Source: Alphaproteobacteria bacterium
GTDB lineage: Bacteria > Pseudomonadota > Alphaproteobacteria > SP197
Direction of reading: 5' to 3'
NCBI GenBank assembly: GCA_964291265.2
Contig: OZ219747.1
Location: 1,952,001-2,016,000 of the forward strand
DNA: 64,000 nt
A program made the translations under genes and the position numbers. Numbering within the stretch: the stretch's first letter is position 1; every line of letters starts with the position of its first letter. Under the pieces are notes generated by a model, which was not told the origin of the DNA, searched no databases, and worked only from the letters and a program-made list of their open reading frames with translations. Below, piece by piece: positions 1 to 64,000 of the stretch.

Positions 1-401
1 CGCAGTCATGGTACCGCGAGGCCCGTTACCGCGAGCTTGGGTTCGACAGCATCGAGGATGTCCTGGCCGACTGGGAGGCCGACCATGTCGACAACTGGGA
101 TGCCAACAACCTGCTCCACAAACTCTGGACCTGGCAGAAGGGCGACATCAGCGCGAATCACCTCCATGGCGGCGATTTCGCTCGTGCACTCGGTGCCATC
201 ACGCCGCGCGCCATCGTCATGCCCTCGTCAAGCGACCTCTATTTCCCGCCCGAGGACAGCGAGACCGAGGTCAACGGCATGCCCAGCGCCGAACTCAGGG
301 TCTACCAGACGGACTGGGGGCACTGCGTGGCCAGCGGTCATGCCGTTCCCGCCTTCCACGACTTCCTCGACCAGGCGATCCGCGATCTCATCGGCGGCTG
401 A
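1..401 (+). CDS. Alpha/beta hydrolase, homoserine O-acetyltransferase-like (5' end outside the window)
   Basis: Frame open from base 3: ...DNWDANNLLHKLWTWQKGDIS...VMPSSSDLYFPPED...TDWGHCVA; catalytic Asp (DLYF) and His (WGH) motifs of MetX-like hydrolases. Confidence 0.75.
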   Translation, partial: QSWYREARYRELGFDSIEDVLADWEADHVDNWDANNLLHKLWTWQKGDISANHLHGGDFARALGAITPRAIVMPSSSDLYFPPEDSETEVNGMPSAELRVYQTDWGHCVASGHAVPAFHDFLDQAIRDLIGG

Positions 402-425
402 CCGTCAGGAAGGGGCCCTGACGGT
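401..425 (+). terminator. Stem-loop directly after the hydrolase stop codon
   Basis: ACCGTCAGG-7nt-CCTGACGGT perfect 9-bp inverted repeat; only a weak U tract. Confidence 0.35.
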
Positions 426-777
426 GATTTCGAACAGGTCGTGTGACGCCGGCTCCTGCCTGCCTTGCCGGTTGCCCTCCCGGTGTTGGCGGATCCAGTC
501 TGCATGGCCCGGAAACGTGATGGCTGCTGCTGATGGCAAGTCGCCAGCCATCTCGACATTGACCGCCGCTGCCTCGCCTTCGAGCGAGCAGGAAACGAGT
601 TGGTGCCCGCGCGGGAATGATCGTTTCGGCTGACTTTCCGGCGAAACTTCGAACCTCCGATCCTCCGGGTGCTCCGTTTGCGACGGGATTCCTGCTGATT
701 CGCGGCGGCATCAGGGATCTTCAACCGAAACTCCGGACGTCGGGCGAGCGGTTCCGGTCCCGCCCTCGGCGGGCTTC

Positions 778-1010
778 TCAGGTGGGGTGGATGGGAGACG
801 CCCTCAGGCAGCGCGTCTTCGTCGTCTTTGGGCCCGGACCTCCCTGTGCAGAAGCAGCCCGATGCGGTGGACATCGAAGGCCACCATGGACAGCGCCACC
901 ATTCGCGCAAGGCCGTCCGCCCCACAGGATCAGGCCCCGGTCCATGCCGCGGTGCTCGAGATCGTTGATCGCGGACTCCACGGCCGGATGCTGCCGGCCC
1001 ATGTCCGGAG
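778..1010 (-). pseudogene. C-terminal remnant of an IS5/ISNCY-like transposase
   Basis: GRQHPAVESAINDLEHRGMDR resembles the R..HSAVESAIN.LE..GLDR region around the catalytic Glu; the rest is frameshifted or missing. Confidence 0.6.
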
Positions 1011-1329
1011 CCGGGTGAACTGAGCGCCGGCGAGAGCGGCAACGGAACCTTGCGTGTCCATCCGAAGCCCGCCCGCCCAGCGTGGCGCGCCGCAAAGGGT
1101 CTGGGGCTGTCAGCCCTGCATTCGAGTTCCCCAGCGATCCACGGAGAGAACATGACACCGCCTCTCGGAACGATGGCAGGAGCCGAGACGCTGAAGCGGC
1201 GCACGGTCCGCGCGGCTCTCCGGAATGCCTGCCGCGACGATCCGGTCGTATTGTTTCAGTCTGTCATTCGTCATGTGATTCAAACCGAATGACGAAAGGG
1301 CGGATTGACAAGATCGCCTTCGTTCTCCC

Positions 1330-1358
1330 TTGACGTATATAGGTCATTGGCCTATGGT
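1330..1358 (+). promoter_or_regulatory. Putative sigma70 promoter of the TA operon with an overlapping palindromic operator
   Basis: TTGACG-17bp-TATGGT ending 6 bp before the ATG; imperfect palindrome ATAGGTCATTGGCCTAT at 1339-1355. Confidence 0.55.
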
Positions 1359-1364
1359 TCTGGG

Positions 1365-1640
1365 ATGGAATTCGAATGGGACGAGACCAAGAGCCGTGCT
1401 TGTTTCGAACGTCGCGGCTTCGACTTCGCCCATGCTGTACGCACCTTCCTTGATTCACACCGTCGTGCAGGATCGGCGGAGAGACTATGGCGAGGACTGC
1501 TTTCGCCTGCTCGGCACGGTCGAAGGGCGGGCTGTGTCGTCGTCTGCACGACACGGGGTCCGACCGTTCGCATCATCTCGGCCCGCAAGGCCAACCGCAA
1601 GGAGATCGCGGACTATGAGTACAACGCGCGTAAGGGTTGA
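1365..1640 (+). pseudogene. brnT: BrnT-family type II toxin with two compensating frameshifts
   Basis: MEFEWDETKSRACFERRGFDF and TVRIISARKANRKE are in one frame; the conserved middle (QDRRRDYGEDCFRLLGTVEGR) is in another. Confidence 0.8.
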
Positions 1641-1950
1641 TCCAGACGACCCGTCCACGTTCCCGGGCGGGCGGATCGACGCCGGGAGGGTGGAGGCAAC
1701 CACGGAAGCGGAGATTGTGGCGCAGGAGCGGGAAGACGAGGCCGAGGCATTGCAGGACATGGCGCGCTATGCGCGCCGGGTCCGGCGGCGTCTGGGTCTC
1801 AGCCAGACGGAACTCGCGCGGCGCATCGATGTGTCGCCCGAGACGGTCCGCACCTCGGAGCAGGGCAAGCGCTTCCCGACCGGCGCGGCGCGGGCACTGT
1901 TGCGAGTGCTTGACAGAGCTCCCGAGATGGCGCTTCGCGTCCTGTCCTGA
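1615..1950 (+). CDS. XRE-family HTH antitoxin (HigA-like)
   Basis: RRRLGLSQTELARRIDVSPETVRTSEQGKRFPTGAARALLRVL; overlaps the toxin 3' end. Confidence 0.85.
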   Translation: MSTTRVRVDPDDPSTFPGGRIDAGRVEATTEAEIVAQEREDEAEALQDMARYARRVRRRLGLSQTELARRIDVSPETVRTSEQGKRFPTGAARALLRVLDRAPEMALRVLS

Positions 1951-2040
1951 AGAGGAGGGAGCGATGTCCGCTCCCGAGACGGCATGGCGAGCGCGTTCGG
2001 GTCGGCCACGGCTGACGCTTACGACGACGCTCCGACCCTA

Positions 2041-2988
2041 TCAATCCAATGCACTCAAGTCCGTGTCTTCATCTCCTTGCGACTGGTTCCCGTACCAATC
2101 CTGCATGGCCTGAATGCCGATGATGGCCTGAGACAGGAACCCGATGCCTTCCCGGAGCTTCTGTGTCCCGGTCAGGGGCTGGCGATTCGAGGGATGGAAG
2201 ATGGCCAGCCCGGCGGTGAGCACGACGAAGCGCGCGATGGTCATGTCCGGCGGTTCCCGGGAGACCTTGAAGCCGTGACGGGGTCCGTTCCCAGCACGTG
2301 CTCCCAGAGGTCTGCGTTGTCACCCGAAGGCAGCGCCGCCCCGGTTTCATGGGCCCGCGAGATCATCTCACGGACGTCCCCCTCGCGGTCGCAGACCGTC
2401 ACCACGCGGGTGCCCGGACAGGCGCGCGCGCATTCCTGCACCCGGTCGGGACCGGCGATCCAGCGGGCGCTGTCCTTGCCCTCGGCCCGGCGGGAGTCCT
2501 GAGTCCGACTCGAACATCCCGAGCGGCCGGCCGATCACGTTTACCGGCATGCCGACATGGGCCAGGATGCCCGAGGTTCCCGACAGGCCGTCGCGATTCA
2601 GCGTGGTCGTGTCCTGCACGGCCAGCACCAGCCGCTCGGTGCGGCACCGCTCCACCGTCTGCTCGACGTGCGAACCCGTTATGTGCTCCATCCTCACCGC
2701 CTCGTTGGACATCAACCGCCAGGCCGCCACCTGTTCCGCCGCCCCGGGAAGATCGCCGACAGGTGCTCGCCGAGGCGCCGGGTCCAGGCCGCGCCCATCT
2801 GCAAGGATCCGGCGCCTGATCCTGCCGTCCGGGTGCGGGCTGCGCTCAACTCCCTCGCCGTCCAATCCCTCTCACTCAACAGCGACCCGGACCAGCCGAG
2901 AACCCGTTCTGGCTCGCGGCGCAGGACCTGGCGCCAGCATGGCTCAAACGGCCTCAGCCAGACCGCGCGGCGCACGCACGAACGCCCT
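2041..2988 (-). pseudogene. Degraded IS4-family (IS50/Tn5-like) transposase
   Basis: Fragments in several frames: LVLAVQDTTTLN (first catalytic D), VVTVCDREGD (second D), C-terminal PSNRQPLTGTQKLREG; internal deletion and frameshifts. Confidence 0.8.
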
Positions 2989-3087
2989 GAGGTCAGGGGG
3001 TGTACGTCGGGATTGTGAGATTTGAACAAAGCGTGCGGTCTGCGGTCGTTTTTGGGTATTGTTCTGACAGTGTATTAGGCTGTCAGT

Positions 3088-3519
3088 ATGGAGGCCCCGA
3101 TGACACTGCCCCCCGCATTGTCCGAGCTCAACCTCAGGCGCCGCGACATCCAGAACCAGCTTGCCGACCTTGGCGACCTGCGCCCCGGCTCGCTGACGCC
3201 GCGTTTCCGCAAGTGCGGCAAGCCCACCTGCCACTGTGCCGCCCAGGGAGACCCCGGTCACGGACCGAGCTGGTCGTTGACCTGGTCTGTCGAGGGCAAG
3301 ACCCAAACCCGGATCATCCCCGCCGAGGCGGTCGAGGAAACCCAGGCGCAGATGGCCGAGTATCAGCGCGCCCGTGCTCTTATGCGTGAACTGTTCGAGG
3401 TCAGCACCCGGATGTGCGACGCGCAACTCGACGCCATCAAGGCGATTCCAAAAAAAACTTCGTCGCGGCGCTCGAACCGGAAGTCCGCCACGAGATCGTC
3501 AGCGAAGCGGCGAGCCTGA
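3088..3519 (+). CDS. ISKra4 accessory ORF (DUF6788-like, Cys/His-rich)
   Basis: LRPGSLTPRFRKCGKPTCHC...GHGPSW motif; first ORF inside the left inverted repeat. Confidence 0.75.
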   Translation: MEAPMTLPPALSELNLRRRDIQNQLADLGDLRPGSLTPRFRKCGKPTCHCAAQGDPGHGPSWSLTWSVEGKTQTRIIPAEAVEETQAQMAEYQRARALMRELFEVSTRMCDAQLDAIKAIPKKTSSRRSNRKSATRSSAKRRA

Positions 3520-4275
3520 TCGGTGTCGGCGTGCTTGACGACTTCCAGGCGATCGAGACTGAGGCCCGGCGGGTGGCATGGCAGATCATGGGGCAGGCGG
3601 TCGCCGCGAAGCTCAACGCCGATCATGCCGACGATCAGGGCCCCTGCCTGTGCGGGTGCGGCGGCAAAGCTCGCTTCGCCGGCCGCCGGCCCAAGACCTT
3701 CATCACCGCCTTGGGCCCGATGACGCTGGAACGGGCCTGGTATCACTGCGACGGCTGTCACTCAGGCTTCAGCCCGCGCGACCGCGCTCTTGGCATGGAG
3801 AACACCTTCCTGTCGCCGGCGTCGCTGCGCATGATCGGCATCGCTGCCGCCAGGATCAGCTTCGAGGGCTCCAGCGCCCTGTTGCGCGAGTTGGCCGGCC
3901 TCGCCGTCGCACCGAAGACGGTGGAACGCCACGCCGAGGCTCTCGGACGTGAGATCGCAGGCGACGAACACCGCGTCATCGAACCCGAGTTCGGCGATGC
4001 CCCCATCCTCTACCTCGGTCTCGATGGCACCGGCGTGCCGGCACGCAAGACCGAAGTCGCGGGGCGTGCGGGCAAGCAGCCCGACGGCGGCGCCAAGACC
4101 CGAGAGGCCAAGCTCGCGGTGGTGTGGTCGGCGGAAACCACCGACCAGGACGGCCGCCCCGTGCGCGATCCCGGTTCCTCCAGCGACAACGCGGCCATCG
4201 AAACCATCGCCTGCCGGGATACCGACGCCGAGCCCGCGCCCTTCGCACGGCGTATCCTGCGCGAGGCCCAGCGCC
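3414..4275 (+). pseudogene. ISKra4-family DDE transposase, N-terminal part
   Basis: CLCGCGG...RAWYHCDGCHSGFSPRD zinc ribbon, YLGLDGTGVP catalytic D, KTREAKL; cut by the IS21 insertion after EAQR. Confidence 0.85.
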
Positions 4276-4429
4276 TGTCGGCGGCGATTTAGAACGGCGG
4301 GATATTGGCGGAGAACCGCTCTTTTGGGCGCTGATCGTGTGAGTGGGTGACCACGACAGGAGAACGTGCGGCATTGGACGAAGGTCCGCCCGGTCTTTGT
4401 TTTCTGCCTATTGTTGGATCCCATTGGTC

Positions 4430-4770
4430 TTGCATTGACGTTGACGATGTCGTTCCGGTCGGCGTTTTCTGGCGTTCGGCGTTTGTGGAACGTGATGTGG
4501 GAGGGGAGCTTCAGGCTTTTGCGCGTGGTTTCGTTCTGGCGTTCTCCGGCCTCGTCGTGGTTCGTCGGGCGGGACGATCTCGAGGCTGGAGAGCTGACGG
4601 TTTCTGTTGCGCTGGGCGAAGAGGCTGCGTGCGTTGCGGTTGCGGCGGCGCAGGGTGCGGCAGGCGTCGAGTGTTTTCGGGCGGATGCTGCGACCTGTGA
4701 GCCAGTCCGGCGGCGGATCGGGCGTTGCTGCGGCTCAGCGGCTGCGGCAGTCTCGTGATGTGGTGTCGTT
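4430..4770 (-). pseudogene. Diverged, internally deleted second copy of the Toprim gene
   Basis: 4430-4575 aligns by eye to 5560-5705, and 4575-4770 aligns to ~5955-6150; the intervening ~250 bp are absent. Confidence 0.75.
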
Positions 4771-5366
4771 TGGACGGCCCGGGGGTTTCCCGGGGAGGCT
4801 GAGAGGCGCGTCGGGGTGAGACGTTCTCATTCCTGGATGGTAACGCGTGACCGCGTTCAAGGGTCTTGCGAGATTACGTGTCCCTTCCGTAGCCGCGTGG
4901 CGGTTCGATGTCCTCGAGAGCCTCGATGTCGGCATCGGCGACGCTCTGCAGGCGTTCTCCGTAAGGCGTGTCACGGAGGGTTTCGGGGATGCTGTCGAGG
5001 CGGTCACGCCATTCGTCCTGCAGGGTGCGGCAGGCGTCGAGTGTTTTCGGGCGGATGCTGCGACCTGTAAGCCAGTCCGGCCAGCGGCTGCGGCAGTCTC
5101 GTGATGCGGTGTCGTTTGGACGGCCCGGGAGTTTCCCGGGGAGGCTGAGCGGCGCGTCGGGGTGAGACGTTCTCATTCCTGGATGGTAACGCGTGACCGC
5201 GTTCAAGGGTCTTGCGGGATCACGTATCCCTTCCGTAGCCGCGTGGCGGTTCGATGTCCTCGAGGGCCTCGATGTCGGCATCGGCGACGCTCTGCAGGCG
5301 TTCTCCGTAAGGCGTGTCACGGAGGCTTTCGGGGATGCTGTCGAGGTGGTCACGCCATTCGTCCTG
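4651..5366. repeat. Tandem direct duplication (units 4651-5020 and 5021-5366)
   Basis: Near-identical 370-bp and 346-bp units (24-bp indel); junctions fall at a GCAGGG microhomology (4650, 5020, 5366). Confidence 0.9.
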
Positions 5367-5510
5367 CAGGGCGCGCAGTTCGGCCACGGCGTCGTTCCAG
5401 CGTTGCGGTCGCGAGCGCCGGTCACGGTGCTTTGGGGTGTGGACGGGAGGGATGCCGGCCTTGCGCCGTTCCCGGTATCGCCGCTGCTTTTCGGCGGGCG
5501 TGAGGGGCAT
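5220..5510 (-). CDS. Small hypothetical protein (MPLTPAEKQRRYRERR...DIEPPRGYGRDT)
   Basis: AAGGAG RBS before ATG 5510; an alternative start at 5540 overlaps the Toprim stop (ATGA); basic N-terminus, helical acidic C-terminus. Confidence 0.75.
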   Translation of the reverse strand: MPLTPAEKQRRYRERRKAGIPPVHTPKHRDRRSRPQRWNDAVAELRALQDEWRDHLDSIPESLRDTPYGERLQSVADADIEALEDIEPPRGYGRDT

Positions 5511-5536
5511 GAGTGGTCTCCTTGTGACGGACGTGG

Positions 5537-6430
5537 TCATGATCTCGCTTGTGGTTCTTTGGTCCTGGCGTTGACGACGTCGTTCCAGTCGGCGTTTTCC
5601 GGCGGTCTGCGTCTGTGGAACGAGACGTGGGAGGGGAGCTTCATCTTTTTGCGCAGGGTTTCGGCCTGTCGCTCTCCGGCCTCGTCGTGGTCCTGGGCGA
5701 GGACGATGGTCCTGACGTTGGGCAGGCTGCTTGCGGCGAGGCTGATCTGTTCGTGCTGTCTTCGCGAGGGTGCCCCGGCGGTGGAGAGGAAGGCGTGGCT
5801 GGGGGGACATTGGTCGATCTGGGCCAGGCTGAGGGCGTCGACGGCGCTTTCGGTGATGACGAGGGCCTCGAGGTCCGCGGCGGTTCCGGCGCGGACGGCG
5901 AACAGGCTTCGGGTTCCACCGGTGGCGAAGCGTTTCGGTCCGTCGGGGGGACCGATCTCGAAGCCGGTGAGCTTTCGCTTCCTGTTGCGATGGGCGAAGA
6001 GGACGCGTCCGTTGTGGTCGCGGCGGACCAGGGGGCGGCAGGTGTCGAGGGTCTCCGGGAGGATGCCGCGCCCGGTGAGCCAGTCCGGGGCCGCATCGGG
6101 CGTTGCCGCGGCCCAGAGGCTGCGGAAGTCGCGTGGCGCGGTGTCGGGTGCTGTGAAGCGGGTGCAGATGTCGGCGAAGGCCAGTCCGCGGTTGAGCATG
6201 AAGTCGATGACGGTTCCGTTGTCTTCATCGTTCTGGGTGTTGAAGTAGACCCAGTGTCCGTTGTTGAGGCACTTCGTGACGAGCTTCGGCAGGCCGGGTG
6301 CGCACAGGACGGGGTTGGCGCGTGTCGAGGCCTGTTCGTCGCGGACGTATCCCCAGTCGGCGGCGATGCGTTCGAACGGCATGCGCTTGACGGCGTCGAA
6401 GTCGACGCGGCGGGGTTTATCGGGTTTCAC
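5537..6430 (-). CDS. DUF3991 + Toprim-domain primase-like protein
   Basis: DEDNGTVIDF, WLTGRGI, RRDHNGRVLFAH, LVITESAVDALS (Toprim Glu), IVLAQDHDEAG (DxD); GTG start overlaps the istB stop. Confidence 0.85.
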   Translation of the reverse strand: MKPDKPRRVDFDAVKRMPFERIAADWGYVRDEQASTRANPVLCAPGLPKLVTKCLNNGHWVYFNTQNDEDNGTVIDFMLNRGLAFADICTRFTAPDTAPRDFRSLWAAATPDAAPDWLTGRGILPETLDTCRPLVRRDHNGRVLFAHRNRKRKLTGFEIGPPDGPKRFATGGTRSLFAVRAGTAADLEALVITESAVDALSLAQIDQCPPSHAFLSTAGAPSRRQHEQISLAASSLPNVRTIVLAQDHDEAGERQAETLRKKMKLPSHVSFHRRRPPENADWNDVVNARTKEPQARS

Positions 6431-7118
6431 GCCTGAGCCGCCAGGAGTCGCTGTCGATGGAGATGAGGGTTGCGTCGTGCATGAGCCGGTCGACGGTGCC
6501 GGCGATGCCGGAGGCGCTGGGGAAGACGCGGTCCCACTGGGCGAAGGCGAGGCTTGTCGTGACCATGGTCGAGCGGCGCTGATAGCGCCGCGAGACGATG
6601 GCGTAGAGGATGTCGGCATGGTGGCTTTCGAGGGTCACGTAGCCGATTTCGTCGAGGATGAGCAGGCGGGGCCTGGCGAGGATCGCGAGGCGGCGGCGCA
6701 GCTCGCTGCGCGAGACGGTCTCGGCGAGTGCCTCGAGCAGTTCCGGCGCCTTCTCGAAGCGGACGGTGTGGCCGTGCAGCAGGGCCTGGTGCGCCACGTT
6801 GGCGGCGATCATGGTCTTTCCGGTGCCCTGCCCGCCGACGAGCACGGCGTTGTCCGCACGGTCGACGAAGCCGAGGCCGAGGAGCGCTTCGACATGAGCC
6901 CGGCTGATGTCGCGCGGCCATGTCCAGTCGAAGTCCGCCAGGGGCTTGAAGGCGGGCAGCCGCGCCGCGGCGCGGCGGCGCTCGTGGCTGCGGGCCCTGC
7001 GGGCCTGTTCCTCGCCGCTGACCACCTCCTCGATCCATGCGGTCCCGGCGACCTCGTCCCAGCGTTCGACGAGCCCGTGGAGGCCGAGCGCCCGGGCACG
7101 CTCCCTGAGCTCGCTCAT
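6417..7118 (-). CDS. istB: IS21 helper AAA+ ATPase IstB
   Basis: Walker A GGQGTGKT, Walker B LLILDEIG, VDRLMH; ATGA overlap with istA. Confidence 0.95.
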   Translation of the reverse strand: MSELRERARALGLHGLVERWDEVAGTAWIEEVVSGEEQARRARSHERRRAAARLPAFKPLADFDWTWPRDISRAHVEALLGLGFVDRADNAVLVGGQGTGKTMIAANVAHQALLHGHTVRFEKAPELLEALAETVSRSELRRRLAILARPRLLILDEIGYVTLESHHADILYAIVSRRYQRRSTMVTTSLAFAQWDRVFPSASGIAGTVDRLMHDATLISIDSDSWRLRRETR

Positions 7119-8608
7119 GTCTTGTTCCTGGCGCTGGCTTCGGGCCTGTCGTAGGCGTCGAGAGCGGTCCCCCGCGGCGTCGTGCCACGGCCGCCGCGGC
7201 CGTCGTCGGCGATGCTGAGGGGCGGCAGGCCCTGCTCCCGGCGGCGCTCCTCGATGATGACGCGCACGGTTTCGGGGTGGCACGAGCCGCGCTCCAGCGC
7301 CGTGGCGACAGCCCGGTCGAGAGCGTCGGCGCCGTGCGCGTTGAGAAGCGTCTCCAGCATCCGGGCGCAGGAGGCCACGTTGCGCCCGTTGGTCCCGGCG
7401 CGCGCCAGCATCTCCTCGGCCCGCGGCACGGTGCGCAGGACCCGGTCGCGGACGCTCATGGAGCGGGCCCGCCGCTTGCCCGCGGCGATCGCCCTGGCAT
7501 GCTCCGGATCGGTGACGGCCTGCTTCCTGTTGTAGGAGCGTCGGTGGCGCGCGACCTCGTCGGCGCCGTCGAGGATGCGAACCTCGTCGCGGTCGGCGAC
7601 CAGCGTCAGCAGGGCCTTGGAGAAGCTACCCGGAACGCTGTAGTCGTTGGTGTCGAAGCGGGCGTGGCAGGTCTTGTCGATGCGCACCGGGCGGACCTCG
7701 TGATGCGGGAAGGGATCGGCGGGAAGGACGATCAGGTGCTCCCTCTCCCGGGCGAAGGCGTCCCGCACCAGGAGACTGTCGTCGTCCGGCCAGGGCCGCT
7801 CCGCGGCGGCGCCGAAGCACCACTCCCGAACTGCGGCGTTGAGCTCGCCGAGCGGGACCGTGATGTCGCGCCCGGCGAAGAACCCGGTGCGCGCGAAGCG
7901 CACACGGCGTTCCACGCGGCCCTTCTCCTGCGGGCTCCTGGGCCAGGCGGCGCTCGGTTCGAAGGCATAGTGGGCCGCGAGGCCGAGCAGCATCGGATGA
8001 TAGGTGACCGCCTTGCCGCGGCGCGTCACCACGGCACTCTTCAGGTTGTCGTACAGAAGCCTCCGCGGCACACCCCCGAATGCCGCGAAAGCCTCGACAT
8101 GGCCTTGCAGGAAGCTGGCCATCCGCGCGTCGTGGAACAGGCTCAGGACAGTCTGGCGCGAGTAGCTGAGGGTGACGAGAAGCCCCATGAGCCTGCGCTC
8201 CGCCCGGCCGATGCGGACCTTCCCGAACTCGGCCCAGTCAACCTGCGCCTGCTCGCCCGGAAGGAAGCTCAGCCGCAGCGACGGCTCGGGCCTCTTCACC
8301 GGCCTCAGCCCAAGGCGGCGCAGGTCGTGACGGAAGTGATCCTCGCCGCCGCGGTAGCCCAGAGCCACGACCTGTCGCCAGAGCGTGCTGGCCGGAAGGT
8401 CCGGCGACGCCTCAAGACGCTCCCCGAGGAAGGCAACGAAGGGGTCGATGAGCTTGGCCCGCGGCCGCCGCTCCTGCCCCGACGCCTTGAGCGCCCGCGT
8501 CACCGTGCCGTGGTGCACGCCGAGATGCCGGGCAATCGTCCCCACAGCCCAGCCCTCGGCCCGCGACAGCCGCACGATCGTCGCCCGCGTGTCCTCGTCG
8601 ATCGCCAT
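7115..8608 (-). CDS. istA: IS21-family transposase IstA
   Basis: N-terminal HTH; QVDWAEFG, LLYDNLKSAV, KGRVERRVRF (DDE); FDTNDYSVP. Confidence 0.95.
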   Translation of the reverse strand: MAIDEDTRATIVRLSRAEGWAVGTIARHLGVHHGTVTRALKASGQERRPRAKLIDPFVAFLGERLEASPDLPASTLWRQVVALGYRGGEDHFRHDLRRLGLRPVKRPEPSLRLSFLPGEQAQVDWAEFGKVRIGRAERRLMGLLVTLSYSRQTVLSLFHDARMASFLQGHVEAFAAFGGVPRRLLYDNLKSAVVTRRGKAVTYHPMLLGLAAHYAFEPSAAWPRSPQEKGRVERRVRFARTGFFAGRDITVPLGELNAAVREWCFGAAAERPWPDDDSLLVRDAFAREREHLIVLPADPFPHHEVRPVRIDKTCHARFDTNDYSVPGSFSKALLTLVADRDEVRILDGADEVARHRRSYNRKQAVTDPEHARAIAAGKRRARSMSVRDRVLRTVPRAEEMLARAGTNGRNVASCARMLETLLNAHGADALDRAVATALERGSCHPETVRVIIEERRREQGLPPLSIADDGRGGRGTTPRGTALDAYDRPEASARNKT

Positions 8609-8640
8609 GAACTCCCTCCCTTTGGTTCCTCAACGCCGCA

Positions 8641-9171
8641 TCACGGGTCCCTCAGCACCACATGCGTCACGACCCGTCCGCATCTGGCGCACCGAAGCGG
8701 CGATTCGCGCCGCTCTTGCGCCTTCACAACCGCAGGTAGGGAGGTCGGCAGCAGTCGGGAAGGGTGGTCCGTAACGATTTCTTCAGAACCGGCGTCTCCA
8801 GACACCGCCGGAACGTCGCCAAGCAGCACCACAGCAGACGTCTGCGTGCCCATGATCTCGGCAACCATCGCCGCCCTGGCCTTCAACGCACGCGCCTCCT
8901 CCGCCTTGCGGAGCCGGTAACGCCGCTGGCGGTGACGGCCCGTCTCACGGCCCTTCAGCGTGCTCTGGTAGCGACGACGCGACGCGCGGCGCCGCTCGAT
9001 CCGGGACCGCTCCCTGCACTCCTTGGAGCAATACACATGTCCCCGGTCACACGACCGGCAGAGAACAACCTGCCGCTGACACCGCCTGCAGTTGAACAGT
9101 CGTCCTGTCGTGCACACCGTCCGTCTCGAGAGCGGGGGTGGACCCGGACGCAAAATGGCTCGACAATACAC
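8641..9171 (-). CDS. Cys-rich zinc-finger/basic protein upstream of istA (start uncertain)
   Basis: FNCRRCQRQVVLCRSCDRGHVYCSKEC followed by an Arg-rich helix; C-terminal CARCG. Confidence 0.75.
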   Translation of the reverse strand: MYCRAILRPGPPPLSRRTVCTTGRLFNCRRCQRQVVLCRSCDRGHVYCSKECRERSRIERRRASRRRYQSTLKGRETGRHRQRRYRLRKAEEARALKARAAMVAEIMGTQTSAVVLLGDVPAVSGDAGSEEIVTDHPSRLLPTSLPAVVKAQERRESPLRCARCGRVVTHVVLRDP

Positions 9172-9435
9172 GGGAGTTCGGTCCCCCGTGACCGGCTCGT
9201 CCGGGTGCTGCGCCGGGGGGCGTCACAACTCCGCCCGGCATCGCATCGCTCTTTCTCTTGATGCCGATCTAGCATCCACCCGGGGCGGCGGCAAAGACGC
9301 CGCCCCGGGACCGGACAACGCGACCCGCCCACAGGGAAGACAAACAATCCCGCGAGTGCCTCGGAACCGGAACCCTCCCGGCAACCGTCACCAAGACCGA
9401 AGCAGAGGTCGACGGAACCCGAACCGGACCAAAAC

Positions 9436-9530
9436 GACAATAGGAAAAGACGGCGGCGCTCGGGGAGACAACCAGCCGAACACTCAAACCACGACAACAG
9501 GACGTGACAATAGGACCTGACAACAGGGAA
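9436..9530. repeat. Subterminal GACAAYAGG direct repeats
   Basis: Copies at 9493, 9506 and 9519 (13-bp period) plus one at 9436. Confidence 0.75.
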
Positions 9531-9595
9531 GAAACACGACCCTGACAAAGCGCGGCAAATCGCCGAAATCCCGCCGTTCTATGCAGCCATCAACA

Positions 9596-10122
9596 GCGCC
9601 GCGGCTTCGACAGCGCAGCGCGCCAGGTCCTGCTCGGCGACGGTGCGCCATGGATAGGGAACTTCGCCAACGAGCACTTCCCCGACGCTGTCCAGATCGT
9701 CGACATCTTCCACGCCAAGGGCCATCTGTTCGATGTCGCCAAGGCGATCTACAACACACAGCAGCGAGATCGGCGAACGATGGGCCAGAAAGCGGCGCGA
9801 GGAGCTTGATGAGGGCCGCGTCGACGACGTGATCGCCGCCCTGCTGAGCCATGCCGCAAGCTGCGAGGAAGCCCGCAAGAACGCCGAGTACTTCGCCACC
9901 AACCGGGAGCGAATGAACTATCCGAGGTTCAGGGCGATGGGCCTGTGCGCTGCCTCCGGCGTGGTCGAGGGAGGCTGCAAGAACATCGTCGGCACCCGCC
10001 TCAAGCAAGGCGGCATGCACTGGACCGTCGACGGCGCCAACGCCATCATCGCCCTGCGCTGCGCCGTCGAAAGCAACCGCTTCGACGACTTCTGGGAACG
10101 GCGCGCCAGCGCAAGAGCATGA
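9596..10122 (+). pseudogene. ISKra4 transposase, C-terminal part (frameshift near 9755)
   Basis: LLGDGAPWI, QIVDIFHAKGHL, then in another frame RMNYPRFRAMG...SGVVEGGCK...RLKQGGMHW. Confidence 0.85.
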
Positions 10123-10286
10123 ATCTCACAAATCAGACGTACACCCGAGGTCAGGATGTCTGAACTTCGGTTCTTGGTTCCAATCGATCCAGAAAGACCA
10201 GAGCGTCTTTACGCTGACTGGCATCCTACCCATGCGCCGGTCAACAGGATGTAGGCGCCGTCAAGATTCTGCTGCGTCGCGCATAG

Positions 10287-11372
10287 TCACTCGCGCTCGG
10301 CCAGCAACGCCAAGAGCGGCGGGTTGATGTAGAGGTTCTCGCGCCCTGCCTTGATCTCCTCAAGGAGGCCTTCGGCCGCAAGGGCTTTCAGGTAGACGGC
10401 GGCCGTCTGGCGCTTGGCGATATCCGCTTTGACCATGTCGCTGATCCGGCAGCAGGGATGCACGAAGATGAGCTCCGCCAACTCCCGGGAGTAGATTTTC
10501 GGCATCCTCTGCCGAATGGCAGCGCCCGTCTCGTCGAGAAGCTCCCGGATCGCACTGATCTTCGCCGTCGTCCATTCCGCCGTCGTTCTGACGGTCTCAA
10601 GAATGAAGAGTATCCAAGCTTCCCAGTCCTGTCGGGTCGTCACCTCCAGAAGATGCCGGTAGTACAGCGCCTTGTTTCGGATGATGTGCCGGCTGAGATA
10701 AAGGACGGGAACGTCGAGCAGGCCCTTGTCGACGAGATAGAGCAGGTTCAGCACTCGTCCGGTCCGGCCGTTTCCGTCAACGAATGGATGGATCGCCTCG
10801 AACTGATAATGCATGACCGCAAGCCGGATCAGCGGGTCGATCTCCTCGGCCTCGTGAATGTAGCGCTCCCAATTGGCGAGCTTGCTCCGGAGAACGTTCT
10901 CTCCCTCCGGCGGAGTGTAGATGACTTTCCGGGTTGCATCGTTCATCAGCGCCGTTCCCGGCGTGTTGCGAATGTCCAGCTCCACTCCCTTGATCGTTCG
11001 ACAGACTTCGACCGCGATGGCGGTCGAAACCGGCCGTTGGTTCAGCATCTCGAATCCGCGGTGCAAGGCGGTGCGGTAGCGCAGTGCCTCTTTGGTGGCT
11101 GGGTCGGCCCGACCCGTAGCGTCGTTGGCATAGCGGAACAGCCGGTCGGCCGTCGTGATGATGTTCTCGATCTCGGAACTCGCCTGCGCTTCGAGCAGGG
11201 GGATCGAGTTAATCAGCATCGCCTGGTTCGGGATGAGCCGCTCGGAAACCCGGAGCTCCGCTAGTGCCGCGCGCGCGGCGATGCAGCTCCGAAGAATGGC
11301 CTTGGTCTCGGTTTCCGAAGCCGGCGGCAGGTTCGGAAGGTCATTGAAAGGACGCTTGGGATCGAACGTCAT
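10287..11372 (-). CDS. fic: Protein adenylyltransferase Fic, class II (SoFic-type: Fic_N, Fic, C-terminal HTH)
   Basis: HPFVDGNGRTGR active-site motif; inhibitory SSEIEN motif; C-terminal KRQTAAVYL HTH. Confidence 0.93.
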   Translation of the reverse strand: MTFDPKRPFNDLPNLPPASETETKAILRSCIAARAALAELRVSERLIPNQAMLINSIPLLEAQASSEIENIITTADRLFRYANDATGRADPATKEALRYRTALHRGFEMLNQRPVSTAIAVEVCRTIKGVELDIRNTPGTALMNDATRKVIYTPPEGENVLRSKLANWERYIHEAEEIDPLIRLAVMHYQFEAIHPFVDGNGRTGRVLNLLYLVDKGLLDVPVLYLSRHIIRNKALYYRHLLEVTTRQDWEAWILFILETVRTTAEWTTAKISAIRELLDETGAAIRQRMPKIYSRELAELIFVHPCCRISDMVKADIAKRQTAAVYLKALAAEGLLEEIKAGRENLYINPPLLALLAERE

Positions 11373-11472
11373 GTCGATGTATCCTGCTCCCGTCGACACG
11401 TGTTCCGGACATGTCGATCTCATCGACACCTCACTCAAACATGTCGATGAAGAGAGTGTATATCGACATGTT
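11370..11472. promoter_or_regulatory. Array of three TGTCGAY inverted-repeat pairs upstream of fic
   Basis: ATGTCGAT-N13-GTCGACAC (11371-11399), ATGTCGAT-N3-ATCGACAC (11411-11429), perfect AACATGTCGAT-N13-ATCGACATGTT (11438-11472). Confidence 0.7.
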
Positions 11473-11829
11473 GCGCTGCAGCAAGCACAAGGGCCGACAA
11501 TGTCGCCCACTGTCCATCGGGCGCTCCAAGCTCTCTACTGCGGGCGGAAGATGCCGCCGAGACCTTGGCGCTGACGCGGCCGATCGATGAGCGGTTCCTG
11601 AAATCCTTGCTGCATCGCGCCCACCCGATGGCGCTTCGCCTGCGCCGGCGGGTGTGATTCCGGCGTTGCCCCCTATGTCAGTGCCTCGATGAGGGCGTCG
11701 AGGGTCCGGTTGGGACGCTCCGCCATCATCATGTGACCTTAACCCCTCGAGGACGATCAAGCGGCCGTGGGGGAGGGCATCGAGGAAGGACCGGGTATGG
11801 CGCGGCGGTGTCATCATGTCGCGGTCGAC

Positions 11830-12010
11830 CCAACACCCCACCCTCATCACCGCCCTGATGACCGCCGATGCCAGCATCGAGCCGAACCACGAAAGCGGCA
11901 TCCTCGGCCTGGCCAACAACGCAACGACAAAGGCACATGCTGGCGCTGATCGAAGAACTCGACCAGACCAGGACCGTCCATCCGGGAACAAGCCTCCGCC
12001 TTACGACATC
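11830..12010 (+). pseudogene. C-terminal remnant of a putative transposase
   Basis: LITALMTADASIEP...GLANNAT and, frameshifted, LIEELDQTRTVHPGTSLRL; resembles the L.ELN.T.TV.PGT.LRL.Y tail of a putative transposase family. Confidence 0.5.
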
Positions 12011-12278
12011 GACGGCGCAACACTCCACAATCGCCTCACTTGACGTCGGACGAGGCCAGGATGTCTGAACTTCTTCAGTGGCAATCCACGATCCCGACGT
12101 CGCATGGCCCGTCGTCCGGCACGACTCACCGTGGCGCATTGATTCGGACACCGTGCCGAACGGCGGTGCGGGCCGGGCCCATGACGCTGACGGCGAAAAC
12201 GACTTCGCGCATGGGGTGGCCTTGACGTCAACCCTGCTGAATCGCAGGTGAATGGGGATCCAGGGCGTCGAAGGTCGG

Positions 12279-13415
12279 CTACCAGGTGCGGCCGCGGGCC
12301 TCGATGGGCCAGATGTCGACGAGGCGATCGCCGCGGACGCAGTGATAGACGTCGTGGAGATTGACCGTGGGATCGCAGTGGGGTGTAACGCATGTGACGA
12401 TGTCGCCGACGGCGGGCCCCTTGGCTCCCGGCCTGACGACGATCCTGCCATGCTCGTCGCCCATGAATTCGTAGAGCGAGCCTTCCGGGGCGCCGCCGAT
12501 GACCCTCGGTACCGGTCCGTCCGTGGCGAAGGCCTTGATCCCCGCATCGATGGTGGCGGCGCCCGCCACGTTGGCCGAGATCACCGTCGACTGCACGAAG
12601 AGGGCGGTCCGAAAGGGGCCGGCGGTGCCGTCCCGGCGCATCACGGCACTGTACTCCACGTCCATGAAGATCGCCGAGCCCACCTGGATGTCGGTAAAGA
12701 CACCGCATCCGGAATCGTGGTCATAGGTCCCTGTGCCGCCGCCGGTGACGATCCCGGGAGAACCGGTGACCTGCGCCATGGCGCGCCGTGCTTCCTCGAC
12801 ATGGGCAGCCACCTCGGCGGCCTTCCTCTCGCGCAAGGTGCAGTCGGCAATGTGCTGGATGTCGCCGGCGTAGCACTGCAAACCGGCAAGGACGAGCGAG
12901 GGTCGGCGGACGATCTCCCGTGCCAGGATGACGGCATCCGCAATCGAGGAGACACCGGTACGGTTGGTGCCGATGCCGAGATCGACGAGGACCTTCACGG
13001 GTCTCCTGCGCCCGGCTGCAAGGGACGCGAGGCGATCGGCGACCGTGGTGTTGTCGACCACGAGGATCAGCTCCTCTGCCGCGTCGTGGAGCGTCAGGAC
13101 CCGTTCAAGCTTGTCGGCGGTGACGATCGGCGAGGTGATGAGGATGCGGTCGATGCCCTCACGGACGAGGGCGTCGGCCTCACCGAGCTTGGCGACGCAG
13201 ATTCCCGTCGCTCCGGCATCGAGCTGGCGCCTTGCGATCTCCGCGCACTTGTGGGTCTTGGCGTGGGGCCGCCAGCCGGCCTGCGTCCGGCTGAAGTTGT
13301 CTTCCAAGGTCCTGATGTTGTGTTCAAGGGCATCGAGATCCAGCACCAGGGCCGGGGTCGCCAGTCGCCACCTGTTCTCTCCCGTCAGATGATGGTTGAT
13401 GGAAGGGCCGGTCAT
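12279..13415 (-). CDS. DSD1-family fold-III PLP enzyme (D-threonine aldolase / 3-hydroxy-D-aspartate aldolase-like)
   Basis: TPALVLDLD, RPHAKTHK (PLP Lys), GGGTGTY, DEHG, PHCDPTVNLHD; AGGAG RBS. Confidence 0.9.
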   Translation of the reverse strand: MTGPSINHHLTGENRWRLATPALVLDLDALEHNIRTLEDNFSRTQAGWRPHAKTHKCAEIARRQLDAGATGICVAKLGEADALVREGIDRILITSPIVTADKLERVLTLHDAAEELILVVDNTTVADRLASLAAGRRRPVKVLVDLGIGTNRTGVSSIADAVILAREIVRRPSLVLAGLQCYAGDIQHIADCTLRERKAAEVAAHVEEARRAMAQVTGSPGIVTGGGTGTYDHDSGCGVFTDIQVGSAIFMDVEYSAVMRRDGTAGPFRTALFVQSTVISANVAGAATIDAGIKAFATDGPVPRVIGGAPEGSLYEFMGDEHGRIVVRPGAKGPAVGDIVTCVTPHCDPTVNLHDVYHCVRGDRLVDIWPIEARGRTW

Positions 13416-13599
13416 GACGGTCTCCTGGCTCGGACGGTGGATGGTGGCCGTGAACTCTTTCCACGGCAAGGTGTGAACGGTCATTGCATCATCCGGCGAG
13501 AGGACGATACTTGGAGTCGCCATTGACGGAGCTGCGCGTGGAACGCGTCCTGCTTCAGGATCAGGCCGGTGGTGTCCTTGCCCGGGGGTGCGGCGCCGC

Positions 13600-15129
13600 A
13601 TGACCCGGCGACGCGGTCGGGACCGCCGCAGGGGGGAGCGCCTTCAGGCGCCGGTTGCCGCGGTGTCGCCCGGTTGTCCGGGCGGTTGCTACAGACCGCT
13701 CTCCGACGGTGATGTGGCGGCGATCCATCGGTGCGTCATGCGCCTGATGGAGGAAGTCGGGTTTTCGGGCGCCATTCCCCCGATGGTCGAGCGCGTCACC
13801 CAGCGGGGCGGCAGGATCTGCGGCAACGGACGGCTCCACATTCCCGCATCCCTCGTCGAGGAGGTGCTGTGTCGCAGCCGGCGCTCCTTCGTGGCCTGGG
13901 GGCAGACCCGCGAACATGACCTCGACATTGCCGACGGACGGGTTCATTTCGGATCCGGGGGCGCCTCGCCCAACATCGTCGATCTGGAGACGGGGCGCTA
14001 CCGGAGCGCCACGGTGCGGGACCTCTACGACGTCGCCCGCATCGTCGATACCCTCGACAACATCCACTTCTACGACCGCTCGCTCGTGGCCTGCGACATC
14101 GAGGACTCTCTCTGCTTCGACATCAACACGGCCTACGCCATCCTCGCCGGCACCGCCAAGCATGTCGGAACCAGCATCACCGAAGCCCGCAATGTCGAGG
14201 CCGTGGTCGGGTTGTTCGATGCCGTTGCCGGCGGTCAGGGCCGGTATCGTCAACGACCCTTTGCCATGCTGTTGTCGTGCCACGTGGTTCCGCCCCTTCG
14301 TTTTGCCGAGGAGCCCTTGTGGGTACTCGAAAGGGCCATTCCCCTCGGCGTGCCGGTGATGCTGGTTTCCGCGGGACAGGCCGGCGCCACGGCGCCGGCG
14401 ACTCTGGCAGGGGCGGTGGCCCAGGCGGTTGCCGAGGCACTTGCCGGACTGGTCTACTGCCACCTCATCGATCCCGACTGCGTGGCCATCATCGGGCCCA
14501 AGCCCCTGGTCTCGGACCTGCGCACCGGAGCCATGTGCGGTGGCAGCGGGGAACAGGCGGTCGCCGCCGCCGCCGCAACCCAGATGGCGCGTCACTATGG
14601 CCTGCCGTGCAGCGTCATGGCTGGCATCACGGATTCCAAGGTTCCCGATGCCCAGTCCGGCTACGAGAAGGCCTGTGCCGTCACGCTGGCCGCCCAGGCG
14701 GGCTGTTCGATGATCACCCAGAGCTGCGGCATGCACGCGAGCCTGCTCGGCGCCGCACCGGAAAGCTACATCATCGACAATGACATGCTCGGCGCCATCA
14801 TGCGGACGGTCCGCGGCATCGAGGTCAACGACGACACGCTGTCGGTCGATACCGTGAACGAGGTGGTGACCGGAGAAGGCCACTACCTGGGTCACGCGCA
14901 GACTCTCGGCGCCATGACCCGGGACTACCTCTACCCCCGGCTGGCGGACCGGCAACCGCCCGGCGCATGGGAGGAAGCCGGCGCACTCGACATCCGGGAG
15001 AGGGCACGCCGGGAAGCCCGGCGGATCCTCCGGGATCACCGGACGGGTCACCTTTCCCGGGCGCTCGACCGACGGCTGCGCGAGCACTTTCCCATTCACC
15101 TGCCGCCGGAGGTCATGCATCCGCCATGA
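13600..15129 (+). CDS. Trimethylamine methyltransferase (MttB) superfamily protein, non-pyrrolysine
   Basis: GATAPATLAGA, SDLRTGAM, YGLPCSVMAGITDSKVPDAQSGYEK, IIDNDM. Confidence 0.92.
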   Translation: MTRRRGRDRRRGERLQAPVAAVSPGCPGGCYRPLSDGDVAAIHRCVMRLMEEVGFSGAIPPMVERVTQRGGRICGNGRLHIPASLVEEVLCRSRRSFVAWGQTREHDLDIADGRVHFGSGGASPNIVDLETGRYRSATVRDLYDVARIVDTLDNIHFYDRSLVACDIEDSLCFDINTAYAILAGTAKHVGTSITEARNVEAVVGLFDAVAGGQGRYRQRPFAMLLSCHVVPPLRFAEEPLWVLERAIPLGVPVMLVSAGQAGATAPATLAGAVAQAVAEALAGLVYCHLIDPDCVAIIGPKPLVSDLRTGAMCGGSGEQAVAAAAATQMARHYGLPCSVMAGITDSKVPDAQSGYEKACAVTLAAQAGCSMITQSCGMHASLLGAAPESYIIDNDMLGAIMRTVRGIEVNDDTLSVDTVNEVVTGEGHYLGHAQTLGAMTRDYLYPRLADRQPPGAWEEAGALDIRERARREARRILRDHRTGHLSRALDRRLREHFPIHLPPEVMHPP

Positions 15130-17063
15130 TGCTGCCTCATCTGTTTTCACCCGCCGCGATCGCAGGCAGGGAGATCCGCAACCGGATCGTCTTCACCGGT
15201 CATCACACCCATCTTGCCGACGGGCCGGTGAGCGATGACCTGGTGGCATACCACGAGGCACGGGCAGCCGGCGGCGCCGGTCTCATCGTCGTCGAGATCG
15301 CCACCATTCACGATACCGGGGTCTTTGCCGCCCATTGCCTCGATGCCCGCTCGGCGGACTGCATTCCGGGATACCGCCGCCTCGCCGGTGCGGTGCAGCG
15401 GCACGGCGTGCGGCTCTTCGGCCAGCTGTTCCATCCGGGCCGGGAAATCCAGGTCCGCACCGATGGCCTCATGGCCACTGCCGTGGCTCCCAGTCCGGTG
15501 GCCAGCGAGCGCTTTCATGTCATGCCACGGGCCATGTCCGGCGCTCTCATCGAGGAGGTCATAGAGGGGTTTGCCCGGGGAGCCGGATATCTTGCCGAGG
15601 CCGGCCTCGACGGTGTGGAACTGGTCGCCAGCCATGGCTACCTGCCGGCGCAGTTCCTCAACCCCCGGCTCAATCTCCGGGATGATGCATGGGGCGGTTC
15701 CTTCCAAAGGCGCCTTCGCTTCGTCGAGGAAACGCTGTCCGCAATGCGGGCTGCGATCGGCGATGCGGCACTCGGCATGCGGATTTCCGGCGACGAACTC
15801 GACCGGGCCGAGGGCCTCACGGCCGATGATGTCGAAGCCATCGCAGGGGCCCTGGCGCACCGCCTCGACTACATCAGCGTTGTTGCCGGCATGTCGTCGA
15901 GTCTCGGCGCGTCGATCCACATCGCCGCCCCCATGGGCATTCCGGCGGGATACATCGCTCCCCTTGCCAGGCGGGTGAGGAAGGCTTCCGGGTTGCCGGT
16001 GATCGCCACCGGACGCATCAATCAGCCGCAAGTCGCCGAGAGCATCCTGGCGTCGGGCGATGCGGATCTCTGTGGCATGACCAGGGCGATGATCTCGGAT
16101 CCCGCCATGGCGCTGAAGGCGCGTGAGCAGCGCTTCGACGATATCCGGGCCTGCATTGCCTGCAACCAGGCCTGCATCGGGCATTCGCACAAGGGCGTTG
16201 CCATCTCCTGCATCCAGAACCCCGCCTCCGGGCGCGAACGCCGTTACGGCACGGTCCTGCCATCCTCCGTCACTCGCTCCGTGATGGTGGCCGGCGCAGG
16301 TCCGGCCGGGCTCAAGGCGGCGGCGGTTGCCGCTGCGCGAGGCCACCGGGTCACGCTGCACGAGGCCGGAGACGTGCCGGGCGGACAGGCGCGGCATGCC
16401 TCCATGCTTCCGGGACGCCAGGAATTCGGCGGTCTGGTGCAGAATCTGGAACGCGAGGCGCGCAGCGCCGGCGCGGAAATCCGCACCGGATCGACGGTAT
16501 CTCCCCGCCTCGTCGAGGAATGCGAACCCGATGCTGTCATCGTGGCCACCGGCGCCCGGCCATGGATCCCGCCCATCGAGGGCGAAGCCCATGTCGTCGA
16601 GGCCATTGCACTGCTCGACGGGGCCAGCGTCGGTCATTCCGTCGTGATCGCCGACGGGCGCGCCGACTGGACCGGCCTCGGCCTGGCGGAGAGGCTGGCC
16701 GAGGCGGGCCACAGGGTGCGCCTCGCGGTCAACGGCGCCATGGCGGGAGAAATCCTCCAGCTCTATGTCCGCAACCACCATGTCGGACGGGTGCGCAAGC
16801 TGGGCGTCGACATCATCACCCATGCGCGTCTCTTCGGCGCCGACGATGACGTGGCCTACTTCCAGGACACGCTGACGGGAGAAGCGATCATCCTCGAGGA
16901 CATGGATTCCCTGGTGGTCTCTCAGGGCCATGTGCCGCACGACGATCTCGGTCTTGCTCTCGAGGCTACGGGCCGATCCTTCATGCGGGTCGGCGACTGC
17001 CTCGCCCCGAGAAGCGCCGAAGAAGCGGTTCTCGAAGGCCTCGAGGCCGCCTGGGGGCTGTGA
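15126..17063 (+). CDS. NADH:flavin oxidoreductase (FMN TIM barrel + Fe-S + FAD domain; DgcA/StcD-like)
   Basis: QLFHPGRE, ELVASHGYLPAQFL, RACIACNQACIG...SCIQNP, GAGPAG. Confidence 0.9.
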   Translation: MMLPHLFSPAAIAGREIRNRIVFTGHHTHLADGPVSDDLVAYHEARAAGGAGLIVVEIATIHDTGVFAAHCLDARSADCIPGYRRLAGAVQRHGVRLFGQLFHPGREIQVRTDGLMATAVAPSPVASERFHVMPRAMSGALIEEVIEGFARGAGYLAEAGLDGVELVASHGYLPAQFLNPRLNLRDDAWGGSFQRRLRFVEETLSAMRAAIGDAALGMRISGDELDRAEGLTADDVEAIAGALAHRLDYISVVAGMSSSLGASIHIAAPMGIPAGYIAPLARRVRKASGLPVIATGRINQPQVAESILASGDADLCGMTRAMISDPAMALKAREQRFDDIRACIACNQACIGHSHKGVAISCIQNPASGRERRYGTVLPSSVTRSVMVAGAGPAGLKAAAVAAARGHRVTLHEAGDVPGGQARHASMLPGRQEFGGLVQNLEREARSAGAEIRTGSTVSPRLVEECEPDAVIVATGARPWIPPIEGEAHVVEAIALLDGASVGHSVVIADGRADWTGLGLAERLAEAGHRVRLAVNGAMAGEILQLYVRNHHVGRVRKLGVDIITHARLFGADDDVAYFQDTLTGEAIILEDMDSLVVSQGHVPHDDLGLALEATGRSFMRVGDCLAPRSAEEAVLEGLEAAWGL

Positions 17064-18733
17064 TGCCGGAATCGTCGCGCATGGGTGCCGGTGAGGCCGT
17101 GGCGCACATTCTCGAACAGGCCGGTGTCAGCACGGTCTTCGGGGTCATCGGCGGTTCGATGCTCGAACTCCTCGATGCGCTCCACGATTCCCCCATGTCC
17201 TACATCGGCGCCCGCGACGAGCGTGCTGCCGGACACATGGCGGATGCTGCAGCACGCCTGTCCGGCGGGCCGGGCGTGGTGCTCGGCGCCCAGGCCGGCC
17301 CGGGTGTCGTCAACCTGGCGACGGCCCTTGCGGAGGCTCACCTCGCCTACTCTCCCGTGGTGGCCATCGCCGGCGCCATTCCGCGCAGCCAGTCAGGGCG
17401 CGACACCTTCCAGGAAATCGACCAGGAAGCGCTCCTGGCGCCGGTGACGAAGCGCTCGATCCGCGTGCCGCAAGCCGACAGGCTCTGCGAACTCCTCAAC
17501 GAGGCACTGCGTGTCGCCATGACCGGCAGGCGTGGTCCCGTCGTCCTCCACGTGCCGCGGGACATCTTCGCGTCATCGGTGCCCGCAAGTCTGCCGGGAC
17601 TTTCCGGGTCCATCACGGCAGGGGCGCCGGCGGGCCGGCACATCGAACAGGTGAGGGACCTGCTCGCCGTCTCCAGGCGCCCGGTGATCGTGGCCGGCGG
17701 TGGAGTGAAGTGGGCGAGGGGTTCGGCTGACCTCGACCGCCTTGCCCGCGCACTCGACGTTCCCGTCGTCGCCGCGACCGGCCACCACGACGTGCTGGCG
17801 ACGGACCACCCGCTGCTGGCCGGCCAGGCGGGCCCGCGCGGCAACCGACTTGCCTCCAGGCTCACACGCGAGGCCGATTTCATCCTGGCGCTGGGAACCC
17901 GTCTCGGATTCAATTCGACCTTTCACAGCGCCGACTACGTCAACCCGCACGCAGCCATCGTGCAGGTGGATATCGATGCCGCGGTGCCTGGCCGTCATTT
18001 CCCGGTGACACTGGGTCTTGTCGCCGATGCCGGTGAGGCGGCCCGTGCCTTCGTGACGGCTGTGCCGAAGGTCGTGCGCTGGCAGGCCTGGACAAGGGCC
18101 TTTCATGATGAACGGCGCCTCATCGAGGCCGAGCGAGAGAGCGAGGCCCGGTTGCCGAACGTGCCTCTCCCGCCGGTGAGAGTCCTGGGAGAGATACGCG
18201 AGTCGCTTCCCGCGAATGCGATCGTCACCCTCGATACGGGCGCCGTCTGCCTGCAGGCCGCCGACCGCCTGAAGTTCGGCCGTTGTCCGGGCCTCGTGAC
18301 ACCGCTGGATTTCGGCCTCGTCGGTTTCGCCTATGCCGCCGCGCTGGGAGCGCAGGCGGCATCACCCGGGTCCCCGGTGGTCGCCGTCATGGGGGATGGT
18401 GGATTCGGTCTTTCCATGATCGAGTTGACGACAGCCATGCAGCACGATCTTCCGGTCATCGCCATCGTTCTCGACAACCGCGCCTGGGGCGCCGAGAAGG
18501 CCTACCAGCGGGACTTCTTCGACGAACGCTACGTGGGAGCCGATCTCCTCAATCCACCCTTTGCCGACTATGCCCGTCTGCTTGGCGCCGGAGGCTGGCG
18601 CGTCAGCCGGCCAGGGGAGACGGCAAAGGCGCTCGCCAGCGCACTCGGCACCGGAAAACCGGCCGTCATCCATGTCGATGTCGATCCCGACGCCATCCAG
18701 AGCCTGAGGACAGACCTCTTCACGAAACGCTGA
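17060..18733 (+). CDS. ThDP-dependent enzyme (acetolactate synthase-like; resembles sulfoacetaldehyde acetyltransferase Xsc)
   Basis: RDERAAGHMAD, GPGVVN, GDGGFG...LDNRAWGAEK ThDP motif. Confidence 0.85.
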   Translation: MMPESSRMGAGEAVAHILEQAGVSTVFGVIGGSMLELLDALHDSPMSYIGARDERAAGHMADAAARLSGGPGVVLGAQAGPGVVNLATALAEAHLAYSPVVAIAGAIPRSQSGRDTFQEIDQEALLAPVTKRSIRVPQADRLCELLNEALRVAMTGRRGPVVLHVPRDIFASSVPASLPGLSGSITAGAPAGRHIEQVRDLLAVSRRPVIVAGGGVKWARGSADLDRLARALDVPVVAATGHHDVLATDHPLLAGQAGPRGNRLASRLTREADFILALGTRLGFNSTFHSADYVNPHAAIVQVDIDAAVPGRHFPVTLGLVADAGEAARAFVTAVPKVVRWQAWTRAFHDERRLIEAERESEARLPNVPLPPVRVLGEIRESLPANAIVTLDTGAVCLQAADRLKFGRCPGLVTPLDFGLVGFAYAAALGAQAASPGSPVVAVMGDGGFGLSMIELTTAMQHDLPVIAIVLDNRAWGAEKAYQRDFFDERYVGADLLNPPFADYARLLGAGGWRVSRPGETAKALASALGTGKPAVIHVDVDPDAIQSLRTDLFTKR

Positions 18734-18825
18734 TGACAAGGCTAAGCATTCTTGGTCAGCGGGACATCGTCAAGAATGGCACATCCGGTCAGGCTGCACG
18801 CCGCCGTCCGTGCCATGATCGGTCC

Positions 18826-19728
18826 ATGCGTCACGTCACTGCAGAGTCCTGTTACAGTCGTCTTGTCAAGGCACTCGAAGCCGTGGCAGGCCGTCTCGAC
18901 CATCCCTGGACGGTCGAGGAGGTGGCCGCGGAGGCGAGGTTCTCGCGCTTCCACTGTCAGCGCGTGTTCCGTGCCATGACCGGCGAGACGATCGCCGGTC
19001 TGACGCGCCGGTTGCGTCTGGAGCGTGCCGCCTGGCGCCTCCGTCACGAACCGGTCGACGTCATCGAGGTTGCCCTGGATGCGGGCTACAACTCGCCGGA
19101 AGCCTTCTCGAGGGCATTCCGCCGGGGCTGCGGGATGAGCCCCAGCCGATACCGAAGCGCATGGCCGCTTCCTCGGTTCGCCGGCCCGCAGGCGCGGGTC
19201 CGGTACGACCCCGGTGACGGACGTCTCGAATTCGATCCACCAAGAGGAGACACCAGCATGGAAGTCCGTATCGACACCCTCGAAGCCATCGAGGTCGCCC
19301 GCATCCGACACGTCGGTCCCTACAACGAGGTGGGGCCGTCATTCGAGCGCCTGTTCGGGTGGGCGGCCAGTATCGGCGCCGAATTCGGCCGCGTCATCGC
19401 CCTCTCCCATGACGACCCCTATGACGTCAGGGCCGAGAACCTGCGTTCGGACGTCTGCCTCGAGATGCGTACCGACGCCTCGCCGCCGCCCGGTATCACG
19501 TTCGGCATGATCGAGGCGGGGCGCTTCGCCATCCATACCCACCGCGGCCCCTATGACGGCATTGCGGAAGCCTACCAGCGGCTCTTCTCGCGATGGTTGC
19601 CGCAAAGCGGCGAGGACATCGACGACAGGCCGGTCATGGAAATCTACCGCAACTCGCCTGTCGACACCGCGCCCGCAGACCTGCTGACCGACCTCTGTCT
19701 TCCGTTGAGGGCCGCATCCGGGCCCTGA
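18826..19728 (+). CDS. AraC-family regulator with C-terminal GyrI-like effector domain
   Basis: SRFHCQRVF...IEVALDAGYNSPEAFSRAF; RHVGPY, HRGPYDG, EIYRNSP. Confidence 0.92.
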   Translation: MRHVTAESCYSRLVKALEAVAGRLDHPWTVEEVAAEARFSRFHCQRVFRAMTGETIAGLTRRLRLERAAWRLRHEPVDVIEVALDAGYNSPEAFSRAFRRGCGMSPSRYRSAWPLPRFAGPQARVRYDPGDGRLEFDPPRGDTSMEVRIDTLEAIEVARIRHVGPYNEVGPSFERLFGWAASIGAEFGRVIALSHDDPYDVRAENLRSDVCLEMRTDASPPPGITFGMIEAGRFAIHTHRGPYDGIAEAYQRLFSRWLPQSGEDIDDRPVMEIYRNSPVDTAPADLLTDLCLPLRAASGP

Positions 19729-20228
19729 CAAGCCGATCCCTTCCCGGGCCATCGGGGTGGGGGCGGTGAATTCGGGGAACGGCGATGCGGCTGAAGCCGG
19801 ACCGGCGGCACCGACACGCAAGGCGATGCCCGCAAGGCGCTTTGGTGATGCCGCGAATCAGGATGCCAAGGAAGTTGCCAAGTGGCCGACGACCGCGCCC
19901 GACGTCTGACCGGCGCTTTCGGGACAATCGAGGCAGACGAGGCTGGCGACGAGTTCTCCGAGCGAAAGGAGACCGTTGACTGGTCTGGGATCGCTGTCGA
20001 GAACCGTGGCGGTCGTGTCGATGGACAGACCGCCTGAAGGTGATGGCCCGGTTCGATTTCGGAATGATCGGCGCTTCGGTGGAGCGCTCAGTCCCTGACC
20101 GCGGGGTAGAAGGCGATGTCCTGCAGGACGGCGGCATCGAAGGCCTCGTCATCGTCAGCGCCCTTGTGCCGTCGAGGTCAACCGCCACGCCGGGGGCAGG
20201 ATCTTCGCCGAGGACGGCGGCCTCCTTG

Positions 20229-20256
20229 TTGACAAGCAGGGGCATCAGCCTACCAT
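20229..20256 (+). promoter_or_regulatory. Putative sigma70 promoter of the hydrolase-ABC operon
   Basis: TTGACA-16bp-TACCAT. Confidence 0.45.
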
Positions 20257-21190
20257 GGATTGCCGGTTCAGCCGTGGCAAACGGAGGGCAGGCGCGGCTG
20301 AACGCAGGAGAGGACGCGGTCGATTGCACGACACCGCACGATACAACACCAACGGCTTCGAGACCGCGTGCCTGGATGTCGGGCCGGCAGGGGCGCCGGC
20401 AGTCATGTTGAGTCACAGCCATTTCAGCGACTGTCGCATGTGGCGCCCCCAGATCGACGCACTTGCAGAACGCTACCGGGTTGTCGCCTACGACACCCGC
20501 GGCCACGGTGCGAGCGGTGTGCCGAAGGGCCCGTACACTCTCGAAGATCTGGCGAGTGACGCGCTTGCGCTGATCGACGCGCTGCAGCTCGATGCCGTTC
20601 ATTTCGCCGGATTGTCCATGGGCGGCATGATCGGCATGACTCTTGCGCTGAAGGCGCCCGGGCGCGTGAGATCGCTGCTGCTCTGCGATACGGCCGCGGA
20701 GATGCCGGCCGGCACGTGGGACGAGCGAATCGCGACGGCACGCACCCGGGGCGTCAGCCCGTTGCTCGAGTCGACGATGTCCCGCTGGTTCACGCCTGCA
20801 TTCCGCAACTCGTCTCCCGAGACGGTCGCATGGATCCGTCGCATCGCATCGGGTACCGTGACAGAGGGTTACATTGCCTGCGCCGAGGCCATCAAGGCGA
20901 TGAACCTGGTGCCGCATCTCGACGCCATCCGCACTCCCACCCGGGTGATCGTTGGCGCCGAGGACCCGGCCACACCGGTGGCGGCTGCACGGGTGCTGGC
21001 GAGCAGCATCCCGGGTGCTGACCTGGTGGTGATCGATGCCGCCTCCCATCTCGCGAATCTCGAACAACCGGCATCCTTCACCGACGCGATGCTGGCATTT
21101 CTCGACAGGCACGCGGCGACCGCCACACACGCCGTGGGCGCGTTGTCGTCATCTCGCCCGGCTCAACAGGCCGACGGTGGGTCGCCTTAA
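20255..21190 (+). CDS. 3-oxoadipate enol-lactonase-like alpha/beta hydrolase (true start probably downstream, e.g. TTG 20324)
   Basis: YDTRGHGAS, GLSMGG nucleophile elbow, GAEDPATP, ASHLANLEQP. Confidence 0.88.
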   Translation: MDCRFSRGKRRAGAAERRRGRGRLHDTARYNTNGFETACLDVGPAGAPAVMLSHSHFSDCRMWRPQIDALAERYRVVAYDTRGHGASGVPKGPYTLEDLASDALALIDALQLDAVHFAGLSMGGMIGMTLALKAPGRVRSLLLCDTAAEMPAGTWDERIATARTRGVSPLLESTMSRWFTPAFRNSSPETVAWIRRIASGTVTEGYIACAEAIKAMNLVPHLDAIRTPTRVIVGAEDPATPVAAARVLASSIPGADLVVIDAASHLANLEQPASFTDAMLAFLDRHAATATHAVGALSSSRPAQQADGGSP

Positions 21191-21216
21191 CCCGATATCA
21201 ACTGGAGGAAGAGAGA

Positions 21217-22299
21217 ATGTTGGATTTCAAGGCTCGAAAGTTCCTGGTTCAGGAGGCGCTGGAGTTCGCGGAGTGGAGCCGGCGCGATCTCTTGAAGGCC
21301 GGCGCCGCGGCGGGCGCCGTGGTCGCTGGAACGGCCCTGGCGAGCGACATCACCGGCGCCAGTGCACAGGACAAGAAGGTTCGCGTGGGCATTCCGCTGA
21401 CCTACGGCCCCTTCAACCAGCCCTGGCGTCGAGGATGCTGGCAGCTCGTGAAGACGGTCCTCGACATGGGGGGTGAGCCGGTCACGATTCGGGGTGAGCC
21501 GACCAAGGCGAGTGAGCAGGAAGCCGAACGCGCGCTCCTTGACCGCGATATCGACGTGCTGTGCATGGGAATCTATTCACTGGAGCCGGAGACGGAGTAC
21601 ATCGCCGACGAAGCCCACGCGCGCGGCATCCCGACGGTGGGCTTCGCCGTGCCCGTCAAGAATTCACCTGCCGTGGTCGAAGACACCTGGGCGACGGCGA
21701 TGACCCTGGGATACTACGTTCAGAACGTTCTCCAGCGCCGGGGGACACTGGTGCAGACAGCCGAGGACAAGGGCTTCTACACGCCCTTCGACATGGAGGC
21801 CGACATGCTCGACCTCATGACGAAGTATGAGCCTCGCATGGACATGTTGCCGTTCATGCCCGGCAGCGTCTCCACCCAGGACCAGATCTCCAAGGGGCGC
21901 GAGAACGCCTTGGCGCTGCTCCAGTCCAACCCGGAGCCGGGCTCCGTCAGTGGTCTTGTCTCGTGGTGGTGGCCGCTGACGATCGGTGCCGGCCAGGCCA
22001 TGCAGCAGATGGGGCGCGACGACCTGCGACTCTTCAATCACTACTTCTCGGACCAACTCCTGGGCGAGATGGCGGCGAACACCTATCCGATCGAGTTCTC
22101 CACCGATGTTCCGTGGCACACACTGGGTCACAAGACTGCCGAACTCGCCATGGCCATGGGTGCTGGCGAGACAGTCGAACCACACCAGTATCGTGTGCCG
22201 GTGACCGCCATACTCCAGGAAGAGGCCGAGGCTGCACTGGCCGAAGTGCAGGACATGGATCGCCAGGCAATCGCGCTTCTCGGCGAATACGGCGGCTAG
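21217..22299 (+). CDS. Sugar-type (CUT2) ABC substrate-binding protein with Tat signal
   Basis: SRRDLLK twin-arginine motif plus hydrophobic helix; precedes permease and ATPase. Confidence 0.8.
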   Translation: MLDFKARKFLVQEALEFAEWSRRDLLKAGAAAGAVVAGTALASDITGASAQDKKVRVGIPLTYGPFNQPWRRGCWQLVKTVLDMGGEPVTIRGEPTKASEQEAERALLDRDIDVLCMGIYSLEPETEYIADEAHARGIPTVGFAVPVKNSPAVVEDTWATAMTLGYYVQNVLQRRGTLVQTAEDKGFYTPFDMEADMLDLMTKYEPRMDMLPFMPGSVSTQDQISKGRENALALLQSNPEPGSVSGLVSWWWPLTIGAGQAMQQMGRDDLRLFNHYFSDQLLGEMAANTYPIEFSTDVPWHTLGHKTAELAMAMGAGETVEPHQYRVPVTAILQEEAEAALAEVQDMDRQAIALLGEYGG

Positions 22300-22508
22300 T
22301 CTTCGCGCGACGACTGATCCTCTGGGGCAAGACGGCGTCACGTGGGCCGTTTCGCTCCGGAGGATGTTGCTGTGCAGGCCCTTCGGGCGACATTGGCCCG
22401 GGCGGTCTTGGCACCGGCAGGAGGCGGTTTCGTCGGCGGGCAATCTCTGACGTATGGTCGGTTCGGGGGACCTGATCGGCTCAGAATCCGGGGTTTGCGA
22501 TAGCTGTC

Positions 22509-23570
22509 ATGGAAGGGGAGAAAATGGTCGGACCTGTCGATGAGCCCGCGGCAGCGCCAGAGGACGCGTCGGCCTCCGCTCCGGCGTCGGGGGAGCCGTT
22601 CTGGTTGAGCCTGGTGCGCAGGTGGGGGACCATCGCCGTCATCGTCGTGACGGCAGTCGGCTTCTCCTTTGCGACTCCCTATTTTCTCACCTTCGCGAAC
22701 TTCAACAACATTCTCTTCTCCATGATCGTGCCGTGCCTGGTGTCGATCGGGCTGACCTATGTGGTGATCGCCGGCAGCTTCGATCTCTCCGTTGGCCTGT
22801 GCGTGACCACGACATCGATCGTCTGCGCCTTCCTGATCCCACTGGTCGGGCCATGGCCCGCGATCACGCTCTCCCTGCTGGTCGCCGTCCTGATCGGATC
22901 GATCAACGGCGTTCTGGTCACCTACGGACGGTTGTCGGGGATCGTGGTCACGCTGGGGATGATGTTCGTGCTCGGCGGTATCAACATCTATCTGACGGGC
23001 GGCTACCAGGTTGCAGTCGACTATACGGAACAGGCGTTCCGCTACATCGGGCAGGGCCGGATCCAGTTGACGGACGACCGCAGCATGGCGATCGGCGTGC
23101 CCGTCGTGATTCTGGCGGTGATCTTCATCCTTCATCTGGTCCTTTCGGGCAGGACGCGGGCCGGCTATTACATTCGGGCGGTTGGCGACAATGCGATGGC
23201 GGCGTTCTATTCGGGCATTCCCGTCTATCGCTGGGTGATCGTGGCTTTCGTTCTTTCTTCGCTCACCGCCGGGATCGGCGGTGTGCTGTTGACCTCGATT
23301 TCCTCCTCGGCGCAACCAGTGGGCGGCGAAGGGTATCTTCTCGGAGCGTTCGCGGCGGTGTTCATGGGCGCAACGGTACTCGGCAAGGGCAAGCCCCATG
23401 TCCTGGGCACATTGCTCGGCGTGTTCTTCATCTACATGGTGAACTCGGGCATGAACATGGTGGGGTTCCCCTTCGCCGCCCGCCAACTCTTTGCCGGGTG
23501 CATACTGATTCTTGCGGTCGGCGCCAATGCCATGCTGAACCGCGAGGAGATTCACCTGAAGTTCATCTGA
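22509..23570 (+). CDS. Sugar ABC transporter permease (RbsC-like)
   Basis: GSFDLSVG, GYYIRAVGDNAMAAFYSGI, AAVFMGAT; multiple transmembrane segments. Confidence 0.92.
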   Translation: MEGEKMVGPVDEPAAAPEDASASAPASGEPFWLSLVRRWGTIAVIVVTAVGFSFATPYFLTFANFNNILFSMIVPCLVSIGLTYVVIAGSFDLSVGLCVTTTSIVCAFLIPLVGPWPAITLSLLVAVLIGSINGVLVTYGRLSGIVVTLGMMFVLGGINIYLTGGYQVAVDYTEQAFRYIGQGRIQLTDDRSMAIGVPVVILAVIFILHLVLSGRTRAGYYIRAVGDNAMAAFYSGIPVYRWVIVAFVLSSLTAGIGGVLLTSISSSAQPVGGEGYLLGAFAAVFMGATVLGKGKPHVLGTLLGVFFIYMVNSGMNMVGFPFAARQLFAGCILILAVGANAMLNREEIHLKFI

Positions 23571-25108
23571 TGAGGGTGGCGGCCATGGCTGCGAGCAAGA
23601 CAGGGGCCGACTGCGACAAGACCCTCGTCGATATCACCGACCTCGAAAAGCAGTTCTCCGGAACCAGGGCATTGGACGGCGTTTCGATGCGGTTCCGCCG
23701 TGGCGAGGTGCATGGATTGCTGGGCGAGAACGGCGCAGGCAAGTCGACCCTCGTCAAGATCCTGACCGGGGTCTACGCGCCGACCGCCGGACACATCGCG
23801 CTGGCAGGCGAACCGGTTCGCATCGACAGCCCTCTGGCGGCGCACAGGCTGGGATTCGGTGCCGTTTATCAGGATGCCGAAGTGATCAGCAGCTTCACCG
23901 TGGGGCAGAATGTCCTGTTGGGCAATGAACCTGGCGGGATCCTCGTTGATCAGCGCAGGATACATGCCGAAGCCCGAGGCATTCTCGACCGGATGGGAAT
24001 CGACCTCGATGTGCGCCGCCCGGCAGCGGATCTCTCGGCGGCCGAGATGCAGCTCGTCACGCTCGCGACTCTCTTTCAGCGCCGCTACAGGCTGATCGTG
24101 CTCGACGAGCCGACAGCGCGACTGTCGGCATCGGAGGTCGAGATCCTGTTCGGACTGATAGAGAGGTTTCGGGATCAGGGCATCACGATCATCTACATTT
24201 CTCACCGGCTGAGCGAAATCCAGCGCATTTGCGACCGTATCACGATCCTGCGCGGCGGCGTCGTGTCGGCGACTCTCGAGCGAAATGACATCACCGAGGA
24301 GCGCGTCACCGAGCTCATGGTCGCCAGGAGTCGTGCCGACCTGAAGATCGAGAATCCGGGACTGGCAACGGACCGTTCCCTGCTTGAGGTCGAGAACCTG
24401 TGCACGGACCATCTCGAGCCTCTGTCGTTCTCGGTGCGCGCCGGCGAAATCCTCGGTATCACCGGCCCGGTCGGCGGCGGGATGGAGCAGATCGGCCGCG
24501 CGCTGGGCGGCGTGGTTCAACACGACGGCTCCGTCCGCATCGACGGCAAGGGGGTCTCCACCCGAAACCCCCGTGTGTCGCGCGGTGCCGGGATCTCGGT
24601 CGTTCCGGAAGACCGCCGCCGGCAGGCACTCTTCCCTGAACTCAGCCTGGCAGACAACGTGTCGCTGCCGGTGCTGGGCCAACTCAGCCGCCTCGGCTTG
24701 ATCGGAGGCCAGCTCAAGTTGCGCTACGCCAGGGAAGTCGTGGATCGTCTTTCGGTCAGCCCCTCCATGCCCGGCCGATCGGTCAAGTTCTTTTCGGGCG
24801 GCAATCAGCAGAAGGCGGTGATCGGCAAGTGGATGAGCGCCCGTGCGCGGCTCTTCATATTCGTCGAACCGACGGCAGGTGTCGATGTGGGTGCGATCAA
24901 GGAGATCTACGACATTATCCTGAACATTGCTCGTGAGAAGCATGCGGTGATCCTCATCACGTCTGCCGCCGAGGAGATCATGGCGCTGGCCGAGACCGTG
25001 ATGGTGGTGCATGACGGCCACCTCGTGCACCACGCGCCCAAGGTGGATTGCACGCACGATCAACTGCTGACGCTCTCCATGGGCGGCCGTTCGCACGTCA
25101 AGACCTGA
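23570..25108 (+). CDS. Sugar ABC transporter ATP-binding protein (RbsA-like, two domains)
   Basis: GENGAGKST, LDEPT, FSGGNQQK, EPTAGVDVGA. Confidence 0.93.
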   Translation: MRVAAMAASKTGADCDKTLVDITDLEKQFSGTRALDGVSMRFRRGEVHGLLGENGAGKSTLVKILTGVYAPTAGHIALAGEPVRIDSPLAAHRLGFGAVYQDAEVISSFTVGQNVLLGNEPGGILVDQRRIHAEARGILDRMGIDLDVRRPAADLSAAEMQLVTLATLFQRRYRLIVLDEPTARLSASEVEILFGLIERFRDQGITIIYISHRLSEIQRICDRITILRGGVVSATLERNDITEERVTELMVARSRADLKIENPGLATDRSLLEVENLCTDHLEPLSFSVRAGEILGITGPVGGGMEQIGRALGGVVQHDGSVRIDGKGVSTRNPRVSRGAGISVVPEDRRRQALFPELSLADNVSLPVLGQLSRLGLIGGQLKLRYAREVVDRLSVSPSMPGRSVKFFSGGNQQKAVIGKWMSARARLFIFVEPTAGVDVGAIKEIYDIILNIAREKHAVILITSAAEEIMALAETVMVVHDGHLVHHAPKVDCTHDQLLTLSMGGRSHVKT

Positions 25109-25130
25109 CGTGAGTCGGCATGAGTGCTGC

Positions 25131-27125
25131 TCACGGTGCGCTGTCGTCGCAAGGCGGCTTGAACAGGGCTTCGTCGAGCAACGCGGCGATTTCCCAGACT
25201 TCGATCCGGTCTCCTGCGCCAAGCGCCTGCACGGCGGCCGTGTACATCACCACGTCCTTGGGACATGACACGATGAAACGCGAGACGCCGTCGAGCGCCA
25301 GAGCCTCCTCGATCCGGCTTTCGCTTGGGCGTTGGGCGAGGTCGCTGTCGTCCATCCAGATGCGCCCGCCTCCGGCGCCGCAGCAATAGCTGTTCTCCCG
25401 GCAGCGGCCCATGTCGCGGAGCGTGTGTCCGAGCCGACGGATCAACCGTCTCGGGGCCTCGAACTCATCGTTGTAGCGACCGAGATAACAGGGGTCGTGA
25501 TAGGTGACGACATGCTTCGTCCGGGGAACCGGGTCAAGTCTGCCTTCCTCCACCAGTTCGCCAAGGAAGTGCGCGTGGTGCACCACATCGTACTGCGCCC
25601 CCAGCGCCGGGTACTCGTTGCGAAGGGCGTTCAGGCTGTGAGGGTCAGTCGTCAGGATGCGGTCGAAGTGACAGGTTTCGAGCGTGGTGATGTTGTGCCG
25701 GGCGAGCATCTCGAACAATCCCTCGTCGCCGACCCGGCGCACGTCATTGCCGCTGTTGTTCTCGCCGTCATAGAGGATGCCGAAGTCCACCTCAGCCCGT
25801 GCGAGCAACTCGGCGAAGAGGACCGTGAGTCGCTGGACGCGGGGGTCGAAACTTGCAAAGTCGCCGACGAACCACAGGATGTCGACCCTCTCCCTGCGCG
25901 CGTCCTTGGGCTTGACGGTCAAGGTCCGAGTCCAGCGCGCCCGTTGTCTGGGCGACTTGCCGAAGGAGTTGCCGTGAGTCTGCAGGCTGACAAGCGAATC
26001 CTGCAGCATCGGTTCGATCTTGCCGTCTTCCACCAGGGAACGCCGCAGCTGCACGATCTTTGGCACGTGCTCGATATGAAGCGGGCAGACCTCCATGCAG
26101 GCGCGGCACGTGGTGCAGGCCCAGAGCGCCTCGCTGCTGATCAGTCCGCCGGCCATGCCCGCGCCGGCGCCCGAGTCCCTGTCCCAGAGTGAGGAGAATC
26201 CCTCCCGCAGGTCCATGACGAGTCGCTTCGGGCTGAGTGGAGCGCCAGAGCCGTGGGCCGGACAGACCGCCTGGCAACGGCCACACTCGGTGCAGGAAAG
26301 ACCGTCAAGAATGTCCTTCCAGGTGAAATCGTGGACATCGCGGACCACGCCGGGTCGCTCGTCATCGTCACCCAGGGGCGGCGGTGCGGGAAGCTGACCC
26401 TTGGGCGCCAGCGAGCGGAAGAAGATATTGGGAGCAGCCGCGAACATGTGACGGTGTTTGGATCCCGGAATGTAGACAAGAAACGCGAGGATCGAAGCGA
26501 TGTGGGCCCAGTAGAAGGCCTGTGCTGCAACGTCCGCATCGGCACCGGCCAGTCCCAGCCTGCCCAGTCCCCTGGCCACCAGGGCCGAAAGCGGCCGGTA
26601 GGTTTCCGTCGGATCGTCTCCCGCCGCGATCCGCCCGGCCCATTCCAGGAGCGTGGTGAAGATGATGCTGGCGATCAGGATGTAGATGATCGTCGCATCC
26701 CGCCTGTTGGAGCCGACAAAACGAGCCGGTTGCCGCACGAAGCGATGCCAGATCGCCATGCCCAGCGCCGCTGCGACAATGAGGACAAATGCTTCCTGCA
26801 GTGCGGCAAGCCAGGTGTGGCCGCCGACGGATTCCAGACTGAAACCAGGGAAGAAGCCGGAACCAAAGGCCTGGACGATGACGGTGAACAGGACCAGGAA
26901 ACTCGTGAAGATCATGAGATGCATGACGCCGGAGAAGCGAAAGCGCAGGAGACGTCGGTGTAGCAGGATATCCGTGAGGACCCCTGCAAACCGGCGCCAC
27001 GGATGGTCCAGGCGACTGGCGGGCCGGGCCTTTGCGAGTGGTCCGAGCCAGAGGCGAGCGCGCCAGCCGGCGCCCGCGATGGCAGCGAGCGTCGCAATCA
27101 GGAGGATCAAGGGCTGTGTGTTCAT
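25131..27125 (-). CDS. Membrane Fe-S oxidoreductase with CCG domains (FadF/DgcB/HdrD-like)
   Basis: N-terminal transmembrane helices; CTECGRCQAVCP, CTTCRACMEVCP, TYHDPCYLGR, CCGAGGG. Confidence 0.92.
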   Translation of the reverse strand: MNTQPLILLIATLAAIAGAGWRARLWLGPLAKARPASRLDHPWRRFAGVLTDILLHRRLLRFRFSGVMHLMIFTSFLVLFTVIVQAFGSGFFPGFSLESVGGHTWLAALQEAFVLIVAAALGMAIWHRFVRQPARFVGSNRRDATIIYILIASIIFTTLLEWAGRIAAGDDPTETYRPLSALVARGLGRLGLAGADADVAAQAFYWAHIASILAFLVYIPGSKHRHMFAAAPNIFFRSLAPKGQLPAPPPLGDDDERPGVVRDVHDFTWKDILDGLSCTECGRCQAVCPAHGSGAPLSPKRLVMDLREGFSSLWDRDSGAGAGMAGGLISSEALWACTTCRACMEVCPLHIEHVPKIVQLRRSLVEDGKIEPMLQDSLVSLQTHGNSFGKSPRQRARWTRTLTVKPKDARRERVDILWFVGDFASFDPRVQRLTVLFAELLARAEVDFGILYDGENNSGNDVRRVGDEGLFEMLARHNITTLETCHFDRILTTDPHSLNALRNEYPALGAQYDVVHHAHFLGELVEEGRLDPVPRTKHVVTYHDPCYLGRYNDEFEAPRRLIRRLGHTLRDMGRCRENSYCCGAGGGRIWMDDSDLAQRPSESRIEEALALDGVSRFIVSCPKDVVMYTAAVQALGAGDRIEVWEIAALLDEALFKPPCDDSAP

Positions 27126-27170
27126 GCGTCCATGCCATCACTGCGACCCCGCACAGGGCCGCGAGGACAT

Positions 27171-28118
27171 TCAGGAGTCTCTCAGCCTGGAGGCAAGTCT
27201 GGGAAGCACGTCGAACATGTCGCAGACGGCACCATAATGGGCCTTGGCGAAGATCGGTGCCCTCTCGTCCGTGTTGAGCGCGACGATGAGTTCCGAATCA
27301 CCCATGCCCTCCACATGCTCCGGAGCCCCGGAAACGCCGGCCATGAAGTAAAGGCGCGGCCTGACGGTGACGCCGGACTTGCCCACCTGACGCGTCTTGG
27401 GCAGCCAGCCGGCATCGATGACCGGGCGGGAGCCGGCAATCTCGGCGTCCAGCGCGCGGGCCAGGTCTTCGACTGGAGTGAACCTGTCAGCGCCGCCGAT
27501 GGCGCGTCCCACGCAAACGATCCGCTCGGCCTGGGTCAGATCGACGCCGCTGGTATCGGGTTCCAGCGCCTCGACCAGCCGAATGCCCGCCTCACCGCGC
27601 ATCGGCATGTCCACAGACTTGACCGGTGGTGTGCCGCTCACGCGCCCGTCCTCGGCGCGAGCTGCTCCCGGCATCGCCATGACAATGGCCGGCAGAGGAA
27701 CGCGAGCCCGTGCCTCCAGCTTGCCGCCATACAGCTGGGCGCGCACCGCCAGTTGGCCTTCCTCAGGATGCAATGCCACGGCATTGCACATGAGAGGCAG
27801 GCCCAAGCGAAGGGCGGCCGGCGGTGCGATGTCGAGACCGGCGGTGCCATAGCTCAACAGAACGAGATCGGGACTGCGTGCCTGGATGGCTGCCTGAAGC
27901 GAGGCGCCATGTACATCGGGAAGGTAGGTCTCCAGCTCAGGATCGGTGATGGCAATCACGCTGGTGGCGCCGCCCAGTTGTCCGGCGAGGGTTGCCGGCT
28001 CGGCGCCCATGACCAGCGCCTCGACCTCGCCGCCCAGCTTTCGGGCGATCGCGAGCAGCTCGAAGGCGGTGTCGCTGATCGTGCCAGCCTGGTGCTCGAC
28101 ATGGACGAGAATGCGCAT
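27171..28118 (-). CDS. etfA: Electron transfer flavoprotein alpha subunit
   Basis: AGSRPVIDAGW...QVGKSG...GVSGAPEHVEGM...NTDERAPIF. Confidence 0.93.
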   Translation of the reverse strand: MRILVHVEHQAGTISDTAFELLAIARKLGGEVEALVMGAEPATLAGQLGGATSVIAITDPELETYLPDVHGASLQAAIQARSPDLVLLSYGTAGLDIAPPAALRLGLPLMCNAVALHPEEGQLAVRAQLYGGKLEARARVPLPAIVMAMPGAARAEDGRVSGTPPVKSVDMPMRGEAGIRLVEALEPDTSGVDLTQAERIVCVGRAIGGADRFTPVEDLARALDAEIAGSRPVIDAGWLPKTRQVGKSGVTVRPRLYFMAGVSGAPEHVEGMGDSELIVALNTDERAPIFAKAHYGAVCDMFDVLPRLASRLRDS

Positions 28119-28876
28119 CACACCAGTCCCTTCTCGATCAGGATGGCGTGAAGACTCTCGGCGATCTGTCCGCCGTCTCCGTCGATCATTTCTGCTCCGG
28201 CGCCGCGTTGAGGGAGGGCAAGGACGGCGGATTGCATGCCGGTCGCGGCCGGTTCGGCATCGACTGCCAGTTCGGGCACGTCGACCTTCAGCAGGTCGCG
28301 CAGTCTGCTGCCGGAAACGTAGCGCGGTGGTTGCGAGGCTGTCTGCAGGCCGATGACAGCAGGAAGAGGGATCGCGAGTCGCGCCGCCCTGCCGCCGGAG
28401 TACTCCTGGCGGACCACTGCATCGACCCCCATGATCTGAACATCGGAAACGGCGCTCGCCTGACGCCATCCCAGCTCGGAGCCAAGATACGGGGCCAATT
28501 CACCATGGAGGTCGTCGGTCGCGAGGACGCCGGTCAGCACCAGATCGGCCCCGATGGTGCGCACGGCTGCAGCGTGGAGCGGTGCCAGGGTACGGGAGGA
28601 GGCGACAACGTCGGCCACCGGAATGCGATAGGCAGCATCGGCGCCGCGGGCAAGCGCCGTGCGCAACAAGCGCTCGACTCCCTCGCCATCAACGGCAAGT
28701 GCAGTGACCTCTGCCCCGGTCGATTCCTTCAGGAGAACGGCCTGTTCCAGTGCCTGGTCATCGAACTCGTTGAGGACCAGGCCAATCCACTCGCGGTCGA
28801 TGTCGCGACCGTCCTCGGTGAGTTCCAGTTCTTCGGTGATGTCGGGCGTGAGACGCAGAATGACGGCGATCTTCAT
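28118..28876 (-). CDS. etfB: Electron transfer flavoprotein beta subunit
   Basis: LNEFDDQALEQA, ALARGADAA, DLVLTG, PPRY; coupled to etfA. Confidence 0.9.
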   Translation of the reverse strand: MKIAVILRLTPDITEELELTEDGRDIDREWIGLVLNEFDDQALEQAVLLKESTGAEVTALAVDGEGVERLLRTALARGADAAYRIPVADVVASSRTLAPLHAAAVRTIGADLVLTGVLATDDLHGELAPYLGSELGWRQASAVSDVQIMGVDAVVRQEYSGGRAARLAIPLPAVIGLQTASQPPRYVSGSRLRDLLKVDVPELAVDAEPAATGMQSAVLALPQRGAGAEMIDGDGGQIAESLHAILIEKGLV

Positions 28877-28965
28877 GGAGGCCCCGCGCGGCGTCCGCGC
28901 CACAATGTGACCCAGGTCGCCCGGGAAGACGACCTGTCGGAACCCACCTTTCTCAATGCCGTACA

Positions 28966-28991
28966 ATCTTGTCAACCACTATCTTGTCAAC
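28966..28991. promoter_or_regulatory. Direct repeat ATCTTGTCAAC x2 in the divergent etfB/GMC intergenic region
   Basis: Identical 11-mers at 28966 and 28981; each contains TTGACA on the minus strand. Confidence 0.55.
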
Positions 28992-29063
28992 TAACGTGCT
29001 GCAAACACGAACAGGCTCGACTGGAGGGCTTTTCCCGAAGCCGCCGGACGCAAGGGAGAGTGC

Positions 29064-30716
29064 ATGGCGAGGATGCAGAAGGGCCGCGAGCCGGCTGACG
29101 TACTGATCATCGGAGCTGGCGCATCGGGCTCCGTCGCCGCTGCCCACCTTGCCGCGGCCGGCGTCGATGTCGTGTGCCTGGAGCAGGGTCCGCGCGTGGA
29201 CAACGCCGAGTTCTACGGTGACAAGCCCGAATGGGAACTCATGGCGCAGAAGCGCTGGCATCCCAATCCCAATGTACGGGACCTCGAGGCCGACTATCCC
29301 ATCAATACCGATGCGAGCGATGTCAACCCGTTGATGTACAGCGCCGTTGGCGGATCGACCATCCTCTATGCGGCGCATTGGCAACGCTTCATGCCGTCGG
29401 ATTTCCGTGTCAGAACCCTGGACGGCGTGGCCGACGACTGGCCCTTCGTGTACGAAGACCTGGAGCCCTACTACACCCGGATGGAGGTGGAGATGGGCGT
29501 GTCCGGTCTGGCCGGAGATCCGGCCTATCCGCCGCATGCCGAGTATCCTCTGCCGCCCATGCCGATTGGTCGCATTGGCATGAAGGCCGCCGAGGGCATG
29601 AACAGGCTGGGATGGCATTGGTGGCCTGGTCCCAATGCCGTTCCGTCGCGCGACTACAAGGGCCGGAACCAGTGTGTGCGATACGGCACGTGCCTGACCG
29701 GTTGTCCCCACAAGGCCAAGGCTTCGACAGATCACACCCATTGGCCCATCGCGCTGGAGAACGGGGCCCGCCTCGTGACGGGCGCTCGCGTGCGCGAGAT
29801 CACGGTGGACGCCCAGGGGCTTGCCAACGGCGCAACCTACATTGACCGCAATGGGCGCGAGGCGCACCAGAAGGCGGGCATTGTCATCGTCTGCTGCAAC
29901 GGGGTGGGAACGCCGCGGCTGTTGCTGCTGTCGACCTCGAGGCACCACCCGGAAGGACTTGCGAACTCTTCCGGCCTGGTCGGCCGGAACCTCATGATGC
30001 ACCCCTATGCCGCGATCAGCGGCGTGTTCGACGACCCCCTCGAAAGCTGGCTTGGCCCGGCGGGGCAGAGCATTCAGTCGATGCAGTTCTACGAGACCGA
30101 TGTTTCACGTGGCTTCGTGCGCGGCGCCAAGTGGAATGTCATGCCAGGTGGAGGGCCGCTCGGTCTTCGCGCCGCTTATGGCGGCAAGGCGTTGGACGAG
30201 GCCTGGGGCGCCAACCTGCATCGCAACACCAGGAGGGTCTTCGGTCATTCCTTCGAATGGGGGATCATCGCCGAAGACCTGCCAGACGAGAACAACCGAG
30301 TGTTGCTGGATCCTGAGCTCACGGATTCCGACGGCATTTCGGCGCCGAGGCTCGTCTATCGGAATTCCGAGAACACGGAGCGGCTGCTGGACTTCCACGT
30401 GGCCCGCGCCGAGGAAGCGATGGAGGCGGCGGGCGCTGCCTCGGTGTCGTCGACGCGGCTGATGCGCGATTGCGGCTGGCACCTGATGGGGACCGCACGC
30501 ATGGGGGACGATCCCGCACGCTCGGTCGTGGATCAGTACGGCAGGTGCCACGATGTCCCCAATCTCTACATCTTCGACGGCAGCGTTTTTGTGACATCGT
30601 CCGGTTTCAATCCCACCGGCACGATCACGGCCATTGCACTGCGTTCGGTGGAGCACCTGATCGAGAACCGTGGCCATGCGAAAGTTGCCTGCAATCCATC
30701 AGGAGTCGTGTCATGA
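29064..30716 (+). CDS. GMC-family FAD oxidoreductase (copy 1)
   Basis: IIGAGASG, AVGGSTILY, C..YG.C.TGCP cluster, WHLMGTARMG, NPTGTI. Confidence 0.93.
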   Translation: MARMQKGREPADVLIIGAGASGSVAAAHLAAAGVDVVCLEQGPRVDNAEFYGDKPEWELMAQKRWHPNPNVRDLEADYPINTDASDVNPLMYSAVGGSTILYAAHWQRFMPSDFRVRTLDGVADDWPFVYEDLEPYYTRMEVEMGVSGLAGDPAYPPHAEYPLPPMPIGRIGMKAAEGMNRLGWHWWPGPNAVPSRDYKGRNQCVRYGTCLTGCPHKAKASTDHTHWPIALENGARLVTGARVREITVDAQGLANGATYIDRNGREAHQKAGIVIVCCNGVGTPRLLLLSTSRHHPEGLANSSGLVGRNLMMHPYAAISGVFDDPLESWLGPAGQSIQSMQFYETDVSRGFVRGAKWNVMPGGGPLGLRAAYGGKALDEAWGANLHRNTRRVFGHSFEWGIIAEDLPDENNRVLLDPELTDSDGISAPRLVYRNSENTERLLDFHVARAEEAMEAAGAASVSSTRLMRDCGWHLMGTARMGDDPARSVVDQYGRCHDVPNLYIFDGSVFVTSSGFNPTGTITAIALRSVEHLIENRGHAKVACNPSGVVS

Positions 30717-31138
30717 CGATGGTGAACGATACGGAGCGCGACATCTTCGCGGCCCTTGCCGACGTTCTGATCCCCGCTGCCGAGGGCATGCCGGCGGCGA
30801 GCGAGATGAACGTTCACGGGACCATGCTTGATCGCATCCTTGGCCTGCGCCCGGACTTGGCAGAGGCCTTTCGACGCGGTCTGGCGGCATCGGCCGGCAA
30901 GACGCCGGAGGACGCCGCAGAGACCCTGAACCGGGACGATGCAGAAGCCCTCGCTGCCGTCAGCATCGTTGCGTCCGCCGGCTACTACATGGTGCCGGCC
31001 GTGCGCAGGCTCATAGGGTATCCGGGCCAGGAGAATCGCCCGGCGGACCCGGACGAGACTCCTGAGTACCTGACCAACGGAATGTTGCAGCAGGTCATCG
31101 ACCGCGGGCCGATTCATGTGCCCACGCCGGAGTCCTGA
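30713..31138 (+). CDS. Gluconate 2-dehydrogenase subunit 3-like small subunit (copy 1)
   Basis: ALADVLIP...MPAAS...GYY....VRRLIGYPG; ATGA overlap with the GMC gene. Confidence 0.8.
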   Translation: MTMVNDTERDIFAALADVLIPAAEGMPAASEMNVHGTMLDRILGLRPDLAEAFRRGLAASAGKTPEDAAETLNRDDAEALAAVSIVASAGYYMVPAVRRLIGYPGQENRPADPDETPEYLTNGMLQQVIDRGPIHVPTPES

Positions 31139-31141
31139 ACC

Positions 31142-32806
31142 GTGGCCGGAGCGATCAGCGACTCCAGGCCGCGTCACGGCGAGGAGGTGGATGTCTGCGT
31201 CATTGGCGCCGGCCCCTCCGGGTCAGTTGCCGCGCGATATCTTGCCGAGGCCGGCCTTTCGGTCGTGACGCTGGAGCAGGGCGATTGGCCCGACGCGGCG
31301 GAGTTCCCCGGCGACAAGCCGGAATTCGAGCTGGTGGCGCAGAAGCAGTGGCACCCGAATCCGAATGTCCGCGACCGGGAACGCGACTACCCGATCAATA
31401 CGGACGACAGCGCCATCAATCCCTTGATGTACGCGGCCGTCGGCGGCAGCACCACCCTTTATGCCGGCCACTGGACGCCCTTCATGCCGTCGGATTTCAG
31501 GGTGCGGACCCTTGATGGCGTGGCCGACGACTGGCCCTTCACCTACGAGGATCTGCTGCCCAGTCTGGAAGAGATGGAGCGGGTGGTGGGTGTCTCGGGT
31601 CTGCCGGGGAACCCCGCCTATCCGCTGCGCAGGGCGTTTCCCACTCCACCGCTTCCCATCGGCAAGTGCGGCATGAAGGCTGCCGAGGGCATGGACAAGC
31701 TGGGTTGGCACTGGTGGCCCGGAACCAATGCCATGCCGTCAGTGCCCTACAACGGACTCAATCCCTGCGTGCGGCGCGGCACCTGCATGACCGGTTGTCC
31801 GGAAGGTGCGAAATCCACTGCCAACATCACGCTGTGGCCCCACGCACTCAAGGACGGCGCACGTATCATCGTCGGCGCCAGAGTGCGTGAGATCACTTAC
31901 GATGCGGTGCGCAACCGGGTGACCGGTGCCACGTACATCGACCGCAACGGGCGCGAGCGCCACCAGAAGGCGCGGACGGTCATCCTGTGCGCCAATGGCA
32001 TCGGTACACCCCGCCTGTTGCTGCTCTCGGCCTGTTCCGCGTTCCCGGACGGATTGGCCAATTCCTCCGGCCTCGTCGGGAAACGGTTGATGATGCACCC
32101 GTTCTCGGCAGTCATGGGCGTCTTCGAGGAAGACCTGGAGAGTTGGCGCGGCCCCTTCGGTCAGCTGATCGAGAGCAACCAGTTCTACGAGACGGACGAA
32201 AAGCGAGGTTTCCTGCGCGGAGCCAAGTGGGGCGCCATGCCGGCTGGTGGACCGCTGGGGGCGACAGGTTTCGTCGGTTCCAGGATATTCGACGAAGGCG
32301 GCAGGGTGGAGGACAGCTGGGGCACCAATCTCCACGACCTGGTGGACCGCCGATTTCGCCGTTCGATGGTCTGGGGAATCATCGGTGAGGACCTGCCCGA
32401 GGAATCCAACCGCGTGATGCTCGACCCTGACCTCACCGACTCCGATGGCATTCCGGCGCCGAAGCTTGACTACACGGTCTCCGAGAACTCATCGAACATG
32501 CTGGGGTTCCATGTGGACCGGCTCCTCGAGGCAAGCCTCGCCGCAGGCGCGATCGAGACCGTGGTGGTGCACCAGGTGCCCGATACGGGCTGGCACCTGC
32601 TGGGCACGGCGCGCATGGGTGACGACCCCAGGACCTCGGTGGTGAACGAATGGGGGCGCTCGCACGACGTTCCGAACCTCTTTGTCTTCGATGCCAGCTC
32701 CTTCCCGACCTCGGGCGGAGTCAATCCTACTGCGACCATCATGTCGGTCTCCCATCGCCAGACCATGCACATGATATCGGAGCGGCGAAACGTGGAGGCA
32801 GCATGA
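31142..32806 (+). CDS. GMC-family FAD oxidoreductase (copy 2)
   Basis: VIGAGPSG, AVGGSTTLY, CVRRGTCMTGCP, WHLLGTARMG, NPTATI. Confidence 0.93.
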   Translation: MAGAISDSRPRHGEEVDVCVIGAGPSGSVAARYLAEAGLSVVTLEQGDWPDAAEFPGDKPEFELVAQKQWHPNPNVRDRERDYPINTDDSAINPLMYAAVGGSTTLYAGHWTPFMPSDFRVRTLDGVADDWPFTYEDLLPSLEEMERVVGVSGLPGNPAYPLRRAFPTPPLPIGKCGMKAAEGMDKLGWHWWPGTNAMPSVPYNGLNPCVRRGTCMTGCPEGAKSTANITLWPHALKDGARIIVGARVREITYDAVRNRVTGATYIDRNGRERHQKARTVILCANGIGTPRLLLLSACSAFPDGLANSSGLVGKRLMMHPFSAVMGVFEEDLESWRGPFGQLIESNQFYETDEKRGFLRGAKWGAMPAGGPLGATGFVGSRIFDEGGRVEDSWGTNLHDLVDRRFRRSMVWGIIGEDLPEESNRVMLDPDLTDSDGIPAPKLDYTVSENSSNMLGFHVDRLLEASLAAGAIETVVVHQVPDTGWHLLGTARMGDDPRTSVVNEWGRSHDVPNLFVFDASSFPTSGGVNPTATIMSVSHRQTMHMISERRNVEAA

Positions 32807-33246
32807 TGTCCCGGGAGAACGGACTTTCGGCAGATGAACGCGCCGTCTTCGCGGGGCTGGCCGACCTGTTGATTCCGCGCCACGGACGCATGCCGTCCGC
32901 CACCGAAGTGGGTGCACACGCGGAACTGCTCGACAGAGTCCTCGCCCACCGACCTGACATTGCCGACGATCTGCGGCGCGGACTCTCGGCTGCTCAGGGG
33001 GAAGATCCCGGCGTGGCAGCCAACAGGCTCGGTCAGAGAGACGCGGCAGCCTTCAACGCCATCACGCTCGCGGCGTCTGCGGCCTACTACATGTGCGCTG
33101 AGGTTCGGGCACTGATCGGTTATCCGGGCCAGGACAAGGCGCCCTTCGACCCCCGCGAGACGCCTGCCTATCTTACCAACGGCATGATTGAACGGCTTGT
33201 GCGTCGTGGTCCGACCTATCGTCCGACACCCGACTGCAAGGACTGA
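32803..33246 (+). CDS. Gluconate 2-dehydrogenase subunit 3-like small subunit (copy 2)
   Basis: LADLLIP...MPSAT...AYY....VRALIGYPG. Confidence 0.8.
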   Translation: MMSRENGLSADERAVFAGLADLLIPRHGRMPSATEVGAHAELLDRVLAHRPDIADDLRRGLSAAQGEDPGVAANRLGQRDAAAFNAITLAASAAYYMCAEVRALIGYPGQDKAPFDPRETPAYLTNGMIERLVRRGPTYRPTPDCKD

Positions 33247-33287
33247 CCACGTCACCGGCCGATGCCGGCGGTCTTCAAGGTGGTCCA

Positions 33288-35684
33288 TTGTCTGAGCCGT
33301 CCGGCCGCCTGGAAGACGGCAGACTGCTGCGAGGACAGGGCCGGTTCACCGACGATCTCAGGTTTGCCGGCGAGCTCCACGGCGTTGTCGTTCGATCCAC
33401 GCATCCCGCGGCGGACTTGCGACGCGTGGACACAGCAGAGGCGTATCGCGTCGATGGCGTGGTGGGAGTGATCACTGGCGATGACTTGGCAGCCGACGGC
33501 ATCGGCGCCTTGCCGTTCATGAATACCGTGAGCGCGCCGGACGGCGGACCGGTCCGCGCTCTCGCCATGCCCCTCCTGGCCCGTACGGTCGCGCGATACG
33601 TGGGTGAGCCTGTGGCGTTCGTGGTGGCAGGGAGTCGGTCTGCGGCGCAGGAGGCTGCCGAGCGTGTCGTTGTCGACTATGCGGCGAGGCCATGTGTCAT
33701 CGATGTCCTCGCGGCTGCCCGATCGAGTGCGCCCCTCGTGCAGGATGGCAATGCGGGGAATGTCGTGGCCGAACTGCATATGGGCGATCAGACATTGTGC
33801 GATGATGCCCTTGCCGGGGCGCGGCACCGCTTTCGTCTCCAGGTGCGAAACAACAGGGTTGTCCCTCATGCCATGGAGCCTCGCGCTGCCATCGGGCTTT
33901 ACGATGAGGCCGAGGCGGCCTGGACGCTGCATGGCGCCAGTCAGGCCCCGCACCATGCCCGAACAATCCTGGCGGATGCCGTGTTTGGGGTCCCGCGCGA
34001 GCGCATCAGGGTCAGGGTGGGCGATATCGGCGGTGCCTTCGGTGGCAGGATCACACCCTACCCGGAGGATTGCCTGGTGCTTTACGCGGCGCGCCGCTAC
34101 GGCCGACCGATCCGCTGGTGCGCTGAGCGGGTGGAGTGTTTCCTCGCCGACTATCATGCGAGAGACCATGCTGCCGAGGTCGAAATCGGCCTTGACGAGG
34201 AGCTTCGGATCGAGGCGCTTCGCGTCGTTGATCACGCAAGTCTCGGGGCCTATGCCACGCCCTTCGGCATTCCGATCGCCACGACGACCGGCAATCGAAT
34301 TGCGACCGGTGCCTACCGCGTGCCGGTCGCCGCCATCACCGCAAAGACCGTGCTGACCAACACGGCACCTACCGGACCCTATCGCGGCGCAGGGCGCCCT
34401 GAAGCCATTCACCGGATCGAGCGCATTCTGGACTTTGCGGCGGCCCGGCTCGGCGTCGATGCGGTCGAGTTGCGCCGACGCAACCTGGTGCGCAAGGGTG
34501 AACTGCCCTATCGCCTGGTTTCCGGTCTCGCCTACGACAGCGGCAACTTCCCTCGCCTGTTGGAGCGCGCGCTGGGACTGTCGGATTGGCAGAACTTCAG
34601 GACGCGCCGCGAAGCCTCGCGAGACGAGGGGCTGTTGCGCGGCCGGGGCCTCTCGTACCACATCGACTCGACGAGCGGCCTCTCGCCCAAGGAGACGGTC
34701 GAGGCGGTGGCGACATCGCAGGATCGGGTGCGCCTCCACGCCGCCACCCAGGAAATGGGTCAGGGCCTCAAGAGCACCCTTGCGCGGATCGCGAGTGACA
34801 TCTTCAAGCTTCCCGTTGATGCATTCGACATCGTACAAGGCGATACTCGAATGACGCCGGAGGGACCGGGCAGCTATGGCTCCCGTTCGCTCTACACCGG
34901 CGGTGCAGCCGTGGCTGCGGCGAGTGAGGCCCTTGTCGAACGCCTGAAAACGCTGGCCGCCGATTGGCTCGAAGCCTCGCCGGATGACATTGAGATCGAA
35001 GACGGAGCGTTGACCATGGTCGGCTCGGACCGGAGTGTTCCGATCGCCGAACTCGCCTCGGCCGAGCCTGATCGAGAGGTGCGGGCATGGGGCGTATCGG
35101 AGGCCCCGTTCTGTTTCCCCAACGGGTGCTACGTCTGCGAGGTCGAAGTTGACCCGGACACCGGCGCGGCATGGATCGATCGCTTTTCTGGCGTGGATGA
35201 CGTCGGTCGGGTGGTGAACGTGCCCATCGTGCATGGCCAGACCCATGGTGGACTCGCACAGGGCATAGCTCAGGCCATGCTCGAAGAAATCCGCTACGAC
35301 TCGCCAGGCGGTCAGTTGCTTACCGGGTCGCTCATGGACTATGCGCTGCCTCGAGCCGACAACCTGCCGTCGTTCGTGACCTTGCTGGACGAAGGGGAGG
35401 TGACCATGACCAATCGTCTGGGTGTCAAGGGCGCCGGCGAATGCGGAGCGGTTGGTGCGCCACCGGCGGTGATTGCCGCGCTGCTGGACGCTCTGCGGCC
35501 GCACGGAATCGAACACCTCGACATGCCAATGACGCCGGAGCGCGTCTGGCGCGCTCTGCACGAAGCGCGCCGGACGCGGCTGGAAGACGGTCCGTGCGAG
35601 AGCAGGGAGACCGTATCAGCGCCTCGTGGTCCCCAAGGACCGTGTCATCAACACGCGCCGATTCCTTCCGCCGGCGTGCGCTGA
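33288..35684 (+). CDS. Xanthine dehydrogenase-family molybdopterin-binding large subunit (CoxL form II-like)
   Basis: RLEDGRLLRGQGRFTDD, GDIGGAFG, PYRGAGRPE, GQTHGGLAQG, KGAGE. Confidence 0.9.
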   Translation: MSEPSGRLEDGRLLRGQGRFTDDLRFAGELHGVVVRSTHPAADLRRVDTAEAYRVDGVVGVITGDDLAADGIGALPFMNTVSAPDGGPVRALAMPLLARTVARYVGEPVAFVVAGSRSAAQEAAERVVVDYAARPCVIDVLAAARSSAPLVQDGNAGNVVAELHMGDQTLCDDALAGARHRFRLQVRNNRVVPHAMEPRAAIGLYDEAEAAWTLHGASQAPHHARTILADAVFGVPRERIRVRVGDIGGAFGGRITPYPEDCLVLYAARRYGRPIRWCAERVECFLADYHARDHAAEVEIGLDEELRIEALRVVDHASLGAYATPFGIPIATTTGNRIATGAYRVPVAAITAKTVLTNTAPTGPYRGAGRPEAIHRIERILDFAAARLGVDAVELRRRNLVRKGELPYRLVSGLAYDSGNFPRLLERALGLSDWQNFRTRREASRDEGLLRGRGLSYHIDSTSGLSPKETVEAVATSQDRVRLHAATQEMGQGLKSTLARIASDIFKLPVDAFDIVQGDTRMTPEGPGSYGSRSLYTGGAAVAAASEALVERLKTLAADWLEASPDDIEIEDGALTMVGSDRSVPIAELASAEPDREVRAWGVSEAPFCFPNGCYVCEVEVDPDTGAAWIDRFSGVDDVGRVVNVPIVHGQTHGGLAQGIAQAMLEEIRYDSPGGQLLTGSLMDYALPRADNLPSFVTLLDEGEVTMTNRLGVKGAGECGAVGAPPAVIAALLDALRPHGIEHLDMPMTPERVWRALHEARRTRLEDGPCESRETVSAPRGPQGPCHQHAPIPSAGVR

Positions 35685-35822
35685 TCGCAGGCATCGTGTT
35701 GCCGCTCCTTTCGATCCAGTCTCGCTTGCCGAGAAGCGAGCGCTCCCCGAACTTCTCGATCTTGAGCCGTTGCCGTTCCAGGGCACGCGCATCGCCCGTC
35801 CGGTGGTCAACAGGGGAACGTC

Positions 35823-37311
35823 TCAGGACGAGCAGGCGGCTGCCGACTGGCCGGCCAGGCGGCCGAAGACCGCGCCCGACGTGAGACCGGCGCCTCCGGG
35901 ATAGTTGAAGTAGAAGAGACCGCCGACGAGTTCGCCGGCTGCAAGGAGGCCGTCGATGGGTCTCAGATCACTGTCGAGAACATTGGCGGCCGTGTCGATG
36001 CGCAGGCCGCCGAACGTGAACGTGACCCCCGCAGGTGACGGCATAGGCCTCGAAGGGGGGGGCGTCGATGGCGTTGGCCCAGTTCGATTTCGGGATCGCG
36101 AGTCCTGCGGTGGACCGTCCGTCCCTAACACTGGGGTCGAAGGGGACGTCTCGGCGAACGGCGTCATTGAAGGACCTGATCGTGGCCAGCGCCGTGGCGC
36201 CGTCGACACCCTCCATGCCTCGGACGAGTTCTTCAAGGGTCGCCGCGCGAACCCGCGTCACCTGGCGTATGCGGTACTCGTCGCGCAGCAATCCGGACAC
36301 CTTGGCGTCGAAGACCTGCCAGGCGAGCTGCTCGGGCTGGCTGAGGATCTCGGCCCCGTACTTGGCGTAGGTGTAGTTCCGGAAATCGGCGCCCTCGTCG
36401 AGAAATCTTTCTCCTCTCGCGTTGATCATGACGGAAAAGGGGTAGGAGTGCTTCTGGAAGCCGTCGCCTACGGAAAGGTCGCCAAACTCCGGGGCATTGA
36501 GATCCCAGGCGACGGCGTGACAGCCTGACCAGTGACCGAAGGGCGCGGCGCCGATGTCGAGAGCCATGCGAATGCCGTCGCCGGTGTTGAATCGGCTGCC
36601 GCGCACCCGCGCCAGATCCCAGCCCGGACCGAGGTAGCGGGCACGCCATTCGTGGTTCGCCTCGAAACCTCCGCAGGCCAGAACCACCGCTCCCGCGGCG
36701 ATTGTGCGGAACGCACCGTCGTGCAGGACCCTCACGCCGGTGACCCTGGTGTGCTTCCTGACAAGTTCGACGGCCCTCGCTTCGTGGACGAGGCGGATGC
36801 CCGCCTTCCGGGCGGCCCGCGAAAGACCGCTCACAAGTCCCTCGCCACCGCCTGACACCTCGACGGAAAGCCCTCCCCAGAACCGGAAGAGGCCGTCGAC
36901 TTCGAACGCCTGCCGTCCCCACATCGGCTGGAACCGGATGCCCTTGGACCGCATCCACAGGAGGGTCTCGCGGCTTCGTGTCACAAGGAGCTCGGTGAGG
37001 TCGGGATCGCAGCGGTAGCGGGTGATGCGGCCCATGTCGTCGAGGAAGGTCTCCCTGCCGTAGGCGCCGAAGTCGGATCGGGCCACCTCCGCGTCAGCAA
37101 GATCGGGCATGAGCGCCCTCAAGTCATCGATTCCGTCGTAGACCGTTCTCATGGCGCCGGCCGTGAACCGGCTGTTGCCGCCGGCTTCCCCCGCGGGGGC
37201 CCGTTCGATCATCAGCACGTTGCTGCCGGCATCGCGGGCGCCGAGTGCCGCGCAGTGGGCCGCGTTGCCGCCTCCGACCACGATGACGTCGACCCGCGTC
37301 GGCAAGGTCAT
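35823..37311 (-). pseudogene. TcuA/CobZ-like FAD-dependent dehydrogenase with a single frameshift at ~36026-36031
   Basis: VVGGGNAA, GGNSRFTAG, DEGADFRNYTYAKYG; C-terminus GVTFTFGGL...FYFNYPGGAGLTSGAVFGR is in another frame after a G5 run. Confidence 0.85.
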
Positions 37312-38618
37312 GACGCCGGTCCTTCCTCGCAGTCGATGATGTGCATGAACGAAGCGGCAACATTGCCGTTGACGGCGCCGCTCGCCCCGAGGTCGCGCCC
37401 GCTTGCATCGCAGGCGAAGAAGAGGGGAGCCGCCGCCGGGGAGGTCTGGCTGGCGTAGTGGAACTCGTGCCCGCGCCAGATGCTTCCGGCCTTTCCCAGC
37501 GGCCCATCGGACGCAAGGACCATGCGCCGGTACCCTAGGTGCCGGCGGGGCGCCTGCATGGAGAAGGTGACCGGCAGCAGGCCGGCCATGGCATGGACAG
37601 CGCCTTCCATGTCCGTGAGATGCCGTCCCAGCACCATGTAGCCGCCACACTCGCCGTAGATCACGCTACCCCGGTCCGCAGCGCCTCTCAGGCCGGCGAG
37701 AAACGTCTGGCTGGCCGCCAGCCTGCCGGCGTGGAGTTCAGGATAGCCGCCCGGCAGGTAGACGGCATCGGCCGTCGCGTCGGGAGGCTGGTCCCCGAGC
37801 GGGGAAAACACCATGACTTCGGCTCCGGCACTCCGCCACGCCTCGGCCAGCGATGCATAGAAGAACGAGAAGGCGTGATCGCAGGCCAACGCGATCCTCT
37901 GGCCCGGGGGCGCCATGAGACCCGATTCCGCGTCGCCGATCGCCGCGATGGGCCGCGCCAGTGCGACCATGCTGTCCACGTCCACTCCGGTCGCGATCTG
38001 CCTGGCAGCCTCGTCGATGATGCCGGGACCACCGTCATGGGCCTGGACGAGACCGAGATGGCGATGCGCCACGACGAGCCGGTCGTCCCTGTCGACATGA
38101 CCGAAGACGGTGGCGACACCGTCGAGAGCACGTGCCAGTATCGCCCGGTGCGTGTCACTAGCTGTCCGGTTCAGGATGACGCCGGCAACATCGATGTCGG
38201 AGCGGTGATCGCGGAATCCGGCGACAGTGGCGGCCACCGATTGCGCCTGCCCGGTGACGTCGACGACGAGAATCACCGGGAGATCAAGGAACCGCGCGAC
38301 GTCTGCCGTGGACCCTTCGCCCGAGAGACTGCCGTCAAAGAGGCCCATCACCCCTTCACCGATGACGAGATCCGCTCCCTCGCTGCAGCGCCGCATGACC
38401 GCACGGACCGTGGCCGGTCTCATGGCCCACAGGTCGATGTTGTGGCAAGCGCGCCCGGACGCAGCGGCATGCCAGCCACCGTCGATGTAGTCAGGACCGA
38501 TCTTGAAGGAGGATGTCGCATGTCCCCGCCCGGCGAGCACCCGGACGAGCGCCGATGCGATGATGGTCTTGCCGGCGCCGCTCCCGGTTGCCGAGATGAT
38601 GAGACCGCGCGCCGCCAT
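37308..38618 (-). CDS. cobB: Cobyrinate a,c-diamide synthase
   Basis: SGAGKT, KIGPDYID, EGVMGLFDG, PGGYPELH, GECGGYMVLG, GHEFHY. Confidence 0.95.
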   Translation of the reverse strand: MAARGLIISATGSGAGKTIIASALVRVLAGRGHATSSFKIGPDYIDGGWHAAASGRACHNIDLWAMRPATVRAVMRRCSEGADLVIGEGVMGLFDGSLSGEGSTADVARFLDLPVILVVDVTGQAQSVAATVAGFRDHRSDIDVAGVILNRTASDTHRAILARALDGVATVFGHVDRDDRLVVAHRHLGLVQAHDGGPGIIDEAARQIATGVDVDSMVALARPIAAIGDAESGLMAPPGQRIALACDHAFSFFYASLAEAWRSAGAEVMVFSPLGDQPPDATADAVYLPGGYPELHAGRLAASQTFLAGLRGAADRGSVIYGECGGYMVLGRHLTDMEGAVHAMAGLLPVTFSMQAPRRHLGYRRMVLASDGPLGKAGSIWRGHEFHYASQTSPAAAPLFFACDASGRDLGASGAVNGNVAASFMHIIDCEEGPAS

Positions 38619-39454
38619 CAGACGTCTTTGCCGGAGGAATCCGCGCCGAGGGGGTCTGCGTTGAGGATGCGTCCCTCCATCGCGCCCATCCAGTCGAGTC
38701 CGGCGCGCATGCGGACGAATGCGCCGATGGCGACGATCGCCGGCGCCTCGAGGTTCCGCGAATCGACAGCAGCCCTGGCAAGGGTCGTCTCGATCACCTT
38801 CTGATGACGGGTGGCGGCACGGCTGATGACCGCCACGGGCGTGTTTCCGGCAAGGCCTGCACCGATCAGGCGATCGGCGATGGAGGCGAGTCGCGCCAGA
38901 GCCATGTAGATGACGAGCGCGTGACCGGGGGCGGCGAGGGCGGACCAGTCGAGGCCGTCGGGAACCTCTCCACCTGCCAGGCGACCGGTGATGAAGGTGA
39001 TGGCATGGTTGGTGTGGCGGTCCGTTGCCGGAATGCCGGCCATGGACAACCCGCCGATGCCCGCCGTGATCCCCGGGACGACGCGAAACGGGATGCCGGC
39101 GGCAACAAGGGCGAGAGCCTCCTCGCCGCCTCGTCCGAAGATGAAGGGATCCCCGCCCTTCAGCCGCAGGACCCTTCTTCCGGACCGGGCGAACTCGATG
39201 AGCCGGCGAGAGATGTCGGGCTGTCCGGGAGACGGCCTGCCGCCGCGTTTTCCGGCATGGACGAGCTCTGCCCCGGGACGCGCCAGCTTCAGGACACCAT
39301 CGTCAACGAGGGCATCATGGACGATGCAGTCAGCCTCGCCCAGGGCATGGTGGGCGAGGAGGGTAAGGAGGCAGGGATCGCCCGGTCCGGCACCGGCGAG
39401 CCACACCCATCCGGCCTCGAACGAAGGCATGGGCGGCAGCGGGGAACGCGGCAT
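38618..39454 (-). CDS. cobA: Uroporphyrinogen-III C-methyltransferase
   Basis: GAGPGDP, RLKGGDPFIFGRGGEE, VPGITAG. Confidence 0.95.
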   Translation of the reverse strand: MPRSPLPPMPSFEAGWVWLAGAGPGDPCLLTLLAHHALGEADCIVHDALVDDGVLKLARPGAELVHAGKRGGRPSPGQPDISRRLIEFARSGRRVLRLKGGDPFIFGRGGEEALALVAAGIPFRVVPGITAGIGGLSMAGIPATDRHTNHAITFITGRLAGGEVPDGLDWSALAAPGHALVIYMALARLASIADRLIGAGLAGNTPVAVISRAATRHQKVIETTLARAAVDSRNLEAPAIVAIGAFVRMRAGLDWMGAMEGRILNADPLGADSSGKDV

Positions 39455-39565
39455 CAGTCTCCCCTCGCATGGGTGTGACGGACGATCCATAACCGCATTT
39501 TCTTGCGAATTCATCACCGCTTGACACAATGTCCGCCACAACGGACGTCCGGTGCGACGGGAGAC

Positions 39566-40642
39566 ATGGCGAAGAACGCCTTGCGCAAGGGATGGACCAC
39601 CGGAGCCTGCGCCGCCGCGGCTGCGGCGGCGGCCTACGAGGCGCTGACCACGGGTACGTTCCCGGATCCGGTCAGGATCACTCTGCCAGGCGGCCGGGAA
39701 GCAGGGTTTTCGCTGGCAACGCGCCATCTGGGTCATGGCGAGGCGCGGGCCTCGGTGATCAAGGATGCCGGCGACGATCCGGACGTCACCCACGGTGCAG
39801 AGATCGTTGTCACCGTGACGGCCGGTGAAGCGGGAAGCGGCGTGGTCTTTCGTGCCGGAGAGGGTGTCGGCACCGTGACCAAGGCAGGACTGCCCGTTGC
39901 ACCCGGCGAGCCTGCGATCAATCCGCGTCCTCGTGACATCATGACCGAGGCCATCCGCGCCCTTGCGTGGCGCCACGGAGGAACCGCCGATGTCGTTCTC
40001 ACCATCGGTGTTGTCAACGGCGAGGTTCTGGCCCGCAGGACATGGAATCCGCGACTCGGCATCAAGGGAGGGTTGTCAATTCTCGGGACCACGGGAATCG
40101 TCATCCCCTATTCCTGCTCCGCCTGGATCCATGCCATCCACCGGGGTATCGACGTTGCCCGCGCCGAAGGCCTCGAGCATCTCGCCGGGGCTACCGGCAG
40201 GACCTCCGAGAAGGCCGTCCGGAGTTTCCATTCCCTGCCCGAAGCCAGCCTCATCGACATGGGCGACTTTGCCGGCGGCATGTTGAAGTACCTGCGCCGC
40301 CATCCGGTTCCCAGGGTATCGCTTGCCGGGGGATTCGCCAAGATGACGAAGCTGGCGCAGGGAGCCCTCGACCTCCATTCGGCAAGGAGTCAGGTAAACT
40401 TCGACCTGCTTGCCGACATGGCGAGGGAGGCGGGCGCCGACGCCGGTCTGGCGCGGAACATGGCCGATTCGACAAGCGCCGGGGAGGTCCTTGGACGGGC
40501 CTGCGAGGCCGGGTTGCCCTTGGCCGGTCAGGTGGCCGCCGGTGCCCGGCAAACGGCGCTCGCCACTCTGGCTGGCGGCGTGGCGGTGGACGTGATCGTC
40601 ATCGATCGTTCGGGCGCCGTCGTCGGCACGGCGGGTCCATGA
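39566..40642 (+). CDS. cbiD: Cobalt-precorrin-5B C1-methyltransferase
   Basis: LRKGWTTGACA, KDAGDDPDVTHG, NPRLGIKGGLSILGTTG. Confidence 0.95.
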   Translation: MAKNALRKGWTTGACAAAAAAAAYEALTTGTFPDPVRITLPGGREAGFSLATRHLGHGEARASVIKDAGDDPDVTHGAEIVVTVTAGEAGSGVVFRAGEGVGTVTKAGLPVAPGEPAINPRPRDIMTEAIRALAWRHGGTADVVLTIGVVNGEVLARRTWNPRLGIKGGLSILGTTGIVIPYSCSAWIHAIHRGIDVARAEGLEHLAGATGRTSEKAVRSFHSLPEASLIDMGDFAGGMLKYLRRHPVPRVSLAGGFAKMTKLAQGALDLHSARSQVNFDLLADMAREAGADAGLARNMADSTSAGEVLGRACEAGLPLAGQVAAGARQTALATLAGGVAVDVIVIDRSGAVVGTAGP

Positions 40643-41409
40643 CGAGCATTCTCATCCTCGGCGGTACCGCGGAGGCCGCGGCGTTGGCGAAGGGAATTGC
40701 CAGGCGTGCGCCCGGTGTCGATGTCGTGACGTCGCTGGCCGGTCTGCTCGACGGGACACCGGATCTTCCCGGACGCCTGCGGCGCGGAGGGTTCGGGGGG
40801 GCAGACGGCCTCGGCCGCTATCTCGCCAATGAACGCATCGATGCCCTCGTCGATGCGACCCATCCCTTCGCCTGCACCATGGCAGCCACGGCCCGTTCGG
40901 CGGCGTGCCGGGCGGAAGTGCCGCGAATCAAGCTGGTACGGCCGATGTGGAACAGGACGCCGGACGACCGCTGGATCGTGGTCGATGACATCGATGCTGC
41001 GGCCGACGCCCTCGCGACACTCGCCCCGGCGGCGGCCCTGATCACGCTGGGGAGCCGCGCCATGGATGCCTTCCGCCGCATCGACGGCACGCGATTCATC
41101 TTCCGCATGATTGCTCCCCCGAGGGATCGCCCGTCGAATCAGGCCATGCAGGTTCTGCTGCAGCGCGGGCCGTTTGATGTGGAAGGGGAGAAGACGCTGA
41201 TGACGGATCACGGCGTCGGCGCAGTGGTGACCCGGGCCAGTGGTGGCGAAGCGACCGAAGCCAAGATCATGGCCGCCCGCGACCTACACCTCCCCGTGAT
41301 CATGATTCGCCGTCCGGCCGTCCCGGAGGGCCCGCTGGCGGCCACGGTGGACGACGTTCTGGACTGGCTCCGCGAGGGAGGGTTCGCCGCATGGACAGAG
41401 TGCTCGTGA
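40639..41409 (+). CDS. cobK: Precorrin-6A reductase
   Basis: ILILGGTAEA, GGFGGADG, VDATHPFA, QRGPF. Confidence 0.93.
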   Translation: MTSILILGGTAEAAALAKGIARRAPGVDVVTSLAGLLDGTPDLPGRLRRGGFGGADGLGRYLANERIDALVDATHPFACTMAATARSAACRAEVPRIKLVRPMWNRTPDDRWIVVDDIDAAADALATLAPAAALITLGSRAMDAFRRIDGTRFIFRMIAPPRDRPSNQAMQVLLQRGPFDVEGEKTLMTDHGVGAVVTRASGGEATEAKIMAARDLHLPVIMIRRPAVPEGPLAATVDDVLDWLREGGFAAWTECS

Positions 41410-41468
41410 CTGTCTATTCCGGCATGTGTTCATGCGGTGCAACCGTCAACGGCAAGATGGAGAACGTC

Positions 41469-42179
41469 ATGCTGCCTACCGTTTCGAGGATCGTCGATCT
41501 CAGTCATCCATTGTATTCCAACATGCCGAACATCGGCGGACAGGTGACATTCTTCCCGCTCGATGATCATGCCTATCTTTCGCAGATCACCGGCGGCAGG
41601 ATGGCGATGGAGAGCCGCATGATCCTCATGCCCGAGCACTGCGGCACCCATCTGGACGCGCCGAGGCACAGCGATGCCGAGGGCCTGAGCATTGATCAGG
41701 TTCCCCTGGAACAACTGGTGCTGCCTGGCCATCTGCTTGACCTGCGTCACCGGCAGAACGGTGAGGCCATCACCATTGCCGATTTCGAGGAGGCGGAGCG
41801 GAAGACCTGCCGCCGAATCGGCCCGGATGCGGCCTGCGTGGTGTGGACGGGAACCGCGAAGGACTGGGGCAAGGACGATTTTGCCATGAACCGGCCCTTT
41901 GTCCCGGTCGACGCCGCCCAATGGCTGGTGGACCGCGGCATCAGGCTCTTCTGCACCGACCTCATCGGCATGGATGACCCATCCGAATGGTGGTGGCCGA
42001 CCCACGCGGTGTGGAATACCCAGGGTGTGTGCATGGTGCAGCAGCTCTGCAATCTCGAGGCGCTGGAGGACGAGGACTTTCTGTTTGTCTGCCTTCCGCT
42101 CGCCATGAAGGACGGAACCGGGTGCCCGGTGCGCGCCGTGGCGATGGTCTTCGAACAGAACGACAGGGCCGCTTCGTGA
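41469..42179 (+). CDS. Cyclase family metal hydrolase (kynurenine formamidase-like)
   Basis: IVDLSHP, EHCGTHLDAP, GCPVRAVA. Confidence 0.9.
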   Translation: MLPTVSRIVDLSHPLYSNMPNIGGQVTFFPLDDHAYLSQITGGRMAMESRMILMPEHCGTHLDAPRHSDAEGLSIDQVPLEQLVLPGHLLDLRHRQNGEAITIADFEEAERKTCRRIGPDAACVVWTGTAKDWGKDDFAMNRPFVPVDAAQWLVDRGIRLFCTDLIGMDDPSEWWWPTHAVWNTQGVCMVQQLCNLEALEDEDFLFVCLPLAMKDGTGCPVRAVAMVFEQNDRAAS

Positions 42180-42826
42180 AAACCATGGACATCGACCGCC
42201 TGTTCGCCTCCCTGGCGCGGGAAGTTCCCGAACCGCAGACCGAACTCGACTACAGCAGCCACTTCACGTTGCTGATCTCGGTTGTTCTCTCGGCGCAGGC
42301 AACGGACAAGAGCGTCAACGCGGCGACGCCGGCGCTCTTCGCTGTCGCCGATACGCCGGAGAAGATGGTCGCCCTTGGCGAGAAAGGCGTCCGCGACAAG
42401 ATCAGGACGATCGGGCTCTTCAACTCCAAGGCGAAGAATGTCGTCAGACTGTCACGGATGCTGATCGACAAGCACGATTCCAGGGTCCCGGCGAGCCGGG
42501 AGGCCCTGCAGACGCTTCCGGGAGTTGGCCGCAAGACCGCGAGCGTCGTGATGAACGAGGCGTTCGGCGTCCCGACCATTGCCGTCGATACCCACGTCTT
42601 CAGGGTGGCCAACCGGACCGGCCTGGCGCGGGGCAAGACGGCCGAAGCCGTCGAACGGGCCCTCGAACGCGATGTGCCCGAGAAGTGGAAGAAGGGCGCC
42701 CATCACTGGCTCATTCTCCACGGGCGCTACACCTGCACGGCCCGCCGCCCGAAATGCTGGCAGTGTGTCATTGCCAGCACCTGCCCATTCGAACCCAAGA
42801 CTCCCTGCGAGGAGAAGAACCCGTGA
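42176..42826 (+). CDS. nth: Endonuclease III
   Basis: LSAQATD, LPGVGRKTA, AVDTHV, CTARRPKCWQCVIASTC Fe-S motif. Confidence 0.96.
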   Translation: MKTMDIDRLFASLAREVPEPQTELDYSSHFTLLISVVLSAQATDKSVNAATPALFAVADTPEKMVALGEKGVRDKIRTIGLFNSKAKNVVRLSRMLIDKHDSRVPASREALQTLPGVGRKTASVVMNEAFGVPTIAVDTHVFRVANRTGLARGKTAEAVERALERDVPEKWKKGAHHWLILHGRYTCTARRPKCWQCVIASTCPFEPKTPCEEKNP

Positions 42827-42896
42827 CGGTCCGTGACTCCTTCGCATCAAGGCGCCGGAGGCCGATGGCCGTCGGTGATGGCCCGGGAGCGTCACC

Positions 42897-43937
42897 TTGA
42901 AGACACCGGACGGTGCGATCGCCGTGACCTTTGCCGGAACGGTGGGCGAGTACTTCGGAATCTGGATCGTCAACCTGATGCTGTCGATCGCCACGCTGGG
43001 TATCTGGTCCGCCTGGGCCAAGGTGCGGAACAGGGCTTATCTTCTCGGCAACACGAGCATTGACGGGCGGCCGTTCGGTTACCATGCCAGGGGGGTCCAG
43101 ATTCTCCTCGGGCGTCTTGTCGTGCTGAGCGTCCTCGCCGGCGCCTGGGTCGTTTCTCTGGTCTCGCCCGTCGTCGGTGGCGTGGTCGGGTTGCTGTTCC
43201 TCCTTGTCATGCCCTGGCTGATCAACCGTGGCCTCAGGTTCAACGCTGCCATGACAAGCTGGTCCACGATCCGCTTCGATTTCCGGGGATCCTACTGGCC
43301 GAGCCTGCTCGTCTTCCTGGTCTATCCGTTTCTCTCGCTCCTCAGCTTGGGTCTCTTCCTGCCCCATGCCACGCGGGCAAGAATGCGTTACACGATAGCA
43401 CGCCACAGGCTCGGTGCCTCGAGGTTCGCGTTCTCGAGCGGCATCCGGCCCTTCTGGGTGGCCTTGCTCCTGACAGGAGCCGGCGGCGGAATTCTCGCCC
43501 TCATCGCCATCGGCGTGGCGTGGAGCGTGATCTTTGCCGGTCGGACGGAACCTCCGTCGGCTCATATGGTGGCGATGGTCAACGTTCTCGTTGTCGGGCT
43601 CCTGGCCCTGATTCCCGTTTCGCTCGTCTATGCCGCGTTCCTGCGCAATGCCATCTATGCCGGAACGACGCTGGAGAACGGTCACAGTTTTCATTCCGCC
43701 ATCTCGCCGGCACGCTACGTGTGGATCGCCGTCAGCAACGCCGTCGCGGTCGTGTGCTCCGTCGGCATGCTGCTTCCCTGGGCCCGCATCCGAATGCTGC
43801 GTTACCTGTGCTCCCGGACCTGGCTCATTCCCTGCGGTTCGCTGGATGACATCATCGGCGAGGCCCGCGCCCGGGAAACGGCCGTGGGCGATGCGTGGAT
43901 GGACCTGGACGGCATCGATGTCGCCGCCGCCGTCTGA
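42897..43937 (+). CDS. YjgN/DUF898 family membrane protein
   Basis: EYFGIWIVNLMLSIATLGIWSAWAKVR. Confidence 0.9.
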   Translation: MKTPDGAIAVTFAGTVGEYFGIWIVNLMLSIATLGIWSAWAKVRNRAYLLGNTSIDGRPFGYHARGVQILLGRLVVLSVLAGAWVVSLVSPVVGGVVGLLFLLVMPWLINRGLRFNAAMTSWSTIRFDFRGSYWPSLLVFLVYPFLSLLSLGLFLPHATRARMRYTIARHRLGASRFAFSSGIRPFWVALLLTGAGGGILALIAIGVAWSVIFAGRTEPPSAHMVAMVNVLVVGLLALIPVSLVYAAFLRNAIYAGTTLENGHSFHSAISPARYVWIAVSNAVAVVCSVGMLLPWARIRMLRYLCSRTWLIPCGSLDDIIGEARARETAVGDAWMDLDGIDVAAAV

Positions 43938-44976
43938 TCATCTGTCTGCCAGGGGGAATGCCTGGGTACCCGGAAGGTCGCAACGGCTGGCGGCATGCAT
44001 GGTGATGTCGCCGCAGGGAGGTTGCGTCAACCTCGTTGCGGTCGACGACGGACGGGTGCTGGCGCGGGCGCCGCTCCCCTCGCTGCGCCGCGAAACGCGG
44101 GTGGGCAGCCTTCCTTCATGTCTCGCCTTTCCCTCGGGCTGGGAGTTCCACAGCGATGACCATGACGCCATCGACAGGCTTGTCGGTGCGGACCGGCGAA
44201 ATCTGCTCCATCGGTGTGAAGCGCTGCATTCCCGACTCGTTCTGGCGATGATCCCCATCGTCGCCGGTGGCGCGCTGATCTGGCGCTGGGGACTCGATCT
44301 GCTCGTTGCCCTGGCTGTGGCCCTCACTCCCGCGGGCCTGCCGCAAACCATCGATGATGGTCACGTCGCGTTCATCGACCAGGTGATGGCTGTTCCCTCC
44401 GCTCTGGACGAAGGATTGCAGGAGAGGGTCCGGCGGGTTTTCCAGGACATCGTTTCCGTCGCTCCAGAGCCGCCCTACGGTCCCTACACACTCCTCTTTC
44501 GCGACATCACGGGAGTGGGTCCCAATGCCCTTGCCCTGCCGGGAGGGACAATCATCGTCACCGATGTGCTTGTCCGGACCTTTCCCGACCCCGACGTGAT
44601 AGCCGGAGTCCTGGGCCACGAGATCGCTCATGTCACCGAACAGCATGGATTGAAACGGGTCTACCGCAGCATGGGAACCTTCTTGCTGGTGGCACTCGTC
44701 GCCGGCGACATCGGCCCGGTTGTCGAGGACATGCTGCTGGAAGGCGCCCTGTTGCTTTCGCTCGCCCGTTCCCGGGACCAGGAACTGGAAGCGGACCGCA
44801 TTGGCATCGGCCTTGCCTTCGATGCCGGATACGACCCCGAGGCCTTGGTCCATCTCTTCGAGCATCTGTCCCACGCGAGTGATGTTCCGTCCTGGCTGTC
44901 GACACACCCGACACGGGACGAGCGGATTCCGGTCATTCGCCGTACGGCCGATCATCTCGGCAAGACCGCTCGGTGA
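43918..44976 (+). CDS. M48-family zinc metallopeptidase (usual partner of YjgN)
   Basis: PNALALPGG, GHEIAH, ELEAD, WLSTHP. Confidence 0.9.
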   Translation: MSPPPSDHLSARGNAWVPGRSQRLAACMVMSPQGGCVNLVAVDDGRVLARAPLPSLRRETRVGSLPSCLAFPSGWEFHSDDHDAIDRLVGADRRNLLHRCEALHSRLVLAMIPIVAGGALIWRWGLDLLVALAVALTPAGLPQTIDDGHVAFIDQVMAVPSALDEGLQERVRRVFQDIVSVAPEPPYGPYTLLFRDITGVGPNALALPGGTIIVTDVLVRTFPDPDVIAGVLGHEIAHVTEQHGLKRVYRSMGTFLLVALVAGDIGPVVEDMLLEGALLLSLARSRDQELEADRIGIGLAFDAGYDPEALVHLFEHLSHASDVPSWLSTHPTRDERIPVIRRTADHLGKTAR

Positions 44977-45078
44977 CGCTGTGAGCAGGATCCGGTTCCC
45001 GGACGCGCGACCGGGACATCTTCGAGGATGGACTGGATGCGGTCCGGAACACGACCAGGCACAGCCTGGCGCCGGCTG

Positions 45079-46230
45079 TCATGCGGTCCCGTTCATCGCT
45101 GGCAGCAGGCGTCGTCCGACATAGCGGGCGAGATCGAGAACCGGTCCTTCCAGCCAGGGTGGTGCGAGTGGGCCGCTTTCGTGGTGAGCGCTGCGGTAGC
45201 CCTGCATCATCGGCTCCAGCACGGAGCGGTCCTCGGCCATGGTCTCGTGGAACAGCTCGACGGCACGATCGACCGCGCTCTGCGGCCATGCGTCTCCCCA
45301 GAAGAGAATGCCCGCCTTGTAGCGCACCCTGTCGCTGCCCTCGGGCTGCAGGCACAGGAAGGAGCTGTAGTCTGCGGCAAGTCCGATGCCGCTGCCCGGC
45401 TGCACCATCGCCATGATGCAGGTGTCGGACTGCTTCTTCGTCAGATCGGGATGACCCGAGGTCACGCGCGGCAGATCCTCGGGAAAACCGACCTCGTAGC
45501 CGAACCAGTGCTCGCCCGCGGGGATGTGCCTGGCGAGACTTGTGGGATTGAGGTTGCTGAGTGTGTTCCTGTGGAGCGGTGTGAGGTGGTAGCTCTCCAT
45601 GTAGTTTTCCACCATGGCCTTCCAGTTGGTCTCCCAGACCTCCTCGCCGAGCCAGCCCAGCCACATCTCCTCCATGTGGTAGGGTGCGAACAGGGCCTCA
45701 AGGTCGGCAAGCTGCGGTGCAAGCGGCCCGGCGGCGGGATCAAGGTTGACGTAGACGAAGCCCATCCAGACCTCGCAGGGGAACTCCGGAAGGCGGCAAT
45801 CGGCGATGCGGAAGTCGTCGCGTTCCGGGATCCCCGGCGCAGCGGCCAGCCGGCCGTCGAGCTCGTAGGACCAATGGTGGTAGGGGCACAGCAGCCGGCG
45901 GCCCCGGCCCTTTTCGCGGACGATCAGAGTGCCGCGGTGGCGGCAGACGTTCGACAGCGCCCGGATCGCCCCGTCGCGACCGTGGACGACAACGAGGGAC
46001 TCGTTCGCCAGGCGATAGGGCATGACCTGGCCCGGCTCGGCGACCTCCTCAACGCGGCCGACGCAGTGCCATTCCTTCTTGAACAGATGCTCGACCTCGA
46101 ATGCCGCAAGGTCCGGGTCGGTGTAGAACGCCGCCGGCATGGCCCGGGCCTCGTGGTGGCTGCTCGCCAGTGCGCGCCGGAGCGCCGCGCGCACCGTCGC
46201 CAGTCCGTCCGACATGACGGTGTCTCCCAA
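45079..46230 (-). CDS. Rieske non-heme iron oxygenase alpha subunit (choline monooxygenase/GbcA/Stc2-like group)
   Basis: NVCRHRG...CPYHHWSY Rieske motif; NWKAMVENYMESYHLTPLH mononuclear Fe motif. Confidence 0.9.
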   Translation of the reverse strand: MGDTVMSDGLATVRAALRRALASSHHEARAMPAAFYTDPDLAAFEVEHLFKKEWHCVGRVEEVAEPGQVMPYRLANESLVVVHGRDGAIRALSNVCRHRGTLIVREKGRGRRLLCPYHHWSYELDGRLAAAPGIPERDDFRIADCRLPEFPCEVWMGFVYVNLDPAAGPLAPQLADLEALFAPYHMEEMWLGWLGEEVWETNWKAMVENYMESYHLTPLHRNTLSNLNPTSLARHIPAGEHWFGYEVGFPEDLPRVTSGHPDLTKKQSDTCIMAMVQPGSGIGLAADYSSFLCLQPEGSDRVRYKAGILFWGDAWPQSAVDRAVELFHETMAEDRSVLEPMMQGYRSAHHESGPLAPPWLEGPVLDLARYVGRRLLPAMNGTA

Positions 46231-46589
46231 GGGTTCCCGGAGCTTGGCGTCCGCGCTTGCGTCCCGTCAAGACGGCTTGCCTGCCGCCACCGGATTGCGC
46301 ATTCGCGCGGTGCTGGCTCCGGACACCGCCTGACGCTCCTGACCGTTGATCCTGTCTGACGGCGAGAGGTCTGTTTCCGGCGCCATGCGGCAGTTCCGGG
46401 ATTGAGGACTTAACACCCGGTTCGGAACGCGAGCCTATCGATGAGGGGGGAACTCCGACATGTGCGCCATGGTCATCGGCATGGGGCCGACGTGGCGCGT
46501 TGGAGCAATCCGGCCCCGGAGCAATGTTCTCGGTGGCCGACGCCGGGGTGCCTGCACTACCATCGGGCCACGTTCGAGGAGAGAGTGCC

Positions 46590-47543
46590 ATGAGCCATGA
46601 CCTGACCGCACCGCCCGGCATGCCGCCGGCGACCTTTCTGGACTTTCCGCTGGCGCTCGATCTCGACGGGCTCGAGGCGGACATCGCCATTCTTGGCATC
46701 CCCTACGGCATGCCCTACGGGCCCGACGAAATGGCGAATGACCAGAGTCGCGCCCCCGACGCGATACGCCAGTCCTCCCACATGAGCGACTACACGCGCC
46801 ATCATTTCGACTGGGACCTCGGTGGACCCCTGCTCGACGACCGGCCCGTCCGCGTGGTCGATTGCGGCAACGTGACCGCAGACATGGGTGATCATGCCGA
46901 GCACTATCGGCGTGCCGAAGCCGCCGCCCGCAGGATTCTCGCCTCGGGAGCGGTGCTGGTGACGCTGGGTGGCGATCACGGCATTCCGATTCCGGTCATG
47001 CGGGCCCTGGAACGGGAAGACGAGGTCACGCTGGTTCACGTCGATGCCCATCTCGACTGGCGTGACAACGTCAACGGGGAGCCGGAAGGCTACTCCAGCC
47101 CTATCCGGCGCGCGTCCGAGATGGCGTGGTTCGGCCACATCACGCAGATCGGCATCCGCGGGATCGGCAGCGCACGGCGCGGTGAAGTCGAAGCGGCCCG
47201 GGCTTACGGCGCCGATATCGTGACCGCCTACGAGATGCACGACATCGGCATGGATGCCGTGCTTGACCGCATCCCGGACGGCGGGCCCTACTACCTGACG
47301 GTGGATGCCGACGGACTCGATCCCACCATCATGCCGGCCGTGATGGCCCAGACGCCCGGCGGCCTCGACTGGATGCAGACCCGCAAGCTGATTCACGGCC
47401 TCGTGGGCAAGGGACGCGTGCTGGGCATGGACCTGGTGGAGATTGCGCCCGGGCGCGATGTCGGCAACATCACCATGACCCACGCCGAACGGCTGATCTG
47501 CAACTTCATCGGCGCCACCGTTCGCGCCGGCTACTACGGGTAG
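46590..47543 (+). CDS. Agmatinase/ureohydrolase family protein
   Basis: GGDHG, HVDAHLD, TVDADGLDP, DLVEIAP. Confidence 0.92.
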   Translation: MSHDLTAPPGMPPATFLDFPLALDLDGLEADIAILGIPYGMPYGPDEMANDQSRAPDAIRQSSHMSDYTRHHFDWDLGGPLLDDRPVRVVDCGNVTADMGDHAEHYRRAEAAARRILASGAVLVTLGGDHGIPIPVMRALEREDEVTLVHVDAHLDWRDNVNGEPEGYSSPIRRASEMAWFGHITQIGIRGIGSARRGEVEAARAYGADIVTAYEMHDIGMDAVLDRIPDGGPYYLTVDADGLDPTIMPAVMAQTPGGLDWMQTRKLIHGLVGKGRVLGMDLVEIAPGRDVGNITMTHAERLICNFIGATVRAGYYG

Positions 47544-47589
47544 CAATGGCCTTCGGCACCCTGTCTGGCGCATTCGTGTCATGACAACG

Positions 47590-47720
47590 AGTTATTGATG
47601 TCGATGGCGATGGCCCGCTCCAGGCGTCCGGCGGCGCACAACGGCAGGTGCTCCACCCGGCGGCCGGATTTCAGGACTCGAAAGATGACGTCGGCGACCT
47701 GCGAAGCCGTCGTGAGTGAA
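47590..47720 (-). pseudogene. IS4 (IS50-like) transposase fragment
   Basis: Minus-strand DVIFRVLKSGRRVEHLPL...RLERAIAI matches the FRVLKSGC.VE..Q....RL.RAIAI signature. Confidence 0.6.
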
Positions 47721-48192
47721 GCGCAAGCGTTCGGTCACGCGGGTGATGGCGGATTCTGGTTGGTTCCGGTCTTTGCGAGGATCTGCCAACAGGAGGCCCG
47801 TCACTTCGTCCGCTCTCGTTCCTGATCGAGGCCATGGCGTCTCTCGACGAGACGTGCAAAGCGGCACAGCAGCTGACGGGAGGTGGCGGCGGCCTTGTTA
47901 TGCGAGGCGCCTGACTGGCGGACGTTCCATGAGGCTCAAGCGGATCCTGTGCGGAAGGCTCTGTCGCACAAGGCGCGGGTAGCGTGGCCTGAAGCCCTTC
48001 CTGCGGAAGCCGACGTGGAGTCGTCGCGAGGGGCGACAAGGCCGCCAGGATACGCACAAGCAGGGCGGCAAGCCGAATAAGGACATCTGGCCGAGGCCAC
48101 TGGGCAAGGACCGGAAACGCACCCTCAACCGGTGACTGTTCGTCCAAGCACCTCGCAACTGAACGCTTGCACCAGAATCCTGTGTCCGGGGA

Positions 48193-48236
48193 TTGACAAA
48201 CCGGTTGCAAGTGTTCGTAAATGACCCGTCATTCAC
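48193..48236 (+). promoter_or_regulatory. Putative promoter and operator of the TmoXWV-like operon
   Basis: TTGACA at 48193; imperfect palindrome GTAAATGAC-CC-GTCATTCAC at 48217-48236. Confidence 0.5.
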
Positions 48237-48255
48237 AAGACAAGGGAGTAACATT

Positions 48256-49227
48256 GTGAATCGGAAGATAAAGGGGGGAATAGGCGGGATCGTGTCGGCG
48301 GCTCTCCTGGCGATTGCCGGGACAGCGGGTGCCGACAGCAACGAGCCGATCAGAATTCCCATCAAGAACTGGTCGAGCCAGATCGTCATGGCCCACGTCA
48401 TCGGCGGCATCTTCGAGAGCATCGGTGCAACCGTTGAGTACGTGCCAGTCGACAACCAGGCGAGCTTCGAGGCCGTGCGTGTCGGCGACATCCACATCTT
48501 GCACGAGGTGTGGCAGTCGACCATGCAGAACGCCTATTACAGTGCCATGGAAAAGGGCGGCCTGATCGATGCCGGCACCCATGACGCCGAGACACTCGAG
48601 GAAATGGGCGTGCCGAACTGGGTGGTCGATCAGGGTCTGTGCCCCGGCCTGCCGTCCTGGGAGGCGCTCAAGGACTGTTATGCCAATTTTGCAACCCCGG
48701 ATTCCGCCGGCAAGGGCCGCTGGCTTGAGGGTCCCCAGAGCTGGCATGGCGACATCATGCCCAACCGCCTCAAGGGACTGGGACTCGACGATACCTGGGT
48801 CGTCAAGTTTGCCGGCGCTGCCGACGCCCTTTGGGCCGAACTCGAGGCGGCCAAGAAAGAAGGACGCGGCACGGTCATCTTCAACTGGACACCGAACTTC
48901 ACGGATGCGGAAGGGTTCACCTTTATCGAGTTTCCGCCTTACTATGACGGTTGCCGTATCGTTGATGGTGGCGACGTCAGTACCACGGGTTGTGGCTCGC
49001 CGAAGGGCTGGCTGAAGAAGGGGGCACACTACAAGCTCCCGAAGACGCATCCCCAAGCCTACACGGTGTTCTCGAAACTCACGTTCACCACACCTCAGAT
49101 CGGCTCCATGGCGGCTCTGGTCGATCTTGACAAGATGACCCATGAGGATGCCGCGGCCAGGTGGCTGGCTGACAACGAGGAGGTCTGGAAGCCGTGGACG
49201 GAATCGGTTCTCGGCGAAAGCAACTGA
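48256..49227 (+). CDS. Glycine betaine/proline-family ABC substrate-binding protein, TmoX (TMAO)-like
   Basis: Signal peptide; DSNEPIRIPIKNWSSQIVMA, CPGLPSW, FNWTPNF recalled from TmoX proteins. Confidence 0.85.
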   Translation: MNRKIKGGIGGIVSAALLAIAGTAGADSNEPIRIPIKNWSSQIVMAHVIGGIFESIGATVEYVPVDNQASFEAVRVGDIHILHEVWQSTMQNAYYSAMEKGGLIDAGTHDAETLEEMGVPNWVVDQGLCPGLPSWEALKDCYANFATPDSAGKGRWLEGPQSWHGDIMPNRLKGLGLDDTWVVKFAGAADALWAELEAAKKEGRGTVIFNWTPNFTDAEGFTFIEFPPYYDGCRIVDGGDVSTTGCGSPKGWLKKGAHYKLPKTHPQAYTVFSKLTFTTPQIGSMAALVDLDKMTHEDAAARWLADNEEVWKPWTESVLGESN

Positions 49228-49272
49228 GCGCGGCTCACCGGCAAGACAATCCTGCCCTGCCGGACACTTCCG

Positions 49273-49300
49273 TTGGGCCCTCCGGTGACGGAGGGCCCAA
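49273..49300 (+). terminator. Intercistronic stem-loop after the substrate-binding protein gene
   Basis: TTGGGCCCTCCG-GTGA-CGGAGGGCCCAA perfect 12-bp stem. Confidence 0.6.
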
Positions 49301-49381
49301 TTGCATCAGAGATTGACCCGGCCGCGACAACCGCCAAGAATCAGGAGTTGCGTCCCGCGAGTCGGGAACGGGGGAGAGTTC

Positions 49382-50440
49382 ATGCCTTCTCGAAGACGGC
49401 CGGCCGGAGAGGGGGAGACGGTCATCGAGTGCCGGTCCGTCTACAAGATCTTCGGGCGTCATGCAAGGAGCCTGCTCGACGGCGCCAACGGGTTCATTGA
49501 CGCCGATGCAGCAAGGACTGCCGGTTGCATTGTCGGGGTCAACAACGCCTCCCTCGAGGTTCACGCCGGCGAACTCCTGGTTATCATGGGTCTGTCCGGT
49601 TCGGGCAAATCGACCCTGCTTCGTTGCATCTCCAGGCTGACTGAGGCGACCGCAGGCAGGATCTTCATCGAAGGGCAGGACCTCTTGGCCATGAACGGCC
49701 GGCAACTGCTGGACATGCGGCGCTCCAAGATGGGGATGGTGTTCCAGAACTTCGGCCTTCTACCCCACAAGACAGTGCTGGAGAACATTGCCTTCCCGCT
49801 CCAGATGAAGGGAGTAAAGACCCGGGACAGCATCTCGAGGGCGCGGGACATGGCGGAACTTGTCGGTCTCCAGGGTCGCGAAGACTACTTCCCCAGAGAA
49901 CTGTCTGGAGGGCAGCAGCAGCGGGTCGGAATCGCCCGCTCGCTGGCGGTCGAACCCGACATCTGGTTCCTTGACGAACCATTCTCGGCCCTTGACCCGC
50001 TCATCCGAAAGGAGATGCAAGACGAGTTCCTGAGACTCCAGGAGGTCCTCAACAAGACCATTCTCTTCGTCACCCATGATTTCGACGAGGCGCTTCGCCT
50101 GGCCGACCGTATCGCCATCATGAAGGAAGGCATCATCGAGCAGCTCGATACGCCGGCCAACATCATTCTTCAGCCGGCCACGGAATACGTCCGCAAGTTT
50201 ACCCAGGACGTGCCCCGGGAGAAGGTCCTGAAGATCGAGGCGGTCATGGATCCGGTTGACGAGGCGGAAGAACTCTCCGACCTCAGAGTCTCTAAGGATT
50301 CAATCATCGAGACGGTTGCCGAAGCGATCCTGAACCAGACGCGACCTGTCGGCGTGGTTGATGCCGACGCCAGGCTCATTGGCAGTCTCCACGCTTCCCA
50401 CGTGATCAATGTCCTCTTCGGCACCAGCCGGGGGACATGA
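49382..50440 (+). CDS. ProV/TmoW-like ABC ATP-binding protein
   Basis: GLSGSGKST, LSGGQQQRV, DEPFSALDPLIR. Confidence 0.93.
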   Translation: MPSRRRPAGEGETVIECRSVYKIFGRHARSLLDGANGFIDADAARTAGCIVGVNNASLEVHAGELLVIMGLSGSGKSTLLRCISRLTEATAGRIFIEGQDLLAMNGRQLLDMRRSKMGMVFQNFGLLPHKTVLENIAFPLQMKGVKTRDSISRARDMAELVGLQGREDYFPRELSGGQQQRVGIARSLAVEPDIWFLDEPFSALDPLIRKEMQDEFLRLQEVLNKTILFVTHDFDEALRLADRIAIMKEGIIEQLDTPANIILQPATEYVRKFTQDVPREKVLKIEAVMDPVDEAEELSDLRVSKDSIIETVAEAILNQTRPVGVVDADARLIGSLHASHVINVLFGTSRGT

Positions 50441-50450
50441 CCGGGCATCC

Positions 50451-52511
50451 ATGGCAGCACCACGGATACCCCGCAAGACCATCGGGTTCAGCGTCCTCTT
50501 CGCCGTTTTCCTGCTGCTGTGCGTGCTGGTCAATCCGTCGGACGCCAACTGGTTGTGGCGATTGCCGCCGCTGCTGAAGGACCTGCCGTTCATCATCAAC
50601 GACATGGTCCAGAACCTGCTCTTCGAATGGATGCCGATCGAGGTTTATGACCAGACGATCGATGACCATGAAACCAAACCCCTGTTCCGCGAGATGACGC
50701 GGGCGGTCTCAAGCATGATTCTTTTCATCATTGACGCTGTTCGCGAGGTCATGCTTGGCGGCGTCAAGACGTTCGTGGCCTTCACGGACTGGAACTTCAT
50801 CAACGAGAACCCATGGCTGCGCTGGCCTGCGCTGCCATGGACGGTGATCGCGGGCTGGGCCGTCGTTCTGGGCTACAGGCTCGAGGGAATCGGGCTGGCG
50901 GCCCTTGCTGCCTTCTCCACGGTTTACGTCTCCGTCTTCGGGCAGTGGGAGCCGTCGATGCAGACGCTCTCGTTCGTGCTGGTGGCGGCACCGGTGTCCG
51001 TGGCTCTTGGGCTGGGTCTCGGCATCTGGTCCTTCAGGAACAGAGCTGTCGAGGCGGCCCTCAATCCGCTTCTCAACGTGGCCCAGACGATGCCGCACTA
51101 CTCCTATCTTGTTCCTGTCATCGTCCTCTTCGGGGTCGGGGATCACGCGGCAGCCATCGCCACCATCATCTTTGCCACCCCGCCGATGGTGCGCCTCACG
51201 CTGCTCGGCCTGAAGAACGTGCCGGCGGATGTCGTCGAGGCTGGCATCATGAACGGGTGCGGCAGGTTCCAGCTGTTGTTCAGGGTTCTCGTGCCAACGG
51301 CCAAGCGCGATGTTCTCATCGGTGTCAACCAGGTGGTGATGCAGTGCCTGGCGATGACCGTGATCGCATCTTTCATCGGCGCCCAGGGTCTGGGATCGAA
51401 CCTGATGATTGCCTTGAATTCCCTCAAGGTCGGCACCGGCATCGAGATCGGTCTGTGCATCGTGCTGATCGCGGTGGTTCTCGACAGGATGTCGCTGGCA
51501 TGGGCCCACAAACAGACGGACTACTTTGCGGATCTTTCCTTTATCGAGCGCCACCGCCTGGTGATCATGCTGATAGCCATCCTGGTGACCGGGTGCCTGC
51601 TCGCTTGGGCGGGATCGTTCATTTTCGGGGAGGACCAAAACTACCTATACATCGTGCCGCACAACAAGGGCATCACGACAGCTCCCTTCTGGCAGGCTGC
51701 GGTCGACTGGATATGGGATACCTTCTTCTTCACCCTGAAGGGCTTCAACGAGTTCCTGATCACCCGGGTGCTCTTTCCGATGCGGGATCTCTATCTCGGC
51801 ATGCCGGTGGTCGCCACCTTCGTCCTGATGATGGGGATTGCATTCCTTCTCGATGGTGTGAAGTCAGCCCTCATCGTCGGCGGTTTCCTGCTCTTCATCG
51901 CCTTCTCCGAGTACTGGGACAGGGCTCTCATCACGGCCTACATGGCGTCCTTTGCCGTCATGGTGGCAGCCGTCTTCGGGCTCGTGGTGGGGACGTTGTG
52001 CGCACAGAACCGCCTGACGACGAGGGCGGCCCTCCTCGTCTGCGATTTCCTGCAGACATTCCCGTCCTTCATCTACCTCATTCCGGTGATCATGCTTTTC
52101 GGCATCACCGACACGTCGGTGATCATCGCCTCCGTGGTCTATGCCATGGTGCCGGCGACCCGCTATACGGTGGAAGGGTTGCGCAGCGTGCCTGAAGTGA
52201 TTCAACAAGCGGGTACGATGTCAGGTGTCTCGCGCATGCAGAGGCTGATTCAGATCGAGTTCCCGCTCGCCTTTCCACACATCATGCTGGGATTGAATCA
52301 GACGGTGATCTTCGGCCTCTTCATGGTGATCATCGGAGCCTTCATCGGCACCACCGATCTTGGCCAGCTCATCCTCGGGGCCATATCCGATCCCCGCGGA
52401 ACCGGCATCGGCCTCACGCTTGGCCTGTGTGTCGCCTTTATCGGCCTGGCCGTCGACCAGATCGTTCGCACCTGGGCCGAACGGCGCAAGAGAGAACTCG
52501 GTCTCGGCTGA
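50451..52511 (+). CDS. Double-length ProW/TmoV-like ABC permease
   Basis: Two permease repeats (QTMPHYSYLVP and QTFPSFIYLIP), each with an EAA-type loop. Confidence 0.92.
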   Translation: MAAPRIPRKTIGFSVLFAVFLLLCVLVNPSDANWLWRLPPLLKDLPFIINDMVQNLLFEWMPIEVYDQTIDDHETKPLFREMTRAVSSMILFIIDAVREVMLGGVKTFVAFTDWNFINENPWLRWPALPWTVIAGWAVVLGYRLEGIGLAALAAFSTVYVSVFGQWEPSMQTLSFVLVAAPVSVALGLGLGIWSFRNRAVEAALNPLLNVAQTMPHYSYLVPVIVLFGVGDHAAAIATIIFATPPMVRLTLLGLKNVPADVVEAGIMNGCGRFQLLFRVLVPTAKRDVLIGVNQVVMQCLAMTVIASFIGAQGLGSNLMIALNSLKVGTGIEIGLCIVLIAVVLDRMSLAWAHKQTDYFADLSFIERHRLVIMLIAILVTGCLLAWAGSFIFGEDQNYLYIVPHNKGITTAPFWQAAVDWIWDTFFFTLKGFNEFLITRVLFPMRDLYLGMPVVATFVLMMGIAFLLDGVKSALIVGGFLLFIAFSEYWDRALITAYMASFAVMVAAVFGLVVGTLCAQNRLTTRAALLVCDFLQTFPSFIYLIPVIMLFGITDTSVIIASVVYAMVPATRYTVEGLRSVPEVIQQAGTMSGVSRMQRLIQIEFPLAFPHIMLGLNQTVIFGLFMVIIGAFIGTTDLGQLILGAISDPRGTGIGLTLGLCVAFIGLAVDQIVRTWAERRKRELGLG

Positions 52512-52647
52512 CTGTCTCTCAAGACTTCAGGGCACTCCGGTTCAGCCAACGGCCACCCGGCACACATGGCCCGGTTTTGGGGCTGCAATGGTGGCGGCTC
52601 CACCTGATACGGCTGTTTCCGAACTGCCGGCCCTCATGCCGGGTTCC

Positions 52648-53652
52648 CTACTTCCAGACGGTTTCGGCGACCCGCATGAAGTTGCCGCCCATGATGGCGC
52701 GGACATCCCGCTCGCAGTACCGGCGCCGGAACAGCTCCTCGGCGAGTTCGAGGACCTGGCCCGGTGCAGCACAGGTGATGTCGGGGCAGTCGTACTGGGC
52801 CTTCGGCCAGTAGTCCGTGTTGCGCTCGAGGACGCTTCCGAGACCCTCACCCCCGTCAGCGTCGCTTTCGAAGGCATAGTCGAGGCCGATGCCGACATGC
52901 TCGGGCCCGAGTAGAGTGACGTAGTGGTCGACATGATCCGCCATGGTCGTCGTGCGGATGTCGTTGTCGCCAAGAAAGATGCCGATTCCGACGATGCCCA
53001 CGACACCGCCTGTTGCCGCGCAGGCCTTCGCCTGGTCATCGCGGATGTTGCGCTCGTGATCGCGCAGCGCCCGGGCATTGGAATGCGAGAAGATGCATGG
53101 CGCCATGGAGATTTCCATCGCCTCCATGGAGGACGAGTAGCTGGTGTGTGAACAGTCGACGATCATGCCGAGTCTGTTCATCTCGCCGATCACGGCTCTG
53201 CCGAACTCAGTCAGGCCGATGTCCTCGTCGTGGCAGCCGCCGCCGGCAAGGTTGTTCCTGTTGTAGGCAACGAGCATCTGGCGGACACCGAGATGATGGT
53301 ACATCTCGACCATATCCAGCGAGCCATCGAGAGCATTCATCCCTTCGAGATCAAAACTCACCGCGAGTTTGCCGGCCTTCCTTGCCGCACGGACCCCGTC
53401 GACCGAGGAGACGAGTTCATAACCCTCGCTGGCAAGAATCCAGCGCCGGAAGGCTGCCAGCGACTTGATCGAATCACGCCAGTCCATGACATCGTAGCCG
53501 ACGTTGACGCTGAGATAGTGAACGCCAGCATCCTTCCAGATCCGCAGCTTGCCGAGTTCGACGCCGGGATCGGGGCCAAATCCTGCGTGATCGTCCCAGA
53601 TGATGGCATCGCGAAAGAGCCGCTCCGCCGCCTGTCTCGGTGTGTCGGGCAT
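52648..53652 (-). CDS. Membrane dipeptidase (M19) family protein
   Basis: WDDH, DCSH, FSHSNA, RNIRDDQ, HVGIGLDY, IMGGNFMRV. Confidence 0.9.
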   Translation of the reverse strand: MPDTPRQAAERLFRDAIIWDDHAGFGPDPGVELGKLRIWKDAGVHYLSVNVGYDVMDWRDSIKSLAAFRRWILASEGYELVSSVDGVRAARKAGKLAVSFDLEGMNALDGSLDMVEMYHHLGVRQMLVAYNRNNLAGGGCHDEDIGLTEFGRAVIGEMNRLGMIVDCSHTSYSSSMEAMEISMAPCIFSHSNARALRDHERNIRDDQAKACAATGGVVGIVGIGIFLGDNDIRTTTMADHVDHYVTLLGPEHVGIGLDYAFESDADGGEGLGSVLERNTDYWPKAQYDCPDITCAAPGQVLELAEELFRRRYCERDVRAIMGGNFMRVAETVWK

Positions 53653-53785
53653 GGCGTTTTCCTCCTCGTTGGAGTCCTCGCTGTCATCATAGCACCGAGG
53701 CAGGGCCTGTCATCGGGATCTCGGTCTTGATTGTCGGGGTCGGGCGGTGTCCACTCGGGATCGTTTCCTCGTGAAGGAGGACGTT

Positions 53786-56080
53786 ATGTCCGGGCCGATT
53801 GCGTTGGAGCTGATGGGTGAGGTGTGGCCCACTGCCGAGCCGGGCGCCGGTCCCGGTGACCGGGGGACGGCGGCGCTGGAGTGCCGGGAGCCTGTGGAGA
53901 TCCGCTCCTTCCAGACCATCGTCCTCACCTACACGGTCGGGCGCTTCGGCCTCGATGACACGGGCGGCATCAAGGTCGTCCAGCGCTTTGCGAACGATGG
54001 AGGACGCTGGCAGACCGACGATCCGACAGCCATGAACTACTGCACCGCAAGGGCGAGCAACGGCTGTCATCTGATGATCAGGGTAGAGCCAGGCGGACAC
54101 CAGAGGCCATGGGACCGTTCGCTCAGGATCATCGTCACCCACGGATCCATGACCTGTGGCGACCGGATCGAGGTGGTCTTCGGCGATCGTTCGGGCGGGT
54201 CGCCCGGGTTGCGCATGCAGACCTTTGCCGAGAGTGCGCACGAATTCCGCGTGCTTGTCGATGCCTGTGCCACGGGACACTTCCTTCCCGTTCCCGATCG
54301 CCCTTTCGTCAGCGTGGTTCCCGGCGAGGTCGCTTCCTGGCATGTCGTTCTGCCGACACGGCGGCGCCCCGGCTCATCCTTCGCCCTGTCGATCCGGGCG
54401 GAGGATGCGTGGAGCAATCCCACCGGCAAGGCGCAGGGCCCGTTCCACCTTGCGGCAAGCGGCACGATCAACGGTCTGCCGTCTGTCATCGACTGGCGCC
54501 TTGGCGAGGAGTTCCTGCGTATCGGGGGCCTTTCCTGTCCGAACGAAGGCGATGTGGCCGTGAGGCTCCTCGCCGTGGACGGCCGGACACTCGCCACGTC
54601 GAACCCCCTCGTGGTGGAGGCGGGCGTTGCGGAGACATTCTGGGGGGACCTCCACGGGCAGAGCGGCGAGACCGTCGGCATCAACACGATCGAGGAGTAC
54701 TTCACGTTCGCCCGGGACCGCGCCTTTCTCGACGTCACGAGCCACCAGGCCAACGACTTCCAGATCAACGCCCCGTTCTGGCGCCGCATCAACGATGTTG
54801 CAGCCGCCTTCAACGAGGACGGGCGGTTCGTGACCTTCCCTGGTTACGAATGGTCCGGCAACACCTCCATGGGAGGGGACCACAATGTCTTCTTCAGGCA
54901 CGAGGGACGCGCCATTCGCCGCTCGTCCCATGCCCTGCTTCACGAACGAAGTGGACTCGCCGGCGATGTCAACACCTCGGGCGAACTCTTCGAAGCCCTT
55001 TCCGGCGAGGACTGCGTGGTCTTTGCCCATATCGGCGGACGCCCGGCCGACATCGCGGCGGCCGACGGCGGCGCACTCCGCACGGCGGTGGAGATCCACT
55101 CGAACTGGGGCACCTTCGAGTGGCTGATGGCCGAGAGTTTTGCTCTCGGATACCGTCACGGCCTCGTCTGCAACAGCGATGTGCACAAGGGTCGTCCGGG
55201 AGCGTCCCATCCAGGAGCCTCGGAGTTTGGCGCCTACGGCGGCCTGACCTGCTTTCTTGCCGATCACCTGACCCGGGACGGGATCTTCCGCTCCCTTCGC
55301 CGCAGGCATCACTACGGGACAACAGGGTGCCGTCTCCATATGGACGTGCGCGTGATGTTCGACGAACCGGCCACTCGCTTCGACGCCGATCCCCGCCTTG
55401 GCCCCGCGGACTCCTGTCCTGCCGCGACACTCCTCATGGGTGACATCGCCTCCACCGCCCTGAGGGCCACCCGCCTCCGGTTGGACGTGGTCGCGCACGC
55501 ACCGATCCTGCGCATCGACGTCCTCAATGGCGCCGGTGTGGTCGCATCCCTGCCTGGATACCGGTCTCGGTCCACCGATACGAGGTTGAGGGTTCTCTTT
55601 CACGGCGCCGAGTATCGCGGCCGCGGCCGGCAGACCCGGTGGCGGGGCAGGGCCAGGTTTGACGGAACCGGCATCCGGAACTTCTCCACCGTCTGCGCCT
55701 GGAACCACGAGCGCCCGCTCCATCGCCACGGTGAGAGAGAGGTGGTCTTCGACGTGCTCACCACCGGCAACTCTGTCGGGTTCGATGCGGGTCTCGAGAC
55801 CTGGTCGGGGCGCCTTGTACTCGGCGCCGGACATGTCGACATCACCGTGCCCTTGCAGGATATGGGCGAAGAACCTCTCGTCATCGATGCCGGTGGGCTG
55901 GAACGCCATGTGTCCCTGACGCGTCTGCCCGAAGAACTGACGATGATGCGGATGACCGAAACCCTTGACGTCGCCCTCCATGATCAGGGCGACAATCCGC
56001 TGTGGATCAGGGTCACCACAGAAGACGGTCACCGGGCCTGGTCGAGCCCGGTCTATGTCTTTCGTCAGGCCGGTTCATGA
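53786..56080 (+). CDS. DUF3604 family (PHP-like metallohydrolase) protein
   Basis: FWGDLHGQSGET, FPGYEWS, CNSDVHKGRPG, RRRHHYGTTG, AWSSPV; AAGGAGG RBS. Confidence 0.82.
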   Translation: MSGPIALELMGEVWPTAEPGAGPGDRGTAALECREPVEIRSFQTIVLTYTVGRFGLDDTGGIKVVQRFANDGGRWQTDDPTAMNYCTARASNGCHLMIRVEPGGHQRPWDRSLRIIVTHGSMTCGDRIEVVFGDRSGGSPGLRMQTFAESAHEFRVLVDACATGHFLPVPDRPFVSVVPGEVASWHVVLPTRRRPGSSFALSIRAEDAWSNPTGKAQGPFHLAASGTINGLPSVIDWRLGEEFLRIGGLSCPNEGDVAVRLLAVDGRTLATSNPLVVEAGVAETFWGDLHGQSGETVGINTIEEYFTFARDRAFLDVTSHQANDFQINAPFWRRINDVAAAFNEDGRFVTFPGYEWSGNTSMGGDHNVFFRHEGRAIRRSSHALLHERSGLAGDVNTSGELFEALSGEDCVVFAHIGGRPADIAAADGGALRTAVEIHSNWGTFEWLMAESFALGYRHGLVCNSDVHKGRPGASHPGASEFGAYGGLTCFLADHLTRDGIFRSLRRRHHYGTTGCRLHMDVRVMFDEPATRFDADPRLGPADSCPAATLLMGDIASTALRATRLRLDVVAHAPILRIDVLNGAGVVASLPGYRSRSTDTRLRVLFHGAEYRGRGRQTRWRGRARFDGTGIRNFSTVCAWNHERPLHRHGEREVVFDVLTTGNSVGFDAGLETWSGRLVLGAGHVDITVPLQDMGEEPLVIDAGGLERHVSLTRLPEELTMMRMTETLDVALHDQGDNPLWIRVTTEDGHRAWSSPVYVFRQAGS

Positions 56081-56718
56081 AGTTCATCGCTGCTCTTGCC
56101 TTCCTGCTCCTGACACCGGAGTGGGCTTCGGCCCGCACCGTCATGTTCGACGGGAGCTGGCAGGACGAGTCCTTTGTGTTTCAGTCCGCCAACGACTACA
56201 TCCAGGAAGGCGCCCGGTTGAGGATTCTGTCCGATGACAGCGTGTCCATTCTCTGGCGCCCCGCTCCGCACGATGTCCGCCACGCCCGCCGGGCGAGCTG
56301 GTACTGGGTGGTGCAGCGGGGCGTGGCGCCCACGGATCTCTCGCTCAAGGGTGGTGACGACCGCAACATCGCTCTCTACTTCCTGTTCGCGCCCAGGGAA
56401 CTCGCGGACGACCTGGAGGACGCGTCCCCCGATCGCGTCTTCCAGCACGAGGCGGTGCGCATGCTCGTCTACGTCAGGGGCGGACACCACGAACCCGGCA
56501 CGATCGTCAGCAGCCCCTACCTGGAGCCGCGCGGTGTTCTGGTTCCTCTCAGGGGAGCCGGGAACGGCACATTCGCCGAGTCGGTCGATCTCGACGCCGA
56601 TTTTCGCCGGGCCTTCGGCTCGCCGCCCGGCGTCCTCCTTGGTCTCGGCATCTCGGCGGACAGCGATGACACCGACGGCATCATCGAGGCGGAGCTTGGC
56701 AACCTCGTCATCGAATGA
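56077..56718 (+). CDS. DUF3047 family exported protein
   Basis: Signal peptide; KGGDDRNIALYF, ESVDLDADFRRAFG, ISADSDDT. Confidence 0.85.
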   Translation: MKFIAALAFLLLTPEWASARTVMFDGSWQDESFVFQSANDYIQEGARLRILSDDSVSILWRPAPHDVRHARRASWYWVVQRGVAPTDLSLKGGDDRNIALYFLFAPRELADDLEDASPDRVFQHEAVRMLVYVRGGHHEPGTIVSSPYLEPRGVLVPLRGAGNGTFAESVDLDADFRRAFGSPPGVLLGLGISADSDDTDGIIEAELGNLVIE

Positions 56719-56887
56719 CGTCGCACCGGCTTGCAGCGCTGAGTGGAACCAGCCCCCGGGAAACGGCCTCGATACGATAGCGGCACTCCGCTTGGTTGGC
56801 AGACTCTCTGCAAGGCACATGCTGCGGCGATCTCCCATGGTGCGTTTTCGGCATCATGTTATCATCGATCCGTGACCGAATGACGAG

Positions 56888-58255
56888 ATGCCCATGGAGT
56901 CGGTAAGCCTCAGGAACTACCGCTGTTTCCGCGACGACCAGAGGGCGCGTCTTGCGCCGCTCACCTTGCTGGTCGGTGACAACAGCACAGGCAAGACCTC
57001 CTTCATGGCCATGATCCGGGTGTTGTCGGACATGGCCTGGCAGTTCAAGGTTCCCGATTTCAAGGAAGAACCCTATGACCTGGGACGTTTCGACGAGATT
57101 GCCCACCACCGGGGCAGGCGAGGTGGACGGGCCGACATGTTCGAAGCCGCATTCGAGACCACCTCGAAAGTCGCCGGGAAGTCCGATCGCCCGCACAAAT
57201 CGAAGGTGTTGGCGTTCGCGTTCGCCTTCGAGAAGAACGGGACAGTGCCAGTCCCGGCTCGCCGCCGCCTGACGCGTGGCGAAGTCTGGATCGAGGAACA
57301 CCTCAGGAAGGGCGTGTCTCAGGAGCTGCGCATGGGCACTTCAAGGGGCTCGTGGAAGATCAAACTTGATCCTGGACTGACATTGGCGAATCCGTTCCGG
57401 GAAACGATGTTGCCCCTGCATATGCCCCTGACGTTCTGGTTGTCCGGCAGGCGCGGGGATGAGAAACAGGAGTTCGAGCCCCTGGGCAATTCGCCGGGAG
57501 TGACCGATCAAGACCTCGGAGATGTCCAACGCGTTCAACGTGACGCCCATTTGACCCGCAACAGGCGGACCCTTTATGCGAGCGCTCCGGTTCGAGCCAG
57601 GCCGCGCCGGACGTATGACCCGGCGCGGGCGTTGTCGGACCCTGAAGGCGACCATGTGCCCATGTACCTCGCGAACCTGTTCTTCCAGGACAGGAGGAGG
57701 TGGACAGCTCTCAAGCAGGCGCTGGAGGACTTCGGACGAGCGTCCGGCCTCTTCGATGAAATCGGCATCAGGCAGTTGGGAAAGCGCGAGAGTGAACCGT
57801 TCCAGATTCAGGTCAGGAAGTACGGCAACAGACTGAAGGGGCCATCACGCAACCTGATCGATGTCGGGTATGGAGTGAGCCAGGTGTTGCCGGTCATCAC
57901 GGAGCTGCTCCGCCGCGATGCTCCGTCGATGTTTCTGCTGCAACAGCCGGAAGTTCATCTTCACCCCAGTGCACAGGCCGCTCTCGGGAGTCTGTTCTGC
58001 ACGGTTGCCGGCCCCGGGAGGCAACTCATCGTGGAGACGCACAGCGATCACATGCTTGATTGCATTCGCATGGACATACGAGATGGCCAGGGGAATCTCG
58101 GACCTGACGATGTGTCGATTCTCTTCTTTGAGCGGAGCGAACTGGACGTTCACATCCATTCTCTCGGCCTCGACAAGGCAGGCAATGTTCTGGGTGCTCC
58201 CGAGGGATATCGCCGGTTCTTCATGGAAGAGGTTGAACGGTCTCTGGGATCGTAG
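56888..58255 (+). CDS. ABC-type ATPase (AAA_21/DUF3696-like, defence-associated clade)
   Basis: LRNYRCF, GDNSTGKTS Walker A, DVGYGVSQVLP signature, LLQQPEVHLHP, IVETHS. Confidence 0.9.
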   Translation: MPMESVSLRNYRCFRDDQRARLAPLTLLVGDNSTGKTSFMAMIRVLSDMAWQFKVPDFKEEPYDLGRFDEIAHHRGRRGGRADMFEAAFETTSKVAGKSDRPHKSKVLAFAFAFEKNGTVPVPARRRLTRGEVWIEEHLRKGVSQELRMGTSRGSWKIKLDPGLTLANPFRETMLPLHMPLTFWLSGRRGDEKQEFEPLGNSPGVTDQDLGDVQRVQRDAHLTRNRRTLYASAPVRARPRRTYDPARALSDPEGDHVPMYLANLFFQDRRRWTALKQALEDFGRASGLFDEIGIRQLGKRESEPFQIQVRKYGNRLKGPSRNLIDVGYGVSQVLPVITELLRRDAPSMFLLQQPEVHLHPSAQAALGSLFCTVAGPGRQLIVETHSDHMLDCIRMDIRDGQGNLGPDDVSILFFERSELDVHIHSLGLDKAGNVLGAPEGYRRFFMEEVERSLGS

Positions 58256-58257
58256 TC

Positions 58258-58725
58258 GTGTGCGCCATCGTGGATGCGAATGTTGTCGGCGAGGTGTTCG
58301 GCCGGGACAGGCCCGAGGCCGGAGAGAGGTTCTTCAGATGGCTGAACGACGGCAAGGGGCGTCTCGTCACAGGTGGGAGACTGTCCCGGGAACTCGGTCA
58401 ATCGCGACAGTACCTGGAGTGGTCCGTGCAGGCGCGCCTCGCTGGAGTGTTGTACGCCGAAGACGAGGATTCCGTCCGTGGCCGTGAGAATGCGATCCGC
58501 AATGGAGGGTTGTGCGAGTCCGACGATCCGCACATCATTGCTCTGGCGCAGATCAGTGGTGCTCGCCTGCTCTATACGAATGACCAGGCGTTGCAGAGAG
58601 ACTTTGGCAAGCGCGACCTGATTGCCGGTCCACGTGGCAAGGTTTGTTCGACGCTTCGACACAAGGATTACTCGGAAACCCACAGGAAACTGCTCTCGGA
58701 CAGGACCCTGTGTCGTTCCCGGTGA
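58258..58725 (+). CDS. PIN-like domain protein
   Basis: IVDANV (first Asp), SDDPHIIALA, LYTNDQAL acidic PIN pattern; 2 bp after the ATPase stop. Confidence 0.75.
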   Translation: MCAIVDANVVGEVFGRDRPEAGERFFRWLNDGKGRLVTGGRLSRELGQSRQYLEWSVQARLAGVLYAEDEDSVRGRENAIRNGGLCESDDPHIIALAQISGARLLYTNDQALQRDFGKRDLIAGPRGKVCSTLRHKDYSETHRKLLSDRTLCRSR

Positions 58726-59259
58726 CAACGGGTTCTGCGATGTGTCGGTCGCTTTCCGTGACGCCGCTCTTCTGCTTTCGCCGGCAGATGAAGGAGGTCA
58801 GCTCCTCGGCGATGTCGGGGTCCATGCCCTCATCCGGGAGGCATGGTTGATGAATGCCGGTCTGCCGTGAGGTTGAGCGGTATGCGAGTCGGGCTTCGAC
58901 ACCTCGGCCCCGACGTGGTGGAGTGGCTGAAGACCCCTGCCGCCGCGGACAGCCGGACCCGCCATGCTGCCATGGATCACCCTGCCGAGTCCTGAAACAC
59001 ACATCTTCGCCATCCCGCCGGTTCTCATTGAAACCTTCGTCCATACACCGTGCTGCACCGGGACTGTCTGCAAGGATGGAACCGTGTCGGCGCCACGAAA
59101 GGGCGCTGTCGCCACGACAAACCAAGGACACACCTGGCGGAGACCACTGCAAGCGAACTGGAGACGCATCGGCAATCGGCGACAATCACCGGCGATTGCC
59201 TCGTGACCGAACGCCTGCCTGGAATGAACCGACGACATGAGTATCAAGGGAAGCGCACA

Positions 59260-60012
59260 ATGCAGAACAAATATGTGGGGGACATCGGTGACTATGCCAA
59301 ATACAGCCTGTTGCGCGCGCTCTCCTGCAACATGAAGCTCGGTGTCGCCTGGTACCTTTTTCCTGATGAGGAGGGAAAGAAGGACGGAAAGCACATAGAT
59401 TATCTATGCAATGGAAAGAAGTGGCGGGATTTCGACAAGGACACATTCGACACGCTTCAAGTGATCGTGGAGTCCGGTGATCGCAACGTCCAGGCGGTCG
59501 AACGTTCCGGTCTTCTGCCGAACGCGGTGTTCTCGGGCAGGAAACTGGATTTTCGTGGATGCAGGCGGCTCGAACAGAGCGCCTGGAGAAAAGAGTGGTT
59601 CCGAGAAACCAGAAGCGACTTGCAGGATTGCGAGTTGATCTTTGCCGACCCTGACAACGGCCTCATCAAGCAGGAGTCGTTTCGACCCGGTTGCAGAAAG
59701 CACGGGAAGCGCATTCCCGAATGCGAAATAGCGGCGTTGTTGGAAGGAGGAAGGCCGGCAGTACTCTACCATCACAACAGCCGGCGCAAGGGAGGCAATG
59801 CCAAGGAGGTGTGCTACTGGCAACGAAGGCTCGGGGAAGGGTTGGGTCGCAGAATCTGTGCAGTTCGTTGGCGGTACATATCGCCTCGAACATTCTTCAT
59901 AGTAAACGGCGATGACGAGTTGCAGCGACGTGCAAGACAGTGGTGCAGCCGGTGGAAGGATATGGACAGGGTGGTTTTTGTTGGGTCCCCGGACTCGCCA
60001 GAGCATCCGTAG
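59260..60012 (+). CDS. Conserved hypothetical protein, possible SAM-dependent methyltransferase-like fold
   Basis: MQNKYVGDIGDYAKYSLLR and LIFADPDNG motifs; AT-richer codon usage. Confidence 0.7.
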   Translation: MQNKYVGDIGDYAKYSLLRALSCNMKLGVAWYLFPDEEGKKDGKHIDYLCNGKKWRDFDKDTFDTLQVIVESGDRNVQAVERSGLLPNAVFSGRKLDFRGCRRLEQSAWRKEWFRETRSDLQDCELIFADPDNGLIKQESFRPGCRKHGKRIPECEIAALLEGGRPAVLYHHNSRRKGGNAKEVCYWQRRLGEGLGRRICAVRWRYISPRTFFIVNGDDELQRRARQWCSRWKDMDRVVFVGSPDSPEHP

Positions 60013-60428
60013 GACAAAAGCAGAAGCCGATGGCGATTTGTCACGGCACGCCTTTCAAGCCGGATGGGGTTTCGCCGTCCAGAGATGCGATCATCGACCT
60101 GCTGGAAGAACCGGGTTGAACACGGCAGGAGTTCAGCGTGCCTGCCCTGCTGCAGCGTGGAGCGAACCGACCGTCTCATGTGTGGACACACGGCCATCAA
60201 CAGCCGAACTCCAGCATGGCGTTTTGGCTCCGACGGCGGGAGCACTGTCGCAGGAACCTCCGGGGGATGACAGTGACAACCACGCAAGGCCCCGGGACTC
60301 GCCTGCATTCGCACAGTGCTGTCATCGCCCCGATCACCGCGTGATCGAACGCTTACCGGCACCGATACCTTCGGGCAGATTCTCGAGGTGGGATGCCGGA
60401 CAGGCCGGCTTGCGGTGATCGCCGGGCC

Positions 60429-61115
60429 TCAGGCGCAGTCTGGCGAGCCGGTCTCCCAGAACCCCGCCTCGAGGCGGGTCGCCATTGCGAAGACGTGACA
60501 GAGTTCCTGCCAGCGCGGGGTCTCGGCATGGTGGGGACCCAGGCGGCTCTCGAGCGCCTCGTCGATCAGTGCGCCGGACTCGCGGCATGCGTCCTGGTAG
60601 GCCTCGTTCCCGTAGGTGTCGATCCACTCCCGGTAGACGGACGAGGTGGCCTCCGTCGCAAGGCGCCGGCCGATCTCGCCGTAGCCCATGCCGCAGGGCG
60701 CCAGGGCCGCCATGAGGTCGAGATAGTCGCCGGAATACCCCTTCTCGAGGACGAACCTCGTGTAGGCCAGGTTCTGCGGAGCCTCGCGCAGGGCGAGAAG
60801 GTCGTCCTCCGAAATGCCCTCCGCGGCGCACGTCTCGACATGGAGCGCCATCTCGCGGTTCACCAACCCGTCCACGGTTGCTGCGGCCGCTCTCATTTCA
60901 CGCATGTCCCGTGACTTCACCACCGCAAGCGCCCAGGCTCGGGCGAAGTTCACCAGGAAGAGGTAGTCCTGCTTGAGATAGTTGAGGAACGCATGGCGGG
61001 GCAGGGAGCCGTCTGCCAGGCTCTCGACGAAGGGATGGCGGACATAGGCGGACCAGGCGTCCCCTGCGCGGGCCCGCCACAGACCGAAGGTCCTGCCATA
61101 CTCCGGGGCGGTCAT
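60429..61115 (-). CDS. tenA: Thiaminase II / aminopyrimidine aminohydrolase
   Basis: HPFV, YLKQDYLFL, LAPCGMGY (catalytic Cys), YREWIDTY, LEAGFW. Confidence 0.93.
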   Translation of the reverse strand: MTAPEYGRTFGLWRARAGDAWSAYVRHPFVESLADGSLPRHAFLNYLKQDYLFLVNFARAWALAVVKSRDMREMRAAAATVDGLVNREMALHVETCAAEGISEDDLLALREAPQNLAYTRFVLEKGYSGDYLDLMAALAPCGMGYGEIGRRLATEATSSVYREWIDTYGNEAYQDACRESGALIDEALESRLGPHHAETPRWQELCHVFAMATRLEAGFWETGSPDCA

Positions 61116-61194
61116 GGCGCGTTCCCCTCGGCAGCGTGTCGTGTCGTGTCGCGGGGACACGGTATCGTGCGGAAGAGCGGCGTCGGAACTGTCG

Positions 61195-61812
61195 TCATGA
61201 TGTCGTCCTTTCGTTGCAGCGGGTTGCGTCCAGCCATGCCGTCACCCGGGATTCGGGGTCCGCATGGAGAGTGATGTCGGTCACCGCCGAGATGATGTCG
61301 GCGCCGGCCGCGAAGACGCCGCCCGCGCGTTCCACGGTCATGCCGCCGATGGCCACGAGCGGACAGGCGCCGATCAGCCGCTTCCACTCCGTCACCCTCT
61401 CGAGCCCCTGTTCCTGCCATTTCATGGCCTTGAGGATCGTCGGATACACCGGGCCCAGCGCCACGTAATCGGGATCGAGCGCCAGGCCGCGCTCGAGTTC
61501 GGCGTGGTCATGGGTGCTGACGCCGAGCCTGAGTCCCGCCTTGCGGATGGCCGTGATGTCGGCGGTATCGAGGTCCTCCTGCCCGAGATGGACGAAGTCG
61601 CAGCCTTCATCGATGGCGACCTGCCAGTAATCGTTGACGACGAGAACCGCGCCGTGCCGGGCGCAGAATCCCTTCGACCGGACGATCTGCCGGCGGATTT
61701 CGTCGGCGGGTCTTTCCTTGATTCTCAACTGGACCAGCTTCACGCCGAGCGGCAGCGTGCGCCCGAGCCAGTTCGCATCGTCGAAGATCGGGTAGAACCT
61801 GTCCAGAGTCAT
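61195..61812 (-). CDS. thiE: Thiamine phosphate synthase
   Basis: VQLRIK, VNDYW, HLGQEDL, GVSTH, LVAIGG. Confidence 0.95.
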
Positions 61813-62585
61813 GCCAGGAACGCCTTTCCGATGACCGGCGTCGACGGTGCGGCCATGTCCCGCGCGTTCATGGGGTCGGCCGCCGCCGCGGCCGCCCCGG
61901 CCGCGACCGACTTCGCAAAGGCGCCCGCCATCGCCACCGGGTCCCCTGCCCGGGCTACCGCGGAATTGATGAGAACGGCGTCATACCCCATCTCCATCAC
62001 CCTGGCGGCGTGTGACGGCAGCCCCAGACCTGCGTCCACGACGAGGGTCGTGTCGGGAAAGTGGGCGCGCAGGCTGCGAAGGCCGTACTCGTTGATGGGC
62101 CCCAGACCGGAACCGATGGGCGCCGCCCAGGGCATCAGGACCCTGCAGCCCGCTTCCACGAGTCGCTCGGCCGTCACGAGGTCTTCGGTCGTGTAGGGAA
62201 AAACCTCGAATTCGTCCTCGGCGAGGATTCCTGCCGCCTCGACCAGGGCAAAGATGTCCGGCTGCAGCGTATCGGCGTGTCCGACGACCTCGAGCTTGAT
62301 CCAGGGCGTCGCGAAGACCTCCCGGGCCATGTGCGCCGTCGTCACCGCCTCCTTCACCGTGTGGCAGCCCGCGGTGTTGGGAAGCACGTGGACGCCGAGG
62401 CTGCGGATGAGGTCCCAGAAGGCCCCGCCCGCTCCGGCGCCGCCTTCGCGGCGCAGGGATACCGTGGCGACAGGTGCGCCCGATTCGCGAAACGCGCCTG
62501 CCAGCACTGCGGGAGAGGGATACTGCGCCGTCCCCAGCATGAGAGGCGTGGCGAGTTCTGTGCCGTAGAAATCCCTCCTCATCAT
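61809..62585 (-). CDS. thiG: Thiazole synthase
   Basis: [31 protein letters not shown]. Confidence 0.96.
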
Positions 62586-62779
62586 CCCCCCTGCATCGGC
62601 GCGACCACCTCGACCCGGTCGCCGTCCCTGAGTTGCCTCGTCTCCCGGTTCGCCGCCGCCACGAAGACCTCGTTGACAGCGGTACCGACCACGCGCCCGC
62701 CGAGACCGCGCTCCTCGAGGAGGGCGGCAAGGGTGCCGGCCCTGACCTCCACGGCCTCACCGTTGAGATACAGTTGCAT
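62582..62779 (-). CDS. thiS: Sulfur carrier protein
   Basis: 65 aa; LNGE...AVNE...[14 protein letters not shown]-terminal GG. Confidence 0.95.
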
Positions 62780-63764
62780 CCATCAGCTCCGGAACATCGC
62801 CTTCGAACACCATATCCGCCACCATGCGCGACAGGGCCGGCGCCAGCAGGAATCCGTGCCGGAAGAGCCCGTTGACGTAGAGAGAGCGGCCGTCGCGCAG
62901 GATGCGCGGACAATTGTCGGGAAAAGCGGGGCGGGCGTCGACACCGATTTCCAGCACCTCCGCCTCACCGAACGCCGGGTGAAGCGCATAGGCGGCGGAC
63001 AGCAGTTCGAGGAGCGAGCGAGCCGTGATGCGTTCCCTCTCGCTCGCCTCGATCATGGTGGCGCCGAGCATGTAGACATCGTCACCGTGGGGCACCACGT
63101 AGAGGGGAATGCGGGGATGCAGCAGGCGGACCGGCCGGCGCAGACGAATGTCCGCGCAGCGCAGCAGGAGCATTTCGCCCTTGACCCCGCGAAGCTCACC
63201 CAGAACGTCACACGCGGCCAATCCTCGACAGTCGATCGACGTGACCCCGTCCGATGCCGGCCACGGCGGAACGTCGTCTGACGGTTCCACCACCACTCCG
63301 CAATCGCGCAGGCGGCGCGCCAGGGCACGAAGCGCGGCACGGGGTGCGAGATGGGCTTCGTCCGGGAAGAACAGGCCGCGCCGGAACCTGCCGGCAAGGT
63401 CGGGTTCGAGTGCGTCGATCGCGTCGCCGTCGAGAGCCCGATGATTGCCGGTCCGGCGCGCAAACCGCTGCAACTCGCCGGCGTCCCGTGCCAGCGCCAG
63501 GACAAGGGTGCCGTTGGACGTCACGGCGTCGGTCCGTGCCCGCCACCATGCGCCTGCCTCGCGTCCGAACCTGACCACGGCCTCATCTGCCGTCTCGCCC
63601 TCGCAGTCCGGCGCCAGCATGCCGCCTGCCCACCATGAGCAGGCATGTGCTCCGGGCTCCGGATGCCTGTCCCGGAGCGCCACGTGGCCGCCTCTTTCGA
63701 CAATGGCGGTGGCGACGCAGAGTCCGGCCACGCCGGCGCCGTGGATCCGGACATCAACCGTCAT
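62757..63764 (-). CDS. thiO: Glycine oxidase
   Basis: GAGVAG, AGGMLAP, LRGVKGE, NGLFRHG; position in the thi operon. Confidence 0.92.
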
Positions 63765-64000
63765 GACCCGATGTCCAGTAGAAGTGGTGAACCGGCCCGT
63801 GTCCGGATCCGAGGTCGAGCTGATCCGCCGCATGCAGGGCGCGGTTGAGGTAGGCATGCGCCTCGGCCGCCGCCTCCGGCAGGGCCCTGTCCTTCGCGAG
63901 CCCCGCAGCGACTGCCGCGGAGAGCGTGCATCCCGTGCCGTGCGTGTTCCGCGTGATGATGCGCGAGGCGCAAAGGACCCTTGGTTCGTCGTCCCTTGTG
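63754..64000 (-). CDS. thiD: HMP/HMP-P kinase, 3' part (runs off the window)
   Basis: [17 protein letters not shown]...[10 protein letters not shown] translated by hand. Confidence 0.92.

Follow-up and report, generated by a model that had tools for sequence, protein, structure and literature searches.

A multi-copy IS21-family transposon carrying a predicted DUF3991/Toprim primase in an alphaproteobacterial genome

General features of the element

The window analyzed here is a 64-kb stretch of DNA from an Alphaproteobacteria bacterium, and all coordinates are positions in this window. A 5.3-kb element with IS21-type ends was identified at positions 4276–9595, with its genes on the minus strand. 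A first-pass annotation had placed five co-oriented genes inside these ends, next to a clean 5-bp target duplication. All five genes were found, GCGCC is present on both sides, and 21 of the 28 terminal bases match between the ends. The following features were identified.

3414..10122, plus strand: ISKra4-family transposase gene, split by the element (the target, outside the element)
4271..4275, no strand: target-site duplication GCGCC, first copy, next to the element end
4276..4303, plus strand: terminal inverted repeat of the 3' (downstream) end, matching the other end at 21/28 bases and starting with TGTC (4276)
4436..4768, minus strand: decayed second primase-like gene in two pieces, 81–84% DNA identity to the intact gene
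4736..5081, minus strand: 346-bp internal duplication unit, repeating the 3' half of the 96-aa gene and a short primase piece
5220..5510, minus strand: 96-aa gene, variable cargo, intact in 27/30 copies
5537..6430, minus strand: DUF3991/Toprim primase-like protein, 297 aa, its start overlapping the istB end by 14 nt
6417..7118, minus strand: IstB AAA+ helper ATPase, 233 aa (PF01695, 172 bits, cut-off 24)
7115..8608, minus strand: IstA DDE transposase, 497 aa (NF033546, 223 bits, cut-off 160)
8641..9117, minus strand: Cys-rich predicted Zn-finger protein, 158 aa, with six invariant Cys followed by a basic helix
9125..9258, minus strand: conserved non-coding segment preceding the Zn-finger gene and containing a covarying 11-pair stem
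9568..9595, minus strand: terminal inverted repeat of the 5' (upstream) end, ending with AACA (9595)
9596..9600, no strand: target-site duplication GCGCC, second copy, next to the element end

With the element removed in silico, the ISKra4-family transposase, both halves of which match NF033572, regains its reading frame across the site, and assembled contigs of two runs join across this insertion site. The interrupted transposase gene also contains a further frameshift near 9750. The genome carries 30 full copies of the element at 98–100% identity, which constitute 4.1% of its DNA. Target duplications were identified for 26 of these copies (21 of 5 bp, four of 6 bp, and one of 7 bp). The element is a recently active IS21-family transposon. 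IS21 ends typically bear two or more repeats of a transposase site (L1/L2, R1/R2); a fuzzy search with the 14-bp end core alone located one such site per end. No sigma-70 promoter-like site was found, and terminator-like sites occurred at chance level. Abutted ends, indicative of a circle or tandem dimer, were absent from the genome (42 and 49 end matches inspected), and no back-joint was detected in the contigs assembled from three runs of a single study; since contigs drop rare circle forms, the lack of such junctions is no evidence either way.

Genes shared with other IS21 elements and variable cargo

The istB gene lies directly downstream of istA with an ATGA overlap, and its product falls just below the NF038214 cut-off (192 vs. 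200 bits). The Zn-finger gene, which most likely starts at GTG 9117, ends 32 nt before istA and has a dN/dS of about 0.55. It is common to primase-less IS21 relatives and predates the primase gene in the element. The arms of the upstream stem (9245–9235 and 9216–9206) form 11 pairs, and the stem covaries. This segment matches no Rfam family. A role of the stem as a start signal for the primase is disfavored because it also occurs in primase-less relatives.

The 96-aa gene was assigned to 5510–5220 because its ATG at 5510 follows a ribosome-binding-like AAGGAG and is the codon from which the best homologues, mostly 94–96 aa long, align. A gap of 26 nt thus separates it from the primase stop. 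Of the three junction overlaps previously claimed, those of istA/istB (ATGA) and istB/primase (14 nt) hold, while that of the primase and the small ORF does not. The 96-aa protein has no match in Pfam, NCBIfam, PHROG, PADLOC, or plasmid collections and falls only into unnamed Atlas clusters. Its gene also follows istB in other IS21 elements and adjoins an IS110 transposase. A fixed module of five coupled genes is rejected, since the small gene does not overlap its neighbor and is itself variable, occurring in no more than two of the related element types examined, and since the Zn-finger gene occurs in IS21s without the primase.

The 3' tail (4436–5219) consists of pieces of the decayed second primase gene plus a repeated end of the 96-aa gene. 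The decayed pieces correspond approximately to primase residues 96–167 and 247–287, with the region of the catalytic Glu deleted. The 346-bp unit is absent from two 4.97-kb copies in the genome.

The predicted primase

Profile searches assign DUF3991 and Toprim_2 to the product of the fourth gene. This protein comprises a Cys-less N-terminal domain followed by a T7/DnaG-type polymerase domain. The best sequence match is the T7 gp4 primase (E 2e-11), which is also the best fold match of the predicted model (Z 15.4, rmsd 3.5, 180 residues aligned). This model has a pLDDT of 88 with a well-folded N-terminal domain, and its Foldseek matches range from E 1e-7 to 1e-5. The acidic residues are E194, D198, D247, D249, D281, and D284, the first four of these aligning with T7 acidic residues. 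The Toprim Glu and DxD motifs are intact (Glu194 and Asp247-x-Asp249), as noted in the first-pass annotation. E194, D247, D249, and D281 are kept together in 13/14, 5/5, 10/10, 38/39, and 7/8 sequences of five transposon types. Five of 14 close relatives have Asn in place of D198, and one T7 basic position (Arg124 region) is non-basic in the present primase clade.

T7/DnaG primases need a zinc domain. No conserved Cys set was found in residues 9–93 of the primase-like proteins of any lineage, including the relaxase-fused relatives, and no helicase or helicase-binding domain was found in the element protein. The Zn-finger protein might be thought to supply the missing zinc domain in trans, but this is disfavored because its gene is present in primase-less relatives. 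No homology was found between the Zn-finger proteins of the present clade and those of the ParB lineage (probability 5.9%, E 0.006). The model contains both the N-terminal subdomain and the Toprim fold of the polymerase domain, and the DUF3991/Toprim protein is a predicted primase.

Distribution and evolution of the primase-bearing elements

The arrangement extends beyond the present copy: the order Zn-finger gene–istA–istB–primase was retrieved by a genome search in 19 of 22 assemblies. Among the 68 close loci, 63 have istB immediately before the primase gene, and the remaining five are 5'-truncated fragments. In eight assemblies the primase gene is located inside the matching ends of multi-copy elements. 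IstA matches at E ≤ 1e-40 were found in 3 of 400 other genomes of the class and in 5 of 60 relatives, and the ParB-lineage primase has a match in 1 of 400 other genomes of the phylum. Joint movement of the primase gene and the element, as proposed earlier, is borne out by the present genome, in which this gene is intact in 29 of the 30 full copies.

Selection was estimated from 77 non-independent pairs of 13 elements that are 49–97% identical in IstA. The median dN/dS is 0.43 for the primase, 0.42 for IstA, and 0.36 for IstB, and the primase values are 0.18–0.21 in the three closest informative pairs. Within the genome, primase variants comprise two synonymous changes, three non-synonymous changes, and one stop, these copies being too young for a selection test. 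The congruence of IstA and Toprim phylogenies, suggested earlier as a check, was also recovered: the IstA and IstB trees each have 6 of 11 splits in common with the primase tree, a level reached by 0 of 2000 shuffles. These rates and topologies indicate that the primase gene is under purifying selection as strong as that on istA and has a common history with it.

The same primase family was identified in two other IS21 lineages and in two types of transposon with a transposase and an ExeA-type ATPase. One of the latter types resides in the host genome and pairs the primase with an AAA_25 helicase. In one IS21 lineage the primase gene is convergent to istAB and outside the operon. A single origin was rejected for the IS21-borne genes (p-AU 3e-6) and for all transposon-borne genes (p-AU 3e-5), and the phylogeny supports repeated capture as the origin of primase-bearing transposons. 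The earlier suggestion of a distinct class of IstAB transposon is supported in part, in that the gene marks a clade, is co-inherited and selected, and arose in such elements more than once.

Outside transposons, relatives of the primase are fused to MobV, MobF, MobP, and MobQ relaxases, and others sit in conjugative loci. The nearest of them (30–38% identity) come from Myxococcota loci that also encode TrbI, an S26 peptidase, a topoisomerase, and an integrase. None of 24 long homologues is fused to a transposase or to IstB, and profile searches recognized no relaxase family among the genes inside the element ends. From these relationships, the primase-like gene appears to have been taken from plasmid-transfer machinery.

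Comparison with known systems

The element shares with the IS21 family (IS21, IS5376) the IstA model, IstB (PF01695), the ATGA overlap, ends of the form TGT...ACA, and 5–7 bp duplications, but is distinguished by its 5.3-kb length and three extra genes. In the portion of PMC11208146 consulted, IS21 is described with two proteins, IstA and IstB, and no others; the word "primase" occurs 0 times in that article. Closer relatives are RefSeq-annotated IS21s of rhizobia, Burkholderiales, and Methylotuvimicrobium with the order Zn-finger gene–istA–istB–small ORF (e.g., NC_006823.1 and NZ_CP050299.1). They have in common with the present element the Cys-rich gene, the upstream stem, an IstA with 41–47% identity, and a third gene overlapping the end of istB. 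Their third gene, however, encodes a hypothetical protein of 60–73 aa, not a primase, and the C-terminal tail of their IstB is longer.

The DUF3991/Toprim proteins of conjugative and mobilizable elements, either stand-alone on pLD209-type plasmids or relaxase-fused, have the same domain pair and catalytic residues, whereas the present gene belongs to a DDE transposon without a recognized relaxase. No published activity test of this family was found in the part of the literature covered by our search. T7 gp4 and DnaG primases share the polymerase-domain fold and acidic residues with the element protein, which differs in having neither a conserved Cys set in its N-terminal domain nor a helicase or helicase-binding domain. 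The insertion sequence excision enhancer IEE, a PrimPol-helicase, likewise associates a primase with insertion sequences that have circular intermediates, according to the sections consulted of 10.1101/2023.06.07.543989. In contrast, it has an AEP rather than a Toprim fold, is encoded outside the element, and promotes element loss. No earlier description of a primase-carrying IS21 element was found in the papers reached by the literature search, a scope that does not extend to ISfinder and TnCentral.

Possible role of the primase in transposition

Since unrelated transposons carry the same primase family, the gene probably assists them in replicating their own DNA as they move. We tentatively propose that ATPase-assisted DDE transposons repeatedly captured conjugation primases, once together with a helicase, for their own replicative step, and thus form a polyphyletic self-priming class. 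The 30-copy IS21 element, with its active-site residues intact, could be a ready test case for such a class, a suggestion that is equally tentative. For this element, we give about even weight to the idea that the copy-out intermediate receives its second strand through the predicted primase. IS21 has been proposed to use a copy-out/paste-in pathway, in which the circular copy is synthesized from a 3'OH acting as primer (PMC11208146 and 10.1101/2023.06.07.543989, as far as consulted). Such synthesis would displace a single-stranded bridged copy, on which the element primase would lay an RNA primer, much as its relaxase-linked relatives may, by analogy, prime transferred single strands. Host polymerase III would then finish the second strand, and IstA and IstB would insert the circle with a 5–7 bp duplication. 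The primase would be a rate-enhancing accessory and non-essential, because it is missing from sister IS21s and the host possesses dnaG and priA. Both host genes are intact and above their profile cut-offs, so compensation for a lost host primase is rejected. A defense role was also considered, but the sole hit was a weak, partial one to a DnaG-like DRT model (E 7e-6).

The neighborhood of the gene has to be read with care. In the Zn-finger IS21s whose IstA is 41–47% identical, the slot of the primase is filled by another small gene, and a multi-copy IS21 with the end type of the third lineage has the 96-aa gene in place of the primase. Several unrelated genes thus occupy the slot after istB, and adjacency alone is a weak argument. 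This other cargo, together with the conjugative setting native to the family, the convergent primase gene outside the operon in one lineage, and an IS-dense host (65 of 300 random 200-bp windows repeated), fits a view of the primase as selected cargo that aids spread or persistence outside transposition, for example by priming conjugated ssDNA or easing replication stress. We regard this as unlikely: an AAA+ helper accompanies the primase in every primase-bearing transposon type found, although the labelling sought those partners only, and gene content reveals a relaxase in none of the elements. Inert hitchhiking, amplified with a successful transposon, is very improbable. The youth of the within-genome copies and the decay of the second primase copy would agree with it, but the dN/dS equal to that of IstA across divergent elements largely refutes it, and the frames and catalytic residues intact in five element types, as well as the repeated capture, also argue against it.

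The protein might instead serve transposition without making primers, by binding or protecting single-stranded or branched intermediates, or by recruiting or displacing host replication proteins at the transpososome. Co-inheritance and selection fit this role equally well, and both the absence of conserved zinc ligands and the D198N replacement in close relatives point in its direction. Against it, the relaxase-fused relatives lack the Cys set as well, and the four acidic residues are near-invariant across the five transposon types and plasmid relatives, which argues for a metal site that is used. We consider a non-priming role rather unlikely, though marginally less so than that of cargo acting outside transposition.

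Second-strand release in IS21 is still a proposal (copy-out/paste-in), even in the consulted part of a 2024 structure paper, and an IS21 with its own primase offers a direct handle on this question. If self-priming proves false, the elements would still be a well-defined, undescribed IS21 subgroup with three uncharacterized conserved parts. If true, bacterial insertion sequences would not be fully dependent on host replication proteins in the replicative step, and self-priming could broaden the range of their hosts and account for very high copy numbers. In that case, a first function would also be at hand for the DUF3991/Toprim family, which is common on conjugative plasmids.

Structure and activity of the IS21 element

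Annotation of the window identified an element with five genes on one strand.

4276-9595: IS21-type element of 5,320 bp, with TGT...ACA ends and a GCGCC target duplication
9125-9258: conserved non-coding segment of 130 nt before the Cys-rich gene, kept across the clade of primase-bearing elements and also in primase-less relatives
9117-8641, minus strand: Cys-rich gene
8608-7115, minus strand: istA (NF033546, 223 bits, cut-off 160)
7118-6417, minus strand: istB (PF01695, 172 bits; NF038214, 192 bits, cut-off 200)
6430-5537, minus strand: DUF3991/Toprim primase-like gene
5510-5220, minus strand: 96-aa gene

The two ends match at 21 of 28 bases. The element splits an ISKra4-family transposase, whose reading frame is restored when the element is removed in silico, and the empty site is spanned by contigs from two sequencing runs. 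The first-pass annotation described overlaps at three gene junctions. The istA/istB and istB/primase overlaps hold, but that between the primase and 96-aa genes requires an upstream ATG unsupported by homologues. The final 940 bp contain decayed fragments of a second primase gene (81-84% identity) and a 346-bp duplication that is absent from two 4.97-kb copies. The ISKra4-type target element (3088-3519, 3414-10122) has a DUF6788 gene upstream and a few other copies in the genome. A gene at 10287-11510 adjoining the ISKra4 end presumably encodes a Fic-like protein, and the pair at 1352-1950, judged by its motifs, we take to be BrnT/BrnA-like, resembling a toxin-antitoxin system.

A search of the host genome (4.83 Mb, two contigs) retrieved 30 full copies with 98-100% identity, of which 26 are flanked by target duplications of 5-7 bp. 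The istA, istB and Cys-rich genes are intact in all copies, the primase gene in 29 and the 96-aa gene in 27. The family occupies 197 kb, or 4.1% of the genome. At least one flank lies in repeated DNA for 22 of 30 copies, compared with 65 of 300 random windows. Five of the 30 are nested within the element's own copies, up to three deep (host contig coordinates G000:C2:295923-308929, 4058043-4075257 and 4237410-4248078); because the element inserts into itself, its target immunity looks weak or absent. The IS21 element of the window is active.

Distribution and inheritance of the primase gene

A scan of GTDB genomes confirmed 247 stretches, of which the best 80 were kept and gave 76 loci. The order of istAB directly followed by DUF3991/Toprim recurs beyond this copy: istB lies immediately upstream of the primase in 63 of the 68 close loci and in 19 of 22 assemblies among these best stretches, and the other five loci are 5'-truncated fragments. 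Assemblies with close loci are Alphaproteobacteria MAGs and one Acidimicrobiales MAG. Copy comparison placed the primase inside the matching ends of 4.0-4.7 kb elements in eight assemblies. The suggested comparison of the IstA and Toprim trees gave 6 of 11 splits in common, and the primase and IstB trees agree at 6 of 11 as well (0 of 2000 shuffles reached 6). IstA and IstB share only 3 of 11.

The next relatives (IstA 41-47%; six plasmid and four genome loci) possess the Cys-rich gene and istAB without the primase, and in most of them a 60-73 aa gene overlaps the end of istB. Most likely, then, the primase took the place of an earlier third gene. Loci L063 and L064, which combine an outgroup-like IstB with the primase, may represent an early stage or a recombinant. 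The conserved 60-73 aa gene (for example, L089:5233-5445, L090:5763-5984 and L091:5757-5972 in three extracted loci) is annotated only as "hypothetical".

Primase-like protein and its relatives

The structure model of the primase (pLDDT 88) matches the fold of T7 gp4, DnaG and Twinkle primase domains (best match Z 15.4, rmsd 3.5, 180 aligned). A profile search also recovers the T7 primase (E 2e-11), and its acidic residues line up with those of the window protein. E194, D247, D249 and D281 occur together in all but one of 14 clade members; at position 198 the window protein has Asp, and 5 of 14 have Asn. Fold and active site are alike, but the zinc ligands that define DnaG and T7 primases are missing, since none of the lineages compared shows a conserved Cys in the N-terminal domain. 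As modelled, the protein is primase-like by fold and active site, yet it is not classed as DnaG.

Relatives of the primase outside transposons are tied to DNA transfer. Those at 30-38% sit in Myxococcota loci beside TrbI, S26 peptidase, topoisomerase and integrase genes, and others are fusions to MobV or MobF relaxases. Among 24 long homologues chosen from 150 matches listed, 10 have a relaxase domain and none is fused to a transposase or IstB. A stand-alone member is located ahead of the virB genes on pLD209, and a rhizobial plasmid study reports a DUF3991 gene up-regulated together with tra genes (PMC13055273).

Other primase-bearing transposons

A second primase-bearing transposon was identified in the host genome, and searching with its primase family gave three further layouts.

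G000:C2:460796-465955 (L001:297-5456): second host-genome transposon, 5,161 bp, about five more copies
L252:3066-7070, L256:3029-7193, L270:2833-6866: rve transposase, AAA ATPase and primase without helicase, 4.0-4.2 kb, multi-copy, gene inside ends
L261:5911-9333, L264:4517-8036: third-lineage IS21 with primase convergent to istAB, 3.4-3.5 kb, multi-copy, gene inside ends
L183, L228 and other loci (JGI metagenomes): Zn-finger–ParB–istA–istB–primase IS21 lineage

The second transposon encodes an rve transposase, an ExeA-like AAA_22 ATPase, an AAA_25 helicase and a DUF3991/Toprim protein 30% identical to the IS21-borne one. Its ends are TGAGCG...CGCTTA, with 5-bp duplications in 4 of 4 full copies checked. 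The L228 contig starts and stops with matching inverted repeats, and its element appears complete. There are at least 505 metagenome loci, and in the best 80 the primase is near-complete in 75. Of these, 42 have it immediately downstream of istB, 23 lack a recognised transposon partner, 8 are too short to classify and 2 belong to other layouts. ParB was seen in 22 and all five genes in 16; these shares depend on the query and are not family-wide proportions.

In the IstB tree (44 rows), the three IS21 lineages form separate starred clades; four rows labelled primase-less within the window's clade actually hold broken or cut-off primase genes. The primase tree, built by a quick method that raised long-branch warnings, has 85 rows, with 14 of 39 ParB-lineage members retained. 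There the window's clade and the Myxococcota genes are sisters, the ParB lineage falls with the fusions to relaxases, and members of the remaining three layouts are mixed together. AU tests on a 45-row subset, with groups set by gene neighbourhood but tested after the tree had been viewed, rejected the grouping of IS21-borne genes in a single clade (p 3e-6), and likewise that of all transposon-borne genes (p 3e-5). Because the tree is unrooted, transfer from transposons back to plasmids may also have occurred.

Non-coding segment and 96-aa gene

Across 13 sequences, 9 of which lack the primase, an 11-pair stem before the Cys-rich gene has paired bases in 80% of cells and shows 16 two-sided changes (0 of 500 shuffles). 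Slid controls gave 19-48%, a comparison biased in the stem's favour by picking it from the sequences on which it was scored. The stem is possibly a regulatory RNA or an operator bound by the Cys-rich protein. The 5' non-coding region also contains a perfect GC-rich hairpin of 12 bp (9279-9309) that is not kept in most relatives.

Among loci from the best 80 of 247 stretches, the 96-aa gene occurs in only one other element type. Its family comprises 1,097 clusters at E ≤ 0.001 and is multi-copy in four of five genomes searched; members come after istB in IS21s of unrelated type or after an IS110 transposase (L002, L283, L289, L295). A search for known domains in the protein found none. The family is recurrent and a candidate general insertion-sequence accessory. 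A sister IS21 with the third lineage's end motif (L306) has the 96-aa gene in place of the primase.

Possible role of the primase

According to one source, IS21 encodes two essential proteins and is proposed to move by copy-out/paste-in (PMC11208146); a second places IS21 with the families that form circular intermediates and lays out the 3'OH-primed copy step (10.1101/2023.06.07.543989). Under copy-out, a bridged copy would remain single-stranded and need a primer; primases linked to relaxases would solve the same priming problem once DNA has been transferred. For this reason, chances seem about even that the element-encoded primase, by its predicted activity, makes the second strand of that copy as a rate-enhancing accessory. 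IS911 circle formation reportedly requires host DnaG, and Bacteroides NBU1 excision is said to require a primase-like protein. Second-strand priming is weakened by the missing zinc ligands and the sister IS21s without primase, by the intact host dnaG and priA, and by the other genes occupying the same post-istB slot.

The primase might instead act in transposition non-catalytically, which we consider unlikely, or be selected cargo working outside the transposition reaction, which is about as unlikely; an inert passenger is highly improbable. Over 13 elements, the primase had a median dN/dS of 0.43, next to 0.42 in IstA, 0.36 in IstB and 0.55 in the Cys-rich gene (77, 77, 77 and 54 non-independent pairs after a dS filter; a simple method, with dS underestimated in GC-rich DNA), and 0.18-0.21 in the three closest informative pairs.

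No description of a primase-bearing IS21 element was found in the literature covered; sources beyond it, ISfinder among them, could list some. Within that coverage, the element is a real, undescribed IS21 variant with a well-supported accessory primase gene, and its proposed mechanism, though unproven, is testable.
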